DNA of 64,000 nucleotides from Alphaproteobacteria bacterium. Lineage in GTDB: Bacteria > Pseudomonadota > Alphaproteobacteria > Bin95. Both the position numbers and the translations under genes were made by a program. The notes below the pieces were generated by a model. It ran no database searches, was not told the DNA's origin, and saw nothing but the letters and a program-made list of their open reading frames with translations. The stretch is taken from positions 256,001-320,000 of the forward strand of contig OZ219787.1 of NCBI GenBank assembly GCA_964291285.2. The letters are read 5' to 3'. Below, in pieces: positions 1 through 64,000 of this stretch; within the stretch, counting starts at the first letter, position 1, and every line of letters starts with the position of its first letter.

Positions 1-149
1 TTCAACCCTTATGACGGCCCGCATGCCGCCGTTGCGGAAATAGACGAACGGCTCGTCCATGTCGATACCGGGGACCGAATTCTCAAGAAGTTCGTCTAGA
101 ACGATAACCCGACCGGCAGACTCTCCGCTCGACTTTGTACAAAATTACC

Positions 150-437
150 TCACGTCCATGTCCAGAAGATCTCGTTTTTGGCGATTTCGTCGAGGGCCTG
201 TTCGAGCGGGAGCACGATGCCCCCCATGTCTCCGACGTCCTGCCAGGACTGGCGCCAGGACCAGTAGCGCACCCTCATCTTGTCACCTGAGCCTTTCGGC
301 TGGAGCCTTGCGATCGGTGCCTGCGTGGCCGTGAGATACAGATTGTAGCCGCCGCGCACCCTGGTGACCGTCACGCCCCCGCCCCTGGATTTGTTGAACG
401 CTTCGATGCGCGCCAGACAGGGGTCGGATGCGGCCAT
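150..437 (-). CDS. 95-aa hypothetical passenger protein inside the IS (weak DUF3024-like resemblance)
   Basis: MAASDPCLARIEAFNKSRGGG...APIARLQP...VRYWSWRQSW...EQALDEIAKNEIFWTWT; protein-like composition; stop lies just inside the left IR. Confidence 0.6.
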   Translation of the reverse strand: MAASDPCLARIEAFNKSRGGGVTVTRVRGGYNLYLTATQAPIARLQPKGSGDKMRVRYWSWRQSWQDVGDMGGIVLPLEQALDEIAKNEIFWTWT

Positions 438-546
438 GAAGCAGTGATATCGGATTGGATGGCTTCTGTCGCTGCAGCGATGCTGATTCACCCGGTCGCA
501 TGCGGGCGCCCTTGCATGCCGGATGCTTCTGGATTCGAAGGTCGTC

Positions 547-1929
547 ATGACACATTTCGACGACCCTTCGAGCGCCATCGGCGATCCGGTTCCGCCGTTC
601 CTGATCGACTGGCTGGAGCCCTTTCGAGGCGCCTTCTCATCCCCGACCTGGCGGCTGGTGGCGGTTCTGGTCATGGGAGCGTTGCTGGCGCCGGGCAAGA
701 GAACCGTGTCGGCCTGCCTGCGGGTGACCGGGCGGGCGATGTGCGAGACATTCTCGTCCTACCATCAGGTTCTCAATCGCGCCCGCTGGGACCCGCGTGA
801 CCTTTCACGCCGGCTCGTGCTCGTGCTGGTGGCGCGGCTTGCCGGGCAGGGACCGATCATCATCGGGCTCGATGACACCATCGAGCGCCGCTGGGGCGCG
901 CGTATCAAGGCGCGCGGCATCTATCGCGACCCGGTGCGTTCCAGCCATGGCCATTTCGTCAAGACCAGCGGGCTGCGCTGGCTCAGCTTCATGCTGCTTG
1001 TCCCGCTGCCCTGGTCGCCGGGCATCAGGGCCCTGCCCTTCCTGACCATCCTGGCCCCGTCCGAACGCTTCGCCGCCAGGCAAGGCCGGCGTCACAAGCA
1101 ACTCACCGACTGGGCGCGACAGGGCATGCTTCAAATCCTTCGCTGGGTCCCGCAACGCGCGATCGTCTTCGTCGCCGACAGCAGTTTCGGAACCCACGAA
1201 CTCGCCTGGCGCATCGGACAGCGCGCAACCCTCATCAGCAGGCTGAGGCTCGATGCCAACCTCTTCGCGCCCCCGCCGCCGCGCGACCCGAACAAACGCG
1301 GTCGACCCCGGCAAAAGGGGCCGCCCCTGCCCAAGCTCCAGACCCGCCTTGACGACCCCGATGCCCGCTGGACAAGCATCACGCTTCCGCGCTGGTACGG
1401 AAGTTCGAAGGAAAAGACACTCCAGATCATCTCCGATACCGCGCTCTGGTATCGTCCCGGCACACCTCCCAAGGCCATCCGATGGGTGCTGGTGCGAGAC
1501 CCGGAAGGCGAGCGGGACCCGCAGGCGTTCTTCTGCACCGACACCAACATGGAGCCGGCCAAGATCATCGCCACCTTCGTGCGGCGCTGGCAGGTCGAGG
1601 TCACCTTCCAGGAACTGCGCGCCCATCTCGGGCTCGAAACACAACGCCAGTGGTCACACGCGGCGATCGCACGAACCACCCCCGTCCTCTGCGGGCTCTA
1701 CAGCCTCGTCTGCCTCTGGGCCACAGACGTGCTCTCGACAAACCACCTGTCCTACGCCGCCGCCTGGTACCAGAAAACCAGCGTCACATTCTCCGATGCA
1801 ATCGCGGCCATACGATGCCAACTCTGGCTTGGAAACAATTTATCGCGCTCCCCGCCACACCGGGAACCAAACATAATTCCGCCCGACAAGATAAGGCGGA
1901 TGCAGTACGCCCTCTGCTTCGCAGCATAA
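547..1929 (+). CDS. IS701-family DDE transposase
   Basis: IIIGLDDTIERRWG, IVFVADSSFG and RWQVEVTFQELRAHLGLETQRQW motifs. Confidence 0.9.
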   Translation: MTHFDDPSSAIGDPVPPFLIDWLEPFRGAFSSPTWRLVAVLVMGALLAPGKRTVSACLRVTGRAMCETFSSYHQVLNRARWDPRDLSRRLVLVLVARLAGQGPIIIGLDDTIERRWGARIKARGIYRDPVRSSHGHFVKTSGLRWLSFMLLVPLPWSPGIRALPFLTILAPSERFAARQGRRHKQLTDWARQGMLQILRWVPQRAIVFVADSSFGTHELAWRIGQRATLISRLRLDANLFAPPPPRDPNKRGRPRQKGPPLPKLQTRLDDPDARWTSITLPRWYGSSKEKTLQIISDTALWYRPGTPPKAIRWVLVRDPEGERDPQAFFCTDTNMEPAKIIATFVRRWQVEVTFQELRAHLGLETQRQWSHAAIARTTPVLCGLYSLVCLWATDVLSTNHLSYAAAWYQKTSVTFSDAIAAIRCQLWLGNNLSRSPPHREPNIIPPDKIRRMQYALCFAA

Positions 1930-2360
1930 TGCACAAAGTCGAGCTCCGAAGTCGATTCGATACCTTACCGACACCGGAATCGGGAAGCCGGTTCCCGTCT
2001 TCAACTCAATTTGCGCAACATCGGTCGCGGCCTGCCCTTTCCACAGCCATTCCGATATACCGCCGCCTTCGCGAAGGGGCTTCGCAAAATCCGCCGGCAG
2101 GGCGCGCAGAAGCTCAAACGCCTCGATCAAGTTCGACTTGCCCGACCCGTTGGGGCCAATGAGCACGTTTAGGGATTCGAGCTCGAACGGCTCCATGTCC
2201 GGCGGGAAGGAGAGCAGGCCGGCCAGTTTCAGGCTCTGGATGAACCGCATCGCAATCCGCTCGCCGCCGTTTGCCTTGTCCCGTCCAGTGTGCCGCCAAC
2301 CTTCCCCGAATGCGCCTGCCGGTCAAGCGGGAGAAACGGCAGGCGTCCGGGCGGCGGGGG

Positions 2361-2645
2361 TCATGCGGCGAATCGGCGGACGGCGACCTGCCCGCGGTTC
2401 GCCTTCGCCTGCCAGAGGTCGTACTGCATCTGCTGGAGCAGCCAGCTTTCCGGGCTGCCCCCGAACGCCTCCGAGAGCCTGATCGCCATTTCGGGAGAAA
2501 TTCCGAGGCGGCCGTTGAGGAGCATGGAGAGCGTGTTGCGCGACACCGCAAGGCCCTTCGCGGCCTCGGTCACCGTCAATCCCAGCGGTTCGAGGCATTG
2601 CCGCCGGATAACGCCGCCGGGATGGGGCGGATCGTGCATAAGCAT
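2361..2645 (-). CDS. higA: HigA-family antitoxin (HTH)
   Basis: [38 protein letters not shown]...[21 protein letters not shown]. Confidence 0.92.
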
Positions 2646-2658
2646 GGCGCAGCCCTTT

Positions 2659-2937
2659 CTAATGATAGTCCAGATAATCGACATCGACGGCGCCGCCGTC
2701 CTCGAAGCGGAAAACGATGCGCCAGTTGGCCCGGACCGTCACCGCCCAGAAGCCGGCAAGGTCACCCCGCAGCCGGTGAAGCCGGAAGCCGGGCAGGTCC
2801 ATGTCTTCCGGAGCCCTCGAAGCGTTCAATCGCGCCAGAATGTCCCGCACTGCCTCCCGGTGTTCCGCCCGGATGCGGCCCTCCTCGCCACGCTGCATGA
2901 ACCGCCTGAGCGCCCTGCTTCTGAAACTTCGTATCAC
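2659..2937 (-). CDS. higB: HigB/RelE-family toxin
   Basis: [13 protein letters not shown]...[43 protein letters not shown]; toxin gene precedes the antitoxin. Confidence 0.92.
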
Positions 2938-2974
2938 GGCAATGTGTAATATGCAATATGTCTATTACCAGCCC

Positions 2975-4399
2975 TCAAACCCCCGGCCCCGCCCTTACCG
3001 CCTCCGGCACCTCGCGCTTGAGATACCTCCCGTCCGCCGGGTCGCCGAGGAACGCGCCGTCCTCGACCACCACCTTGCCGCGCAGGATTGTCATGGCGGG
3101 CCAGCCGGTGATGGCGTGGCCTTCCCAGGGGGTGTAGTCGGCTTCGTGGAGGTCTTCGGCGCGGACGGTGCCGCGCGCCTCGGGGTCGAGCACGCAGATG
3201 TCGGCGTCGGAGCCGGGCGCGAGCGCGCCCTTGCGCGGCCAGAGGCCCATGATCTTCGCGGCGTTGGTCGAGACGAGGTCCGTGTAGCGCTCCAGGCTGT
3301 AGCCGCGCCTGGTCACCATCTCGTCATACATCACGCCCATGCGCGGCTCGACGCCGGCATTGCCGCCCGTGGTGTCGTCGATGCGGGAGCCCAGCGTCTT
3401 GACCCTGAGCGTGCAGCAGATCTCGTCCGTGGCGACGCAGTTGATCGCGCCGTCGAGCGTGCCGGCCCAGAGCGCCGCCTGGTCCGCCGGGGACTTGAGC
3501 GAGGGGTAGGTGTGGTAGATCTGGCCGTTCGGGCGCCTGTAGTCCTCGCTGGTGTAGAGCATGTACTGATGCAGCGTCTCGCCGTAGATCGGGCTGCCCT
3601 TCGCGCGCGCCTCGCGGATCGCCTGCACGCCCGTCGCCGCGCTCACATGCATCATGTAGAGCGGCGTGTCCTCGGCCTCCGCCAGCCGCAGCACGCGGCG
3701 GAAGGACAGGTCCTCCGACAGCGCGTTGTGGACCTCCGCCATGTTCTCGAAGCCGACCCGGCCCTCGCGGATCAGGGTCTCGTACATGTGCATGACGATG
3801 TCGTTGTCCTCGGCATGGATGACGCCGAGGCCGCCCGCCCGCGTGATCGCCTTGAAGACCTCCCAGATATCGCCGAAATGCACCATCCGCCCGCGGCGCG
3901 ACGGCGTGATGTCGGTGGTGAAGATCTTCACGGTCGGGTAGCCGTCGGCGATGACGCCCGCCAGCTCGGAGACCGTCTCCGGCGGAATTTCGCCGAGCAG
4001 CATCACATGGTAGGCGTAGTCGCAGTAGCAGGCGCCGTCCCAGTCCGCGTCGCGGCGCGCGATCACCTCGGCCAGCGGCAGCGGCTCCTGGCGGGCGGCG
4101 AAGTCGATCATCGTCGTGGTGCCGCCGTGGAGCGCGGCGCGGCTCACCACCGCGGGCGGGTCGGTCAGCATCGCCGTGCCGTCCGGCAGCGGCAGGTGCC
4201 AGAGGCAATGCACATGCGGGTCGATGCCGCCCGGCATGACGATCCGCCCGGTCGCGTCCACCACGCGCGCGGCCGAGGCGTCCGGGATGGCGCCCTGCTC
4301 GGCCACGGCCGCGATGCGCTCGCCCGAGACCGCCACATCGTGCGCGCCCACCCCCTGCGGCGTCACCACACGGTCGCTGCGCAGGATCAGGTCGAACAT
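2975..4399 (-). CDS. dihydropyrimidinase/hydantoinase-like cyclic amidohydrolase
   Basis: VMPGGIDPHVH metal site, AALHGGTTTMIDF, IHAED, KGALAPGSDADICVLDP, YTPWEG. Confidence 0.88.
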   Translation of the reverse strand: MFDLILRSDRVVTPQGVGAHDVAVSGERIAAVAEQGAIPDASAARVVDATGRIVMPGGIDPHVHCLWHLPLPDGTAMLTDPPAVVSRAALHGGTTTMIDFAARQEPLPLAEVIARRDADWDGACYCDYAYHVMLLGEIPPETVSELAGVIADGYPTVKIFTTDITPSRRGRMVHFGDIWEVFKAITRAGGLGVIHAEDNDIVMHMYETLIREGRVGFENMAEVHNALSEDLSFRRVLRLAEAEDTPLYMMHVSAATGVQAIREARAKGSPIYGETLHQYMLYTSEDYRRPNGQIYHTYPSLKSPADQAALWAGTLDGAINCVATDEICCTLRVKTLGSRIDDTTGGNAGVEPRMGVMYDEMVTRRGYSLERYTDLVSTNAAKIMGLWPRKGALAPGSDADICVLDPEARGTVRAEDLHEADYTPWEGHAITGWPAMTILRGKVVVEDGAFLGDPADGRYLKREVPEAVRAGPGV

Positions 4400-5304
4400 C
4401 GCTCCACCTCCTCGATCAGCACCTCCATGAGCGCGTCGGCCCAATCCTGCCGGATGCCGCGCCCGATGACGACTATCCTCGTGCTGCGGTCGGTCCCCGG
4501 CCAGCGGGCGAGCCGCTCCAGCGGGTGGAAGACATGCTGCACGCCGTGCACGACGACCGGCCGCTCCGGCGCCTCGGCGATCTGCACGAGGCCCTTGAGG
4601 CGCAGCAGGTCCGGCCCCGCCGCATCCGCCAGCGTCTCCAGGAAGAGGGTGAGGGCGACGGCGGGCACGGGCTCGGTGCGCCGGAGCGTGAAGGTCGAGA
4701 TGCCGGCGGCGTGGTCGTGGCCGTCGGGCGCGTCGAGGCGGGGCTCGATGGCGAGCAGCCGGGCGGGGTCGATGCCGCCGAAGCTCGCTTCCAAGATCTC
4801 CGCGCCCGGATTGAGCGCACGGAGGCGGCTTTCCAGTTCGGGGGCCGGCGCGAGGTCGCGCTTGGTGACGATCAGCAGGTCCGCCAGCGCCGCCTGCTTC
4901 ACCGCCTCGGGATAGCGCGCCAGCGTCTCCGCGCCGTTCACCGCGTCCACCGTCGCGGCGAGGCCGCCCGCCTCCAGGCCGTATGCGGCGATCAGTGTCT
5001 GGAGGATCGGCGCGGGGTCGGCGAGGCCGCTCGTCTCCAGCCAGATGCGCGCGCAGGGCCGCTGCGCCAGCAGCCGGGCGGCGGCGGCGGTAATGTCGCC
5101 CCTGGCCGCGCAGCAGAGGCAGCCGGAGCCGAGCTCCACCAGCTCCTCCTCGCCCGCCTCCAGCAGCGCATGGTCGATGCCGACATCGCCGAACTCGTTG
5201 ACGATCACCCCGTCGCCCTTGAGCGCCTCGTGCGCGAGCAGCGCCTTCAGCAGCGTCGTCTTGCCGGAGCCGAGGAAGCCCGTGATGGCGATGATCCGGG
5301 TCAT
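4387..5304 (-). CDS. CobW/COG0523 metallochaperone GTPase
   Basis: ITGFLGSGKTT, IVNEFG, GCLCC, ETSGLADP, LLRLKG. Confidence 0.92.
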   Translation of the reverse strand: MTRIIAITGFLGSGKTTLLKALLAHEALKGDGVIVNEFGDVGIDHALLEAGEEELVELGSGCLCCAARGDITAAAARLLAQRPCARIWLETSGLADPAPILQTLIAAYGLEAGGLAATVDAVNGAETLARYPEAVKQAALADLLIVTKRDLAPAPELESRLRALNPGAEILEASFGGIDPARLLAIEPRLDAPDGHDHAAGISTFTLRRTEPVPAVALTLFLETLADAAGPDLLRLKGLVQIAEAPERPVVVHGVQHVFHPLERLARWPGTDRSTRIVVIGRGIRQDWADALMEVLIEEVERCST

Positions 5305-5558
5305 TGCGGCTCTCCCTCGCCGGCGCGCATGAACAGCACCCGGCTCGCCCGGCGCTCCGGGGCGACGAGGGAGCGCAGATGGCGGAGTGCGCCCGAGATC
5401 GAGGGATGGACGCGGCCGGGCCCGTCCGGCCCCGTCACCCGCCAGGCGGGCCCGAGCGGCGTCTCCTCGCGCCCGGCCGCCACGCCCTCAGGCTCGACGC
5501 CCCAGAGCTCCAGCGCGCCCCGGATCAGCAGCTCGTCCCTTTTCCCGTCACCCGTCAC
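5301..5558 (-). CDS. 85-aa hypothetical protein
   Basis: 4-bp start/stop overlaps with both neighbours (translational coupling). Confidence 0.55.
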   Translation of the reverse strand: MTGDGKRDELLIRGALELWGVEPEGVAAGREETPLGPAWRVTGPDGPGRVHPSISGALRHLRSLVAPERRASRVLFMRAGEGEPQ

Positions 5559-6007
5559 AGCGGCAGCGCCAGCAGGGTGTCGATGCGGGCATTGTCATAG
5601 ACCACGGTCATCTCCCGGATGCGCAGCGCCCCGTCGAAGGCGGCGCGGTATTCGCCGGCGCTGAACAGCATGAGGTCGCCCTCGCGCATGATGCGGGTGA
5701 CATGGTAGCCGGCGCGGGCGGAGACCGGCGGCCCTTCGTCCACCAGCGCGCGCCCGATCACATGGCGGTAGCGCTGCGCCTCATAGACGTTCGCCCGGCG
5801 CAGCGCCGCCACCCGGTCGGCGAGCATGGCGCGGCCGTCGGCATAGACCACCGAGACCGGCAGGCCGGCCTCCACATTCTCGCGCGCGGCGATGCGGTAG
5901 CGGCAGTCCTCCGCGAACAGCGCCAGCCAGTCCTCCAGCCGGTCGTCGTCTATGGCCATGGCGTAGCGCGCGAACAGGCCGTCCACGGCGTCCTGGAGGC
6001 CGCTCAC
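5555..6007 (-). CDS. aromatic ring-hydroxylating dioxygenase beta subunit
   Basis: YAMAIDDDRLEDWLALFAEDCRYRI..REN, MLADRVAALR; coupled to the alpha subunit. Confidence 0.9.
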   Translation of the reverse strand: MSGLQDAVDGLFARYAMAIDDDRLEDWLALFAEDCRYRIAARENVEAGLPVSVVYADGRAMLADRVAALRRANVYEAQRYRHVIGRALVDEGPPVSARAGYHVTRIMREGDLMLFSAGEYRAAFDGALRIREMTVVYDNARIDTLLALPL

Positions 6008-7239
6008 AGCCCCATGACCGCCCGCCAGGCCTTCCAGAAGCCGCGCACCGAGGTCTCGGTCGCGCGGCCCCGCTGGCTCTCCGTGCCGGCGCCGCCCATC
6101 TCGACCACGCCCGCAAGGCCGGCCGCGCCTGCCGCGCCGCGCTGCACGAAGCCGCCGACCGCGCCGTCCTCCATCGAGATGAAGCCCGCCGGCCCCACCA
6201 TGTTCGCCTGCAGGAGGCGCAGCTCCGCAAGCTCGGGGTCGTCGTCCTCGAAGCCGTAATAGGTCCAGAGCAGTTCCGTGCGGTCCACGCCCTTCGGCAC
6301 CACCTGGCGCACGGCCAGCGCGTTCTGCACCTGCTGCGAGACGAAGGTCGGGAAGACGGTCAGGATCTGGAGCGAGACGCCGTCGCCGAACTCGTCGCGG
6401 CCGCGGATGAGGCGCGGGTCGGCGAGCGCGTAATCGTCCTTCCAGGCGCGCAGGCCCCCCTTCTCATAGTCCTCGTTCGGCCGGTCGGTCTGCATGCGCG
6501 ACCAGCTCACATGGTGGCCGCCGCTCCCGTCCACCTCGACGCCGCCCTCCTGGGTCAGCCGGTTCAGCCGGAAGGTGGCGAAGAAGGAATGCAGCAGGCT
6601 CGCATGGTAGCTGTCCTTCACGTTCTCGACATAGAGCTTCCAGTTGTTCGGCAGCATCTGGCGGTGGCGGCCGAGCAGCCGGACCGGCTTGCCCAGCACG
6701 CGGGCCAGCCGGGCGCGGATTTCGGGCCCGAGCCAGTCCTCCAGGCCGGCCACGTCCGGGCTGAAGGTGCCGAACACCAGCCCGCACCAGGCGGTGACAC
6801 GCAGCTTGCGCGGCCCGTGCCGGGCCTTGTCGAAACCCTCCGGCATGCCGCCGGCGCCGTCTATGCCGCCCTCGAAGGCCACGCCGCGCAGATTGCCTTC
6901 GAGGTCGTAGTTCCAGGCGTGATAGACGCACTGGATGCGCCGCCCGCGCCCGCCTTCGCCAAGGCAGATGAGCGCGCCGCGATGGGCGCAGCGGTTCTCG
7001 AAGGCGTGCAGCCGGCCGTGCCGGTCGCGGCTGACGATCACCGGCGTCTCGCCGACGAAGGTGGTGCGCCAGGAGGCCGGCTCCGGCAGCTCCGCCTCCA
7101 TGCAGAGGAAATGCCAGGCGGGGCCGCGAAACAGGCGCTCCTGTTCCGCTTCGTAAAGGGCGGGGTCGCGGTAAACCTCGTAAGGCACACGGGTCAGGCC
7201 CGGACCCGGCCAGGCCGGCAATTGCGGCTGCTCCTGCAT
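6004..7239 (-). CDS. Rieske ring-hydroxylating oxygenase alpha subunit (anthranilate/salicylate/terephthalate-type group)
   Basis: NRCAHRG...CVYHAW Rieske motif, NWKLYVENVKDSYHASLLH, NMVGPAGFISMEDG. Confidence 0.92.
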   Translation of the reverse strand: MQEQPQLPAWPGPGLTRVPYEVYRDPALYEAEQERLFRGPAWHFLCMEAELPEPASWRTTFVGETPVIVSRDRHGRLHAFENRCAHRGALICLGEGGRGRRIQCVYHAWNYDLEGNLRGVAFEGGIDGAGGMPEGFDKARHGPRKLRVTAWCGLVFGTFSPDVAGLEDWLGPEIRARLARVLGKPVRLLGRHRQMLPNNWKLYVENVKDSYHASLLHSFFATFRLNRLTQEGGVEVDGSGGHHVSWSRMQTDRPNEDYEKGGLRAWKDDYALADPRLIRGRDEFGDGVSLQILTVFPTFVSQQVQNALAVRQVVPKGVDRTELLWTYYGFEDDDPELAELRLLQANMVGPAGFISMEDGAVGGFVQRGAAGAAGLAGVVEMGGAGTESQRGRATETSVRGFWKAWRAVMGL

Positions 7240-7351
7240 GGCCCGGCGAGCCTAGCCGATAAAATTTTTTTCCGCGACGGGCCTTGAAATTGCGAAACGC
7301 CGCCCCATTCTGCCGCAGACGCATCGGCATTGCGGGCGCAAAGAAAGCCCC

Positions 7352-7397
7352 TTGACTGTAATGCTGCAATGCAACATTCTTCACTGCAACGCAACAT
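7352..7397 (+). promoter_or_regulatory. sigma70-type promoter overlapped by a tandem operator-like repeat CTGCAAYGCAACAT
   Basis: TTGACT (7352-7357), 17 nt, CATTCT (7375-7380); repeats at 7364-7377 and 7384-7397 with a 20-bp period. Confidence 0.55.
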
Positions 7398-7416
7398 CCA
7401 CCGGGAGACATGAGCC

Positions 7417-7638
7417 ATGTCCGCTGCCAACGGCGCCTCCGTGCGTTCCCTGTTCGAAAACGCCAAACAATCGCCCTTCCGCACCTGCCAGTGGCCGTTC
7501 GGCGACCCGCAGGACCTGGAGACTTTCCGCTATTGCGGCGAGCCGACGCTCGCGCCGCATTCCTACTGCGCCCACCATGTCGAGATGGCCTATCGCGACC
7601 CCGACGAGGAGCGCGAAGCGAAGCGCGCCGCCGCCTAG
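7417..7638 (+). CDS. short GcrA-family protein (C-terminal DNA-binding domain only)
   Basis: TCQWPFGDP...FRYCG......SYCAHH..MAY matches the GcrA C-terminal signature; RBS GGAG upstream. Confidence 0.8.
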   Translation: MSAANGASVRSLFENAKQSPFRTCQWPFGDPQDLETFRYCGEPTLAPHSYCAHHVEMAYRDPDEEREAKRAAA

Positions 7639-9704
7639 CCCGGCGCGCGGGCGGTCCGGTCTTCCTGCGGCACCGAGAAGATCTGGCCGGGGAAGATCAG
7701 GTCCGGATTGCCGATCTGCGCCTGGTTGGCGGCGTAGATGACGGTGTAGCGGACACCCTGGCCGTACACCCTGCGCGCGATGCGCCAGAGGCTGTTGCCC
7801 GGCTGCACCACCACGATGTCGCCCGGCGGGAAGTCGGTGATCGGGTCCGCGCGCTCGAAGGGCAGGCGGATGCGCGAGCGCGGTTCCCCCCCGGGGCCGC
7901 GTTCCTCAACCGTGAGGTCGTAGCGTCCGGGCGCGACATCGCGTTCCACGCGAAGGCGCCATTCGCCCTTTTCGTCCGCGCGGGCTTCGCCCAGCGATTC
8001 GGAGCCGGACTCCGCGCCGGCGATCTTCGGCTCGACGGTCGAGCCGGGCTTCGCCGTTCCGGAAAGCGCCAGATTGCCCTTGTCGTCGTAATCGACCGAA
8101 TCGACGGACACGCCTCCCGGCGACGGCTTGCCGCCGGCCGCTGCCTGCGCCCCTTCCGGGGCAGCCGCCGCCGGCGCGGCCGTCCCGGCGGGCGCAGCAG
8201 GAGCTTCTGCCGCCGGTTTCGGGGACGAAGCGTCGGCGCTGCCCGGCTTCGGTTCTTCAGGGGTCGCCGCGGCCATGACGGCGGGCGCCTCTTCCGTCTG
8301 TTCCTCTCCGGATGCGTCCTCGCCGGTAGCCGCCTGCCGGCCGGCCGCCGGCCGGTCCTGCTCGGGCTTTGCGGGCGCTTTGGCAACGGTCGGGGACGCC
8401 TCGCCGGTCTTGTCTTCCGAGGTCCGGTCCTCTCCGGTTGCCGCCTGCTGACCGGCCGCCGCCGAAGGGCTGGCCGGCCGGTCCTGCTCGGGCTTTGCAG
8501 GGGCTTTGGCGACGGTCGGGGACGCTTCGCCAGCCTTGTCCTCGGAAGGCTGGTCCTCTCCGGTTGCCGCCGCCTGTTGCCCGGTCGTCACCGGAGCAGG
8601 GGCCGGCCGGTCCTGCTCGGGCTTTGCGGGCGCCTTGGCGACGGTCGAAGACGCCTCGCCGGTCTTGTCTGCCGCGGGCCGGTCGTCACTCGTTGCCGCC
8701 GTCTGCCGGCCGGCAGCCCTGTCAGCGCCTTCGTCCCCGGCTTCCGCCTTCCCGGACGCCCGGGTCGCAACCCGGGTTTCCTCCGTCCCGGCGGTTGCCG
8801 GGGCAGCCTTGTCATCGGCCGGCGCCGGTGGCTGCGCAGCCTGTGTCGCGGAACCTGCCGGCGGGGCGGCCTGCTCTCCGGAAGCAGGAGCCTGCGCGGC
8901 GGTCGGAGACGGGTCCCCGCGCCCGCCCGCCGCCGGCGCCGGCTGTGGCCTCTCCCCGGCTTTCGCCGCGTCCTTGCCGGCGGGAGGCTGTTCTCCGGCT
9001 CCGCCGCCTTGTGTCGCACCCGCGCCAGCTACCGCCGCCTGCTGCGACCGGGACCCGGCTGCGTCCGCTCCCGCCGGCTGCGCCGCATCCTTCGGGGCTT
9101 CGGCAAGAACGACCGGCTTTTCAGGAGCGGCCGGGGGCTCGCCGCCGGGCGGGCTTTCGGGGCGCTGGATAACCTCGCTCGCGCCGAAGTCTCCTGTCGG
9201 AACGGCGACCACCAGCGGCTTTCCGCCGGTTCCCTCCGGGATCGAGACGACGATCGTCTTGTCGCCCACTTCCTTCTTGCCGTTCTTTCCGGTCGATTCG
9301 ATCGTCACGGCGTGGTCGCCCGCGGGCAGCGGCTTTTCGGGAAGCGCAACCCACTTGCCCCGCTCGTCGGCCTTCACCGTCGCGAGAGGTCCGTCCTGGG
9401 TGGCGACGGTGACCGACGCGCCCGGCTCGGCCTTGCCGGCGATCACGGTATCGCCGTCCTCGTTGATGCGCACGACGTCGAGTTGTGGCTTCGCCGGCAG
9501 TTCGTCGGGCGCCGCAGCAGGCGCGGCGGCAGGCGTCCCCGACGCGCCCGGCGCCTCCGCGGACGGGGCCGTCTCGGGGGCTGCAGCGGTCTGCGCCGGC
9601 GGCGCCGGCTCCGTCTCTTCGAACAGGTCGGGATAGGCACCCCGCCACAAGGCGTAGAGAACCAGCGCAAGGCCGACGACGGCTATGGGAATAATGCGGG
9701 CCAC
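7635..9704 (-). CDS. membrane-anchored LysM protein with Ig-like domains and a low-complexity repeat linker
   Basis: N-terminal TM helix; LDVVRINEDGDTVIAGKAEPG; SVDSVDYDDKGNLALSG; C-terminal LysM VVQPGNSLWRIARRVYG...IYAANQ...NPDLIFPGQ. Confidence 0.88.
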   Translation of the reverse strand: MARIIPIAVVGLALVLYALWRGAYPDLFEETEPAPPAQTAAAPETAPSAEAPGASGTPAAAPAAAPDELPAKPQLDVVRINEDGDTVIAGKAEPGASVTVATQDGPLATVKADERGKWVALPEKPLPAGDHAVTIESTGKNGKKEVGDKTIVVSIPEGTGGKPLVVAVPTGDFGASEVIQRPESPPGGEPPAAPEKPVVLAEAPKDAAQPAGADAAGSRSQQAAVAGAGATQGGGAGEQPPAGKDAAKAGERPQPAPAAGGRGDPSPTAAQAPASGEQAAPPAGSATQAAQPPAPADDKAAPATAGTEETRVATRASGKAEAGDEGADRAAGRQTAATSDDRPAADKTGEASSTVAKAPAKPEQDRPAPAPVTTGQQAAATGEDQPSEDKAGEASPTVAKAPAKPEQDRPASPSAAAGQQAATGEDRTSEDKTGEASPTVAKAPAKPEQDRPAAGRQAATGEDASGEEQTEEAPAVMAAATPEEPKPGSADASSPKPAAEAPAAPAGTAAPAAAAPEGAQAAAGGKPSPGGVSVDSVDYDDKGNLALSGTAKPGSTVEPKIAGAESGSESLGEARADEKGEWRLRVERDVAPGRYDLTVEERGPGGEPRSRIRLPFERADPITDFPPGDIVVVQPGNSLWRIARRVYGQGVRYTVIYAANQAQIGNPDLIFPGQIFSVPQEDRTARAPG
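8351..8710 (-). repeat. three in-frame tandem repeats (~126-129 bp) in the LysM gene
   Basis: Unit resembling EDKxGEASPTVAKAPAKPEQDRPA starts near 8351, 8477 and 8606 on the + strand. Confidence 0.85.
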
Positions 9705-9767
9705 GAACGCTACCGTTTCGTTACGATGGCAACATAGACCGCGCTACCCGTCGAAGAAAGGTTCGAC

Positions 9768-10325
9768 ATGACGAAGATCGAGAGCGTCTGCGTGTTCTGC
9801 GGCTCCCGGGTCGGGGACAGGCCGGCGCGCCGCGCGCTTGCGGCGGAGACCGGGCGGCTTATCGCGGAGGCCGGCATGCGCACCGTCTATGGCGGCGGGC
9901 ATGTGGGCCTGATGGGCGTGCTCGCCGACGCCGCGCTGGAGGCAGGCGGCGAGGTCATAGGGGTCATTCCCGAATTCCTGCATGAGCGGGAAGTGATGCA
10001 TTCCGGCCTGACGGAGCTCGTGGTGACCCCGTCCATGCACGAACGCAAGGCGGAGATGCATGCCCGCTCCGACGCCTTCCTCGTCCTCCCCGGCGGCATC
10101 GGCACGCTGGACGAGGTTGCGGAGGCGCTGTCCTGGATCAGCCTCGACCTGCACCGCAAGCCGGTCATCCTGGTGGACCGCGCCTTCTGGTCGCCGCTCT
10201 CGCACCTGCTCTCGGAGATGGAGTGCGCAGGTTTCGTCTCGCCGGACCTGCTGGAAAGCACGGCCTTCGTCGAAACCGCAGGCGAGGCGCTCGCCCTGCT
10301 GGCTGAGCGGGGCGGACGCGACTGA
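9768..10325 (+). CDS. LOG-family (TIGR00730) phosphoribohydrolase
   Basis: VCVFCGS, VYGGGHVGLMG, MHERK, LPGGIGTLDE. Confidence 0.92.
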   Translation: MTKIESVCVFCGSRVGDRPARRALAAETGRLIAEAGMRTVYGGGHVGLMGVLADAALEAGGEVIGVIPEFLHEREVMHSGLTELVVTPSMHERKAEMHARSDAFLVLPGGIGTLDEVAEALSWISLDLHRKPVILVDRAFWSPLSHLLSEMECAGFVSPDLLESTAFVETAGEALALLAERGGRD

Positions 10326-10394
10326 CCGCCGGTTGCGCGGCGGCGCGGGGGCTGTCACATTCCGGCCGCGCTGGAAAAGCAGGGGAAAGGGGTC

Positions 10395-11546
10395 ATGGAA
10401 CGGGCCGAGCAGATCAGGATCGGGCACAGGCTGCTTGCGCATCTCGACGCGAAATCCACCGACCGGACGGACGAGGTGTTCCGCCTCGGCGTGGAGGATT
10501 ACACCTGCCGCGACCAGCTCGCCTCGGAGCAGCAGGCCTTCTTCCGGCGCATGCCGCTCGCCATCGGCCTCTCCTGCCTGCTGCCCGAGCCGGGGGACTT
10601 CCTCGCCCACGACCATTCCGGCGACCCGCTGCTGTTCGTCCGCCAGCGGGACGGCAGCCTTCGCGGCTTCCTGAACGTCTGCCGGCATCGCGGCGCCAAG
10701 CTCGCCCGGGGCTGCGGCCATGCCTCCGCCTTCTCCTGCCCCTACCACGCCTGGACCTACGGACTGGACGGCAGGCTGCTGTCGCGCCCGGACGAGCAGT
10801 CCTTTTCCGGCGTGGAGAAGGCAACCAGCGGCCTCGTGCAAATTCCCTGCATCGAGCGCGACGGCGTCATCTGGGCCTCGGCGACGCCGGGCGCCGATCT
10901 CGACCTCGACGCGCATCTCGGGCCGCTCGCCAGAGACCTCGCCGCCTACGGCCTGGCCGGCTACCACCATTACGAGACGCGCGAGTGCAGCCGGTCCTTC
11001 AACTGGAAGCTGCTGGTGGACACCTTCCTCGAGACCTACCACCTCTCGACGCTGCACACCGAGACCATCCATCCGATCATCCACACCAATCTCTGCGCCT
11101 TCGACGCGATGGGCCGGCACCTGCGCATGACCGGCGCGCGCCGGACCATCGAGGAAATGCGCGGACAGGCGGAAGCCGACTGGGACGTGATCCGCCACAC
11201 GGTGATCGTCTATGTGCTCTTCCCCAACACGGTGTTCCTCGTGCAGGGCGACCATATCGAGACCTGGCATGTCTATCCGGCGCCGGGCGACCCGGACCGC
11301 TGCAACATGCGGATTTCGCTCTACACGCCCGAGCCGCCGCTGACCGACAGCGCGCGCCGGCACTGGGACAATAATTTCGACCTCCTGATGCGCACCGTCG
11401 AGGGCGAGGACTTTCCCGTGGGCGAGGACATGCAGCGCGGCTTCCACTCGCTGGCGCAGAGCCACATCACCTTCGGGCGCAACGAGCCGGCGCTCGCCCA
11501 TTTCCACGCCCAGGTCAGGGACGCGCTCGGACTCGAGGCCGCCTGA
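10395..11546 (+). CDS. Rieske oxygenase alpha subunit (homo-oligomeric type)
   Basis: NVCRHRG...CPYHAW, NWKLLVDTFLETYHLSTLH, EDF...MQRG. Confidence 0.9.
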   Translation: MERAEQIRIGHRLLAHLDAKSTDRTDEVFRLGVEDYTCRDQLASEQQAFFRRMPLAIGLSCLLPEPGDFLAHDHSGDPLLFVRQRDGSLRGFLNVCRHRGAKLARGCGHASAFSCPYHAWTYGLDGRLLSRPDEQSFSGVEKATSGLVQIPCIERDGVIWASATPGADLDLDAHLGPLARDLAAYGLAGYHHYETRECSRSFNWKLLVDTFLETYHLSTLHTETIHPIIHTNLCAFDAMGRHLRMTGARRTIEEMRGQAEADWDVIRHTVIVYVLFPNTVFLVQGDHIETWHVYPAPGDPDRCNMRISLYTPEPPLTDSARRHWDNNFDLLMRTVEGEDFPVGEDMQRGFHSLAQSHITFGRNEPALAHFHAQVRDALGLEAA

Positions 11547-11551
11547 GGGCC

Positions 11552-12439
11552 ATGACCGGCGGCCCGGCGGAATACGGCCATGACGAGCGCATGTTCGACT
11601 GGCCGACGGTCTATCGCGGCGACCTGTTCCAGGGCGAGACGGCGCTGGTCTCCGGCGGCGGCAGCGGGCTCGGCAAGGCGACGGCGATCCTGTTCGCGCG
11701 GCTCGGCGCCCGGGTCACCGTCATCGGGCGCGACCGGGCCAAGCTCGATGCGCTGGAGGCGCAATTCGGGGAACGCGGCCTCCGACTGGACGCGGCCGTC
11801 TGCAACATCCGCGACCCGGAGGCCGTCAGCGCGCTGCTCGGGCGCGTGTTCGAGGAGCACGGGCGGCTGGATCATCTCGTCAACAATGCCGGCGGCCAGT
11901 TCGCGCAGGACGCCATCGACTTCTCGGTCAAGGGCTGGCGGGCCGTCATCGACACCAACCTGAACGGCACCTGGTGGATGATGCAGACCGCCGCCCGCTT
12001 CTGGCGGGAGCGGGAGGAAAGCGGCTCCATCGTCAATGTCGTCGCGGACATATGGCGCGGCATACCCGGCGTGGCGCATACGACCGCGGCGCGCGCCGGC
12101 GTGGTCTATCTCTCCAGGACGGTGGCGGTCGAGTGGGCGCCGCTTGGCATCCGCATCAATTGCGTGGCGCCCGGCTGCTGCGAGACGACGGCGTTCGGCC
12201 GCTACCCGGCATCAGGCGCCGCCACATTCGCCCAGTCCAACCCGATGCTGCGCGCGGGAGACGAATGGGACGTGGCGGAAGCCATTGCCTATCTGTCGGC
12301 GCCGTCGGGCAAGTTCATCACCGGCGAAGTGGTGACGGTGGACGGCGGCCAGCAGCTTTGGGGCGACCCCTGGGCGTTCGGGCGGCCGTCCTGGTTCGAA
12401 CTCGACTATTCCGGCGCCGGGCGGGAGGACGGGTTGTGA
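11552..12439 (+). CDS. SDR oxidoreductase (trans-2-enoyl/dienoyl-CoA reductase-like)
   Basis: VSGGGSGLG, LVNNAGGQF, AHTTAARAGV. Confidence 0.88.
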   Translation: MTGGPAEYGHDERMFDWPTVYRGDLFQGETALVSGGGSGLGKATAILFARLGARVTVIGRDRAKLDALEAQFGERGLRLDAAVCNIRDPEAVSALLGRVFEEHGRLDHLVNNAGGQFAQDAIDFSVKGWRAVIDTNLNGTWWMMQTAARFWREREESGSIVNVVADIWRGIPGVAHTTAARAGVVYLSRTVAVEWAPLGIRINCVAPGCCETTAFGRYPASGAATFAQSNPMLRAGDEWDVAEAIAYLSAPSGKFITGEVVTVDGGQQLWGDPWAFGRPSWFELDYSGAGREDGL

Positions 12440-13623
12440 GCGCGCCGATGGAGGGCATCCGGGTCCTCGACCTCACCTCCGTGCTGTTCGGCCCCTATTG
12501 CACCATGCTGCTCGGGGACATGGGCGCCGACGTGGTGAAGATCGAGGCGCCCGCGGGCGATACGACCCGCTCCACCGGGCCGGGGCGCAATCCCGGCATG
12601 GCGGCCTTTTTCCTGCTCTGCAACCGCAACAAGCGCAGCGTCTGCCTCGACCTCAAGCAGGAGGGCGCGCGCGAGGCGCTCTGGCGGCTGGTGGACACGG
12701 CCGACGTGTTCATCCACTCGATCCGCCCGCAGGCCATCGACCGGCTCGGCTTCGGCCCGGACGCGGTCAGGGCGCGCAATCCGCGCATGGTCTATGTCGG
12801 GCTGCACGGCTTCTCGGAGGCGGGGCCCTATGCCGGGCGGCCGGCCTATGACGACATCATCCAGGGCGGCTCCGGCCTGGCGGCGCTGATGGAGCCGCTC
12901 GCGGGCGAGCCGCGCTTCACGCCGATGGTCGCCGCCGACAAGACCTGCGGGCTGATGGCGGCCTCGGCCGTGACGGCCGCGCTGCTGCACCGGGAACGGA
13001 CGGGGGAAGGCCAGTTCGTCGAGGTGCCGATGTTCGAGACGATGGCGCATTTCAACACCATGGAGCATCTCTACGGCCATGTGTTCGACCCGCCGCTGGC
13101 GCCGATGGGCTATCCGCGCGTGCTCGCCCGCTGGCGCAAGCCCTACCCGACGGCGGACGGGCACCTGAACGTGCTCCCCTACAATGACGGCCAATGGCGG
13201 CGCTTCGTCGAGGCGGTGGGCCGGCCGCAGCTCGCGGACGACCCGCTCTACGCCGACCTCGGCGCGCGCACGGAGAATGTCGAGCAGCTCTATGTCACCG
13301 TCGGGGAAATCCTGGCGACGCGCACCACGGAGGAATGGGTCGAACTGCTGGAGCGGCTGGAGATCCCCTATATGCGCGTGAACGCGATGGAGGACCTCGC
13401 CGACGACCCGCACCTGAAGGCGGTCGGCTTCTTCCGCCATATGGAGCATCCGAGCGAGGGGCCCATCGTGCAGCCGGACTTCCCGGTGCGCTTCGGGAAC
13501 AGCGGCCATGTCTATGCCCATCACTCGCCGCGCCTGGGCCAGCACACCGCCGAACTGCTGGCTGAAGCCGGCTACGGGGCGGAGGAGATCGACGCGCTGC
13601 TCGCGTCGGGCGCCGCAGTTTGA
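12436..13623 (+). CDS. family III CoA-transferase (CaiB/BaiF)
   Basis: GIRVLDLTSVLFGPY..MLLGDMGADVVKIE, NRNKRSVCLDLK, RPAYDDIIQ. Confidence 0.92.
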   Translation: MSAPMEGIRVLDLTSVLFGPYCTMLLGDMGADVVKIEAPAGDTTRSTGPGRNPGMAAFFLLCNRNKRSVCLDLKQEGAREALWRLVDTADVFIHSIRPQAIDRLGFGPDAVRARNPRMVYVGLHGFSEAGPYAGRPAYDDIIQGGSGLAALMEPLAGEPRFTPMVAADKTCGLMAASAVTAALLHRERTGEGQFVEVPMFETMAHFNTMEHLYGHVFDPPLAPMGYPRVLARWRKPYPTADGHLNVLPYNDGQWRRFVEAVGRPQLADDPLYADLGARTENVEQLYVTVGEILATRTTEEWVELLERLEIPYMRVNAMEDLADDPHLKAVGFFRHMEHPSEGPIVQPDFPVRFGNSGHVYAHHSPRLGQHTAELLAEAGYGAEEIDALLASGAAV

Positions 13624-13698
13624 GTTGCCCGGCTTGCACGGCGTTTCGCAAACGCTAGGTTGCCCGGACAGGACAGAACGCGCCCGGCATTGACGGAG

Positions 13699-15069
13699 AT
13701 GACGGCGAACACCGGACAGAATCGCGCGCCCGATCTGGACAGGCTCCCGGACTTCATCGAGGAACGGGACCGGAATGCTGCGTGGTTCTTCGTGGGGCGC
13801 AGTACACAGGTCGAGTATATCGAGAGAACCTGCGATCTGGCGCTTCGCCGTTTCCAGGAGGGTACGGCGCTGGCGGGCGCAACCGTACTCATACAGGGCG
13901 CCCCGGGCGCCGGTAAGACTGCCTTGCTCAAGCATCTTCGGGAAAAATGGGCAATGGCAGACACGGTGTCGGCGCCCGTCGCCCTGTATGTCGATCCCTC
14001 GGAACTCGGGGACCCGGCAGCGATTATGACGCGCATCGCCGAAGCCATCGATCCGGCCAAGGCAACCGAATTTCGCCGGACAACCGCTTCGGGCGGAGAG
14101 GCAAAGGCGGGAGTGCTCGGCGTAGGCGTAGGCGGGACATGGGGCGCTGCGACGGCGCCGCCCCCCCCGGATTTCGCCGCTCTTCGGATGCTGTTTCCCG
14201 CCGAGGCATGGACGCGCCCACTCTGCCTGATGGTCGATGAGGTCCAGGGCCTGACCCAGCATCAGGCCGCCTTGCTTCGACCGTTGCACCTGGCGGGCGA
14301 CGGCCTTCCTATCGTGCCGGTTCTGGCCGGCTTGGCGAGTTCGCAGGAGGCCCTCGCCAGACAAGGGGGCATTTCCCGCCTCTCGACGGGCGCCGTGCAC
14401 ACGCTCGGCCGCCTTGGCGCCGGACAGGCAGCGGAAGCCGTGCAGCGGATGCTGGCCTGCTTCCGCATCGGGGCGGAGGACGCCGAAGCCGAGCGGTGGG
14501 CGGCGCTGCTGGAACACGATTCGGACCGCTGGCCGCAGCATCTTCAAAACGCGATGCGGGCGCTCGGTGAGGGGCTGTTGAAGGCCGGCGGCGTGCTCTC
14601 CGCGGTCGACGAAACGGCGGTGCTTCGCCGCGCGCAGGCATGGCGGCTCGAATCCTACAGGCAGCGCAGAAGCCCGGAGATGCGGGGTGCGGTCATCCTT
14701 GTAGGCCACCTCATGGCAGCGGTCGGGGATGGCGGGCTTCACAGGCACCAGATCGTCGACACCATCAGCGCCCGTATCGGCGACAGGCCCGAAGGCAGCA
14801 GCGCCAGGCGGCTGCCCAACGGCATTTCGCCGGAAGAGTTCCTCGAACACCTCATTCACAGGGGCGCACTGCAGGAGGGCGAGGACGACAGGCTGGTCTG
14901 CCCGATCCCCAGCTTCCGCACTTTCCTGATCGAAGAGGCCGTCCGTACCATGTTCGACAAGAATGAATTCATCCTCGAAGGGACTGGGGAGCATTCCCCG
15001 ACAGAACACGACGCCCGGCTTCTGACGGAAATGGATCGTGAACCCGAACCGACCGATCCGGCCGGGTAA
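13699..15069 (+). CDS. P-loop ATPase of unknown function (AAA_16/STAND-like)
   Basis: FFVGRSTQV, Walker A IQGAPGAGKT, Walker B LCLMVDEVQ, C-terminal LIHRGAL..IPSFRTFL; visibly lower GC than the flanking genes. Confidence 0.8.
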   Translation: MTANTGQNRAPDLDRLPDFIEERDRNAAWFFVGRSTQVEYIERTCDLALRRFQEGTALAGATVLIQGAPGAGKTALLKHLREKWAMADTVSAPVALYVDPSELGDPAAIMTRIAEAIDPAKATEFRRTTASGGEAKAGVLGVGVGGTWGAATAPPPPDFAALRMLFPAEAWTRPLCLMVDEVQGLTQHQAALLRPLHLAGDGLPIVPVLAGLASSQEALARQGGISRLSTGAVHTLGRLGAGQAAEAVQRMLACFRIGAEDAEAERWAALLEHDSDRWPQHLQNAMRALGEGLLKAGGVLSAVDETAVLRRAQAWRLESYRQRRSPEMRGAVILVGHLMAAVGDGGLHRHQIVDTISARIGDRPEGSSARRLPNGISPEEFLEHLIHRGALQEGEDDRLVCPIPSFRTFLIEEAVRTMFDKNEFILEGTGEHSPTEHDARLLTEMDREPEPTDPAG

Positions 15070-15117
15070 GTCCGGCCTGCAACCGAATCCTGCCGAAGAA
15101 CAAGGAACACCAAGCCC

Positions 15118-15576
15118 ATGCGCACTGTCGGCCTCGGCCTGCACTGGGACGAACTCGAAATCGGGGAGCGGTTCCGCACCATCAACCGCACCGTGACCGA
15201 AGCGGACCTCGTGAACTTCATCAATGCCTGCGGCATGGTGGAGATGATCTTCACCGACACCACCTATGCGGGCCAGGGCGCGATTGCCGGGGCGCGGCCG
15301 GTGCCGGGCGCGCTCTGCTACACCTTCGCCGAGGGGCTGCTGGTGCAGTCCACCATGCAGCACACCGGGCTCGCCATGCTGGAGACCGAGCTCAAGGTGC
15401 TGGGCCCGACCAATGTCGGCGACACCATCCATGTCGAGGTGGAGGTGCTGAATGTGCGCGCCACCAGCAAGGGCAATCGCGGCATCGTGACGACGAGGAA
15501 CGACGTGGTGAACCAGCGCGGCGAGACGGTGGTGAGCTACAAGGCCGTCCGGATGATGAAGGGGCGCGAGAATTGA
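15118..15576 (+). CDS. MaoC-family dehydratase
   Basis: RTVTEADLVNF, GDTIHVEVEV, RGIVTTRNDVVNQRGETV. Confidence 0.88.
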   Translation: MRTVGLGLHWDELEIGERFRTINRTVTEADLVNFINACGMVEMIFTDTTYAGQGAIAGARPVPGALCYTFAEGLLVQSTMQHTGLAMLETELKVLGPTNVGDTIHVEVEVLNVRATSKGNRGIVTTRNDVVNQRGETVVSYKAVRMMKGREN

Positions 15577-16529
15577 GCGGCGAGCCCGCCGAGGCCCGGC
15601 TCGCGGCTACGCTCATGCTCGGCCGCGACGGGCCGGGCGGCATCGAGGTCTTCATGGTGGTGCGCCATCACCGCATCGACTTCGCCACCGGCGCGCTGGT
15701 GTTTCCGGGCGGCAAGGTGGAGGAGGCGGACCGCGACCCCCGGCTGCGCACCCGCTGCCGGGGCGGCGAGGATCTCTCCGACGCTGCGCTCGCAATCCGC
15801 ACGGCCTGCGTGCGCGAAGCCTTCGAGGAGGCGGGCGTGCTGCTGGCCCGCGAGCGGGGCGGCGGGGAGTTTGTCGGGCCGGACCGGCTGGCGGCGCTCC
15901 GGGAACGCTGGCGGCTCGCGCTGGAGCAGGACCGTGCCGCCATGGCCGAGATGGCGGAGGCCGAGGACCTGGAATTCGCGACCGATGCGCTTATACCAAC
16001 GGTCGTTGATTGGAACCTATAGCAGAGCCTCCCTCCGCAGCTCGCCCCCTGAGCCGAGGCCTCCTACTGCAAGAGGTAATCTCCGCCGAGAGAGGCTAAT
16101 CGGTTCTTATCTGTGGCCGGTGGTATTACCCGCTTCGCCCACTGGGTCACGCCCGAGCACATGCCGAAGCGCTTCGACACGCATTTCTATCTCGCCGAAG
16201 CGCCGCCGGCGCAGATGCGCGCGGCGGCGCATGACGGGCGCGAGTCGGTCGATTCGGTCTGGATCTCCTGGGAGGCGCTCCGGCAGGGGCAGGCCGACGG
16301 CCGCTACACGGTGCTCTTCCCCACAAGGCTCAACATGGAGAAGCTCGGCCGCTCGCGCACCGTGGCCGAGGCGCGCGCGGCGGCGGCCGCGGCTGCGGTC
16401 GTACCCGTGCTGCCGCAGGTCGAGTTCGTCGAGGGCGGGCGGATCATGCGCATTCCCGAGGAGGCAGGCTACGGCCGCGCGGAGTTCCGCATCGAGGGCA
16501 AACCCGGCGGCGACGCGCGGCCCGCGTGA
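15573..16529 (+). pseudogene. NUDIX hydrolase disrupted by a MITE
   Basis: VFPGGKVE...CVREAFEEAGV Nudix box. Excising 15994-16128 restores ...FATDALTRFAHWVTPEHMPKRFDTHFY. Confidence 0.88.
15994..16125. mobile_element. 132-bp MITE
   Basis: Imperfect 24-bp TIRs (TACCAACGGTCGTTGATTGGAACC vs TACCACCGGCCACAGATAAGAACC, 17/24); TTA duplicated at 15991-15993 and 16126-16128. Confidence 0.85.
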
Positions 16530-16609
16530 ACCCTCCCGCATTCCGCAGCCGGGCGGCTTGTGGCAGAGTGGGCGCTGCGCGACCGACCGGGGCAGGGAGG
16601 GCCGGGACG

Positions 16610-16972
16610 ATGTTCGACAAGGGGCATCTGGAATTCCACAGCGTCGATCTGGACACGGGCTGGGAGGTGCCGGCGGGCTATCCGGCCGGCATCGAGCAGA
16701 AGATACTGGCCGGCGGGCTCGACGAGGCGGCGGGCAAGGGCAACCGCTCGCGTCTGCTGCGTTTCGCGCCGGGAGCCTTCACCACCGAGCCCTTCGTGCA
16801 TGACTACTGGGAGGAGGTCTATCTGCTCTCGGGCGACCTGGTGGTCGGCACGGATGAGGAGGCCGAGAGCTTCGCGCCCAACACCTATGCCTGCCGTCCG
16901 CCCGGCGCCTATCACGGGCCGTTCCGCTCCGACGGCGGCTGCATGCTGCTCGAAATCCACTATTACGCCTGA
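16610..16972 (+). CDS. ChrR-like cupin protein
   Basis: RLLRFAPG....PFVHDYWEEVYLLSGDL...YACRPPGAYHGPF. Confidence 0.85.
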   Translation: MFDKGHLEFHSVDLDTGWEVPAGYPAGIEQKILAGGLDEAAGKGNRSRLLRFAPGAFTTEPFVHDYWEEVYLLSGDLVVGTDEEAESFAPNTYACRPPGAYHGPFRSDGGCMLLEIHYYA

Positions 16973-17129
16973 GGCGGGAACATTACGCCCGGGACGGGAA
17001 CACGCCGCATTTGCGCCCCATTTGACGGTGATATTGGCATCCGGCGGCGGGGCTTTCCCGGCTCCGGCGCCATCATGTCCCCTCGGACTCCTTCCTGTGC
17101 CTCGTGGCCGGCATGGACCTTCCCCGTCC

Positions 17130-17349
17130 ATGCCGGCCGTTCTTCCATGCCGCAAAGGCTGATTGGCACTGGCCACGCATATCCCGATATTGAAATGCCG
17201 GCATCGTTGGAAACGACCGGGTTGTGTTCAATATCGGCGGCAACAGGTACCGGCTGGTTGTGAGGTTCGACTATCGCCATGGCATCGGCTTTGTGCGGTT
17301 CGTCGGCACGCATGCCGAATACGACCGGATCGACGCAGCGAGCATATAG
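17130..17349 (+). pseudogene. higB: HigB toxin remnant (5' boundary approximate)
   Basis: After an in-frame TGA at 17191: NAGIVGNDRVVFNIGGNRYRLVVRFDYRHGIGFVRFVGTHAEYDRID; 5' part degenerate. Confidence 0.8.
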
Positions 17350-17358
17350 GAGGCCGAA

Positions 17359-17733
17359 ATGGACGTGAGGCCGATCAGAACCGAAACCGACTACGACGCA
17401 GCGCTGGAAGCGATTGACAGCCTTATGGGCGCCGGTCCCGGCGCGCCGGAGGCCGACAGGCTCGAAGTCCTTGTCACGCTGGTGGAAGCCTATGAAGACA
17501 GGCGCTGACCGGTTAACGCGCCCGACCCGGTTTCCATGATCGAACATGTCATGGAGGCGCGCGGCTACCGGCAAAAGGACCTCGCCGCGCTCATCGGCTC
17601 TCAACCGCGCGCATCGGAGGTGCTCAGACGCCGCCGGGCGCTGACCTTGCCGATGATCCGGCCGCTCTCTACCGGGTGGAACCTCCCGACAGAAACGTTG
17701 GGGCGCGAATACGAGCTTGCGAGCGGCCCTTAG
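17359..17733 (+). pseudogene. higA: HigA antitoxin with an internal stop
   Basis: MDVRPIRTETDYDAALEAIDSLMGA.PG..EADRLEVLVTLVEAYE, TGA at 17506-17508, then PDPVSMIEHVMEARGYRQKDL...RASEVL..RRALTLPMIR. Confidence 0.85.
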
Positions 17734-17796
17734 ACAGTCCGGCGCTGCCCGGCGGGCTTGCATCGGGCTGGCGGGGCGGCAAAGCTCGGCAGCGCC

Positions 17797-19302
17797 ATGA
17801 TTGCGCTGACCAGCTTCATCGCCTTCCATGCCCGGCGGACACCGGATCGCGAGGCGCTCGTTTACGAAGACCTCCGGCTCGGCTACGGCGCGCTCCTGGA
17901 CAACATGACCGCGATGGCCGGCAGGCTGGCGGCGCTCGGCCTCGGCCCCGGCGATGTCGTTGCCGCCTGCCTCAGGAACAGCCCCGCCTTCTACGACCTC
18001 GCCTTCGCCGCCAGCCATGTCGGCGCCGTCTTCCTGCCGCTCAACTACCGCCTCGCGGCCGACGAGATCGCCTGGATACTCGACCATGCGGGCGCCCGGC
18101 GGCTGTTCGCGGACGAGGACCTGGACGCCGCGGCCGCAGCGGCGGAGGCGGCGCGCGTTCCGTTCACCCCGCTCGCCCCGGAGACGACGCGCGACAGCCG
18201 GCGGCTGAGCGCCGGGGCGGAGGCTCCGCCCGCGGTCGAGGCGGCGCCCGACGACGTCTTCCGCCTGATGTACACCTCCGGCACCACCGACCGGCCGAAG
18301 GGCGTGCAGCACAGCTACGCGAACTTCTACTGGAAGTGCCTCGACCAGACGGCGGCGCTCGGCGGCGTCCCCGACGACCGGTTGCTGGTGGTCGGACCGC
18401 TCTACCATGTCGGCGGTTTCGACCTGCCGGGGATCGATGTCTGGCGCCGGGGCGGCTGCATCGTCCCGCACCGCGAGGCCCGCCCGCGCGCCATCCTGGA
18501 GGCAATCGAAGCCGAGCGCGTCACCGGCGCCTGGCTCGCGCCGACGGTCACCAACGGCGTGCTCGCCGACCCGGAGCTCGGCCGCTTCGACACCGGCGCG
18601 TTGCGATGGGTGATCGGCGGCGGCGAGCGCACGCCGGAGACCCGCATCCGGGCGTTCGCCGCCGCCTTTCCGCGCGCCCGCTATATCGACGCCTACGGCC
18701 TGACGGAGAGCGTGGGCGGCGACACGCTGATGGAGGCGGGGCGCGAGCTGGAAAAGATCGGCTCGGTCGGCCGCGCGATCGCCCATGTCGAGGTCTCGGT
18801 GCGCGACGAGGCGGGCCGCGCGCTCGCGCCGGGCGAAGAAGGCGAAATCTGCCTGAGGGGCCCGAAGATCACGCGCGGCTACTGGCGCGACCCGGAGCGC
18901 ACGGCCGAGGCGTTTTTCGGCGATCGGCTGAGAACCGGCGATGTCGGCTATCTGGACGAGGAGGGCTTCCTCTACCTCACCGACCGGCGCAAGGACATGA
19001 TCCTCTCCGGCGGCGAGAACATCGCCTCCTCGGAGATCGAGCGGGTGCTCTACGAGCATGACGCCGTGCATGAGGCGGCGGCCATCGGCCTGGCGGACGA
19101 GCGCTGGGGCGAGCGCCCGGTCGCGGTCGTCGCGCTGCGCCCCGGCGCGTCACTGACCCTTGAGGAGCTTCAGCGCCACTGCCGCGCCCGGCTCGCCGGC
19201 TTCAAGGTGCCGAAGGAACTCCACCTCCGCCCCGACCTGCCCCGCAACCCCTCCGGCAAGGTCCTGAAACGCCTCTTGCGCGAGGAGCTGGGTCGCGGTT
19301 AG
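17797..19302 (+). CDS. AMP-dependent acyl-CoA synthetase
   Basis: LMYTSGTTDRPKG, YGLTE, RTGDVG, DRRKDMILSGGENI, LPRNPSGKVLK. Confidence 0.93.
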   Translation: MIALTSFIAFHARRTPDREALVYEDLRLGYGALLDNMTAMAGRLAALGLGPGDVVAACLRNSPAFYDLAFAASHVGAVFLPLNYRLAADEIAWILDHAGARRLFADEDLDAAAAAAEAARVPFTPLAPETTRDSRRLSAGAEAPPAVEAAPDDVFRLMYTSGTTDRPKGVQHSYANFYWKCLDQTAALGGVPDDRLLVVGPLYHVGGFDLPGIDVWRRGGCIVPHREARPRAILEAIEAERVTGAWLAPTVTNGVLADPELGRFDTGALRWVIGGGERTPETRIRAFAAAFPRARYIDAYGLTESVGGDTLMEAGRELEKIGSVGRAIAHVEVSVRDEAGRALAPGEEGEICLRGPKITRGYWRDPERTAEAFFGDRLRTGDVGYLDEEGFLYLTDRRKDMILSGGENIASSEIERVLYEHDAVHEAAAIGLADERWGERPVAVVALRPGASLTLEELQRHCRARLAGFKVPKELHLRPDLPRNPSGKVLKRLLREELGRG

Positions 19303-19341
19303 GGTAGAAAGGAGAATCGGTATTCTACCCAGGCGGTTGCG

Positions 19342-19599
19342 ATGAGCCTCAACATCAAGAACGAGGAGACCTGCCGGCTCGCCGCCGAGCTGGCCCGCCT
19401 CACCGGCGAGACCAAGACCGGCGCGATCACCGCGGCGCTGCAGGAGCGGCTGGAGCGGGAAAGGCGGACGCGCGACATCGAGGACCGGCGCCGGGATCTG
19501 CGCGCCGCAGCGGAGCGCTGTGCGAAGCTGATGGGTCCCGGTCCTTCGGCAGTCGAGCATGGCGATTTCCTCTATGACGAGCGGGGACTGCCAAGGTGA
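19342..19599 (+). CDS. vapB: VapB-family antitoxin
   Basis: MSLNIKNEETCRLAAELARLTGETKTGAI...LYDERGLP. Confidence 0.9.
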   Translation: MSLNIKNEETCRLAAELARLTGETKTGAITAALQERLERERRTRDIEDRRRDLRAAAERCAKLMGPGPSAVEHGDFLYDERGLPR

Positions 19600-19982
19600 T
19601 CGTCGATAGTTCGGCCCTGATTGCGGTCGTGAACCGCGAGAGCGATGCCGAGCGCTATGAGGAGGCGATGCTCACTGCCCCTGACTGCCGCATGTCGGTC
19701 GCCAACATCCTTGAGACAGCCATGGTGGTGGAGGGCCGCGGCGGCGCGGCGGCCGGGCATGAACTCGATATTGTTCTGGCGTGCGCCGGGATCGAGCCCG
19801 TGCCGGTGACGGTGGAGCAGATGGAAGCCGCACGGCAGGCCTGGCGCCGCTTCGGCAGGGGCAACCATCCGGCGGCGCTGAATTTCGGCGATTGCCTCGC
19901 CTATGCGCTTGCGAGCGTTACGGGCGAGCCGCTGCTGTTCAAGGGCGGCGACTTCCCGCAGACCAACATCCGGGCCGCATAG
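19596..19982 (+). CDS. vapC: VapC PIN-domain toxin
   Basis: MIVDSSALIA...RFGRGNHPAALNFGDCLAYALA....PLLFKGGDF. Confidence 0.92.
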   Translation: MIVDSSALIAVVNRESDAERYEEAMLTAPDCRMSVANILETAMVVEGRGGAAAGHELDIVLACAGIEPVPVTVEQMEAARQAWRRFGRGNHPAALNFGDCLAYALASVTGEPLLFKGGDFPQTNIRAA

Positions 19983-19985
19983 GAC

Positions 19986-20696
19986 TTACCAGCTTTCGCC
20001 GAAGGGGCGGAGCTCGACGCGGAAGGACCAGGCGGAACGGTCCTGGTGGGCGACGCGGTACATCTCCTCGGCGATGGCCACGGGCCTGGCGAAGAACTCG
20101 TCCGGCGCATCCGGCGCGATGAAGGGCCGCGTGCGCGGCGTGTCGATGGCGGCGTCGATGATGAAATAGGCGACATGGATGCCCTGCGGCCCGAACTCGC
20201 GCGCGATGGACTCCGCCAGGATTCGCTGCGCCGCCTTGGTGGAGGCAAAGAAGCCCCAATGCGCCTTGCCGCGCGTGGCCGAGGTGTTGCCGGTGACGAG
20301 CAGCGCGCCGCCGCCGGCGTCCAGCATGCCCGGAATCGTCTCGCGGGCGAGGTGCAGCAGCGCTGTCGCATTCACGCGGAAATTGCGTTCGAGCTCCTCC
20401 GGGTCCTGCTCCAGGAAGGGCCCGCGCGTGCTCCTGAGCGCGTTGTGCACGACGACCGTCGGCGGGCCCAATTGCCCGCGCACGGCCGCGATGGTTGCCT
20501 TGAGCGCGTCGAGATCGCCGACATCGCAGGGGAAGGCGGTGGCGTTCTCGATATCGGCTTCGAGCGCGGCCAGCCGCTCCGTGTCGCGGGCGAGCATCGC
20601 GGTCAGATAGCCGCCGTCGGCGAAGCGACGGGCGATTTCGGCGCCGGTGCCCCCGTCGGGGCCGACGCCGGTGACGAGCGCAACCGGCCGGCTCAT
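19986..20696 (-). CDS. SDR oxidoreductase
   Basis: VALVTGVGPDGGTG, FASTKAAQRILAES.AREFGPQGIHVA, ELRPFGESW. Confidence 0.88.
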   Translation of the reverse strand: MSRPVALVTGVGPDGGTGAEIARRFADGGYLTAMLARDTERLAALEADIENATAFPCDVGDLDALKATIAAVRGQLGPPTVVVHNALRSTRGPFLEQDPEELERNFRVNATALLHLARETIPGMLDAGGGALLVTGNTSATRGKAHWGFFASTKAAQRILAESIAREFGPQGIHVAYFIIDAAIDTPRTRPFIAPDAPDEFFARPVAIAEEMYRVAHQDRSAWSFRVELRPFGESW

Positions 20697-21487
20697 GCGC
20701 TTTTCCTCTCTTCGGCCGGCGTTTCGAGCACATAGCTGCCGCCGAGGTCCGCGGCGAAGGCGGGCAGGCGGCGCAAGCGGTCGAAATGGGCATGCGCATG
20801 AGCGTGGTCGCCGGGGCGGTAGATGGGCTCCAGGCCGCAATCCGCCAGCCGGTCGGCCATGCGCTCCTCGCGGCGGAATTGCGCGAAGTCGCAGACGAAG
20901 GCGATGTCGGCGATGGAGAACGGCCCCGCCAGCCCCTCGCCGCCGAGCCTCGCGGCATTGTCGATTCCGTCCATGTAGAAGGCATAGGCCTCGCGCATGC
21001 GGTCCGAGAGTTCCCGCGACGCCTCGCGGGCCGCGAGCGCCAGCAGATAGGCCTGCGCCTCGCGTGCGAAGACCAGCCCGGCATCGAGGAAGCTGTCGAT
21101 CCGCGCGGCTTCGTAAGGCCCGTCGCCGTAAAGCCCGCCCGCCGCGCGCGCAACGGCGCGCAGGATGCTGTTCGATTCGAACACGCCGGTCGCGCCCTCC
21201 GGGTCGAAGGCCGCCGGCACGGTGCCGAAGGGGTGGGCGGCGAGGAAGGCATCGGTCTTGTAGAGCATGGCGGCGCTGAAGCCGCGCTTGCTCGCGCGCG
21301 CATGCGGGTTGTCCGGCGTCTTCTCTGCCTCCTCGAGCGGCCTCGCGTCGAAGTCCCAGAGCCAGCCCGGCAGCGCCTTCGGGCGGTCGCCCACGACTTC
21401 GACCTCGACGCCGAGCAGCCGCGCGGCGATCGTCGCCTTCCAGACGCGCGGATTGGGCAGGTAGGAGAAAATCCTGAGCACCGCCAT
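20693..21487 (-). CDS. glutathione S-transferase-like protein
   Basis: FLAAHPFGTVP, VFESNSILRAVAR, FSIADIAF. Confidence 0.82.
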   Translation of the reverse strand: MAVLRIFSYLPNPRVWKATIAARLLGVEVEVVGDRPKALPGWLWDFDARPLEEAEKTPDNPHARASKRGFSAAMLYKTDAFLAAHPFGTVPAAFDPEGATGVFESNSILRAVARAAGGLYGDGPYEAARIDSFLDAGLVFAREAQAYLLALAAREASRELSDRMREAYAFYMDGIDNAARLGGEGLAGPFSIADIAFVCDFAQFRREERMADRLADCGLEPIYRPGDHAHAHAHFDRLRRLPAFAADLGGSYVLETPAEERKSA

Positions 21488-21621
21488 GGCGGACGCCCCC
21501 TTCGCCTCGGGTTTCCGGAACCGCCCGCACTCTGCCACGAAAGCCGCCGGCCCCGCCAGCCGCTTGGCCGGTCCCGGCGCCGGCGCTACTCTCGCGGCAG
21601 GCAGGAAGGGAGGCTTCTTCC

Positions 21622-22524
21622 ATGCGCGCGACCCGGCGGACGGTCCTGGCCGGCGCAGGCGCGGCACTGGCGGCGCCGGCCCTCGGCGCAGCGGCCGGCG
21701 GCGCCCTCTCGAAGCCCGTTCCGGCGACCGGGGAGCTTGTGCCGGCCGTCGGGCTCGGAAGCTGGATCACCTTCAATGTCGGCAAGGACCCGCAGCTGCG
21801 CGCCGAATGCCGCGACGTGATGGCGGCCTTTTTCGAGGCGGGCGGCGGCATGATCGATTCCTCGCCCATGTACGGGTCCTCGCAAGAGGTCATCGGCGAT
21901 GCGTTCGCGAAGCTCGGGCGTCCGGCGGGCCTCTTCTCGGCCGACAAGGTCTGGACCCGCGCGGCGGATGCGCGCGCGCAGATCGGGGAGACGGCCCGGC
22001 GCTGGCGCGTGGAGCGCTTCGACCTGCTCCAGGTCCACAACCTGGTCGACTGGGAGCGGAACCTCGACATTCTGGAGGCGATGAAGGAGGCCGGCGCGCT
22101 CCGCTATACCGGCGTCACCACCTCGCACGGCCGCCGGCACGCCGAGCTGGAGGAGGTCATGCAGCGCCGCCCGCCCGACTTCGTCCAGCTCACCTACAAT
22201 ATCGTGGACCGGGAGGCGGAACGCCGCCTGCTGCCGCTGGCGCGGGAGCGGGGCATCGCGGTCATCTGCAACCGGCCCTTCCAGCGCGGCCGTCTGCCGG
22301 ACCGGCTCGAGGGCCGGCGCATGCCCGGCTGGGCCGGGGAGATCGGCGTCTCCACCTGGCCGCAATTCCTGCTCAAATTCATCCTCTCCCATCCCGCCGT
22401 CACCGCCGCCATTCCGGCGACCCGGCGGGTGGACCATGTGCGCGAGAACAAGTCCTCCGCCTTCGGCCCCATGCCGGATGCGGCCCTGCGCCGGCGCATG
22501 GCGGCGCATATGCGCGACCTCTAA
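21622..22524 (+). CDS. aldo/keto reductase with a Tat-like signal
   Basis: TRRTVLAG signal; VGLGSW, IDSSPMYG, DLLQVHN, AIPATRRVDHVREN. Confidence 0.88.
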   Translation: MRATRRTVLAGAGAALAAPALGAAAGGALSKPVPATGELVPAVGLGSWITFNVGKDPQLRAECRDVMAAFFEAGGGMIDSSPMYGSSQEVIGDAFAKLGRPAGLFSADKVWTRAADARAQIGETARRWRVERFDLLQVHNLVDWERNLDILEAMKEAGALRYTGVTTSHGRRHAELEEVMQRRPPDFVQLTYNIVDREAERRLLPLARERGIAVICNRPFQRGRLPDRLEGRRMPGWAGEIGVSTWPQFLLKFILSHPAVTAAIPATRRVDHVRENKSSAFGPMPDAALRRRMAAHMRDL

Positions 22525-22533
22525 CGCGCCGTC

Positions 22534-23187
22534 ATGGACGGGTTCCGGGCGCTGGCGGACCTGCTGCCGTTCGAGCCGCGCGTCTATTGGCGGCTCTTCC
22601 GGCTGGAAAACGAGGCGCTCTGGCCGGTCCAGCCGCTGCTGCTGGCGGCGGGCGCGGCGCTCCTCTACGGCCTGCTCAGGGGCCGGCGGCTCTCCGGGCG
22701 CTGGCTCGGCCCCGCGCTCGGCGCGGCCTGGCTCTGGACCGGCTGGCAGTTCGTGGCGCTCGGCTACGGGGCGATAAACTGGGCCGCGCCCCGGTTCGCC
22801 TGGGGCTTCTATGCGGAAGCCGCGCTTCTGGCGGCGCTCGGCCTCTCCGGCCGGCTCGCCTTCTCCCGGCGGGGACCGGGCGCCGGGGCGGGCATCGGCC
22901 TGCTGGCGGCGGCGCTGTTCGCCTGGCCGCTGCTGGCGCTGCTGGACGGGCGGTCCTGGCGCGAGGCGGAGGTCGCCGCCATCCACCCCGACCCGACGGC
23001 CATCGCCACGCTCGGCCTCGTCGCGCTCGCCCCGCGCAGCGTCTGGACGGCGCTCGTCTGCCTCCCGCCCGCGCTCTGGCTCGCCCTCTCGGCGCTTACC
23101 CTGCTGGCGATGGGCGCCTGGCAGGCCTGGGCGGTGCTCGCGGCGCTCGCCGCCGGCCTCGCCGCACAAAGCTCCCGGTTGCGGTAA
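22534..23187 (+). CDS. integral membrane protein (DUF6064-like)
   Basis: Several hydrophobic helices; YWRLF..EN..LWP and PDPTAIATLG motifs. Confidence 0.7.
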   Translation: MDGFRALADLLPFEPRVYWRLFRLENEALWPVQPLLLAAGAALLYGLLRGRRLSGRWLGPALGAAWLWTGWQFVALGYGAINWAAPRFAWGFYAEAALLAALGLSGRLAFSRRGPGAGAGIGLLAAALFAWPLLALLDGRSWREAEVAAIHPDPTAIATLGLVALAPRSVWTALVCLPPALWLALSALTLLAMGAWQAWAVLAALAAGLAAQSSRLR

Positions 23188-23194
23188 GGCCAAT

Positions 23195-23848
23195 CTATGA
23201 CGGGGCGGTGCGGTAGATGTGCCAATGCAGGATGGCAGCGGCGCTCCGGTGGGGCGACCAGATTTCCGTGAGGCGGGCCGCCTCGGCGGGCGTCGGCCGG
23301 GCGTCGAGGCCGAGTGTCTTCTGCAGCGCGGCTGAGAGCGCAAGGTCGCCGGCGGGCCAGATGTCGGGGCGGCCTGCCGCGAACAGTAGCCAGACTTCCG
23401 CCGTCCAGCGCCCGACGCCCCTGAGCGCCGAGAGTGCGGCGATGGCCTCCTCGTCCGGCATCCGCTGGATGCGCCGGAGCGAGACCCGCCGGGACGCAAG
23501 CTCGCCGGCGATGGAGAGCGCATAGCCCGCCTTGGGCCGCGAGAGCCCGACGGCGCGAAGCCCCTCCGGCCCGAGCGCCAGCACCGCCCGGGGCGTAACC
23601 CTGCCGCCCGCAGCCTCCTCCAGCCGCCCCCAGATCGCCCGCGCCGAGGCGGCCGAGACCTGCTGCGCCGCAATCGCCCTCAGCAGCGCCGCAAAGCCCG
23701 CCCCCCGAAGCGCCATCGGCGGCGCCCCGACCTCCACCAGCGCCGCCCGGATACGCACATCCCGCCCCGCCAGCACCGCCAGCCCGTCCCGCCACCGCCC
23801 TACGGCCCCCCGCCGTGGCGGGAGAAGAGGAGTGTCGTTTTCGGGCAT
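23195..23848 (-). CDS. alkA: DNA-3-methyladenine glycosylase II (AlkA family)
   Basis: LLRAIAAQQVSAASA, HhH LRGVGRWTAE, PAGDLAL, WSPHRS; start codon uncertain. Confidence 0.85.
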   Translation of the reverse strand: MPENDTPLLPPRRGAVGRWRDGLAVLAGRDVRIRAALVEVGAPPMALRGAGFAALLRAIAAQQVSAASARAIWGRLEEAAGGRVTPRAVLALGPEGLRAVGLSRPKAGYALSIAGELASRRVSLRRIQRMPDEEAIAALSALRGVGRWTAEVWLLFAAGRPDIWPAGDLALSAALQKTLGLDARPTPAEAARLTEIWSPHRSAAAILHWHIYRTAPS

Positions 23849-23917
23849 GCGCTGTTCCCGATGCTGCGCTTCGGACGGTTGCGGCATACACTACCGCACG
23901 GCATGGCGAATTGGGGG

Positions 23918-24778
23918 ATGCAGATGACCGGGGAGCTCGAAGGCAGGACTGCCGTCGTCACCGGGGCGGCCGGGGGGATCGGGCGCGAGTTCGTGCGCGG
24001 CCTGCTGGGCGCGGGCGCGAGGGTGGCGGCGCTCGATATCGACGGGGAGCGGCTTGGCGAGCTTGCGGCGGGGCACGGGGAGGCCGTCTCCGCCGGCCGG
24101 TTGGTCACCCTGCCTGCGGACATCGCGCGCTGCGCCGAATGCGAGGCGGCGGTCGGCCGGGTGCGGGAACGGCTGGGCGGGCCGGATATCCTCGTCAATA
24201 ACGGCGCGGTCGGCATGGGCGTCATCCGGGCGGACCACATGACGAACCTGGTTGAAATCCACGAGATAGACCCGGAGGTCTGGGACCGGTTCGTCGCGGT
24301 GAACTTCTCCGGGGCGTGGTACATGACCCGCGCCGCGGTCGGGGGGATGCTCGACCGGGGATGGGGGCGCATTATCAATGTCACCACCAGCTTCTTCACC
24401 ATGCTGCGCGGGCGGTTCCATCCCTACGGTCCCGTGAAAGCCGGCTTCGAGGCGATGTCCGCCGGCCATGCCGCGGAGTTCGGCGGCAGGGGGGTGACGG
24501 TGAATGTCGTCGTGCCCGGCGGCCCGACGGACACGTCCATGGTGCCCGAGGAGTCCGGCCTCGACCGTGCGGCGCTGGTCCGGCCCTCGGCCATGGTGCC
24601 GCCGGTGCTCTGGCTCTGCTCCGAAGAGGGCAGCGCCTGGAACGGGCACCGCTATGTCGCGGGAAACTGGGACGCGGCGCTCGACCCGGCCGCAGCGGCG
24701 GAGGGCTGCCGCGCGCCCATCGGCTGGCCGGACCTTGCCGGGAGCCCGGTATGGCCCGGAGGCAAGCCGCCGGTTTGA
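23918..24778 (+). CDS. SDR oxidoreductase
   Basis: VVTGAAGGIG, DILVNNGA, YGPVKA. Confidence 0.88.
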   Translation: MQMTGELEGRTAVVTGAAGGIGREFVRGLLGAGARVAALDIDGERLGELAAGHGEAVSAGRLVTLPADIARCAECEAAVGRVRERLGGPDILVNNGAVGMGVIRADHMTNLVEIHEIDPEVWDRFVAVNFSGAWYMTRAAVGGMLDRGWGRIINVTTSFFTMLRGRFHPYGPVKAGFEAMSAGHAAEFGGRGVTVNVVVPGGPTDTSMVPEESGLDRAALVRPSAMVPPVLWLCSEEGSAWNGHRYVAGNWDAALDPAAAAEGCRAPIGWPDLAGSPVWPGGKPPV

Positions 24779-24904
24779 CAATGGGCCCGGCGGCGCTATA
24801 ACCCGCGCCATTCCCGAGAACGCGGGCGGCTCCGCCCCGTCCCGGCTTCTGCGCCGGGACCTATCGGGACAACAACAAACGCGAAAGCGAGCGGCAAAAA
24901 GGCC

Positions 24905-25519
24905 ATGGCAAAACGCGAAAGCGCAAAACACAAGATAGACCGGCGCCTCGGCGTCAATCTCTGGGGGCGGCCCAAGAGCCCCTACAACCGCCGGGAATAC
25001 GGGCCGGGCCAGCACGGGCAGCGACGGCGCAAGCCCACCGATTTCGGCCTCCAGTTGCGCGCCAAGCAGCAGCTCAAGGGCCATTACGGCGACATTTCCG
25101 AGAAGCAGTTCCGCCGCCTCTACCATGAGGCCGTGCGCCGGCGGGGCGACACCGGCGAGAACCTGATCGAGCTGCTGGAGCGCCGGCTGGACGCCGTCGT
25201 TTACCGGATGAAGTTCGTGCCGACGATCTTCGCCGCGCGCCAGTTCGTGAACCACGGCCATGTCCGGGTGAACGGGCGGCGGCTCAACATCCCCTCCTAC
25301 CGGGTCCGCGACGGCGACGTGATCGAGGTGAAGCAGAAATCCCGCACCATGGCGCTGGTGCTGGAGGCCATCGAATCGCCGGAACGCGACGTGCCGGACT
25401 ATCTCTCGGTCGATTTCAACGAGCTGAAAGGCACCTTCCAGCGCGGCCCCGGCCTCGCCGACGTGCCCTTCGCCGTGAGCATGGAGCCGCATCTGGTGGT
25501 GGAGTTCTACTCCCGGTAA
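24905..25519 (+). CDS. rpsD: 30S ribosomal protein S4
   Basis: [44 protein letters not shown]. Confidence 0.98.
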
Positions 25520-25521
25520 CG

Positions 25522-26463
25522 ATGGAGGCGCCGGAACCTTCGCGGCCGCCGCGCCCGGATCCGGATCGCCGCGCGATTCTCGCCCGCATGGACGGCGGCG
25601 AACGGCGCAGCCTCCTGCAACGCTCCGACCGCAAGGGCCTCGTCCGCCTTGCGGGCCATCTGGCGGCGCTCGGGCTCACCGGATCGCTCATCGCGCTGGA
25701 GGCGCCCGGCTGGCCGGTGCTGCTGCTGCCCCACGGCATCCTGCTGGCCTTCCTGTTCTGCCTTCTGCATGAGGCCGTGCACGGGACGCCGTTCCGCAGC
25801 GGCTGGCTGAACGGCGCGGCCGCCCGGGGCGTCGGGTTCGCGGTTTTCCTGCCGCCGGCGTGGTTCCGTAACTTCCACATGGCGCATCACCGCCACACGC
25901 ACGACCCGGCGCGCGATCCGGAACTGGCGCGGCCGCTGTCCCGGTCGAAAGCCGGCCTCGCCTGGCATATCGCAGGCGGCGCTTACTGGGCCCGGCAGGC
26001 GCGGATGCTGTTCGTCAATGCAGCGGGCCGGAACCGCGACGCCTTCGTTCCCCCGTCGGCGCGCAGTGCGGTGGCGCGCGAAGCCCGGCTGTTCCTGCTC
26101 CTCTACGCAGGCGCAGCGGCGCTCTCGGTCTGGCTCGGCACGACGGCCCTGCTGTGGCTATGGCTGCTGCCGCTCATGCTGGGACAGCCCTTCCTGCGCC
26201 TCTACCTGCTCACCGAGCATACCGGCTGCCCGCATGTGCCCGACATGCTGCGGAACACGCGCACGACCTTCACCAATCCGCTTGTGCGCTTCTTCGCGTG
26301 GAACATGCCCTACCATGTCGAGCACCATGTCCATCCGACGGTGCCGTTCCACAAGCTGCCGGCGTTCCACAAGATCCTGCGAGACGATCTGACCGTCACC
26401 GCGAACGGATACCCGGCCGCGGCGCGGGCCGCAGTCTCCGCCACTCTTGGCGGGAAGGCGTAA
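25522..26463 (+). CDS. membrane di-iron fatty-acid desaturase/hydroxylase (MocD-like)
   Basis: His boxes LHEAVH, HMAHHRHT, YHVEHHVHP; WNMPYH. Confidence 0.88.
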   Translation: MEAPEPSRPPRPDPDRRAILARMDGGERRSLLQRSDRKGLVRLAGHLAALGLTGSLIALEAPGWPVLLLPHGILLAFLFCLLHEAVHGTPFRSGWLNGAAARGVGFAVFLPPAWFRNFHMAHHRHTHDPARDPELARPLSRSKAGLAWHIAGGAYWARQARMLFVNAAGRNRDAFVPPSARSAVAREARLFLLLYAGAAALSVWLGTTALLWLWLLPLMLGQPFLRLYLLTEHTGCPHVPDMLRNTRTTFTNPLVRFFAWNMPYHVEHHVHPTVPFHKLPAFHKILRDDLTVTANGYPAAARAAVSATLGGKA

Positions 26464-26471
26464 CCCCGGCG

Positions 26472-26810
26472 TCAGGCCGTCATGCCGGGCGTTTCGACGC
26501 CGTGCTCGTTGAGGTAGCCCTGCAGCTCGCCCGCATCCCACATCTCGCGCACGATGTCGCAGCCGCCCACGAACTCGCCCTTCACATAGAGCTGCGGGAT
26601 GGTCGGCCAGCCGGTGAACTCCTTGATGCCCTGGCGGACGCCCATGTCCTCCAGCACGTTCACCGAATGGTATTTCACGCCCATATGGTTCAGCACGCCG
26701 GCGACCACCGAGGAGAAACCGCATTGCGGAAAGACGGGCGTGCCCTTCATGAACAGCACGACATCGTTGCCGTTGACGGTTTCCTGGATGCTTGTGATGG
26801 CGTCGCTCAT
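26472..26810 (-). CDS. grxD: monothiol glutaredoxin
   Basis: [32 protein letters not shown]. Confidence 0.96.
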
Positions 26811-26827
26811 CGGCGTTCTCCCGGTTC

Positions 26828-27067
26828 TCAAGACGTTTCTGGCGCGGCGGTGCGCAGCGCCAGGGCATGCAGTTCGCCCCCCATCCGGCCCTGCAATGCC
26901 CTGTAAACGATCTGGTGCTGCTGCACGCGGGACTTGCCCCGGAAAGCCTCCGACACGACACGGGCGGCGTAATGGTCGCCGTCGCCCGCGAGGTCCTCGA
27001 TCGCCACTTCCGCGTCGGGCAGCGCCTCGCGGATCAGGCGTTCGATTTCTTCCGCCTGCATGGGCAT
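26828..27067 (-). CDS. bolA: BolA-family protein
   Basis: [35 protein letters not shown]. Confidence 0.95.
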
Positions 27068-27080
27068 TCGTCGCGTCCCC

Positions 27081-29244
<2,164 letters not shown>

Positions 29245-29248
<4 letters not shown>

Positions 29249-29898
29249 GCGGCGAGCGATTCGAACAGTGCGCGGCCGTCCATGCCGCCCAGCAGCGCGT
29301 CGGCGGCACGCTCGGGATGCGGCATCATGCCGAGCACATTGCGGCCTTCGCTCAGGATGCCGGCGATGTCGCCTGCGGAGCCGTTGGGGTTGTCGAGATA
29401 ACGGAAGGCGATGCGGTCCTCGCTCGCCAGCCGGTCGAGCGTGGGGGCGTCGGCGAAATAGTTGCCGTCATGATGCGCCACCGGCATTTGCAGCGCATCA
29501 CCCGGCCGATAGCCGGTCGTGAACGGGCTGTCGGCGGTCTCGACGCGGAGGCGCACCGGCCGGCAGACGAACCGCAGCCCCGCATTGCGCAAGAGCGCGC
29601 CCGGCAGCAGTCCGCATTCGGTCAGCACCTGGAAGCCGTTGCAGATGCCGAGCACCCGCACCCCCCGTTTCGCAGCCCGGACGACGGCCTGCATGACCGG
29701 CGAGCGCGAGGCCATGGCGCCCGGCCGGAGATAGTCGCCGTAGGAGAAGCCGCCCGGCAGCACAACAAGGTCCGCCGGCGGCAGGTCCGGGTCGCCGTGC
29801 CACACCATCGCCACGGGGCGCCCGGTCGCCGCTTCGAGCGCCACCTTCGCGTCCCGGTCGCAGTTCGACCCCGGAAAGACGACGACGACCGCCTTCAT
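29245..29898 (-). CDS. purQ: FGAM synthase glutaminase subunit
   Basis: [35 protein letters not shown]. Confidence 0.97.
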
Positions 29899-30134
29899 GC
29901 GATCTCGATCGTGTAGTCCTCGATGACCGGATTGGCGAGCAGGCGCTCGCACATGGCCGCGAGCGCGGCCTCGGCGGCGGCCGGATCGGTTTCTGCGAGC
30001 TCCAGCTCGATCACCTTGCCCTGGCGGGCCGCCGCCACGCCCTCGAAACCGAGCCCCGCCAGCGCCTGCGCGACCGCCTTGCCCTGCGGGTCGAGCACGC
30101 CGGCGCGGGGCATGACCAGCACCCGCGCCTTCAC
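29895..30134 (-). CDS. purS: FGAM synthase PurS subunit
   Basis: [24 protein letters not shown]. Confidence 0.96.
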
Positions 30135-30889
30135 GCGCTCGCCTTCGGCAGGGGCTCTACATTGCTTTCCTGGAGGATGCCGAGGCGCCGCGCCACCTCC
30201 CGGTAGGCCTCCGCGACATCGCCCATGTCGCGGCGGAACCGGTCCTTGTCGAGCACCTCGTTGGTCTGCAGGTCCCAGAGGCGGCAGCTGTCGGGGCTGA
30301 TCTCGTCGGCCAGCACGATCCGCACGTCCTCATGGGTGTAGAGGCGTCCGAATTCCACCTTGAAATCGATCAGCCGAAGTCCGGCGCCGAGGAACAGCCC
30401 GCTCAGATAGTCGTTGACCCGGAGCGCAAGGTTGAAGATGTCGTCGAGGTCCTGCGGCGAGGCCCAGCCGAAGGCGGTGATGTGCTCTTCCGTCACCATC
30501 GGGTCGTCGAGTTCGTCGTTCTTGTAATAGTACTCGACGATGGACCGGGGCAGTGGCGTGCCTTCCTCGATCTTGAAGCGCGACGCCAGCGACCCGGCGG
30601 CGATGTTCCGCACGACCACCTCGACCGGAATGATCTCGACTTCGCGGATCAGCTGCTCGCGCATGTTCAGCCGGCGCACGAAATGGGTCGGGATGCCCAT
30701 CTCCTGCAGCCGGACCATCAGATATTCGGAAATCCGGTTGTTCAGCACCCCCTTGCCGGAGATCGTGGCTTTCTTGCGGTTGTTGAAGGCAGTGGCGTCG
30801 TCCTTGAAATACTGGACGAGCGTTCCGGGCTCGGGGCCTTCGTAGAGAACCTTGGCCTTGCCCTCGTAGATGCGTTTGCGTCTTGCCAT
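30131..30889 (-). CDS. purC: SAICAR synthetase
   Basis: [43 protein letters not shown]. Confidence 0.97.
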
Positions 30890-30980
30890 GGGTGTCCACC
30901 GAGTACCGCCCGACGGAGGACCGGCAAAGCGCCGGGCCCGCGAGCCGCCGAATCCGATATAGCAATACCGGCGCTTCTTC

Positions 30981-31730
30981 TCAATGAAGCTCTGTGTAAC
31001 CGCCGGTTTCGGGCCATGAGCGGGCGAAACGCCAGACGGGCCGGGCATCGGCGCGGGCCGGCAAAGCGAGCAGGGCGCGCGACACGGTGGCGAAGCCCCA
31101 ACCGGTGCGCACATGCATTGCGCCGTTCGGATCGGCGACGCCGGGCGCGGTTTCCTCCGACAGGAGCAGGCTTTCCCACTCGGCCCAGCCACCGGGCGCA
31201 TCCGGGTCCGGAGGCCGGGCGGCCTCGAACCGGGGCAGGTAATGGTCGATGCGCTCGGACGCGGCGCGGTCGTTCAGGTCCGAGGCGGTCAGCATGGAAA
31301 GGCCCGGCGAGACCGCATGCGCCGATACGCCGCGCCCGCCCGCATGGCGGATCCAGAAGGCGTCTTCGCGGTCCGCCACCAGCATGTTGAAGCTGCGATA
31401 GGCGCGCCCGTCCACTTCCGCCATGGCCGCCGCCGCGTCTTCCGCCGTGCCGTGGTCGAGCGCCTCCAGCACCAGCGCGCCGCGCGTGCGTTTGCCTTGG
31501 GCGGGGCCGAGCGAGCCGCGCCGGTTGAGGATGGCGGCCACGACGCCCGCCCCGTTCAGCCCCATCCAGCTGCCGCCCGCCTCCTCGTCGAAGCCGGCGA
31601 GCACGCCCGGCCGGTCGGGCCAGTGGCGGGCCGGCGGCCGCCAAGGGCGGTTCACCGCTTCGTCGCGATTCGCGGCGATGATCGCGGGCCAGGCATGGCC
31701 GGGCCTGCGGAGCAGGACGACAGTACACAT
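30981..31730 (-). CDS. NRDE/TANGO2-family protein
   Basis: MCTVV...IAANRDE...GGSWMGLN. Confidence 0.9.
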
Positions 31731-31812
31731 GGAAGCTATGCAAATCCGGAGCGGGACTGGCTATATATCGCCCGTAACCCGCCCGACCAAGCTAGCTAAG
31801 GGGACGACCCGC

Positions 31813-32133
31813 ATGGCGACCTTCGCAGATCGCGAAAAGCAGTTCGAGACCAAATACAGCCACGATGAGGAGCTGCGCTTCAAGGTGCAGGCCCGGCGCA
31901 ACCGGCTGTTCGGCGAGTGGGCGGGCGCGCAATGGGGGCTCGACGGCGAGGACCTGCAGGCCTACGCCCGCACGGTGGTCCAGTCGGATTTCGACCGTCC
32001 CGGCGACGACGACGTGCTGGAAAAGGTGCTGGCCGACCTCAGCGCGCAGGGCATAGACACCGACGCCCGGCGGCTGCGCAACCGCATGGAGGAGCTGCTC
32101 CAGGAGGCCAAGGCGCAGATCATGGCGGATTAG
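31813..32133 (+). CDS. DUF1476 protein (F1Fo ATPase zeta inhibitor family)
   Basis: MATFADREKQFETKYSHDEELRFKVQARRNRLFGEWA. Confidence 0.92.
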   Translation: MATFADREKQFETKYSHDEELRFKVQARRNRLFGEWAGAQWGLDGEDLQAYARTVVQSDFDRPGDDDVLEKVLADLSAQGIDTDARRLRNRMEELLQEAKAQIMAD

Positions 32134-32150
32134 CGCCGCCTCGCGCCCCC

Positions 32151-33293
32151 TCAGCAGTCGCGCCAGCGGCGGGCGAGGGCCTCATATGCTTCCGCCGCCT
32201 CGGCGATATGCGCTACGGGGCAGTATTCGTCGGTCTGGTGCGCCATGTGCATCTCGCCCGGCCCGAGGATCACGGTCGGCGGGTGGCCGCAGGCCGGCGT
32301 CAGTGCGGAGGCGTCGGTGAAATAGGGCGCGCCGCGCGGCTCGATGCTTTCGCCGAGCAGCGGCTCCATCAGCCGCCAGACCTCCCGGATCCACGGGTGG
32401 GTATGCGGGGTATGGACGCCGCCCACATCGACGATACGCGCGATCCGGTTCTCGCCGCCGAGATAACCCTCGAGGCCGGAGACGATCCTGTCATGGTCCT
32501 GCTCCGGCAGGGTGCGGATATCGACGGTGAAGGCGGCGCGGTCCGGCACCGAGTTGAGGTTCTGGCCGCCCTCCATGGTGCCGACATTGAGGGTCGAGCG
32601 GCCCAGCAGCTCGTGCGGCTTCACGTTGAAGTCGAAATCCTCGAGCTTCGTCACCGCGCGCGCCGCCCTGTAGATGGCGTTCACGCCCCGCTCCGGCATC
32701 GAGCCGTGGGCGGCGACGCCTTCCGTCTCCACCCTGAGCCAGAGCGCGCCCTTGTGGCCGAGGACGGGGTAGTTCGCCGTCGGCTCCGCGATGACGATGG
32801 CGCCGGCCTCGCCGAGCACGCCGGTCCTGCCCAGATGGGAGGAGCCCTCGCAACCGGTCTCCTCGCCGGCGCAGATCGCGAGCACGATGTCCGCATTCCC
32901 CCGCTTTTGGTCGGCCGCGAGCTTCATCGCGGCATGGACGAAGGCGGCGACGCCGGATTTCATGTCGGTCGAGCCGCGCCCGTATAGCCTGTCGTCGATG
33001 ATCTCGGCGCCGAAGGGATCGACCGACCACTCCTTCGCGCCCAAGGGCACCACGTCGATGTGCCCGCCGAAGCACAGCGGCTTCTTCCGGTCCGCGGCGT
33101 CTCCCAGGCCCCGCAACAGGGCGACAAGGCTCGTCCGCCCCGGCGCGAAGTCGTGATAGGAGACTTCGAGACCTGCGCCGGCGAGCAGGTCGCCCAGATA
33201 GCGCGCGCACTCGGCTTCCCGGCCGGGCGGGTTGCGCGTGTCCATGCGGACCAGGTCCCTGGCGATGTCGAGCGCGGACGGAATGGGGGGCAT
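32151..33293 (-). CDS. M20 metallopeptidase (DapE/ArgE-like)
   Basis: GHIDVVP, YGRGSTDMKSG, GEETG, AHQTDE. Confidence 0.9.
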   Translation of the reverse strand: MPPIPSALDIARDLVRMDTRNPPGREAECARYLGDLLAGAGLEVSYHDFAPGRTSLVALLRGLGDAADRKKPLCFGGHIDVVPLGAKEWSVDPFGAEIIDDRLYGRGSTDMKSGVAAFVHAAMKLAADQKRGNADIVLAICAGEETGCEGSSHLGRTGVLGEAGAIVIAEPTANYPVLGHKGALWLRVETEGVAAHGSMPERGVNAIYRAARAVTKLEDFDFNVKPHELLGRSTLNVGTMEGGQNLNSVPDRAAFTVDIRTLPEQDHDRIVSGLEGYLGGENRIARIVDVGGVHTPHTHPWIREVWRLMEPLLGESIEPRGAPYFTDASALTPACGHPPTVILGPGEMHMAHQTDEYCPVAHIAEAAEAYEALARRWRDC

Positions 33294-33302
33294 GGCAGGC
33301 GG

Positions 33303-34475
33303 CTACCCCGTCTCCTCCATGAGCTCGCGCCCGATGAGCCAGCGGCGGATTTCGCTGGTGCCCGCGCCGATCTCGTAGAGCTTGGCGTCGCGGACCACGC
33401 GCCCGACGGGGCTTTCGTTGACATAGCCCATGCCGCCCAGGCACTGGACCGCCTCCAGCGCCAGCCAGGTCGCCTTCTCCGCGGCGTAGAGGATGGCGCC
33501 GGCGGCGTCCTTGCGGGTCGTGTCGCCCCGGTCGCAGGCCTGCGCCACCGCATACACATAGGCCCGGCAGGCGTTCATCGTCACATACATGTCGGCGAGC
33601 TTGCCCTGCATGAGCTGGAAGGAGCCGATCGGCTGGCCGAACTGCCGGCGCTCATGCAGATAGGGCACGGCCGCATCCATCGCCGCCTGCATGAGGCCGA
33701 GCGGCCCGCCGGCGAGCACCAGGCGTTCGTAGTCGAGGCCGCTCATCAGCACCCGCACGCCTTCGTTCTCGCAGCCGAGAAGGTTCTCCTCCGGCACCTC
33801 GCAATCCTCGAAGATGAGTTCGCTGGTGCCCGAGCCGCGCATGCCGAGCTTGTCGAGCTTCTGCCCGGGCCGGAAGCCCCGGAAGCCGCTCTCGACCAGG
33901 AAGGCGGAGATGCCGTGCGGGCCGGCGTCCGGCGCGGTCCTGGCATAGACGACCAGCACATCGGCGTCCGGGCCGTTGGTGCACCACATCTTGGTGCCGT
34001 TCAGCACATATCGGGAGCCGCGCCTGTCCGCCCGGCAGGACATGGCGACCACGTCCGAGCCCGCGCCCGGCTCGCTCATGGAGAGCGCCCCCACATGCTC
34101 GCCCGAGATCAGCTTCGGCAGGTAGCGGCGCTTCTGCGCCTCCGTGCCGTTGCGGCGGATCTGGTTGACGCAGAGATTGGAATGCGCCCCGTAGGAGAGG
34201 CCGACCGCTCCGGAGGCGCGGCTGACCTCCTCCATCGCCACGACATGGGCGGTGTAGCCCATCTCCGCGCCGCCGAACTCCTCCTCCACGGTGATGCCGT
34301 GCAGGCCGAGCGCGCCCATTTCCGGCCAGAGCTCGCGCGGGAACTCGTTGGACCGGTCGATGGCGTCGGCGCGCGGCAGGATCTCGTCCGCCGCGAAGGT
34401 CTCGACCGAGGCGCGCAGCAGATCGACCGCTTCGCCCAGGCCGAAGTCGAACGGCGGGAGCGCGTTGGGGCGCAT
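33303..34475 (-). CDS. ivd: isovaleryl-CoA dehydrogenase
   Basis: [45 protein letters not shown]. Confidence 0.93.
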
Positions 34476-34493
34476 GGGATGCCTCCGGGGCGT

Positions 34494-35330
34494 TCAGCCC
34501 ACTGCAAGCGAGGCGTTGCGCCGGTCCGTCACCAGCATGTGGGCCGGCGTGTGGGTGACGGCGAGCGGCGGCCTCGCCGAGCGCACCGCGACCTGCGGCG
34601 TCACCCCGCAGGCCCAGAAGACCGGCATTTCATCGGGCGCAAGCATCGGGTCGTCGCCCTGCCAGGCGCGGCCGATATCCTCGATGCCGATGAGCTCCGG
34701 CATGCCGAGATGCACAGGCGCGCCATGCACGCGCGGATAGCGGCTGGTGATCTGCACGGCCTTGACCGCATCCGCCGGCGTGAACGGCCGCATCGACACG
34801 ACCATCTTGCCGGAGAACCGGCCGGCGGGCGCGCAGTCGATATCGGTCAGGAACATCGGGCACACGCTGCCGTCCTCCCAGTGGCGGAGCCTGAGGCCGG
34901 CATCCACCAGCGGTTCCTCGAAGGAGAAGGAGCAACCAAGCGCGAAGACCACGAAATCGTCCCGCCAGAGATCCTCGATGCTCACGACATCGCCGTCATA
35001 TTCGCCGTCCCGGAACACCCGGTAGCTGGAGAGGTCCGTCCTGATGTCGAGGTCCTCCGCCAGCTCCGGCAGGCGGGGGTCGCCCGGCTCGGACACGGCC
35101 AGCAGCGGGCAGGGCTTCGGGTTGCGGTGGCAGAACCGGAGGAACTCGTCCGCATAGTCCTCGGGCAGGATCGCCAGATTGGCCTGCACATAGCCCTTGG
35201 CGAGCGCGCCGGTATGGCCGCGATATTCGCCGGTGCGGATATGGCGCCGGACTTCCCGCGGGTCGGTCGTGTCCCATGCGAGCCCGAGCCCGTGGGGGGC
35301 TTCGGCCAGAGCGGTTGCGAATGCGTTCAT
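34494..35330 (-). CDS. putative hydro-lyase / D-glutamate cyclase family (DUF1445)
   Basis: VQANLAILP, NPKPCPLL, GCSFSFE, VFWACGVTPQ. Confidence 0.9.
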   Translation of the reverse strand: MNAFATALAEAPHGLGLAWDTTDPREVRRHIRTGEYRGHTGALAKGYVQANLAILPEDYADEFLRFCHRNPKPCPLLAVSEPGDPRLPELAEDLDIRTDLSSYRVFRDGEYDGDVVSIEDLWRDDFVVFALGCSFSFEEPLVDAGLRLRHWEDGSVCPMFLTDIDCAPAGRFSGKMVVSMRPFTPADAVKAVQITSRYPRVHGAPVHLGMPELIGIEDIGRAWQGDDPMLAPDEMPVFWACGVTPQVAVRSARPPLAVTHTPAHMLVTDRRNASLAVG

Positions 35331-35408
35331 GACTCCTCCTCGCCGGGACGTCCCGACACGCCGTTATGTCTTCCGGGCCGGGAGTTTAGCCCGGATGTTA
35401 CCGTTCGG

Positions 35409-36647
35409 TCACGGCTTCAGCGCGAGAATGCGGTCGAGGACAGGCAGGAGGTAGCGGCGGAAGGCTTCCGGGTTCTCGGACATCGGGAAGTGGCCGACAT
35501 CCTTCATCACCTCGAAATGCGCCGCGCCGATCAGCTCCGCAAGCTCCCGGCCCATTTCCGGCGTCGCTGACACATCGTAGTCGCCGCTCAGCAGGTAGAT
35601 CGGGCAGTCCGAGTCCGCGAGCGCCGCCGCGCCGCCGTTGCGGAGGTCGCCGTCCTCGAAATAGTAGTGCAGGTCGCCGGCGAAGACCCCCGGGCCGCCC
35701 TGCATGTAGTGCCACATGGTCTCCCACCGCTCTGCCGCGGGCGAGCCGGGCGCCGTCATGCCGGCCATCGAGGCGCCCGCCGCCATGCCCGCATGGATGT
35801 CCGGCCGGGCGAGCGCCAAACCCGGCACGGGGTCGCCCAGGCTCCGGTCCTCGGCGTAGAGCGCCGATTGCAGCCCGATCGCCGCCCGGAAGCGCGCGCC
35901 GTGGCGGAGCGCCAGATGCAGCACGGCGCGGCCGCCGATGGAACAGCCCATGACGACGGGCCGCTCCAGTTGGAGCGCGTCGGCGACGGCCATCACCGTC
36001 TCCACATAGGAGTCGGTGGTGAGCCGGTACACCTCCTTCCCGAAGCCCTCGGGCGGGGAGGACTTGCCGTGCCAGGGCAGGTCGAAGGCGATGACGCGGA
36101 AGCGTGCCGTCACCTCCGGGTCGTTCAGGATATGGCGGTATTGCCGCCCGTCGCTGCCGGCGGTGTGCAGGCAGAGCAGCGGCACGCCCGCGCCCGCCTC
36201 CTCGAAATAGAGCCGGTGCGCGCGGCCGCCGATCCCGAGCCTGAGATAACGCCCGGTCACGGGCTCCACCTCCGGCGCGGCGGGCGGGCCGGCCTCCGGG
36301 CGGTCGTCCTCCAGACGCGAGAACAGCATCTCCAGCAGCAGCAGGTGACGCTGGAATTTCGCCATGTCGCCCGTCACGGTGAGATGCCGGGCGCGGCGCA
36401 TGGTGGCTACGGTCTGGAAGCCCGGCGCCGGGGCCTCCTTGCAAAGCTCCGCCCAGGCTTCCGGGGCCGCGCTCATCACGAGGTCCGCACCACCGGAGGC
36501 GAAGGGTCCGAAGCGAACGCCGCCCGCGTCTATGGTGACGAAGACCGTCTCGCCGCCCGAGCGGAGTTCCAGCACGAGCGGCCCGAAGCCGCGCTGCAGA
36601 GCGATATGCGGATTGGCGTTGGCGCGTTCCGCCAGATAGTCGAACAC
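35409..36647 (-). CDS. alpha/beta hydrolase with an N-terminal extension
   Basis: LCLHTAGSDGRQY, FDLPWHGKS, GCSIGG nucleophile elbow, GHFPMSENP. Confidence 0.85.
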   Translation of the reverse strand: MFDYLAERANANPHIALQRGFGPLVLELRSGGETVFVTIDAGGVRFGPFASGGADLVMSAAPEAWAELCKEAPAPGFQTVATMRRARHLTVTGDMAKFQRHLLLLEMLFSRLEDDRPEAGPPAAPEVEPVTGRYLRLGIGGRAHRLYFEEAGAGVPLLCLHTAGSDGRQYRHILNDPEVTARFRVIAFDLPWHGKSSPPEGFGKEVYRLTTDSYVETVMAVADALQLERPVVMGCSIGGRAVLHLALRHGARFRAAIGLQSALYAEDRSLGDPVPGLALARPDIHAGMAAGASMAGMTAPGSPAAERWETMWHYMQGGPGVFAGDLHYYFEDGDLRNGGAAALADSDCPIYLLSGDYDVSATPEMGRELAELIGAAHFEVMKDVGHFPMSENPEAFRRYLLPVLDRILALKP

Positions 36648-36713
36648 GGGTTCCGGTTCCTTGGCGCTGCGGTCGCGCTGAGCGTAGCAGGGGCCGATGC
36701 GGGCCGGATAGCG

Positions 36714-37466
36714 CTATCTGAGCCCGAAGGCGGCGTTGGCCATGATGTAGAGGCCGAGCGCCAGCACGGCGAGGAAGAACACCCGCCGGAAACGCGCCTC
36801 GGAGAGCCGCCGCCTAAGCAGCAGCCCGAGCCCCATGCCGAGGAAGGCCGGCGCGAGCGCGGCGGCCGACGCGAGCCCGAGCGGCCCGTCGAGCAGGCCG
36901 TGGCGCTCCAGCGAGACGGCGAGCGCCACGGTCGAGACGGTGAACAGCATGCCCATGGCCTGCACGAGTGCATCGCGGCCGAGGCCGATGGCCTGGAGGT
37001 AGAGCACGCCGGGCACGACGAAGGAGCCGGTCATGCCGGTGAGCACGCCGTTCACGGTGCCGAAGACCGGTCCCGTCCAGCTCTGCCAGCGCGCCGGAAT
37101 CGAGATGCCCAGCCCTGCGAGCCCCTGCGCCGCATAGGCCGCGAGCAGCAGGCCGAGAAGGCCGGAGAGCAGCGCGAGATCGATGCTGACGAGCGCGGCC
37201 GCGCCGATCCACACGGTGAGCGCGGCAGCGGCAAGGAAGGGCCAGAGCCGCCGGATGAGCGCCCGCCCGTTCCCGCCCACGACCGCCTGCAGGAGATTGG
37301 TGGCGAAGGAGGGCGCCACCATCAGCGCCATGGCCGTGGTGAGGTCGAAGGCGGCCGTCAGGAGGCCGAGGCTCACGGTCGGCAGCCCGAGCCCCACCAC
37401 CCCCTTCACGGCGCCCGCAAGCAGGAAGACACCCGCGATCAGCGCAACCGAGGCAGGATCGAACAT
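36714..37466 (-). CDS. TauE/SafE (TSUP) family transporter
   Basis: LAGAVKGVVGLGLP; multiple TM helices. Confidence 0.85.
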   Translation of the reverse strand: MFDPASVALIAGVFLLAGAVKGVVGLGLPTVSLGLLTAAFDLTTAMALMVAPSFATNLLQAVVGGNGRALIRRLWPFLAAAALTVWIGAAALVSIDLALLSGLLGLLLAAYAAQGLAGLGISIPARWQSWTGPVFGTVNGVLTGMTGSFVVPGVLYLQAIGLGRDALVQAMGMLFTVSTVALAVSLERHGLLDGPLGLASAAALAPAFLGMGLGLLLRRRLSEARFRRVFFLAVLALGLYIMANAAFGLR

Positions 37467-37487
37467 GATTGCTGTCACGCTATTGCG

Positions 37488-37832
37488 TCATTCCTTTACC
37501 GGCGGAACCAACGGTTCGAGCATCGCGACGAGGACGGGCATCTCATCGGCCGCCGTCTTCCAAACGATATCGAGGTCTATGTCCCAGTAGGCGTGAACCA
37601 GGCGATTTCGCATTCCGACTATTTCAACCCAAGGGATTTCAGGCAGTTGCGCGCGTCCGGTTTCGCTTGTTCGCGCGGCAGCTTCACCGACAATTTCGAT
37701 CAGCTTGACCAGGGACCGTGCCAGATGGCGGTCTTCCCCAAGATCGCCCCGTTGCCGTCCTCTTACGGACGAAACTGCTTCACTGGCGGCATCCAGCATG
37801 TGCCGCAGGCGAACCTCGTCACTCTTGCGCAT
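37488..37832 (-). CDS. HEPN toxin (DUF86/HepT-like)
   Basis: [23 protein letters not shown] (RX4H motif). Confidence 0.92.
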
Positions 37833-38124
37833 ATTGGAGTTCGGCTTCGTCCATCACCTGCTGGCGAAAGTACCGGCTCAGGTCTCCAGGTGTCCTCAGA
37901 TCGACCTTGCGGCCGTCGAACAACCCGGAAAGCTCCAACTCCATTCCCGTGAGTCGGATCAGGCCCGGAACACGCTCGGGATCGAATTCGACCAGAAGGT
38001 CGATATCGCTGTCCGGTCCGAAATCGTCGCGGAGCGCGGATCCGAAAACAGAGAGCCGCCTTATCCCGTTCGCCCGGCAGAATGCCGCCAACCTCCGCTT
38101 GGGCACGGCCAGTTGCGGGTTCAT
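37819..38124 (-). CDS. minimal nucleotidyltransferase antitoxin (MNT)
   Basis: [22 protein letters not shown]. Confidence 0.92.
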
Positions 38125-38138
38125 CGCTCCCGCCTCCT

Positions 38139-38615
38139 TTAACCGTCGTTCGCGGAAAGGCCGTCCCCGTCGCCGTCCTGCTGCACGGCTTCGGCGAAGC
38201 GGTCGAAGAACTGGCCGGCCAGCTTGCGCGCCGTGCCCTGGATGAGGCGCGAGCCGATCTGGGCGAGCTTGCCGCCCACCTGCGCGTCCGCCTCATAGGT
38301 CAGCACCGTGGCATCCCCGTCCTCGGCGAGCCTGACCCACGCCCCGCCGCGCGCGAAGCCTGCCGCCCCGCCCGTGCCCTCGCCGGAGATGCGGTAGCGT
38401 TCCGGGGCCACGATGTCGGTAAGCTCGACCGCGCCGGCGAAGGTCGCCTTCACCGGCCCGACCTTCGCCTGGACCGTTGCGGCGAAGGCGTTGTCGGCGG
38501 TCTTCTCCAGCTCCTGGCAGCCGGGAATCGCGGCCTTCAGCACTTCGGGGTCGTTGAGCGCCTGCCAGACCGTCTCGCGCGGGGCCTCGATGCGCCGTTC
38601 GCCGGTGAGTTCCAT
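38139..38615 (-). CDS. coxG: CoxG/SRPBCC protein
   Basis: [39 protein letters not shown]. Confidence 0.88.
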
Positions 38616-38783
38616 GGGTAGGGCAGCCTCCGCGCTTGCCGGAACGGGAACCCGCGCACTCTAACCCGCCTGCGGCAACCCGCAAATGCCGCCGTCTTGG
38701 CCGGGGACCGGCGCTGGGGCATATTGGCCCGTCCTGCGCGCCGGCGGGCCCGGCGGCTTCGGGGGGCTATCGGGGAGGGATCC

Positions 38784-40205
38784 ATGCGTGTGCTTGCCGC
38801 ATCCATTTCGGCCTTGCTGCTCGGCACCGGACCGGCGCTCGCCGCCGGCGCGGGCGCGCCGCATCTGGACGGCGGAGAGCTGGGCCTGATCTGGTGCGTG
38901 CCCTTCGTCGGCATCCTGTTGTCGATCGCGCTCTTCCCGCTGCTGGCGCCGACCTTCTGGCACCACCATTTCGGCAAGGTGTCGGCCTTCTGGGCGTTCG
39001 CCTTCCTGCTGCCCTTTCTCGTGGTGTTCGGCTGGGAGCTCACCCTGTTCGAGATCCTGCATGTCGGGCTGCTCGAATACATCCCCTTCATCATCCTGCT
39101 GCTCTCGCTCTTCACCGTGGCCGGCGGCATCCGGCTCACCGGCCGGCTGGTCGGCACGCCCGTCGTCAACACCGGCATCCTGCTGCTCGGCACGGTGCTG
39201 GCGAGCTGGATGGGCACCACGGGCGCGGCGATGCTGCTCATCCGCCCGATCATCCGGGCCAACGAGTGGCGCCGCTACAAGGTCCACACCATGGTGTTCT
39301 TCATCTTCCTGGTGGCGAACATCGGCGGCTCGCTGACGCCCCTGGGAGACCCGCCGCTGTTCCTGGGGTTCCTGAAGGGCGTCGATTTCTTCTGGCCGAC
39401 CGAGGCGATGCTGGTGCCGATGCTGCTCGTCTCCGTCCTGCTGCTGGTGCTCTATTACGGCGTGGACAGCTTCCTCTACCGGCGCGAGACGGGTGCGCCC
39501 TCGGAGGAGGACGAAGGCGACGGCGAAAGCCTCGGCGTCACGGGCAAGGTCAACTTCCTGCTGCTCGCCGGCGTCGTCGCCGCGGTGCTGATGTCGGGCG
39601 TGTGGCGGCCGGGCGTCTCCTTCGACGTCTTCCATGTGACCGTGGAGCTTCAGAACCTCTGCCGCGACCTCGCCCTGCTCGCCATCGCATACCTGTCCTG
39701 GGTCGTCACCGACCGGGCCAACCGGGACGCCAACGGCTTCTCCTGGTTCCCGATCCTGGAGGTGGGCAAGCTGTTCGCCGGCATCTTCCTCACCATCGTG
39801 CCGGCCATCGCCATACTGCGCGCGGGCACCTCGGGCGCGCTGGAGCCGGTGGTCTCGCTGGTCACGGGCGCGGACGGCCAGCCGGTCGAGGCGATGTATT
39901 TCTGGCTGACCGGCATCCTGTCGGGCTTCCTCGACAATGCGCCGACCTACCTCGTCTTCTTCAACACCGCCGGCGGCGACGCGGAGACCCTGATGGGGCC
40001 GCTCTACGGCACACTGCTCGCGATCTCGGCGGGCGCGGTGTTCATGGGCGCCAACACCTATATCGGCAACGCGCCGAACTTCATGGTGCGGGCGATCTGC
40101 GAGGAGCGCGGCATCCCGATGCCGAGCTTCTTCGGCTACATGGCCTGGTCCGTCGGTATCCTGGCGCCGATCTTCCTGCTGGTAACGCTGGTCTTCTTCC
40201 CGTAG
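38784..40205 (+). CDS. putative Na+/H+ antiporter (ion transporter superfamily)
   Basis: ANIGGSLTPLGDPPLFLG, LDNAPTY, TYIGNAPNFMV; many TM helices. Confidence 0.85.
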   Translation: MRVLAASISALLLGTGPALAAGAGAPHLDGGELGLIWCVPFVGILLSIALFPLLAPTFWHHHFGKVSAFWAFAFLLPFLVVFGWELTLFEILHVGLLEYIPFIILLLSLFTVAGGIRLTGRLVGTPVVNTGILLLGTVLASWMGTTGAAMLLIRPIIRANEWRRYKVHTMVFFIFLVANIGGSLTPLGDPPLFLGFLKGVDFFWPTEAMLVPMLLVSVLLLVLYYGVDSFLYRRETGAPSEEDEGDGESLGVTGKVNFLLLAGVVAAVLMSGVWRPGVSFDVFHVTVELQNLCRDLALLAIAYLSWVVTDRANRDANGFSWFPILEVGKLFAGIFLTIVPAIAILRAGTSGALEPVVSLVTGADGQPVEAMYFWLTGILSGFLDNAPTYLVFFNTAGGDAETLMGPLYGTLLAISAGAVFMGANTYIGNAPNFMVRAICEERGIPMPSFFGYMAWSVGILAPIFLLVTLVFFP

Positions 40206-40209
40206 CGGG

Positions 40210-40677
40210 CTAGCGGTCCACGCGGCGCCAGGAGAGGCGGTCGCCGGGCGCCATGCCGAGGCGGCGCGCCGTCCCGCCGGCAAGTTCGAGCACCATGCGC
40301 GCCGGATGCGGCGAGGAGATGGTGAGCCGGGAGCGCGGCACGGCGTTGGGGAAGACATGCACGATGCGCCCGTCCGCAGCGATGAACAGCATGTCGAGCG
40401 GCAGCCAGGTATCGGCCATCCACATGGTCGGCCGCTCGCGCTCGGGGAAGAGGAACAGCATGCCGGCATCGGGCGCGAGCGTGCGGCGGAACATGAGGCC
40501 GCGCGCCCGTTGGTCCGGCGTCTCGGCAAGCTCGACATGGAAGAGGCGGACGCCCGCGGCCGTCTCGATCCGCACCTCGCCGCGCCCGAACGCGATGTCC
40601 CCGGCAAAGGCCGTCGGCACCGCCGTCAGCAGCGCCGCCAGCACCCCCAGCACGCCGAACCCGTATCGCTGCCGCAT
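40210..40677 (-). CDS. DUF192 exported protein
   Basis: Signal peptide; VELAETPDQRARGLMFR, GMLF, MWM.DT.LPLDMLFI, VLELAGG. Confidence 0.9.
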   Translation of the reverse strand: MRQRYGFGVLGVLAALLTAVPTAFAGDIAFGRGEVRIETAAGVRLFHVELAETPDQRARGLMFRRTLAPDAGMLFLFPERERPTMWMADTWLPLDMLFIAADGRIVHVFPNAVPRSRLTISSPHPARMVLELAGGTARRLGMAPGDRLSWRRVDR

Positions 40678-40833
40678 GGAACAGCTCCCGTTTTGCGCCG
40701 GTATTTGTACCGCCGTCCCCGCCCGGTCGCCACGTCCCAGAGGGCGGCGCTGTTTCCGGGGTGGGAGGAGTTCATTATTCTCCGGCCGGCGATGCGCCGG
40801 GAATAACCGGGCGCATTCGGCGGGAGCAGGGCG

Positions 40834-42165
40834 ATGCGGCAGGCCGGGAGCGCCTATTTCAACGCCGCGGTCGAGACGATGTCGGCCGACGAGACCGCCG
40901 CGATGCAGCAGGCGAAACTCGCCCGCCAGCTCGACTATCTGAAGGCGAAATCGCCCTTCCATGCCGCGAAGCTCGCCGAGGCGGGGGCCGAACCCGGCGA
41001 CATCCGCTCGCTTGCAGACCTCGCCCGGCTGCCGTTCACCGACAAGACCGAGCTCAGGGAGAGCCAGAGGCGCGACCCGCCGCTCGGCAGCCATGCCGCC
41101 GCGCCGATGGAAAATGTGGTGCGCGTGCATGCCTCCTCGGGCACCACCGGAACGCCTTCCTTCATCGGTCTGACCGCCTATGACGCAAGGCGCTGGGCCG
41201 AGTGCATCGCGCGCAGCTACTGGGCGCAGGGGCTTCGTCCGGGGAGCGTCTTCGCGATGGGGCTCAGCATCGGTTTCTTCGTCGGCGGCCTGCCGGTCGC
41301 CGCGGCGGTGGAGGCCGTCGGCGCAACCCTGCTCCCCATCGGCACGGGCGCATCCGACCGGCTCATCGCATCCATCCGGTCGATGAAGGCGGACGTGCTC
41401 GCGACGACGCCCTCCTACGCCCTTTACCTCGCCGAGCTTGCGCGGGAGGAAATGGGCGTCGATCCGGCAGCGCTCGGTGTAAAGCGGGTCATGGTCGGCG
41501 CCGAGCCCGGCGGCGGCGTTCCCGGGATAAGGGCGCAGATCGAGGAAAGGTGGGGCGCGCGCTGCACGGAAGCCGTCGGCATTGCCGACCTCATCACCAT
41601 CCACAGCGCCGAGTGCGAGGCGCGGGACGGCTGCCATTTCATGGTGCCGGACTATCTCGTCATGGAGATCGTCGATCCGGAGACAGGCGCCATCATCCCG
41701 CCGGACAGGCCCGAAATCGAGGGCGAGCTGGTCTTCACCCATATCGACCGCGAGTGCAATCCGATGCTGCGCTTCCGCACCCGCGACCGTGTCATCGTGA
41801 AGACCGGGCCCTGCGGTTGCGGGCGCACCGGGCCGCGGCTGCGCTGCATCGGGCGCACGGACGACATGCTGATCCTTCGCGGCGTCAATGTCTGGCCGTC
41901 GGCGGTCCGGGACGTGGTCGCCGGGTTCCGCCCGGAGGCGACCGGCGAAATGCTGATCCGGGTGGAAGGCGAGGGGCCGAAGGTCGATCCGCCGCTCCGG
42001 GTCCGGGTCGAGGCGGGCAGCGCGGCCGGCGCGGGCCTTGCGGCGCGGATCGAGCAGGCGATTCGCGCAAAGCTCATCGTCCAGGCCAGGGTCGAACTCG
42101 TTCCGCGCGGCGTGCTGCCGCGCACCGAGATGAAAGCGAAGCTCGTGGAGCGCAACATTTCCTGA
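40834..42165 (+). CDS. phenylacetate-CoA ligase family protein
   Basis: LPFTDKTEL, HASSGTTG, GAEP, PMLRFRTRD, GRTDDMLILRGVNVWP. Confidence 0.9.
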   Translation: MRQAGSAYFNAAVETMSADETAAMQQAKLARQLDYLKAKSPFHAAKLAEAGAEPGDIRSLADLARLPFTDKTELRESQRRDPPLGSHAAAPMENVVRVHASSGTTGTPSFIGLTAYDARRWAECIARSYWAQGLRPGSVFAMGLSIGFFVGGLPVAAAVEAVGATLLPIGTGASDRLIASIRSMKADVLATTPSYALYLAELAREEMGVDPAALGVKRVMVGAEPGGGVPGIRAQIEERWGARCTEAVGIADLITIHSAECEARDGCHFMVPDYLVMEIVDPETGAIIPPDRPEIEGELVFTHIDRECNPMLRFRTRDRVIVKTGPCGCGRTGPRLRCIGRTDDMLILRGVNVWPSAVRDVVAGFRPEATGEMLIRVEGEGPKVDPPLRVRVEAGSAAGAGLAARIEQAIRAKLIVQARVELVPRGVLPRTEMKAKLVERNIS

Positions 42166-42174
42166 GGTGCGGCG

Positions 42175-43371
42175 ATGCGATTCGAGAAGGTCCATATCCC
42201 TTACGGCGGCTACTGGAGCACGCCCTTCTGCCGCTGGCAGGGCAGCCTGAGCGGTGAACACCCGATACGGCTTGCCGCCTCCTGCGCCGGCACGTTCCTC
42301 GAAGGGGCCGGATGCGAACCGGAGAGTCTGGACGGCGTCCATTTCGGCATGACGGTGCCGCAGCACAAGAGCTTCTGGGGCGCGCCCTGGATCGGCGCGC
42401 TGATCGGCGCGGAGCGGGTGACGGGACCGACCCTGTCGCAGGCCTGCGCCACCTCCGCGCGCGTCATCGCCTCGGCTGCCTCCGCCGTGGAGCTCGGCGG
42501 CGGCGGGCGGATGCTGGCGCTTGCCGCGGACCGCGTCAGCAACGGGCCCACGCTCTACTATCCCGATCCCTCCGGGCCCGGGGGCCGCGGCGTCACCGAG
42601 CACTGGGTGTGGGACAATTTCAATGAGGACCCGCATGCCGATGTCGCCATGATCCAGACTGCCGAGAATATTGCGGCACGGTTCGGATATTCGCGCCGGG
42701 CGCAGGACGACCTGGCGCTCCGCCGGCAGGAGCAATACGGGATGGCGCTTGCCGACGACCGCGCGTTCCAGCGCCGCTACATGGTCGATGTCCCGGTCGG
42801 CGGGACGCGCCGGGCGAAGACCGTCTCCGGCGACGAGGGCATACGCGCGCGCACCGAAGAGCGGGTGCAGGCGCTCGCGCCGGTCATCGGGAACGGAACC
42901 GTTACCGCCGCCGCGCAGACCCATCCGGCCGACGGCAATGCCGGCCTGCTGCTGACCACGGCCGGGCAGGCCGAGGAGCTTGGCCGCGACGATGCCGTTT
43001 CGGTGCGGCTCCTCTCCTTTGGCGAGGGGCGCGCGGAGAAAGCCTATATGGGCATGGCGCCCGTGGCGGCGGCCGAAACGGCGCTTGCCGACGCCGGGCT
43101 CGGGATCGACCGGATCGCCGCGGTCAAGACGCACAACCCCTTCGCGGTGAACGACCTCTATTTCGCCGAGGCGACGGGGTTCGACGCCGGGCTGATGAAT
43201 AACTACGGCTCCTCCCTCGTCTTCGGCCATCCGCAGGGACCGACGGGGATGCGCCTCGTTCTGGAGCTGATCGAGGAACTGGCGCTCAGGGGCGGCGGAT
43301 ACGGCCTCTTCACCGGCTGCGCGGCAGGCGACAGCGCGGCGGCCCTCGTGCTGAAAGTGGACGTTCGCTGA
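42175..43371 (+). CDS. thiolase-family protein
   Basis: SQACATS, ADG.AG, NNYGSSLVFGHP.G.TG, CAAG. Confidence 0.88.
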   Translation: MRFEKVHIPYGGYWSTPFCRWQGSLSGEHPIRLAASCAGTFLEGAGCEPESLDGVHFGMTVPQHKSFWGAPWIGALIGAERVTGPTLSQACATSARVIASAASAVELGGGGRMLALAADRVSNGPTLYYPDPSGPGGRGVTEHWVWDNFNEDPHADVAMIQTAENIAARFGYSRRAQDDLALRRQEQYGMALADDRAFQRRYMVDVPVGGTRRAKTVSGDEGIRARTEERVQALAPVIGNGTVTAAAQTHPADGNAGLLLTTAGQAEELGRDDAVSVRLLSFGEGRAEKAYMGMAPVAAAETALADAGLGIDRIAAVKTHNPFAVNDLYFAEATGFDAGLMNNYGSSLVFGHPQGPTGMRLVLELIEELALRGGGYGLFTGCAAGDSAAALVLKVDVR

Positions 43372-43453
43372 CGGGCGCAGAGGGGCGGATTGTCGCAACT
43401 TCCGCAGGCTGTTACGGTCCCTCCCTCCGAAACAGCCTGCGGGACGGCGCGCC

Positions 43454-45175
43454 ATGTCACTTGACCTCCTTATTCGTAACGGCACGGTGGTGGACGGGTC
43501 CGGCATGCCCCGCTACCGGGCCGATGTCGGCGTCAAAGACGGGCGGATCGCCGGGATCGGCCGCATAAGCAGCCCCGCCGGCGAAGTGATCGACGCCGAG
43601 GGCATGGTCGTCGCGCCCGGCTTCATCGACGGCCACACCCACATGGACGCGCAGGTGGCCTGGGACCCGCTCGGCAGCTGCTCCTGCTGGCACGGCGTGA
43701 CCACGGCGGTGATGGGCAATTGCGGCTTCGCGCTGGCACCCTGCAAGCCCGAGGCGCGGGAGTGGTACGCCGAGTGCCTGGAGGCGGTCGAGGACATCCC
43801 CAAGGAGGCGATGACCGCCGGGATCGACTGGCGCTGGGAGACTTTCCCGGACTATATGGACGCCGTCGACTCGTTCCCCAAGGCCATCAACTACGCCGCC
43901 TATATCGGCCACTCGGCGCTGCGCATGTATGCGATGGGCGACCGCGCGCTCGACCGGGAGGCGGACGAGGACGACCTGAAGCTCATGGCGCACCTCGTTC
44001 AGGAGGCGCTCCGCGTCGGCGCGATGGGCTTCTCCTCGTCCAGGGCCAACACCCATATCCGCCCGGACGGCGGGCCGGTCGCAAGCCGCATCGCGGCCTG
44101 GTCGGAGATCGCGCATCTGGTGAACGCGATGGGCGAACTGAACGCCGGCATCTTCCAGGTCGGGCCCGACGTCTCCGGCGGCGCGGCGCAGAAGGCGTGC
44201 TACGAGGAGCTCGCCCGGATCGCCGTCTCCAGCCGCCGCCCGCTCATGCTGGGCGCGTTCTCGTCCAGCCAGGGCGACAACCCCAACCCCTACACCTACC
44301 AGTTCGAGTGGATGGACCGGGTCGCGGCCCAGGGCGGGCGCGTTTTCGGGCAGGCCACCACGCGGACGATCAACGCGCTCTTCTCGATGAAGTCCTACCT
44401 GCCCTTCGACGCGCTGCCGGTCTGGAGCGAGATCCGCAGCCTGCCGGTCGAGGAGCAGAAGGCCCGCTTCCGCGACCCGGAGGTGCGCGCCGGCCTGGTT
44501 GCCGCCGAAGCCGGGATGAAGCCCAAGGGCACCGAGTTCCAGGGCGGCGGCGCGGCCACCACGGACCCGCGCAAGCCGGACTACGCCAACCTGTTCCCGA
44601 TGTTCGACGTGAAGTGGGACGACCCCAGCGTCGCGGACCTGGCCGAGGGCTCCGGGCGCAACCCCGTCGAGGTCATGCTCGACCTGATGGCGGAGAACGA
44701 GGACCTGATGTTCGTCCAGCCGCTGGTCAACGAGAAGCCGCTGGAAGTGCGCGAGATGCTGAAGAACCCGCGCACGCTCGCGACCTTCTCCGACTCCGGC
44801 GCCCATGTCTGCCAGGAGATGGGCTCGTCGCTCCAGACGCACCTCTTGAGCTACTGGGTGCGCGAGAAGCAGGCCTTCACCCTGGAGGAGGCGGTGCGGA
44901 TGCTCACCTTCGAGAACGCCGCCGCCTGGGACATGCGCGACCGGGGCCTGCTGCGCACCGGCATGGCCGCCGACATCGTCGTCTTCGACGAGGACGGCAT
45001 AAACCCCTGCCTGCCGACGGTCGAGACCGACCTGCCCGGCGGGGCGCGCCGCCTGGTGCAGAAGGCCGACGGCATCGCGGCCACGGTGGTGGGCGGCGCG
45101 GTCACGCTCCGCAACGGCGAGCCCACGGGCGCGCACTCGGGAACGCTGATCCGGGGCGGAGCCGCCGGCGGCTGA
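43454..45175 (+). CDS. N-acyl-D-amino-acid deacylase family amidohydrolase
   Basis: VAPGFIDGHTHMDAQ, HGVTT.VMGNCG, SDSGAH, RGLL..GMAADIVVFD. Confidence 0.9.
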   Translation: MSLDLLIRNGTVVDGSGMPRYRADVGVKDGRIAGIGRISSPAGEVIDAEGMVVAPGFIDGHTHMDAQVAWDPLGSCSCWHGVTTAVMGNCGFALAPCKPEAREWYAECLEAVEDIPKEAMTAGIDWRWETFPDYMDAVDSFPKAINYAAYIGHSALRMYAMGDRALDREADEDDLKLMAHLVQEALRVGAMGFSSSRANTHIRPDGGPVASRIAAWSEIAHLVNAMGELNAGIFQVGPDVSGGAAQKACYEELARIAVSSRRPLMLGAFSSSQGDNPNPYTYQFEWMDRVAAQGGRVFGQATTRTINALFSMKSYLPFDALPVWSEIRSLPVEEQKARFRDPEVRAGLVAAEAGMKPKGTEFQGGGAATTDPRKPDYANLFPMFDVKWDDPSVADLAEGSGRNPVEVMLDLMAENEDLMFVQPLVNEKPLEVREMLKNPRTLATFSDSGAHVCQEMGSSLQTHLLSYWVREKQAFTLEEAVRMLTFENAAAWDMRDRGLLRTGMAADIVVFDEDGINPCLPTVETDLPGGARRLVQKADGIAATVVGGAVTLRNGEPTGAHSGTLIRGGAAGG

Positions 45176-45256
45176 CTCCGGACCGGCCGGCGGGCCGGAA
45201 CCGGCGCGGGCCGTTGTTGCGCCCGGTCCGCGCCGCTGCGCCGGCCCCCGCTCGAC

Positions 45257-45296
45257 CCTCATCCTGAGTAGGCGCGCCAGCGCCGTATCGAAGGAC
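45257..45296 (+). repeat. REP-like repeat CCTCATCCTGAG-hairpin-TCGAAGGAC
   Basis: CCTCATCCTGAGTAGGCGCGCCAGCGCCGTATCGAAGGAC; related inverted copy at 49746-49791. Confidence 0.7.
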
Positions 45297-45601
45297 GGGA
45301 GCGGAACCGCCCGGATGGGGGAGCGCCGCATCGTCTCCCGCCCTCTCGTCCCGCGCGCTTGTGGATATCTTTCTTCCCGGGGGTTGCAATTCGGGAAAAT
45401 AAGCCCTAATTACCCGCCAATACAGGCATAGAACAGGAACGATGACCTGGTGAAACGGGCCGCATTGCGGCCACGCGACGGGATTTGGGCGGCTGAAAGC
45501 GCCGGGGGCGGCAGAGGGGGAAGCTGCGCGCGCCGGCCGGGCGGGGCGCGCAATGTTTCAATAAACCGGATAGCGAGGCCGGGCGCGGCCGGGGAGGGTG
45601 T

Positions 45602-46015
45602 ATGACGGATATGTTGACAGAGCGCAGACCGGGCAAGTCCGTCGGCGAGGAGCTCAGGCGCCGGGCCGTCGCGGCGGTGCTGGAGAAGGGGATGACCGGC
45701 CGGGCCGCGGCCCTGCTTTTCGAGGTGAGCGAACCCAGCATCTGGCGGTGGATAAAGCGCTATCGGGAGCGCGGCCACCTGCGCGACGCCCCGAAGAGCG
45801 GCCGCCCGTCGCGGACCGAGCCGGAGCGGGAGCGGATTTTCCGCCTTCTGGAGGAGCAGCCGGACCTTTCCGTCCGCGGGCTGCAGCGGGCGCTTGCCGC
45901 CGAGGGCCTGGTCTTCGATCCGGCCACGCTGCACCACTTCCTGAAACGCCACGGCCTCCAGCGCGGCCGCCGCCTCGCATGGCGCCGCAAGCCGGTGCCG
46001 AAGGCCGGCGCCTAG
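45602..46015 (+). CDS. orphan IS630-type transposase N-terminal HTH protein (no DDE domain)
   Basis: ELRRRAVAAV..GMTGRAAALLFEVSEPSIWRWIKRYRERG....KSGRP...PDLSVRGL....ATLHHFLKRHGL; ends before any catalytic domain. Confidence 0.75.
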   Translation: MTDMLTERRPGKSVGEELRRRAVAAVLEKGMTGRAAALLFEVSEPSIWRWIKRYRERGHLRDAPKSGRPSRTEPERERIFRLLEEQPDLSVRGLQRALAAEGLVFDPATLHHFLKRHGLQRGRRLAWRRKPVPKAGA

Positions 46016-46029
46016 CGCACGGCCGTAGA

Positions 46030-46072
46030 CGATTCCAGGCTAATTAAAAATCGGATTTTGAATTAGCCTGAA
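46030..46072. repeat. 43-bp AT-rich palindrome, copy 1
   Basis: CGATTCCAGGCTAATTAAAAATCGGATTTTGAATTAGCCTGAA; arms CAGGCTAATT / AATTAGCCTG. Confidence 0.9.
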
Positions 46073-46175
46073 TTTCGGCGGCGGGGTCGCCGTATGGCGG
46101 CGGCCCGGACTACCCCGTCTCCGGCGGCGCGGACTACGGCGAACTCAGACGGCTTCGCACATCTGATGGCGAACG

Positions 46176-46514
46176 TCACACGCGATTCTTGTCGCCTTGA
46201 ATCTGGACCACGGTGGCATTGTCGCCGGTCACGTCCGCAGTTTGTGGTGCGTGCCTGGCGCTGGCAGCGCCGAGGAGGTCGCGGAGTTCGTCGGCGAGGT
46301 TCGGAGACGCCTCCAACTCCCGCCGCAGGAGGCGCACCAGTGCGTTCCGTGCCTCACCATCGCCAGGATCGGCGGCGAGATGTTCGGCGGTATCGGCCGT
46401 CTTCGAGCCGACACGCCGCCGCATCCATTCCATGATCGGCCCGGCTGCTGCCTTGACCGTCTCAGTTACGAACACGGCAACCGCCTGCACAGCTAAATCT
46501 TCCATATCGTTCAT
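46176..46514 (-). CDS. 112-aa Bell-like helical protein with a C-terminal amyloid-like motif
   Basis: RBS AAGGAG and ATGA overlap with the NLR stop; helical body followed by the tail QTADVTGDNATVVQIQGDKNRV. Confidence 0.75.
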   Translation of the reverse strand: MNDMEDLAVQAVAVFVTETVKAAAGPIMEWMRRRVGSKTADTAEHLAADPGDGEARNALVRLLRRELEASPNLADELRDLLGAASARHAPQTADVTGDNATVVQIQGDKNRV

Positions 46515-49240
46515 CCGTTCGCTTCTCCTTCCTCGCACGCAAGGCACTGAAATGCCTCTTCCACCAATGCCAGTAAAGCCGCATCGGGTTCTTGACCGAC
46601 CTCTTCGTAGCGTTTGCGGTAGTCGTGGATCATCCACTCCATTTCCTGCGCAAAACCTGCCGGCCGCCCAAGGAATGTTTGTTTCAGCAACTTCACGGCT
46701 TCCTCGACGGTAGGGAGTACACCTTCCCGCCGACCGTCCTTCAACAGAAGGCGTGACAAATTGCTGAGAGATTTGGCCAAGTCAGGCAGGAAGATGTGGG
46801 GCGACACGGTGGCCAAACCGTGCCGAACTATTACCGCCTCCCTGGCAGTGGCGAGCGCGTCCTCGTGACGCCCAGCTTTCGAAAGATAAGTGAACAAGTT
46901 GTTAAGCGATGCGGCCAAGTAAGGCAGGAAGGCATCGGGGCGGGTTTCTGCCAAGAAACGATAGACCGTCACCGCCTCTTCCACGGCAGCAAGAGCCTCC
47001 TCCAAATGCCCAACTTCCGACAGACAAACGGACTGGTTGCTGAGGGACGTGGCCAAGTAAGGCAGGAAAGAATCGGAACGAGTTGCCGCCAAGTCGCGAT
47101 AGATCATCACTGCCTCTTTCACGGTGGCAAGAGCCTCCTCCGAACGCCCGACTTTCCACAGACAAGCGGACAGATTGTTCAGCGACTCGGCCAAGTCAGG
47201 CAGGAAGGCATCAGGACGGGTGGCCACCAAGCCGCGATAGATCTTCACTGCCTCTTCGGCGGTAGCGAGCGCATCCTGCTGACGCTCGACCGCCAACAGG
47301 CGGTTTGACAAGTTGCTGAGAGACTTGGCCAAGTCTGGCAGGAAGGTATCGGATCTGGTTGCCGCCAAGCCGCGATAGATCGTCAGTGCCTCTTCGTTCC
47401 CGGAGAGTGCGTCCTCATGCCGAAGCATCTTTGACAAGCAGATCGACAGGTTGTTGAGGGACATGGCCAAGCCGGGTCGAAAGGTTTCAGGATAAGCGGC
47501 CGCCAAGTCGCGATAGACCGTCGTCGCCTCTTCAGCAGTCGCCAGCGCGTCCTCCCGCCGCCCGACCTTCGATAAACAGGCGGACAGGTTGTTGAGCGTT
47601 CCAGCTAAACTAGGCAGGAAGGCATCGGGACGGGCGACCTCCAAGTCGCGATAGATCTTCACTGCCTCTTCAGCAACGGCGAGTGCGTCCCCGCGTCTCT
47701 CAACGTCCGATAGGCGGTTTGACATGTGATTGAGCGAGACCGCCAATAGCGCCAAGTGATTCTCCTCTCGCGTCTCATGCACGAGTGGTTCAATCAGTTC
47801 GGCTACGGCGTGTGCTATCTCCACCGCGATTTCGCGTAATTCCACCGTGTGCCGCGGCATCGCAGCGCTCAACTCAATCAGTGTGGAGAGATCGGTTCGG
47901 GCATCGAAAATCCGCTTAAGCCAGTCCATCGGTTGGCGATGGCCGTGGATGGCATAGTCTTGGCAGGTGCGGATGACGGTCTCCATCGTTGCGACCGGTT
48001 CGGCCTCGTGGGCGCGAACGATGGCGGGCAGAGCGTCGGTTTTTCCTTCCCAGACCGAGAGCAACACGGCCTCGCCGATCATGTCCGGCTCGACCGGCGC
48101 CACGCCGCCGCCGTCGGGCAAGGCGGTGGCGATTACGTCGCGCAACGCCGCCGGTCCGGCGGGGAGGGCGTAGCCAAGTTTGACCGCTTCTTCCTCAAGG
48201 ACAAGGCGCGCTGCCTCCCTCGTCAGCCCTTGACGCAGTGTCGCGACGGCGACCACGTGATCGATCAACGGGCCTAGCCCTTCGGTCACGCCGTGGCCGG
48301 CCACGACCTTGCGGATACGCGACAGCTCGGTTTCGGCGATGTTCAGCGCCAGTGTGTCGGTCCCCAAGGCGAGCACATGACCGAAGTCGGTCCGCGCTGC
48401 CGTGACGGCGGCCATCATCAACAGGAGCGGCACGCCGCCCCAGGTCAACTCGGCAAGACGGCGGTCGAAATCCGCGTCCTCCGGTAGCGTCAGGTCGCTG
48501 CCAAGCCGCGCCAGGGTCCGCGTCAGAATCGCTCGCCGATGGCTTGGGTCGTCGAGGGGATGCAAGGCAACGGGCCGGAGCGGGTCGAGCATCTTCTCGA
48601 CCGTCACCGCGTCGTTGCCACGCCCGAACGCCTCAGCCCACCAGCCGTCGCCGTGTGTCGCATGGCGCTCGAGCAGGAGCAGGCGCAGCGGCCGATTACG
48701 CCCGGCATCGTCCTGGCTCCAGACCGGATGATCCGCCAATTCCTTCAACCAGGCGTTGAGGTCGCGTGCGCTGGCCGAGGCGTAGTCCACGACCGCCAGA
48801 ACCCGAGTACTCCAGTCCCAGGCCGCAAGATTCGTCTGTTCGCGAAAACGCGCCAACCCCTCGCGAGTCAGGAAGCCGGCCCGCCAGCCATCCGCCGCCA
48901 TTTCCTCGACCAGTTCCAGCGCCAACCGCGTCTTGCCGAGCCCGGCCCCGCCGGTCAGCACCCTCACGGAAACCGGCTCGCCGTTGTGCAGCCAGTCGCG
49001 CAGGTCGGACAATTCCGTTTCGCGGCCGATAAGGTCGATGGAACGGGCGAAGGGCCCGATCACCTCAATCTCGTTCGGCCTGCCGGTGTCAGGATCGTTG
49101 CCAATGCGGCGGGACAGTCCGGTGCGCCGTGTCAGTTCCAGATACGGCGTCCCGGCAATGACGGTGTTCCCGTCGCCTTGTATCTGGACGATGGTCGATC
49201 CACTGTCCGCTCTTGCCGTCTGACCCGTATTCCCGCTCAT
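46511..49240 (-). CDS. STAND/NLR-type NTPase with C-terminal TPR repeats and an N-terminal amyloid-like motif (909 aa)
   Basis: N-terminus QTARADSGSTIVQIQGDGNTV; LIGRETELSDLRDWL; Walker A TGGAGLGKT; Walker B LAVVDYA; LRLLLLER; GGVPLLL; eight TPR units. Confidence 0.88.
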   Translation of the reverse strand: MSGNTGQTARADSGSTIVQIQGDGNTVIAGTPYLELTRRTGLSRRIGNDPDTGRPNEIEVIGPFARSIDLIGRETELSDLRDWLHNGEPVSVRVLTGGAGLGKTRLALELVEEMAADGWRAGFLTREGLARFREQTNLAAWDWSTRVLAVVDYASASARDLNAWLKELADHPVWSQDDAGRNRPLRLLLLERHATHGDGWWAEAFGRGNDAVTVEKMLDPLRPVALHPLDDPSHRRAILTRTLARLGSDLTLPEDADFDRRLAELTWGGVPLLLMMAAVTAARTDFGHVLALGTDTLALNIAETELSRIRKVVAGHGVTEGLGPLIDHVVAVATLRQGLTREAARLVLEEEAVKLGYALPAGPAALRDVIATALPDGGGVAPVEPDMIGEAVLLSVWEGKTDALPAIVRAHEAEPVATMETVIRTCQDYAIHGHRQPMDWLKRIFDARTDLSTLIELSAAMPRHTVELREIAVEIAHAVAELIEPLVHETREENHLALLAVSLNHMSNRLSDVERRGDALAVAEEAVKIYRDLEVARPDAFLPSLAGTLNNLSACLSKVGRREDALATAEEATTVYRDLAAAYPETFRPGLAMSLNNLSICLSKMLRHEDALSGNEEALTIYRGLAATRSDTFLPDLAKSLSNLSNRLLAVERQQDALATAEEAVKIYRGLVATRPDAFLPDLAESLNNLSACLWKVGRSEEALATVKEAVMIYRDLAATRSDSFLPYLATSLSNQSVCLSEVGHLEEALAAVEEAVTVYRFLAETRPDAFLPYLAASLNNLFTYLSKAGRHEDALATAREAVIVRHGLATVSPHIFLPDLAKSLSNLSRLLLKDGRREGVLPTVEEAVKLLKQTFLGRPAGFAQEMEWMIHDYRKRYEEVGQEPDAALLALVEEAFQCLACEEGEANG
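46652..47755 (-). repeat. eight tandem 138-bp (46-aa) TPR repeats
   Basis: Consensus LPxLAxSLNNLSxxLSxVGRxEEALAxAEEAVxIYRxLAATRPDAF; span 1104 bp = 8 x 138. Confidence 0.9.
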
Positions 49241-49434
49241 CCGCAGATTATACGGCCCCAATAACAATTGTGCGGCAATCCGATGCCCCGGCTACGCATT
49301 CTCCCACCGGCGCATTTCCTCGACCAAGGCTGCATGGTAGCGGGTTTCGAGCGAGTCCGGGTCCTGCGCCAGAAGGCGTTCGAGTTCGGCCATCCTCGCC
49401 TCCCGGTCCTGCCGGATTTCGTCACGGTCCCGGC

Positions 49435-49477
49435 CGATTCCAGGCCAATTAAAAATCGGATTTTGAATTAGCCTGAA
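49435..49477. repeat. 43-bp AT-rich palindrome, copy 2 (direct repeat of 46030-46072)
   Basis: CGATTCCAGGCCAATTAAAAATCGGATTTTGAATTAGCCTGAA; 42/43 identical to copy 1. Confidence 0.9.
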
Positions 49478-49526
49478 ATTGGAAGGCGAACGGCAGCCCG
49501 CCCCAACCCCTCTCCGCCGCGCGCCG

Positions 49527-49718
49527 TCAGCGCGGTCTGCGTTGTACCCGCGCATGGCGTTCCGGCGCGCGGCCGGTCCGCTCCGTGCGGCCGGGCGCGG
49601 CAGGTTCGGCCTCCCGCCAGAAATCCGCGTCCAGTTCCGGTATGTCGTCGAAGTCGATCTCCGCATCCTCGACGGAGGTGATCTCAGCCGGCGTCAGGGG
49701 TTTCCCGTATCCGCTCAC
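49527..49718 (-). pseudogene. BrnA-family antitoxin remnant
   Basis: DAEIDFDDIPELDADFWREAE...PGRTE resembles a BrnA N-terminus; the DNA-binding C-terminal part appears deleted or degenerate; no brnT seen. Confidence 0.6.
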
Positions 49719-49745
49719 GATATGCCTGCCTTTCCCTGCGGGGCG

Positions 49746-49791
49746 GTCCTTCGATACACGCCCGCTGGCGCGGGCGCTACTCAGGATGAGG
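49746..49791 (-). repeat. REP-like repeat, inverted relative to 45257-45296
   Basis: Reverse complement reads CCTCATCCTGAGTAGCGCCCGCGCCAGCGGGCGTGTATCGAAGGAC. Confidence 0.7.
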
Positions 49792-49809
49792 AATGGGGCG
49801 GCCCCTTTC

Positions 49810-49962
49810 GTCACCCCGGCCCCCGAGCCGGGGTCCAGCCTCGGTTCTCGCGGTAGCCCCGGATCGGGGTCCGGGGCAGGCCTCGGCGGTCGGTCCCGTT
49901 CTCCACCGGCTGCGGCGGCATCGGGAGTTCGGGATGGACCCCGGCTCGGGCGCCGGGGTGAC
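49810..49962. repeat. inverted REP-like doublet (GTCACCCCGG...CCGGGGTCCA / TGGACCCCGG...CCGGGGTGAC)
   Basis: Arms at 49810-49837 and 49935-49962. Confidence 0.8.
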
Positions 49963-50000
49963 GGTGGGGAGGCGTGCAACGCGAAACCGGCAGCCCCGCC

Positions 50001-50864
50001 CTATCCCTTCTCCACCGTGCGCCGCTCGATATCCAGCAGCACTTCCAGGTCGATGTCCTCGTGCAGCTCGTCCTGGAGCGCGCGCCAGCCTTCGGGCGTA
50101 TGGGCGGCGGAGGAGAAGGAGGTTGCCATTTCGCGGTAGAGCGCCTTCGACCTCTCGTAGAGGGCGAGGAACTGGGTCTGCGGGTCGGCGATGATCTTCC
50201 AGCCCATGTCGGCCATTTCCTGCGCGGAGATGCCGATATCGGCCATGCCGCCGGGGCTGGCGAGATACATGAGCGGCCCGCCGAGCCGCTCGGCGACGAA
50301 GCGCGCCTCCTCGGCATTGCGCGGCGAGAGCAGCAGCAGGTCGGCGCCGGCGGCGCGGTAGGCCTCGGCGCGGGCGAGCGCATCGTCCATGTTCGAGGCC
50401 CTGACCGCATTGGTGCGCGCGACGATCAGCAGGTCCTCGCCGCGCCGGGCCCGCACCGCTTCGGCGACCTTCGCTGCCATGATCTCCTTCTCCACCATGT
50501 GCTCCAGCCCGACATGGTGGTGGGCGCGCTTCGGCAGCCACTGGTCCTCGATCTCGATGGCCTGGAAGCCGGCCGCCTCGCTCATGGCGATGGTCCGGCG
50601 CATGTGCATCGGGTCGCCGAAGCCGGCGGCGGCGTCGAAGATGAGCGGCAGCGGCGTCGCCGCGCCGATCTCGATGGCCGCCTGGCACATTTCGGTGACC
50701 GTCAGCGTGGCCTCCAGGTAGATCTTCAGGTAGCCGGTCGCGCCGCCGCCGAGATAGATGGCGCGGAACCCGGCATTCTCGGCCAGCTTCGCCATCAGCG
50801 GGTTCAGCACCAGCGGCGCCAGCACGGGCTCCGGGCCGGCAATCATGTCGCGCAGCTTCGCCAT
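50001..50864 (-). CDS. isocitrate lyase/PEP mutase family protein
   Basis: AGFRAIYLGG, PLIFDAAAGFG, IEIEDQ..PKR.HH, IVARTNA, RAEAYRAAGAD. Confidence 0.88.
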   Translation of the reverse strand: MAKLRDMIAGPEPVLAPLVLNPLMAKLAENAGFRAIYLGGGATGYLKIYLEATLTVTEMCQAAIEIGAATPLPLIFDAAAGFGDPMHMRRTIAMSEAAGFQAIEIEDQWLPKRAHHHVGLEHMVEKEIMAAKVAEAVRARRGEDLLIVARTNAVRASNMDDALARAEAYRAAGADLLLLSPRNAEEARFVAERLGGPLMYLASPGGMADIGISAQEMADMGWKIIADPQTQFLALYERSKALYREMATSFSSAAHTPEGWRALQDELHEDIDLEVLLDIERRTVEKG

Positions 50865-50994
50865 TCCTCGGCTTCTCCTCGGCGGGGGACTCGTGCGAGT
50901 CTGCCGCTCCCGCCGCCGCCGGACAAGCAGGGCCGGCCGGGGAGTTGCGTTGAAACCGGGTCCCGTCATGCCCCGAACCGCCATGCCCTCATAT

Positions 50995-51176
50995 CGTCAT
51001 GCCCGGACGCCCCTCTCCGTCACCCCGGACTTGATCCGGGGTCCATCCCTGACCGTTTGCGCCCGCCGCGGCCGTTCGAGGCGGGATACAACCGTCTGCG
51101 CCTGCCGAGAGAGCCGGAGCTGGACCCCGGATCAAGTCCGGGGTGACGGGTGGGGCAGGCAGGTCCGGGCATGACG
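50995..51176. repeat. nested inverted REP-like doublets
   Basis: Inner arms GTCACCCCGGACTTGATCCGGGGTCCA (51019-51045) and its exact reverse complement (51121-51147); outer arms CGTCATGCCCGGAC (50995-51008) and GTCCGGGCATGACG (51163-51176). Confidence 0.82.
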
Positions 51177-51205
51177 GAGGGGCGGCGAAAGGGACGCGGC
51201 TGCCG

Positions 51206-52591
51206 ATGACCGGCGCAGACATCGCCATCGTCGGGCTGGGCCCCGTGGGCGCGACACTCGCCAACCTGCTGGGACGCCTCGGCCTCCGGGTCGATGTGTT
51301 CGAGCGCGACCTGAGTCCCTACGCGCTGCCGCGCGCGGTGCATTTCGACGACGAGGCGATGCGCGTCTTCCAGGCCGTCGGCCTCGCCGAAGAGGTTGCC
51401 GCGGGCACGCATGTCTCGCCCGGCACGCTGTTCGTGGACGGCGAAGGGCGGGTGATGCTCGACTGGTCGCGGCGGATGGAAGAGGGGCCGCAGGGCTGGC
51501 ACGAGAGCTACCGCTTCCACCAGCCGACGCTGGAGGGCGTGCTGCGCGCCGGGCTGGAGCGGTTCGCGCATGTCCGGGTGCGGCTCGGCCATGAAGTCCG
51601 GGACCCGGAGGCGCTGGAGGCGCGCTATGTCGTCGGCTGCGACGGGGCGCGCTCGGGCGTGCGCGCGGCCATCGGCGGCGGCAGCGAGGACCTGGGCTTC
51701 CACGAGCGCTGGCTGGTGATCGACCTGCTCCTGAAGCGCCCGCGCCCCGACCTCGGCGACTACACGAGGCAGTTCTGCGATCCCGTGAGGCCCGCGACCT
51801 ATGTGCGCACCACCGGCGACCGCCGGCGCTGGGAAATCCGGGTCGAGGAGGGCGAGGGCGACGATGCCGGAACGGTCTGGCGGCTGCTCGCGCCCTGGAT
51901 CGGCCCGGAGGATGCGGAGATCGAGCGCGCCGTCATCTACACCTTCCACGCCACCGTCGCGCGGCGCTGGCGGCGGGGGCGGCTGTTCATCGCCGGCGAC
52001 GCCGCGCACCAGACGCCGCCCTTCATGGGGCAGGGCATGTGCGCCGGCATCCGCGACGCGGCCAACCTCGCCTGGAAGCTGGCGGCCGTCCTGCGGGGCG
52101 GCGCGCCGGAGGCCCTGCTGGACAGCTACGCAAGCGAGCGCATTCCCCATGTGCGCGACTATGTGGAGCTTGCCGTGCGCATGGGCCGGCTGCTGAATGC
52201 GACCGGCACGGAGGACATGGTGAGCGCCGCAGCCGCGCGGGGCGAGAGCACCGACCGGATGGAGTCGATCCGCCCGCGCCTCGGGCCGGGGCTGCACCGG
52301 GGCGGGGGGCCGCTCGCCGGGCGGCCGGGGCCGCAGCCGCGCCTCGCCGACGGGCGGCGCCTCGACGATGCGGCGGGTCCGGGTCCGGTGCTGCTGCTGC
52401 GCGAGCCGGCGGCGGTGGAGAGTTACGGGGTGCCGGCGGTGGCGGCAGGGGCGGAGTGGCTGGGCGCGCACGGCCTCGCGGCGGCGCTGCTCCGGCCCGA
52501 CCGCTATGTGTTCGGCGTCGCGGCAACACTCGACGAAGCCGCCTCGCTCTGCGAAACCTATGCGGCGGAGACCGGAAGGGCGAACGCATGA
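51206..52591 (+). CDS. FAD-dependent monooxygenase, MhpA-like
   Basis: IVGLGPVG, PRAVHFDDE.MR, VGCDGARS, AGDAAHQTPPFMGQGMCAGIRDAANLAWKL. Confidence 0.88.
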   Translation: MTGADIAIVGLGPVGATLANLLGRLGLRVDVFERDLSPYALPRAVHFDDEAMRVFQAVGLAEEVAAGTHVSPGTLFVDGEGRVMLDWSRRMEEGPQGWHESYRFHQPTLEGVLRAGLERFAHVRVRLGHEVRDPEALEARYVVGCDGARSGVRAAIGGGSEDLGFHERWLVIDLLLKRPRPDLGDYTRQFCDPVRPATYVRTTGDRRRWEIRVEEGEGDDAGTVWRLLAPWIGPEDAEIERAVIYTFHATVARRWRRGRLFIAGDAAHQTPPFMGQGMCAGIRDAANLAWKLAAVLRGGAPEALLDSYASERIPHVRDYVELAVRMGRLLNATGTEDMVSAAAARGESTDRMESIRPRLGPGLHRGGGPLAGRPGPQPRLADGRRLDDAAGPGPVLLLREPAAVESYGVPAVAAGAEWLGAHGLAAALLRPDRYVFGVAATLDEAASLCETYAAETGRANA

Positions 52592-53754
52592 AAATCACGA
52601 AGGTGCGGGCGGACTGGCTGCATGTGCCGATCCCGGAAGAGCGGCAGCACCGCAGCGATTTCGGCGTGACGCGCGCCTTCGACTCGACCCTGGTGCGGGT
52701 CGAGACCGACGCCGGCATCACCGGCTTCGGCGAGGCGAAGGCGGCGGTGGGCTCGGCCGGCAACAACATCGCGCTCGCCGCCTGCGTCGAGCGGGAGCTC
52801 GGGCCGCTGCTCGTCGGCGAGGACCCGCGCGACATCTCCCGCCTCTGGGACGTGATGTACAACGGCAGCCGCGCGCACTATGCGATCTCGCGCGGCCATG
52901 TCTTCCCGGTGCTGGGCCGGCGCGGGCTCACCGTCTCGGGGATTTCCGGCATCGACATGGCGCTCTGGGACATTCTCGGCAAGGAGCTGGGCCGGCCCGT
53001 CTGGCAGCTGATCGGCGGGCGCCGCCACGCCGCCATGCCGGCCTACGCCTCCGGCGGCTGGGCGCCGACCGCGGGCATCGTCGCCGAGCTCCAGGGCTTC
53101 CTCGACCGGGGCGGCTTCAGGGCGGTGAAGATGCGGGTCGGCTCCGGCGACGGCACGCTCGCCCACTCCATCGAGCGGGTGAAGGCGGCGCGCGAGGGGC
53201 TCGGCCCCGACATCGACATCCTCTGCGACGCCCACGGCACCTTCGCCGTCGCGGAGGCCAAGCGCTTCTGCCGCGCGGTCGCCGACTGCCATATCGGCTG
53301 GCTGGAGGAGCCCGTCACCGCCGACGACAAGGCGGGCCAGGCGGAGGTCCGGGCCTCGACCGACATCCCCATCGCCAGCGGCGAGAGCGAGTTCACCCGC
53401 TTCGCCTTCCGCGACCTGGCGCTGCTGCGCGCGGCCGACATCTTCCAGCCGGACCTGTCCATCGCCGGCGGGGTCACCGAGGCGATCCGCATCGAGGCGC
53501 TGGCCGCGGCCCACCAGATCCGCTTCGCCCCGCATCTCTGGGGCGGCGCCTGCACCTTCGCCGCCGGCCTGCACGTGCTGGCGGCGGCGACGAGCGGCTT
53601 CATCGTCGAATATTCCCTCGGCGCCAACCCGATGCTGCACGAGCTCGCCGTGGAGGACTTCACCGTCGTGGACGGGATGCTGGAGATCCCGGACCGCCCC
53701 GGTCTCGGCGTCACCATCGACGAGGCGTTCGCGGCGAGATACCGGGCGGAATGA
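52588..53754 (+). CDS. mandelate racemase/muconate lactonizing enzyme family protein
   Basis: GIDMALWDI.GK, AVKMRVG, WLEEP, IASGE, QPDL, PDRPGLGV. Confidence 0.9.
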   Translation: MKITKVRADWLHVPIPEERQHRSDFGVTRAFDSTLVRVETDAGITGFGEAKAAVGSAGNNIALAACVERELGPLLVGEDPRDISRLWDVMYNGSRAHYAISRGHVFPVLGRRGLTVSGISGIDMALWDILGKELGRPVWQLIGGRRHAAMPAYASGGWAPTAGIVAELQGFLDRGGFRAVKMRVGSGDGTLAHSIERVKAAREGLGPDIDILCDAHGTFAVAEAKRFCRAVADCHIGWLEEPVTADDKAGQAEVRASTDIPIASGESEFTRFAFRDLALLRAADIFQPDLSIAGGVTEAIRIEALAAAHQIRFAPHLWGGACTFAAGLHVLAAATSGFIVEYSLGANPMLHELAVEDFTVVDGMLEIPDRPGLGVTIDEAFAARYRAE

Positions 53755-54716
53755 CCACGGTCGCGGTCATCGGCGCGGGCGTTGCCGGCCTGACCGCCGC
53801 CACGGTGTTGGCCGAGCGCGGCGCGGCCGTCTCGGTGGTGGACCGCAGCCCCGGCCCCGGGCCGGACCAGTGCTCCTGGTACGCCGGCGGCATGCTGGCG
53901 CCCTGGTGCGAGCGCGAGAACGCCGAGCCGGAAGTCGTGGCGCTCGGCCGGGAAGCGGCGGACTTCTGGGCCGCGCGGGTGCCGGGCGTGGTCCGGCGCG
54001 GCAGCCTGGTGATCGCGCCGGCGCGCGACAGCGGCGAACTCCGGCGCTTCGCCCGGCGCACGGAGAACTTCGAATGGCTCGACAGGGACGGCATCGACGG
54101 GCTGGAGCCGGCGCTGGAAGGGCGGTTCGCGCGCGCGCTGTTCTTCGGCGGGGAGGCCCATCTCGATCCGCGCCTGGCCCTTCGGGCGCTGGTCGAAAAG
54201 CTGGAGGCGTCGGGCGTCGAGGTCCGCTACGGCACGGAGGCCGTTCCGGAAGCCGAGTGGACCGTGGACTGCCGGGGGCTCGCCGCGACGGACCGCCTGC
54301 CGGAGCTGCGCGGCGTCAAGGGCGAGATGCTCTATATCCGCAGTCCGGAGGTGGCGCTGACCCGCACGGTGCGCCTTATCCATCCCCGCATCCCGATCTA
54401 TCTCGTGCCGCGCGGCGACGGCATGTACATGCTGGGCGCGACCACCATCGAGAACGACGAGCGCAAGCGCATCACGGCGCGCTCCGTCGTGGAGCTGCTG
54501 AGCGCCGTCTATGCGCTGCACCCGGCCTTCGGCGAGGCGGAGGTGGTCGAGATCGGCACCGATGCGCGCCCGGCCTTCCCCGACAACCTCCCCCGGCTTG
54601 TCCGCGACGGAAGGCGGCTCCATGTAAACGGCCTCTACCGCCACGGTTTCCTGCTCGCGCCGGCGATGGCGGCCAGGGCGGCGGACATCGTGCTCGGCGA
54701 AGGAGCGGCGCCATGA
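53751..54716 (+). CDS. thiO: glycine oxidase
   Basis: VIGAGVAG, SWYAGGMLAP, RGVKGEM, RPAFPDNLP, NGLYRHGFLLAP; first gene of thiOSGE. Confidence 0.9.
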   Translation: MTTVAVIGAGVAGLTAATVLAERGAAVSVVDRSPGPGPDQCSWYAGGMLAPWCERENAEPEVVALGREAADFWAARVPGVVRRGSLVIAPARDSGELRRFARRTENFEWLDRDGIDGLEPALEGRFARALFFGGEAHLDPRLALRALVEKLEASGVEVRYGTEAVPEAEWTVDCRGLAATDRLPELRGVKGEMLYIRSPEVALTRTVRLIHPRIPIYLVPRGDGMYMLGATTIENDERKRITARSVVELLSAVYALHPAFGEAEVVEIGTDARPAFPDNLPRLVRDGRRLHVNGLYRHGFLLAPAMAARAADIVLGEGAAP

Positions 54717-54916
54717 CGGTCCGCATCGACCTCAACGGGGAGCCCGTGTCCACGGAGGCCGCGACGCTTGCCGACCTTCTGGACGAAAAGGGCTATAACG
54801 GGGCCGTGGTGGCGACGGCGCTCAACGGCACCTTCCTCCCGAAGGGGCTGCGGGCGGCGGCGCCGCTTTCCGACGGCGACGCGGTCGAAATCGTGGCGCC
54901 GATGCAGGGAGGCTGA
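54713..54916 (+). CDS. thiS: sulfur carrier protein ThiS
   Basis: ATALNG.F, DGDAVEIVAPMQGG C-terminus. Confidence 0.93.
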   Translation: MTVRIDLNGEPVSTEAATLADLLDEKGYNGAVVATALNGTFLPKGLRAAAPLSDGDAVEIVAPMQGG

Positions 54917-54922
54917 CCGGCC

Positions 54923-55699
54923 TTGGACTTCTACGGCTTCGAGCCCTCGTCGCGCCTGTTCCTGGGCACGGCGCAATATCCCTCCCCGGCGGTGCTGGGC
55001 GAGGCGATCCGCGCGTCCGGCGTGGAGGTCGTCACCGTGTCGCTGCGGCGCGAGTCCGGGGCGGCGCGCGCGGGCCAGGGCTTCTGGGAGCTGATCCGCT
55101 CGCTCGGCGTGCGCGTGCTGCCCAACACCGCCGGCTGCCACAGCGTCCGCGAGGCGGTGACGACGGCCGAGATGGCCCGCGAGGTGTTCGAGACCGACTG
55201 GATCAAGCTGGAGGTGATCGGCGAGGATGACACGCTCCAGCCCGACGTGTTCGGCCTGGTGGAAGCGGCGCGCGTCCTCACCGACTCCGGCTTCAAGGTG
55301 TTCCCCTATACGACCGAGGACCTCGTCGTGGCCGAGCGGCTGCTCCAGGCCGGCTGCGAGGTGCTGATGCCCTGGGGCGCGCCCATCGGCAGCGGGCGCG
55401 GCCTCAACAACGTCTTCGCGCTGCGCGCCATGCGCGCGCACTTCCCCGATGTGCCGCTGGTGGTGGACGCCGGCATCGGCCTGCCGAGCCATGCGGCCGC
55501 GGCGATGGAGCTCGGCTACGACGCCGTGCTGCTGAACACGGCCGTCGCCAGGGCGGGCGACCCGGCCCGGATGGCGGCGGCCTTCGCGCAGGCGGTCGCC
55601 GCCGGCCGCACGGCGTGGGAAGCCGACCCGATGGAGCCCCGCGACATGGCCCGGCCCTCCACGCCCGTCATCGGGCGGGCCGTGCTCGGCGATGCTTGA
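54923..55699 (+). CDS. thiG: thiazole synthase
   Basis: [42 protein letters not shown]. Confidence 0.96.
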
Positions 55700-56315
55700 C
55701 CCGTTCTACCCGATCTTCGACAGCGCGGCATGGTGCGAACGGCTGGTGCCGCACGGCATCCGGCTGGTGCAGTTGCGCATCAAGGACCGGGCGGAAGCCG
55801 AACTGCGCACCGAGATACGCGCGGCGAAGGCGGTCTGCGCGGCGCACGATTGCCGGCTCATCGTCAACGACTACTGGAAGCTCGCCATCGAGGAGGGCTG
55901 CGATTTCGTCCATCTCGGCCAGGAGGACCTGGACGGGGCGGACCTCGATGCGGTCCGGGCCGCCGGCCTCAGCCTCGGCGTCAGCACGCATGACGATGAG
56001 GAGCTGGAGCGGGCGCTGGCGCTCGCGCCCGATTATGTGGCGCTCGGGCCGGTCTATCCGACGATCCTGAAGGCGATGCGCTTCGGCCCGCAGGGGCTGG
56101 AGCGGGTCGGCGAGTGGAAGCGGCGGGTGGGCGCCCTGCCGCTGGTCGCCATCGGCGGCCTGACGGTGGAGCGCGCGCCCGGCGTGCTGGAGGCCGGCGC
56201 CGACATCCTCTCCGCCGTCACCGACATCACCCTCAACCCCGACCCGGAAGTGCGGGTGCGCGAGTGGCTGGCGGCCACCCGCGCCGATCAATCGACGATG
56301 CCGTTGAGCGCGTAG
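55692..56315 (+). CDS. thiE: thiamine-phosphate synthase
   Basis: [37 protein letters not shown]. Confidence 0.93.
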
Positions 56316-56530
56316 TCGAACGCCTCGTAGCTGTGCAGCCGCCTTTCCTCGGCGCGGCGGGCGTAACCGTCGCTCACCGGGCGGCTCAGGATGATCGGCA
56401 CGTCGGCCTCGTGCAGGCTGCCATGGGTGCGCAGCCGGTGGCTCTTGAGGCCGCTCAGGTCATGGTCCGCCTCCCGGCCCCCGATGACGGTGCGCGCGTC
56501 GGCCAGAACCGCAAGGTCCCCTTCGCGGCC
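56288..56530 (-). pseudogene. phnA: orphan 3' fragment of phosphonoacetate hydrolase (diverged duplicate of 60038-60280)
   Basis: 243-bp ungapped match with about 23 mismatches (hand count); encodes GREGDLAVL...RTHGS...[10 protein letters not shown]. Confidence 0.9.
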
Positions 56531-56721
56531 GCCCGGCCCGGCGCGCGGCTCGACGCGGACGCAGTCAAGGCCCATGCGCTGGCTTCGGCGCCCGCCTACA
56601 TGCGCCCCGCCGGGTGCACTCCCTCGACGAATTGCCGCTCGCCAGCACCAACAAGGTGGACCGCGCCGCGCTCACATCGCAGGCGGCCGCCGAGGAAGGT
56701 GCGGCGGGCGTTGCCGAATAG
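56531..56721 (+). pseudogene. C-terminal fragment of an acyl-CoA synthetase with a frameshift
   Basis: RPGARLDADAVKAHALASAPAYMRP / RVHSLDELPLASTNKVDRAAL matches the AMP-binding C-terminal motif. Confidence 0.65.
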
Positions 56722-57615
56722 CGAGGCCGTCGTGAGCGATCGCGAACGAAAGGACTTTGACCTGCAAGACCTGCGGGCGCACTTGACCACAGGGTCGAGC
56801 AAGTAAGGTCCGGCGAACTCGCCGAGGGAGACGGCAGCAGGCCATCCGCCGCGCCTTTGGCGCTGTCCGTGCCCGATTCCGAGACAGCCGATTCCTGACG
56901 CCTCTTATCTCGGGCGGCCTGACCTACACAGCTGCCAGGAGCGGTACCTGTAAGGCGATTACCCTATCTGTACATCTAACCATTTATTGACTACCCACCA
57001 CCTTACCCTACTTTACCCGCAGGTCCAAGACCTGAAGACCCGTCAGATATTTGACATTCAAGTCCCGAATATTGCTTCCCGAAATACGACTTAATGGTAA
57101 CTCTATAAGCGTCGAAAAATTCTCCCACAATACCGGCGCTATGGTAACTCTGTATTCAGTTTTTCCATCCAATTTTTTGATCCGATCTGCATCCGATTCT
57201 GGTACAAAGGCAATCAAGTTTATATCACCTCCCTTATGGTGATGAACCTCAATGAATTGTCCTGGCACTCGATTGCCTTTATGTGATTTCGTGCTAAGCG
57301 GACTTTCGATACGCAATCTTATATCCAGATCAAAAAAGGATATAAAAGAGTAAGTGCCCGGAGTGGAATCTCTTAGTTCCTTATCCGACTCAATAGTTCT
57401 AATCTCCTTCAACATGTATTTGGAACGTAATTTTTCAACCTTCTCGGCAACAATATCTTCCGACAAGCCATAATGTACAACTAAATTAACAGGCTTCTTC
57501 GGCCTTTCTGAAGCCCCCGGCTCTGTGCTCACTGGTTTCTCAATAAGGTCCTTCTCAACGACTACAGGTCTTGTAGAAGAAACTTCATTCTCATTTGACT
57601 CATCTTCATCATCGC

Positions 57616-58400
57616 CTAGGTCCTGTGGACGGATTTGATCAAGATGAAGGCAGCGGCGAGTGCGACGAAGGAGCTGAAGTTTGTGGCGGTCTTTTCGCAG
57701 CGCAGGGCGATGCGTTTGAAGCGTTTGAGCTTGCCGACGGCCTGTTCGATGCGCGCCCGTCCTCTGTAGAGCGCGCTTGCGAAGCGCTTTGGCCTGTTTT
57801 TGATGTTCTTCCGGTAGGGAATGACGGTCAGGGCGCCTCTTTTCCGGGCGAGTTGGCGGTTTCCGGCGCTGTCATAGCCCTTGTCGGCGACGATGGCGCG
57901 GGGCCGGACATCGGGGCCGATGTCCATCAGGGTCTCGAAATGCGGACTGTCGGCTGCCTCGCCGCCGGTCAGGTCGAAGGCGATCGGCAGGCCGTCGAAA
58001 TCGGTCTTCAGGTGGATTTTGGTGCTGAAACCGCCCCGCGAGCGTCCAAGCGCCTGACCCTGCTGCCCCCTTTTGCGCCGGCCGCCGATACATGCGCGCG
58101 GGTCACGGTCGAATCGAACATCTGAACCAGGTGCGCCGTGCTGCTCAAATCCGCCAGCGTGGCGAAAAAGTCCTCGAACACCCCTGAACGGCTCAGACGG
58201 TGAAAACGCCGCCATACCGTATTCCAGTGCCCGAACCGCTCCGGCAGCGCCCGCCAGGTGATGTTGTGAACCGCAAAGAAGTGCAGCGCCTCCAGAAACA
58301 GACGGTCGTCCTTCGCCTTCGCACCCCGCCTCGGAAGGCAAAGCCGGAAAACCTCCAGCGCAACCTCCCAGTCTCCATTCGTCATCTTCGTCGACATCAA
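57616..58400 (-). CDS. IS5 transposase with a probable programmed frameshift
   Basis: OrfA WRALPERFGHWNTVWRRF..DSTVTRAH; slippery AAAAGGGGG near 58066-58074; OrfB LGRSRGGFSTKIH, ADKGYD, RIEQAVGKLKRFKRIALR. Confidence 0.88.
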
Positions 58401-58493
58401 CGAAACCCCCGAATCGCCGACGCCTCATGATTCAGACAAATCCTCGCACGGGAATCCCTGAACACGCTCCTGAGTCAATACGTCCACAGGGCC
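57619..58493 (-). mobile_element. IS5-family element (IS427-like), two-ORF transposase
   Basis: IRs GGTCCTGTGGACG / CGTCCACAGGGCC; TA duplication (57617-57618, 58494-58495). Confidence 0.9.
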
Positions 58494-58729
58494 TAAGGGT
58501 TGATGAATATTTTCTGCCTTCTTCGTGTATTCTACAAGTCCCCACAACACTTTTACGTCAGTGCCAGGTTCGGCAGTGAAATGCGCTAATACCCAAACAA
58601 GTATGGCCAGAAAAATTGCAATAATAATTGATAGTAAAACTCCAATCTTTTGTGCTATTTCTTGGAAAATACTGGCAGCCATTTTATTCGCCTAAGTGCG
58701 CAATAGGCCTTGCTTCTTGTTGATCTCTA

Positions 58730-59660
58730 GAGCCTGACCCAAAAAGAGTTGAGCGGTTTCAAGGGATTGTGATTCAGTTCGGTTATGCATCTGAACGGAG
58801 CCACGAATGCCCTGGACCGAAACCGCTCGCCGGGAGTATCGGCGGGACTGCCCACGATATGCAAGCGATCTGACCGACGCTGAGTGGTCTCTGATCGAGC
58901 CCTTCATGCCGTTGCCCTGCCGTATCGGTCGCCCGCGCCAGACCGATCTGCGCGAGGTCGTAAATGCGGTGCTGTATATGGCCACGACCGGTTGTCAGTG
59001 GCGCCAGCTGCCGAAGGACTTTCCGCCGGTCTCGACGGTGCAGCGCTATTTCTACGAGTGGCGCGACAACAGGCTGTGGCAGACGATCCGGTTCCACCTG
59101 GCCGTGCAGGCGCGCGAACGCGAGGGGCGCGAGGCCCAGCCGAGCGCGGGCGTGATCGACAGCCAGACGGTGAAAACCACGGAGGCAGGCGGGGTTAGCG
59201 GCTATGACGCCGGCAAGAAGGTCAAAGGGCGCAAGCGCCACGCTGTCGTCGACACCATCGGCATGCTCTTCGGCCTCGTCGTACATGCCGCCGACGTTCA
59301 GGACCGCGACGGCGCCCCGGCCGTGCTGAAATCCATCCGCCACGCCTGCCCCTGGCTGCGTCATCTGTTCGCCGATGGCGGATATGCCGGGCCGAAACTG
59401 CGCGGCGCCCTCGACAGGATCGGCAAGTGGACGCTCGAAATCGTCAAACGCTCCGACACCGCCAACGGCTTCGAAGTCCTCCCCGGACGATGGGTCGTCG
59501 AACGCACCTTCGCATGGCTCGGGCGCTGCCGCAGGCTGGCAAAAGACTGGGAAAAATCCATCGCCTCAAGCGAAGCATGGATCAACATCGCCCATATCCG
59601 GCTCACAACACGCCGACTCGCAAGGCCTTGAAAAACTTCAGCGAGTTTCGAGTCAGGCTC
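58730..59660 (+). mobile_element. IS5-family element (IS1031-like)
   Basis: IRs GAGCCTGACCC / GAGTCAGGCTC; inserted at a CTAG site (TA or CTAG duplication, ambiguous). Confidence 0.9.
58807..59631 (+). CDS. IS5-family transposase
   Basis: YASDLTDAEW, GCQWRQLPKDFP, IDSQTVK, GYDAGKKVKGRKRH, ADGGY, RWVVERTFAWL. Confidence 0.95.
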   Translation: MPWTETARREYRRDCPRYASDLTDAEWSLIEPFMPLPCRIGRPRQTDLREVVNAVLYMATTGCQWRQLPKDFPPVSTVQRYFYEWRDNRLWQTIRFHLAVQAREREGREAQPSAGVIDSQTVKTTEAGGVSGYDAGKKVKGRKRHAVVDTIGMLFGLVVHAADVQDRDGAPAVLKSIRHACPWLRHLFADGGYAGPKLRGALDRIGKWTLEIVKRSDTANGFEVLPGRWVVERTFAWLGRCRRLAKDWEKSIASSEAWINIAHIRLTTRRLARP

Positions 59661-60037
59661 TAGTGTGTCAAGAAGTTTTGCAAACATCATCGCTAGTTGT
59701 GATGTACTCACCATAATCGCTTATGGTGGCTGAAGGAGTTGTCGGGCTCGTGCCACGATCTACTCTCTGACTGTAGTTACCCGTTCGACACACGCGCAAT
59801 CAAATGTGCTTCGAAAGGGCTTTCATCTCCGCCTAGTCGGCGAAGTGCCTTTATGACCGCCCTCCACATGTCCTTCCCTTCCTCTTGTGCACGATTTCGA
59901 AGACTCTCCGGCAGCGCTGGTACATCGTCTTCACCAGCATCATCCAATGAAGGTTATGTCAAGCATATCGTCGAGCCGCGAATGGTTCCAGCTTTGTTAA
60001 GGACGGTAGTCGGACGCCGCCGGCATAAGGCTTCAAC

Positions 60038-61294
60038 TCAATCGACGATGCCGTTGAGGGCGTAGTCGAAGGCCTCGTAGCTGTGGAGCTGCGCTTCCTC
60101 GGCGCGGCGCGCATAGGCGTCGCTGACCGGTCGGCTGAGGATGATCGGCACCTGGGCCTCGTGGGTGCTGCCGTGGGTGCGCAGCCGATGGCCCTTGAGG
60201 CCGCTCAGGTCGTGGTCCGCCTCCCGGCCCCCGATGACGGTGCGCGCATCGGCCAGAACCGCAAGGTCCCCTTCGCGGCCCCAGGGCAGGTCGAATTCGC
60301 GCGCCGCCGCCTCGCGGGTGAGCACCCGCTCCACGCCCGGCGCGTCCGCGACGGCCTCGGCCGCCCGCTCGACCGGCAGCCCCTCGCGGCAATAGACGCG
60401 CACGAAGCCGCCGAGCGAGCCGTGATGGCCGACGAAGGCGTCGGTGATCGGGCAGATGACGGTCGAGGCGCCCGCGCCGCACTCGCCGTCCAGGATGTCC
60501 TGGAGCCAGACCACCAGGGGCGCGCCGTCCTCGTCCGCCTTGTCGTTCATGCCGTGGTCGGCGGTGAGCGCCACGGTCGCGCCCAGCTCCTCGAAGGCGC
60601 CGAAGCGCGCGTCCATTTCGGCGTAGAAGCGGTCGGCCTCCGGATGCCCCGGCGCGTAGGCGTGCTGGATATAGTCGGTGAGCGAGAGGTAGAGCATGTC
60701 CGGGCGGCGTTCCTCCAGCAGCTTCAGCCCGGCGTCCAGCACGAACAGCGAGAGGTCCGCCGAATACATGTCCGGCAGCGGCCGGCCGACGAAGCCGAGC
60801 GCGTCCTCGATGCCGTTCTCCTCCATGGTGCAGCGGTCGGCATGCTGCGAGGAGAAGCTGACCGAGCCGTTCGAGAGGTCCATGCCCTTCTGGAGCTGGC
60901 GGCGGAGCTTGTCCTTGGCGGTGATCGAGGCGACCCGCAGGCCGGCGCGCGAGAACTCGCTCATCACCGAGTTGACCTCCAGCAATTCGGGGCCGGTCAT
61001 CACCACCGGCTCGCCCGTCGCGCGGTCGAGGTAGAAATTGCCGGAGATGCCATGCACCGAGGCCGGGCGGCCGGTGACGATGGACATGTTGTTGGGGCAG
61101 GTGAAGCTCGGCATGGTGCCTTGCGCCACCGTGTGGAAGCCGTCCCGCATGTAGCGCGCGATATTGGGCAGGATGCCCGCGCTCAGCCCGTGCTCGACAT
61201 AGGCCGGGTCCCCGCCGTCGATGCACACCGCGACCAGCGGCCGCGCCGGCCGGCGGTACTCGGTGCCGTTCACTTCCAGCCTGTCGCTCGCCAT
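60038..61294 (-). CDS. phnA: phosphonoacetate hydrolase
   Basis: VCIDG, MPSFTCPNNMSIVTG, HGISGNF, AKDKLR, YLSLTDYIQH, TADHGM, VICPITD..V.HHG.LG. Confidence 0.9.
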   Translation of the reverse strand: MASDRLEVNGTEYRRPARPLVAVCIDGGDPAYVEHGLSAGILPNIARYMRDGFHTVAQGTMPSFTCPNNMSIVTGRPASVHGISGNFYLDRATGEPVVMTGPELLEVNSVMSEFSRAGLRVASITAKDKLRRQLQKGMDLSNGSVSFSSQHADRCTMEENGIEDALGFVGRPLPDMYSADLSLFVLDAGLKLLEERRPDMLYLSLTDYIQHAYAPGHPEADRFYAEMDARFGAFEELGATVALTADHGMNDKADEDGAPLVVWLQDILDGECGAGASTVICPITDAFVGHHGSLGGFVRVYCREGLPVERAAEAVADAPGVERVLTREAAAREFDLPWGREGDLAVLADARTVIGGREADHDLSGLKGHRLRTHGSTHEAQVPIILSRPVSDAYARRAEEAQLHSYEAFDYALNGIVD

Positions 61295-61298
61295 GCCG

Positions 61299-62243
61299 CT
61301 ACTCCATCGCCGCCAGGTATTTCTCGGCCTCCAGCGCCGCCATGCAGCCGAGGCCGGCGGCGGTGACGGCCTGGCGGAAGACCTTGTCCTTCACGTCGCC
61401 CGCCGCGAACACGCCGGGCACGGAGGTAATCGTGCTGTCCGGGCGGGTGATGAGATAGCCCTCCTCGTCCATCTCCAGCAGGCCCCGGAAGATGTCGGTG
61501 TTGGGGCGGTGGCCGATGGCGATGAACACGCCGTCCACCGCGCGCTCGGTCACGGCGCCGGTCTTCACATGGCGCAGCTTCGCCCCGGTGACGCCCGCCG
61601 GTTCGCCGCCGCCCAGCACCTCGTCCAGCACCGTGTCCCAGACCATCTCGACCTTGTCGTTGCGGAACAGGCGCTCCTGGAGGATCTTCTCCGCCCTCAG
61701 GCTGTCGCGGCGGTGGACCACCGAGACCCTGCTGGCATGGTTGGTGAGGTAGAGCGCCTCCTCGACCGCCGTGTTGCCGCCGCCGACCACCAGCACCTCG
61801 CGGTCGCGGAAGAAGAAGCCGTCGCAGGTGGCGCAGGCCGAGACGCCGAAGCCCCGGAAGCGCTCCTCGCTCGGCAGGCCCAGCCACTTCGCCTCCGCGC
61901 CGGTCGAGACCACGACCGCATCGGCCGTATAGACCTGCCCGCTGTCGCCCCTGCAGACCATCGGGCGGGACTCGAAGTCGCATTCGACGATCATGTCGAA
62001 ATAGGTCTCGGTGCCGACATGCCGGGCCTGGCCCTCCATCTGCTCCATCAGCCACGGTCCCTGGATCACGTCGGCGAAGCCCGGATAGTTCTCCACGTCG
62101 GTGGTGATGGTGAGCTGCCCGCCCGGCGCCATGCCCTGCACAAGGCCGGGCCTGAGCGCGGCGCGCGCGGCATAGATCGCGGCCGTATAGCCGGCCGGGC
62201 CGGAGCCGAGGATCAGCACCCTGTGGTGGATGGGGTCGGCCAT
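61299..62243 (-). CDS. trxB: thioredoxin reductase
   Basis: GSGPAGYTAA, GGQL..TTDVEN, ACATCDG, GGGNTAVEEA, FRQAVTAAG.GC. Confidence 0.97.
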   Translation of the reverse strand: MADPIHHRVLILGSGPAGYTAAIYAARAALRPGLVQGMAPGGQLTITTDVENYPGFADVIQGPWLMEQMEGQARHVGTETYFDMIVECDFESRPMVCRGDSGQVYTADAVVVSTGAEAKWLGLPSEERFRGFGVSACATCDGFFFRDREVLVVGGGNTAVEEALYLTNHASRVSVVHRRDSLRAEKILQERLFRNDKVEMVWDTVLDEVLGGGEPAGVTGAKLRHVKTGAVTERAVDGVFIAIGHRPNTDIFRGLLEMDEEGYLITRPDSTITSVPGVFAAGDVKDKVFRQAVTAAGLGCMAALEAEKYLAAME

Positions 62244-62330
62244 GTCGTCTCACCTCGTAATCGGGGCCGCCGGGCTGGCGCGGCGGGCCCGCTCATGTAG
62301 CATGGCCGGAAAAGGGAGGCACGGGGACAG

Positions 62331-63116
62331 ATGAGGACCATCGTGACGGGCGCGGCGCGCGGCATCGGACGGGCAGTCTGCCGGAGGCTCGCGCAGGATG
62401 CGAGGCGCAGCAACCGGCCGGCGCATATCGCCGCAGTGGACCGGGCGCATGAGGACGAACTGGAGGCCCTGCTCGCCGAACTCCGCGAGGAGGGCGTCGA
62501 GGCCACACCCTTCATGGGCGACCTCGGCGACCCGGAGGAGCCTGCGCGGATCGTCGCGGAGGCGGCGGACGCGATGGGCGGCATCGACGCGCTCGTCTCC
62601 AACGCCGGCATCGCCGCGCCGGCCCCGCTGACGAGGCTCGGGCTCGACGAGTGGGACCTCACCATGAACGTCAACACCCGCGCGACCTGGCTGCTCGGCA
62701 AGGCGGCGCACCCGCACCTGAAGGAAAGCCGGGGCGCCGTCGCCGTCACGGCCTCCATGTCGGGCATGAACCCACACAGCTGGATGGGCGCCTATTCGGC
62801 GAGCAAGGCCGGCGTCATCATCCTCGCCAAGCAGATGGCCCAGGAATGGGCGGCGGACGGCATCCGGGTCAACTGCGTCTCGCCCGGCCTCGTGCGCACC
62901 ATGATGACCGAGGCGATGTACGAGGACCCCGAGATCAAGGCGGCGCGCGAAGAACTGGTGCCGATGGGCCGCGTCGCCGGGCCGGACGACATCGCCGACA
63001 TCATCGCCTTCCTGCTCGGCCCCGATTCCCGTTATGTCACCGGGCAGGTCATCCTCACAGACGGCGGGCTCGCGGAGTCGCTCTTCAACCACATCCCCGG
63101 CCGCCCGCGTTCGTGA
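62331..63116 (+). CDS. SDR oxidoreductase
   Basis: VTGAARGIG, VSNAG, YSASKA, RVNCVSPG. Confidence 0.9.
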   Translation: MRTIVTGAARGIGRAVCRRLAQDARRSNRPAHIAAVDRAHEDELEALLAELREEGVEATPFMGDLGDPEEPARIVAEAADAMGGIDALVSNAGIAAPAPLTRLGLDEWDLTMNVNTRATWLLGKAAHPHLKESRGAVAVTASMSGMNPHSWMGAYSASKAGVIILAKQMAQEWAADGIRVNCVSPGLVRTMMTEAMYEDPEIKAAREELVPMGRVAGPDDIADIIAFLLGPDSRYVTGQVILTDGGLAESLFNHIPGRPRS

Positions 63117-63141
63117 CCGCAGCCGGCTCTTTCCGGGCCCG

Positions 63142-63410
63142 CTCCACGTGGATGTCATGGAATGTCATGTTCTGTCATGGGGCCGGTCTCCGCTCCGGTC
63201 GTTCGCAAGGCATCGCAGCCTCCTTGGTCGGTCCGTGGTCCCGGACGCCTCCGTTGCCGGAGGAGCGTCATCCGCCCGCGCATAATGCGCGCCTGCCCGC
63301 GCGTGCGCGTCCGCGTGTGCGTGGCGGCGGGACCGTCCTCTCCACCGTGGATGTCATGGAATGTCATGTTTTGTCATGCGGCCCGCCGGAAATGTCATGG
63401 TCTGTCATGG
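63142..63410. repeat. clusters of TGTCATG at 10-bp period inside a ~750-bp intergenic region
   Basis: Copies start at 63153, 63163, 63173; 63352, 63362, 63372; 63393, 63403. The first two clusters form a ~38-bp direct repeat. Confidence 0.85.
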
Positions 63411-63874
63411 TCCGCCGCGCCTCCGGTCCCGCCGCCGCCCGTCCGCATCCCGCATGCCGTTCCTCCATCGCGTTCCGTTCCGTTCTCCCCGCCGCCGGCT
63501 CCTCCGTGCGGCGGGACCCTGTTTCGCGCGTATCGTGCGCGGGCGCGCCCGCGTGTCGGCGCCGGCGCGGTTCGCGCGCCTGATTGCCCGCGTGCGCGAG
63601 GCCGGGCGCAGGGCGCACGTCTCCCGTCCGTTTTTCGGGGGTCTTTAAAATTCGCGCCGGCGCGAACCGGGAAGCGAAGCGGCTCCGCAGAGGCCGTTCC
63701 CTTCCTCCCGCCCTTATCTGGCTGCTGGGCGTCCCGAAATCAACCCCTTTTCGTGAATTATTTCTGATTCAATGAACGAATATAGAAATACGCAGCGCTT
63801 TACGGCGGGATAGTGCAGCGGGGGCGGGCGGCTTATAGTCCGGCGGCGATTCTTCCCGACTGGAGCGAGAGCCT

Positions 63875-64000
63875 ATGGAACCCGTCTTCCGCGACGACGC
63901 CTATGCCAGGGCCTGCGACGCCGTTGTGACGGCCGTGACCCCGGCCGGCGTTACGCTCGACCGCACGGTGTTCTACCCGACCGGCGGCGGCCAGCCGGGC
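63875..64000 (+). CDS. alanyl-tRNA editing protein AlaX (5' part; truncated by the window end)
   Basis: MEPVFRDDAYARACDAVV...LDRTVFYPTGGGQPG. Confidence 0.85.
   Translation, partial: MEPVFRDDAYARACDAVVTAVTPAGVTLDRTVFYPTGGGQPG

Follow-up and report, generated by a model that had tools for sequence, protein, structure and literature searches.

The window, by which we mean the whole 64,000-nucleotide stretch of alphaproteobacterial DNA that was analyzed (contig OZ219787.1), contains two collinear genes on the minus strand. The larger (46511..49240; ORF and Pfam) encodes a protein of 909 aa, referred to here as the receptor, which combines an N-terminal motif, a P-loop STAND-like NTPase and a TPR array. 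It opens with an ATG at 49240 and ends with a TGA stop at 46513-46511; if translation began instead at the in-frame TTG at 49267, the protein would have 918 aa. The smaller ORF (46176..46514, stop codon included) encodes a partner of 112 aa and runs from an ATG at 46514-46512 to a stop at 46178-46176. A preliminary description of this DNA, made from the sequence alone, had the genes coupled by an ATGA overlap and an AAGGAG ribosome-binding site, and both were located: the overlap of four bases at 46511-46514, and the ribosome-binding site at 46530-46525 (46525..46530, minus strand), within the end of the receptor gene, where it precedes the ATG of the small gene by 10 nt.

The pair sits on a low-GC cassette of 3.3 kb bracketed by two copies of a 66-nt direct repeat detected by repeat search (left, 46018..46083; right, 49423..49488, 85% identical to the left copy). 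The repeat carries an AT-rich palindrome with 17-nt arms and has these two copies only in the whole genome. A plus-strand transposase fragment of 137 aa abuts the left repeat (45602..46015), and Pfam recognizes helix-turn-helix domains only in it (HTH_32, 3.7e-12; HTH_23, 5.3e-9; HTH_Tnp_IS630, 9.5e-4). The neighboring genes are metabolic, with no defense island or prophage context seen among them, and the pair has no match in phage and plasmid collections. PADLOC returned only PDC-M16A for the receptor (E 0.0043), over the P-loop, and no match for the small protein.

Residues about 70-300 of the receptor form its NTPase (NOD-like) module (48341..49033, minus strand), as judged from Pfam and the invariant columns of the alignment. 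The module has a Walker A of GGAGLGKT (97-104), a Walker B of VVD (D152) and R192 after LLLLE, and its WGGVPLL (267-273) resembles the GxP/GLPL motif of STAND ATPases. Pfam places it near AAA_16 (2.7e-6; 26.9-28.4 bits, under the cut-off of 32.6) and nSTAND_NTPase5 (5.4e-4; 18.9-20.2 bits, under the cut-off of 34) and gives no NB-ARC or NACHT match, and hhalign to an NB-ARC protein aligned the P-loop alone (probability 64%). The name NLR, used in the preliminary description, is therefore appropriate only in the wide sense of STAND plus repeats, because by Pfam the NTPase is neither NB-ARC nor NACHT. The TPR sensor array (residues about 500-835; 46743..47743, minus strand) is evident both from Pfam (TPR_12, 1.6e-27; TPR_10, 6.3e-18) and as direct repeats with a period of 138 nt (46 aa), the copies being 67-75% identical in DNA. 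Residues 1-69 have no Pfam match, in agreement with the earlier remark that the receptor has no recognizable effector domain.

This unmatched N-terminus is nonetheless conserved. There are 175 receptor homologues at E<=1e-3, and [IVL]Q[IVLA].G.x[NS] lies near the N-terminus in 97 of the 119 listed, exactly 79 residues before Walker A in 65 of the 97. A receptor start downstream of the motif, a possibility raised at the outset, is ruled out because the motif is conserved as protein and at this fixed spacing. Across 23 aligned homologues Q19, G22, and G24 of the motif are invariant, and conservation is 90% or more at G12, G14, V18, D23, and N25. Three homologues have long, different N-termini, two of them with recorded protease domains (CHAT, PF12770, in P0039; Trypsin_2, PF13365, in P0121), and the N-terminal position of the receptor can therefore be regarded as an effector/adaptor slot.

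The small protein begins with a helical domain (residues 1-86; 46257..46514, minus strand; AlphaFold2 and hydropathy) of five predicted helices (3-16, 18-34, 37-48, 53-69, and 71-86). The AlphaFold2 model, built on a 59-row alignment, has a pLDDT of 79.9 and a pTM of 0.65, with the tail modeled as low-confidence coil. The predicted arrangement, five helices and then a disordered tail, is that reported for Bell domains. Hydropathy peaks in helix 1, and acidic residues stand at positions 3, 5, and 6. A phmmer search of 1.84 billion representatives at E<=1e-3 gave a family of 71 proteins including the query, i.e., 70 relatives, with lengths of 53-156 aa and most of 100-135. Positions 2-4 include an acidic residue (D or E) in 51 of 59 members, some of which start MMEPIS or MDPIS. 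The alignment of 59 sequences has just two invariant columns, Q104 and G107, both in the tail motif; N110 is at least 90% conserved. The tails are rich in Q/N/G/V/I and poor in P/L/K; compared with the rest of the protein across these members, Q (10.2 vs. 3.1%), N (11.3 vs. 1.8%), G (14.1 vs. 6.5%), and I (8.5 vs. 2.9%) are enriched and L (1.0 vs. 13.5%) and P (0.8 vs. 4.1%) are depleted. The fold comparison with Bell/HeLL/MLKL-like bundles proposed in the preliminary description did not connect the small protein with HeLo, MLKL, or Bab: Foldseek had no match to the model at E<=1e-3, VIA-align reached at best Z 5.9 with generic helical bundles, and a PDB sequence search returned designed helical repeats only, with no Bab chain among the PDB sequence and fold matches. 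The 59 members likewise have no convincing Pfam family match.

The two proteins share [IV]VQIQGD.N.V, at the N-terminus of the receptor, which reads MSGNTGQTARADSGSTIVQIQGDGNTV, and at the C-terminus of the small protein, which reads APQTADVTGDNATVVQIQGDKNRV. Homologue alignment delimits the receptor motif to residues 7-27 (QTARADSGSTIVQIQGDGNTV; 49160..49222, minus strand) and family alignment the small-protein motif to residues 91-112 (QTADVTGDNATVVQIQGDKNRV; 46179..46244, minus strand). That the motif is common to both proteins and that their DNA is also alike had been noticed from the start, and an independent repeat search recovered the similarity (46186-46214 vs. 49167-49195; 29 nt, 83% identical). 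With an identical core of just 6-7 residues in this pair and DNA this alike, the resemblance might be put down to chance or to local gene conversion, without any function. However, tail and head align with a Smith-Waterman score of 46, compared with 20.8 +/- 4.4 for 20,000 composition-preserving shuffles, of which 5 reach 46, and the match thus exceeds chance. The whole 6.1-Mb genome has 74,536 stop-to-stop frames of 40 aa or more, in which the pattern [IVL][IVL]Q[IVL].G..N occurs exactly twice, at these two termini, and when the genome was searched with the motif part of the small-protein HMM, the receptor N-terminus was the second-best match. Furthermore, the motif is conserved in both families at overall identities of 30-57%.

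The pairing also recurs across distant taxa. Of the 79 fetched loci, 13 have an ORF matching the small-family HMM next to the receptor homologue, and in 12 of these the receptor N-terminus is readable, so that homologues of the two genes do co-occur. These adjacent pairs span Alpha- and Betaproteobacteria, Acidobacteria, Planctomycetes, and Actinobacteria, with hosts that include Methylocapsa, Azohydromonas, Pararhodospirillum, Elioraea, and Thalassobaculaceae as well as Acidobacteriaceae, Bryobacterales, Planctomycetaceae, and Solirubrobacterales. Where the receptor has a motif of the Q-phi-x-G type, the partner is present in 8 of 9 assessable loci. The motif part of the small-protein HMM matches the receptor N-termini of L004, L005, L010, L011, L012, and L055 (i-E <0.03), with weaker matches in L007 and L018 and an i-E of 2.3 in L003. 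Homologous pairs keep matching motifs even where the motif itself differs, a check that the preliminary description had proposed. In genome G092 two small-family genes lie upstream of true NB-ARC+TPR genes (PF00931, 41.9 and 37.5 bits; small-family HMM i-E 4.2e-15 and 2.4e-11), and these pairs carry two other motifs, each matching within its own pair; further matched variants are found in the Solirubrobacterales pairs, L089, and L094. Cognate scores average 44.6 over 14 pairs, vs. 30.5 for non-cognate combinations, and 0 of 20,000 permutations reached the cognate mean, with the signal coming mostly from differences between motif classes and with related pairs being non-independent. Cognate specificity is weak within the VQIQGDGN class, since the receptor motif is almost constant there: the pair described here ranks 4th of 14, and those of L002, L039, and L012 rank 8th, 11th, and 12th. 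Motif differences thus change together in both partners. Adjacency, conservation, permutation, genome uniqueness, and shuffles already contradict chance or gene conversion as the source of the likeness, and we give that explanation almost no weight.

NLR/Bell pairs with BASS motifs form prions and fibrils, and these motifs are reported to be enriched in Q/N/G/V/I and depleted in K/P/L (Dyrka et al., 2020, bioRxiv 10.1101/2020.01.06.895854). The present locus resembles them, as described there, in its collinear adjacent genes with the 4-bp overlap that is frequent in such pairs, in a Q/N/G/V/I-rich motif of about 20-25 aa at the partner C-terminus and receptor N-terminus, and in a receptor TPR array, some homologues having a CHAT or protease domain fused at the motif's position. 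By description, the small protein is also like the Bell partners (about 110-130 aa) in being small and helical with a hydrophobic, acidic-capped N-terminal helix; the Bell domain itself is described as a bundle of helices, about 100 aa long, with an acidic residue at position 2-3. However, the NTPase here is nearest to AAA_16 and nSTAND_NTPase5, below threshold, and not NB-ARC/NACHT, and the hosts are mostly Proteobacteria, Acidobacteria, and Planctomycetes, whereas the pairs of that report are from filamentous Actinobacteria and Cyanobacteria. The screen of that report was restricted to neighbors of NB-ARC/NACHT genes and would therefore miss this receptor family (Dyrka et al., 2020).

A closer identity with the mammalian RHIM, suggested initially by the VQIQGD core, did not hold. 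The signature of RHIM/PP/BASS3 is given as G-phi-Q-phi-G (Dyrka et al., 2020), whereas the core here is I-V-Q-I-Q-G, with no G directly before phi-Q, and the residue before the G varies in the families (Q, V, R, S, A, T, K, E, and others), leaving Q-phi-x-G-x-x-N as the conserved core. Pfam RHIM has no match at E<=1 in either protein, and it is absent from the best 25 of the 69 Pfam families matched by the 59 small-family members. The NWD2/HET-S and RIPK1/RIPK3 RHIM systems are comparable in logic, with a receptor N-terminal motif templating the C-terminal motif of a helical membrane-targeting effector, but have no detectable sequence or fold relationship to this pair.

Bab/Agp is an amyloid-dependent Abi system of E. 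coli, in which Bab has the Babybell fold, with four helices cupping a hydrophobic helix 1; Bell/Hell/Bab are reported to have an N-terminal 'MEPIS' signature, and the hydrophobic, acidic-capped N-terminal helix is reported to be necessary for function in Bab (G11K) as well as in Avast2 (Ibarlosa et al., 2024, bioRxiv 10.1101/2024.11.07.622273). The pair described here shares with Bab/Agp (BASS11), as reported, a proteobacterial host, a mobile-element context and a partner with a C-terminal motif that reappears at the N-terminus of a large sensor with TPRs, the product of the neighboring gene; the small protein is likened to Bab by description, with five helices in Bab (109 aa) and five predicted here (112 aa). 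Unlike Bab/Agp, it has no prophage or defense-island context, and Agp is described as TPR-GreA/B-C-PIN without a STAND NTPase, whereas the sensor here consists by Pfam of a P-loop NTPase and TPRs only. Avs/Avast and bNACHT systems likewise combine a STAND-like NTPase with sensing repeats, and cell death is the predicted output; here, however, the effector is not fused to the receptor but is a separate gene product linked to it through a short motif.

Coupling of the receptor to a Bell-like partner through a BASS-like terminal motif, the central proposal of the preliminary description, is supported because the motif is conserved on both sides, the families are adjacent in distant taxa and change jointly, and because the predicted fold and N-terminus of the partner are Bell-like and its tail is BASS-like in composition. 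We consider it probable, by analogy with tested systems, that the pair is a two-gene Bell/BASS-type amyloid-signaling cell-death module. From NWD2/HET-S, NLR/Bell pairs, and Bab/Agp we infer amyloid folding, templating, membrane targeting, and a trigger. A ligand would bind the receptor TPRs and bring about NTP-dependent oligomerization, which would gather several N-terminal motifs into a cross-beta nucleus, and on this nucleus the matching small-protein tail would be templated. Once the tail has refolded, the Bell-like domain may release its hydrophobic N-terminal helix to attack the membrane, so that the cell would be killed or arrested. By the same analogy the pair would act in phage defense, its likely purpose being abortive infection or another conflict response.

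The motif could instead be a homotypic adaptor that is not amyloid, with finite beta-strand pairing or a small oligomer recruiting the small protein, much like effector-associated adaptor domains and with no self-propagating templated fold. Motif sharing, adjacency and joint variation would suit any homotypic interaction equally, the computed data do not separate a cross-beta polymer from a finite complex, and the AlphaFold2 tail is without beta structure. Nevertheless, in length (about 20-25 aa), terminal placement, and composition the motif is like those reported to form fibrils and prions, and the partner's Bell-like architecture goes with amyloid motifs in the tested systems, and we find such an adaptor rather unlikely. 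Much less likely still is that the small protein is a regulator, such as a decoy or inhibitor capping the receptor motif, with the output coming from receptor aggregation or an unlinked effector. A regulator would be in keeping with the fold searches, in which the helical domain was not linked to pore-forming domains, but there is no third motif-bearing protein in the genome and therefore no other motif-bearing effector available, the fused N-terminal proteases of homologous receptors show that the slot normally holds an effector, and the conserved hydrophobic, acidic-capped N-terminal helix is of the kind that Ibarlosa et al. (2024) report as functionally required.

Amyloid signaling between NLR-like receptors and Bell-type executioners was earlier proposed as a hallmark of multicellular bacteria, with one bacterial case, Bab/Agp, proven by experiment; the Bab/Agp sensor is no NLR. 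With the pair described here and its relatives (at least 175 homologues on the receptor side and 70 cluster representatives on the partner side), the NLR-type version would reach unicellular Proteobacteria, Acidobacteria, and Planctomycetes as well as a STAND clade that earlier domain-based screens could not detect. More tentatively, and with slightly less than even confidence, we suggest that a large, unscreened clade of nSTAND5-like STAND-TPR receptors in these unicellular hosts fires Bell-type executioners through its own Q-phi-x-G-x-x-N amyloid motif. If so, NLR-type amyloid signaling would not be a trait of multicellular bacteria and would travel as a horizontally mobile module, here on a small cassette between palindrome-bearing repeats. 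The underlying type of amyloid-signaling system is already known, and it may be undescribed in this receptor family and these bacterial groups. The earlier suggestion that the alphaproteobacterial host and the VQIQGD variant may be undescribed is consistent with literature searches, in which motif strings found no paper in literature text, the BASS logos being given in figures only and the pair tables in supplements. With two genes in 3.3 kb the system is compact, the defined invariant motif residues (Q, G, and N) make mutational tests of templating straightforward, and natural pairs with differing matched motifs on one Bell scaffold can be used for questions of signaling specificity. The tail may also contain an internal pseudo-repeat (VTGDNATV / IQGDKNRV), as the preliminary description proposed; it is weak in this protein, with 4 of 8 positions in common, but the pattern G-D/x-x-N ... 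Q-phi-x-G-x-x-N recurs in both family alignments.

The two-gene locus is probably a Bell/BASS-type amyloid-signalling pair, made up of a P-loop NTPase-TPR receptor and a small Bell-like partner that carry one short motif at opposite ends. Both genes lie on the minus strand: the receptor ORF (909 aa) runs from an ATG at 49240 to a TGA at 46513-46511, with an alternative in-frame TTG at 49267 that would add nine residues, and the small-protein ORF (112 aa) runs from an ATG at 46514 to a stop codon at 46178-46176. The two frames share four bases, ATGA, and AAGGAG lies 10 nt 5' of the small-gene start. The N-terminus of the receptor is MSGNTGQTARADSGSTIVQIQGDGNTV and the C-terminus of the small protein is APQTADVTGDNATVVQIQGDKNRV, and the likeness of this head and tail at the DNA level was recovered independently by a repeat search (29 nt, 83%). 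The coupled ORFs and common terminal motif of the preliminary description are thus confirmed by the reading frames, their overlap, and the DNA repeat. A perfect TATAAT is also found at 49247-49252 (minus strand), 6 nt 5' of the receptor ATG, where a Shine-Dalgarno sequence is absent; judged from these signals, the receptor could be translated from an mRNA with little or no leader. This hexamer was not called in a consensus promoter scan, and the promoter and terminator scan gave no signal exceeding shuffle expectation.

Chance similarity can be rejected as the source of the motif match. The local alignment of tail against head scores 46, a value attained by 5 of 20,000 composition-preserving shuffles (20.8 +/- 4.4), and these two termini are the only places where [IVL][IVL]Q[IVL].G..N is found among the 74,536 stop-to-stop frames (40 aa or longer) of the 6.1-Mb genome. 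The receptor N-terminus is also the second-best genome-wide match of the small-protein-family profile. A complex prediction with alignments, in which receptor segment 1-60 and small-protein segment 78-112 were each supplied in duplicate, returned a score of 0.02.

Homologues of the receptor, 175 in a search of 5.8 billion proteins, establish that the motif belongs to the protein. Among the 120 listed, or 119 after removal of the window's own entry, [IVL]Q[IVLA].G.x[NS] stands near the N-terminus in 97, and in 65 of the listed homologues it lies exactly 79 residues before Walker A. Alignment of 23 sequences shows no variation at Q19, G22, and G24 and almost none at G12, G14, V18, D23, and N25. 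Such conservation shows that the motif is translated and under selection, and it dispels the earlier worry that the true receptor start lies downstream of the motif; a start codon 3' of it is rejected. The 22 listed homologues without it comprise 11 gene calls beginning at or after the NTPase, eight variant or unclear N-termini, and three long, different N-termini, two of which have recorded domains, CHAT (PF12770) in one protein (P0039) and trypsin-like (PF13365) in the other (P0121). The motif thus sits in the slot where related receptors have enzymatic effectors, and since most homologues have a short motif there and these two a CHAT or trypsin-like domain, individual members would either recruit an effector or carry one as a fusion.

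Pfam recognizes the receptor's repeats with confidence (TPR_12, 1.6e-27; TPR_10, 6.3e-18), finds only AAA_16 and nSTAND_NTPase5 in the P-loop module, both below cut-offs, and gives no match within residues 1-69. The landmarks of the NTPase are Walker A GGAGLGKT, the Walker B aspartate D152, and two further conserved elements, the arginine R192 and a W-G-G-x-P-L stretch, the latter resembling the GxP motif of STAND ATPases. Comparison of the NTPase module with PDB sequences gave no informative match. When the profile of the module was compared with a true NB-ARC protein, the alignment was confined to the P-loop (probability 64%), and the receptor NTPase is therefore termed STAND-like rather than NB-ARC.

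The small protein has no family match in Pfam, NCBIfam, or PADLOC. A word-indexed search found one relative only, at 88% identity, and was too insensitive to reach the others, so that an exhaustive HMMER scan of 1.84 billion representatives was needed; it returned 71 proteins (counting the query) at E<=1e-3, of which 13 reached E<=1e-10. Members are mostly 100-135 aa long with a hydrophobic, acidic-capped N-terminus (D or E at positions 2-4 in 51 of 59), some literally starting MMEPIS or MDPIS, and their tails take the form Q-[TS]-a-x-v-x-G-D-x-n...Q-[IV]-x-G-x-x-N-x-v. Across the 59-sequence alignment the sole invariant columns of the whole protein, Q104 and G107, fall in the motif, and N110 is at least 90% conserved. 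Relative to the rest of each protein, the tails of these 59 members hold more Q, N, G, V, and I and less L, P, and K, the same residue bias given for BASS motifs by Dyrka et al. (2020; bioRxiv 10.1101/2020.01.06.895854). An AlphaFold2 model built on the alignment (pLDDT 79.9, pTM 0.65) has helices at 3-16, 18-34, 37-48, 53-69, and 71-86 followed by an unstructured, low-confidence tail, and a single-sequence model agrees with it. Bell and Babybell domains are described as five helices with a hydrophobic helix 1 cupped by the remaining four (Dyrka et al., 2020; Ibarlosa et al., 2024), a description with which the five predicted helices and the hydrophobic N-terminus are consistent. The small protein is predicted to be a short helical bundle, for which PDB fold and sequence searches are uninformative: Foldseek against PDB found nothing at E<=1e-3 with either model, a wide VIA-align search peaked at Z 5.9 with only four chains at Z>=5 and matched generic helical bundles, some PYD/CARD rows at Z 4-5 among them, and a family-profile search of PDB sequences found only designed helical-repeat proteins, which is a composition effect. 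A lead to EACC1 and HetE-N was dropped, being sub-threshold and confined to one member (P0198; E 0.033 and 0.049); neither is among the 25 families listed for the 59 members.

The two families also keep company across distant hosts. In a receptor-relative scan with one genome per species (79 loci), the small-family profile matches an adjacent same-strand ORF in 13 loci. It lies downstream of the receptor in Methylocapsa, Azohydromonas, Thalassobaculaceae, Elioraea, Pararhodospirillum, Acidobacteriaceae (two tandem pairs), an alphaproteobacterial MAG, Planctomycetaceae, and Bryobacterales (L002, L003, L005, L010, L012, L004, L018, L028, and L033, respectively), upstream of it in three Solirubrobacterales loci (L021, L023, L039), and beside a TPR-only match in L059. 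Many remaining loci have receptors that are less closely related and extended by a long N-terminal stretch, or they run into a contig edge. Where the receptor has a Q-phi-x-G type motif, the partner is present in eight of the nine assessable loci; the contig ends at the locus in L031 and L055, and in L007 the receptor is truncated and the partner absent. Dyrka et al. (2020) describe Bell domains and NLR architectures as rare or absent in Proteobacteria. Our proteobacterial samples agree on rarity, with the small family in 3 of 401 genomes of the window's class and 7 of 401 of its phylum (the window's included in each), yet it is present and paired: three extra class-level matches all adjoin P-loop/TPR genes and, of the six extra phylum-level matches, L089 and L094 are clear matched pairs, while in L092 and L093 the neighbour is a P-loop ORF in which a quick test detected no motif match (L090 and L091 were left out of this assessment). 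In the Acidobacteriaceae MAG (L004:5920-15593), the receptors of the two tandem pairs have identical N-terminal motifs, and the first small gene is split across two frames (9512-9724 and 9728-9943), which reflects a frameshift or an error in assembly. A 379-aa P-loop ORF precedes the pair in two unrelated loci (L003:1717-2853, Walker A GKPGSGKS or GPAGVGKT; L021:1580-2716, the other of the two).

Head and tail also vary jointly. One genome of the window's class (G092) has two small-family genes, each before a bona fide NB-ARC-TPR gene (PF00931, 41.9 and 37.5 bits) on different contigs (L086:5803-8915 and L087:5807-8493), and their motifs are quite unlike VQIQGD yet matched within each pair: ...GAGAVAIGGNANNARIN against ...GQGAVGIGGDANNAIIN in one, and TASGAGSVA...STITTNV against TASGHGSVA...STITTNV in the other. 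These pairs are possible natural material for tests of signalling specificity, and more matched variants occur in the Solirubrobacterales pairs, L089, and L094. Among 14 pairs the mean score is 44.6 for cognate combinations and 30.5 for non-cognate ones, and none of 20,000 permutations attains the cognate mean, although related pairs are not independent and the receptor motif is near-constant within the VQIQGDGN class, so that the signal lies mostly between motif classes. This comparison excluded L028 (masked letters plus a broken frame in the tail), L059 (locus lacking a receptor N-terminus), and both L004 pairs (one with its tail cut by the end of the locus, the other with a gene lying in two frames). 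By rank, the cognate head comes first for 5 of the 14 pairs and among the top three for 8, with fourth place for the window's own pair and 8th to 12th place for three others. One Bell-like scaffold joined to different receptors by a pair-specific matched tag is, at the sequence level, the pattern a modular system would predict.

The motif itself does not fit the class first proposed for it. RHIM and BASS3 share the signature G-phi-Q-phi-G according to Dyrka et al. (2020), whereas the register conserved here is Q-phi-x-G-x-x-N with variable x, and neither protein has a RHIM match in Pfam; the RHIM/BASS3 assignment is accordingly rejected. The motif may still equal one of BASS1-10. Against the NLR definition in the same article (NB-ARC or NACHT plus repeats), the receptor lacks one defining feature, and this clade would escape a screen described there as limited to NB-ARC/NACHT neighbours of Bell genes. 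Open literature text yielded neither the motif strings nor BASS/Bell work in Proteobacteria beyond Dyrka et al. and Ibarlosa et al., the search covering open full text apart from figures and supplements, and the available portions of Kaur et al. (2020, 2021; eLife) mention neither the motif nor a coupling of STAND proteins through amyloid. Differences from described systems lie in the receptor clade, the host range, and possibly the motif family.

The core proposal of the preliminary description, a receptor and a Bell-like partner coupled by a common BASS-like motif, is supported by motif conservation, adjacency, joint variation, and the predicted fold. Sensing through the TPRs would lead to NTPase oligomerization, the clustered N-terminal motifs would nucleate a cross-beta fold, this nucleus would template the tail of the small protein, and the Bell-like domain, thereby freed, would act on the membrane. 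The genetic and comparative steps come from the present analysis; amyloid formation, membrane action, and defence are drawn by analogy with NWD2/HET-S, NLR/Bell pairs, which form prions and fibrils (Dyrka et al., 2020), and Bab/Agp, an amyloid-dependent abortive-infection system in E. coli (Ibarlosa et al., 2024; bioRxiv 10.1101/2024.11.07.622273). The main rival, which we consider rather unlikely, would have the same common motif mediate a finite, non-amyloid homotypic interaction. Under the favoured amyloid-signalling reading, the locus offers a compact, testable system.

The genomic setting indicates that the cassette was acquired horizontally, as suggested by its low G+C (57-64% against ~70% in the surroundings), bracketing repeats, an adjacent transposase fragment, and the failure to find the small protein in relatives. 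A 66-nt direct repeat (46018-46083 and 49423-49488, 85% identical) brackets the two genes exactly, each copy containing an AT-rich palindrome with 17-nt arms, and the 6.1-Mb genome contains no further copy. The two copies could represent remnants of attachment sites or the termini of a small mobile cassette. A 137-aa ORF (45602-46015, plus strand) runs up to the left repeat and, from its helix-turn-helix domains (HTH_32, HTH_23, and a weak HTH_Tnp_IS630) and lack of a catalytic domain, is probably what truncation has left of an IS630/Tc1-like transposase. A search of the genomes of 100 relatives (36 of the same family, including 16 of the same genus) did not recover the small protein, and neither protein had a match in plasmid and phage collections. 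Flanking genes are metabolic, for example an N-acyl-D-amino-acid deacylase-like gene, so this is not a recognizable defence island. In 16S sequence the host shares 85% identity with Methylocapsa sp. S129 and 78% with a Bryobacterales genome, values that would fit a member of the Alphaproteobacteria in another order. A sequencing-run search located the stretch in three runs of one study, with a small share in one metagenome run; no RNA run was among those listed. Just outside the cassette, a G+C-rich 32-nt inverted repeat (49809-49840 and 49932-49963, 94% complementary) looks like a REP-type intergenic element.
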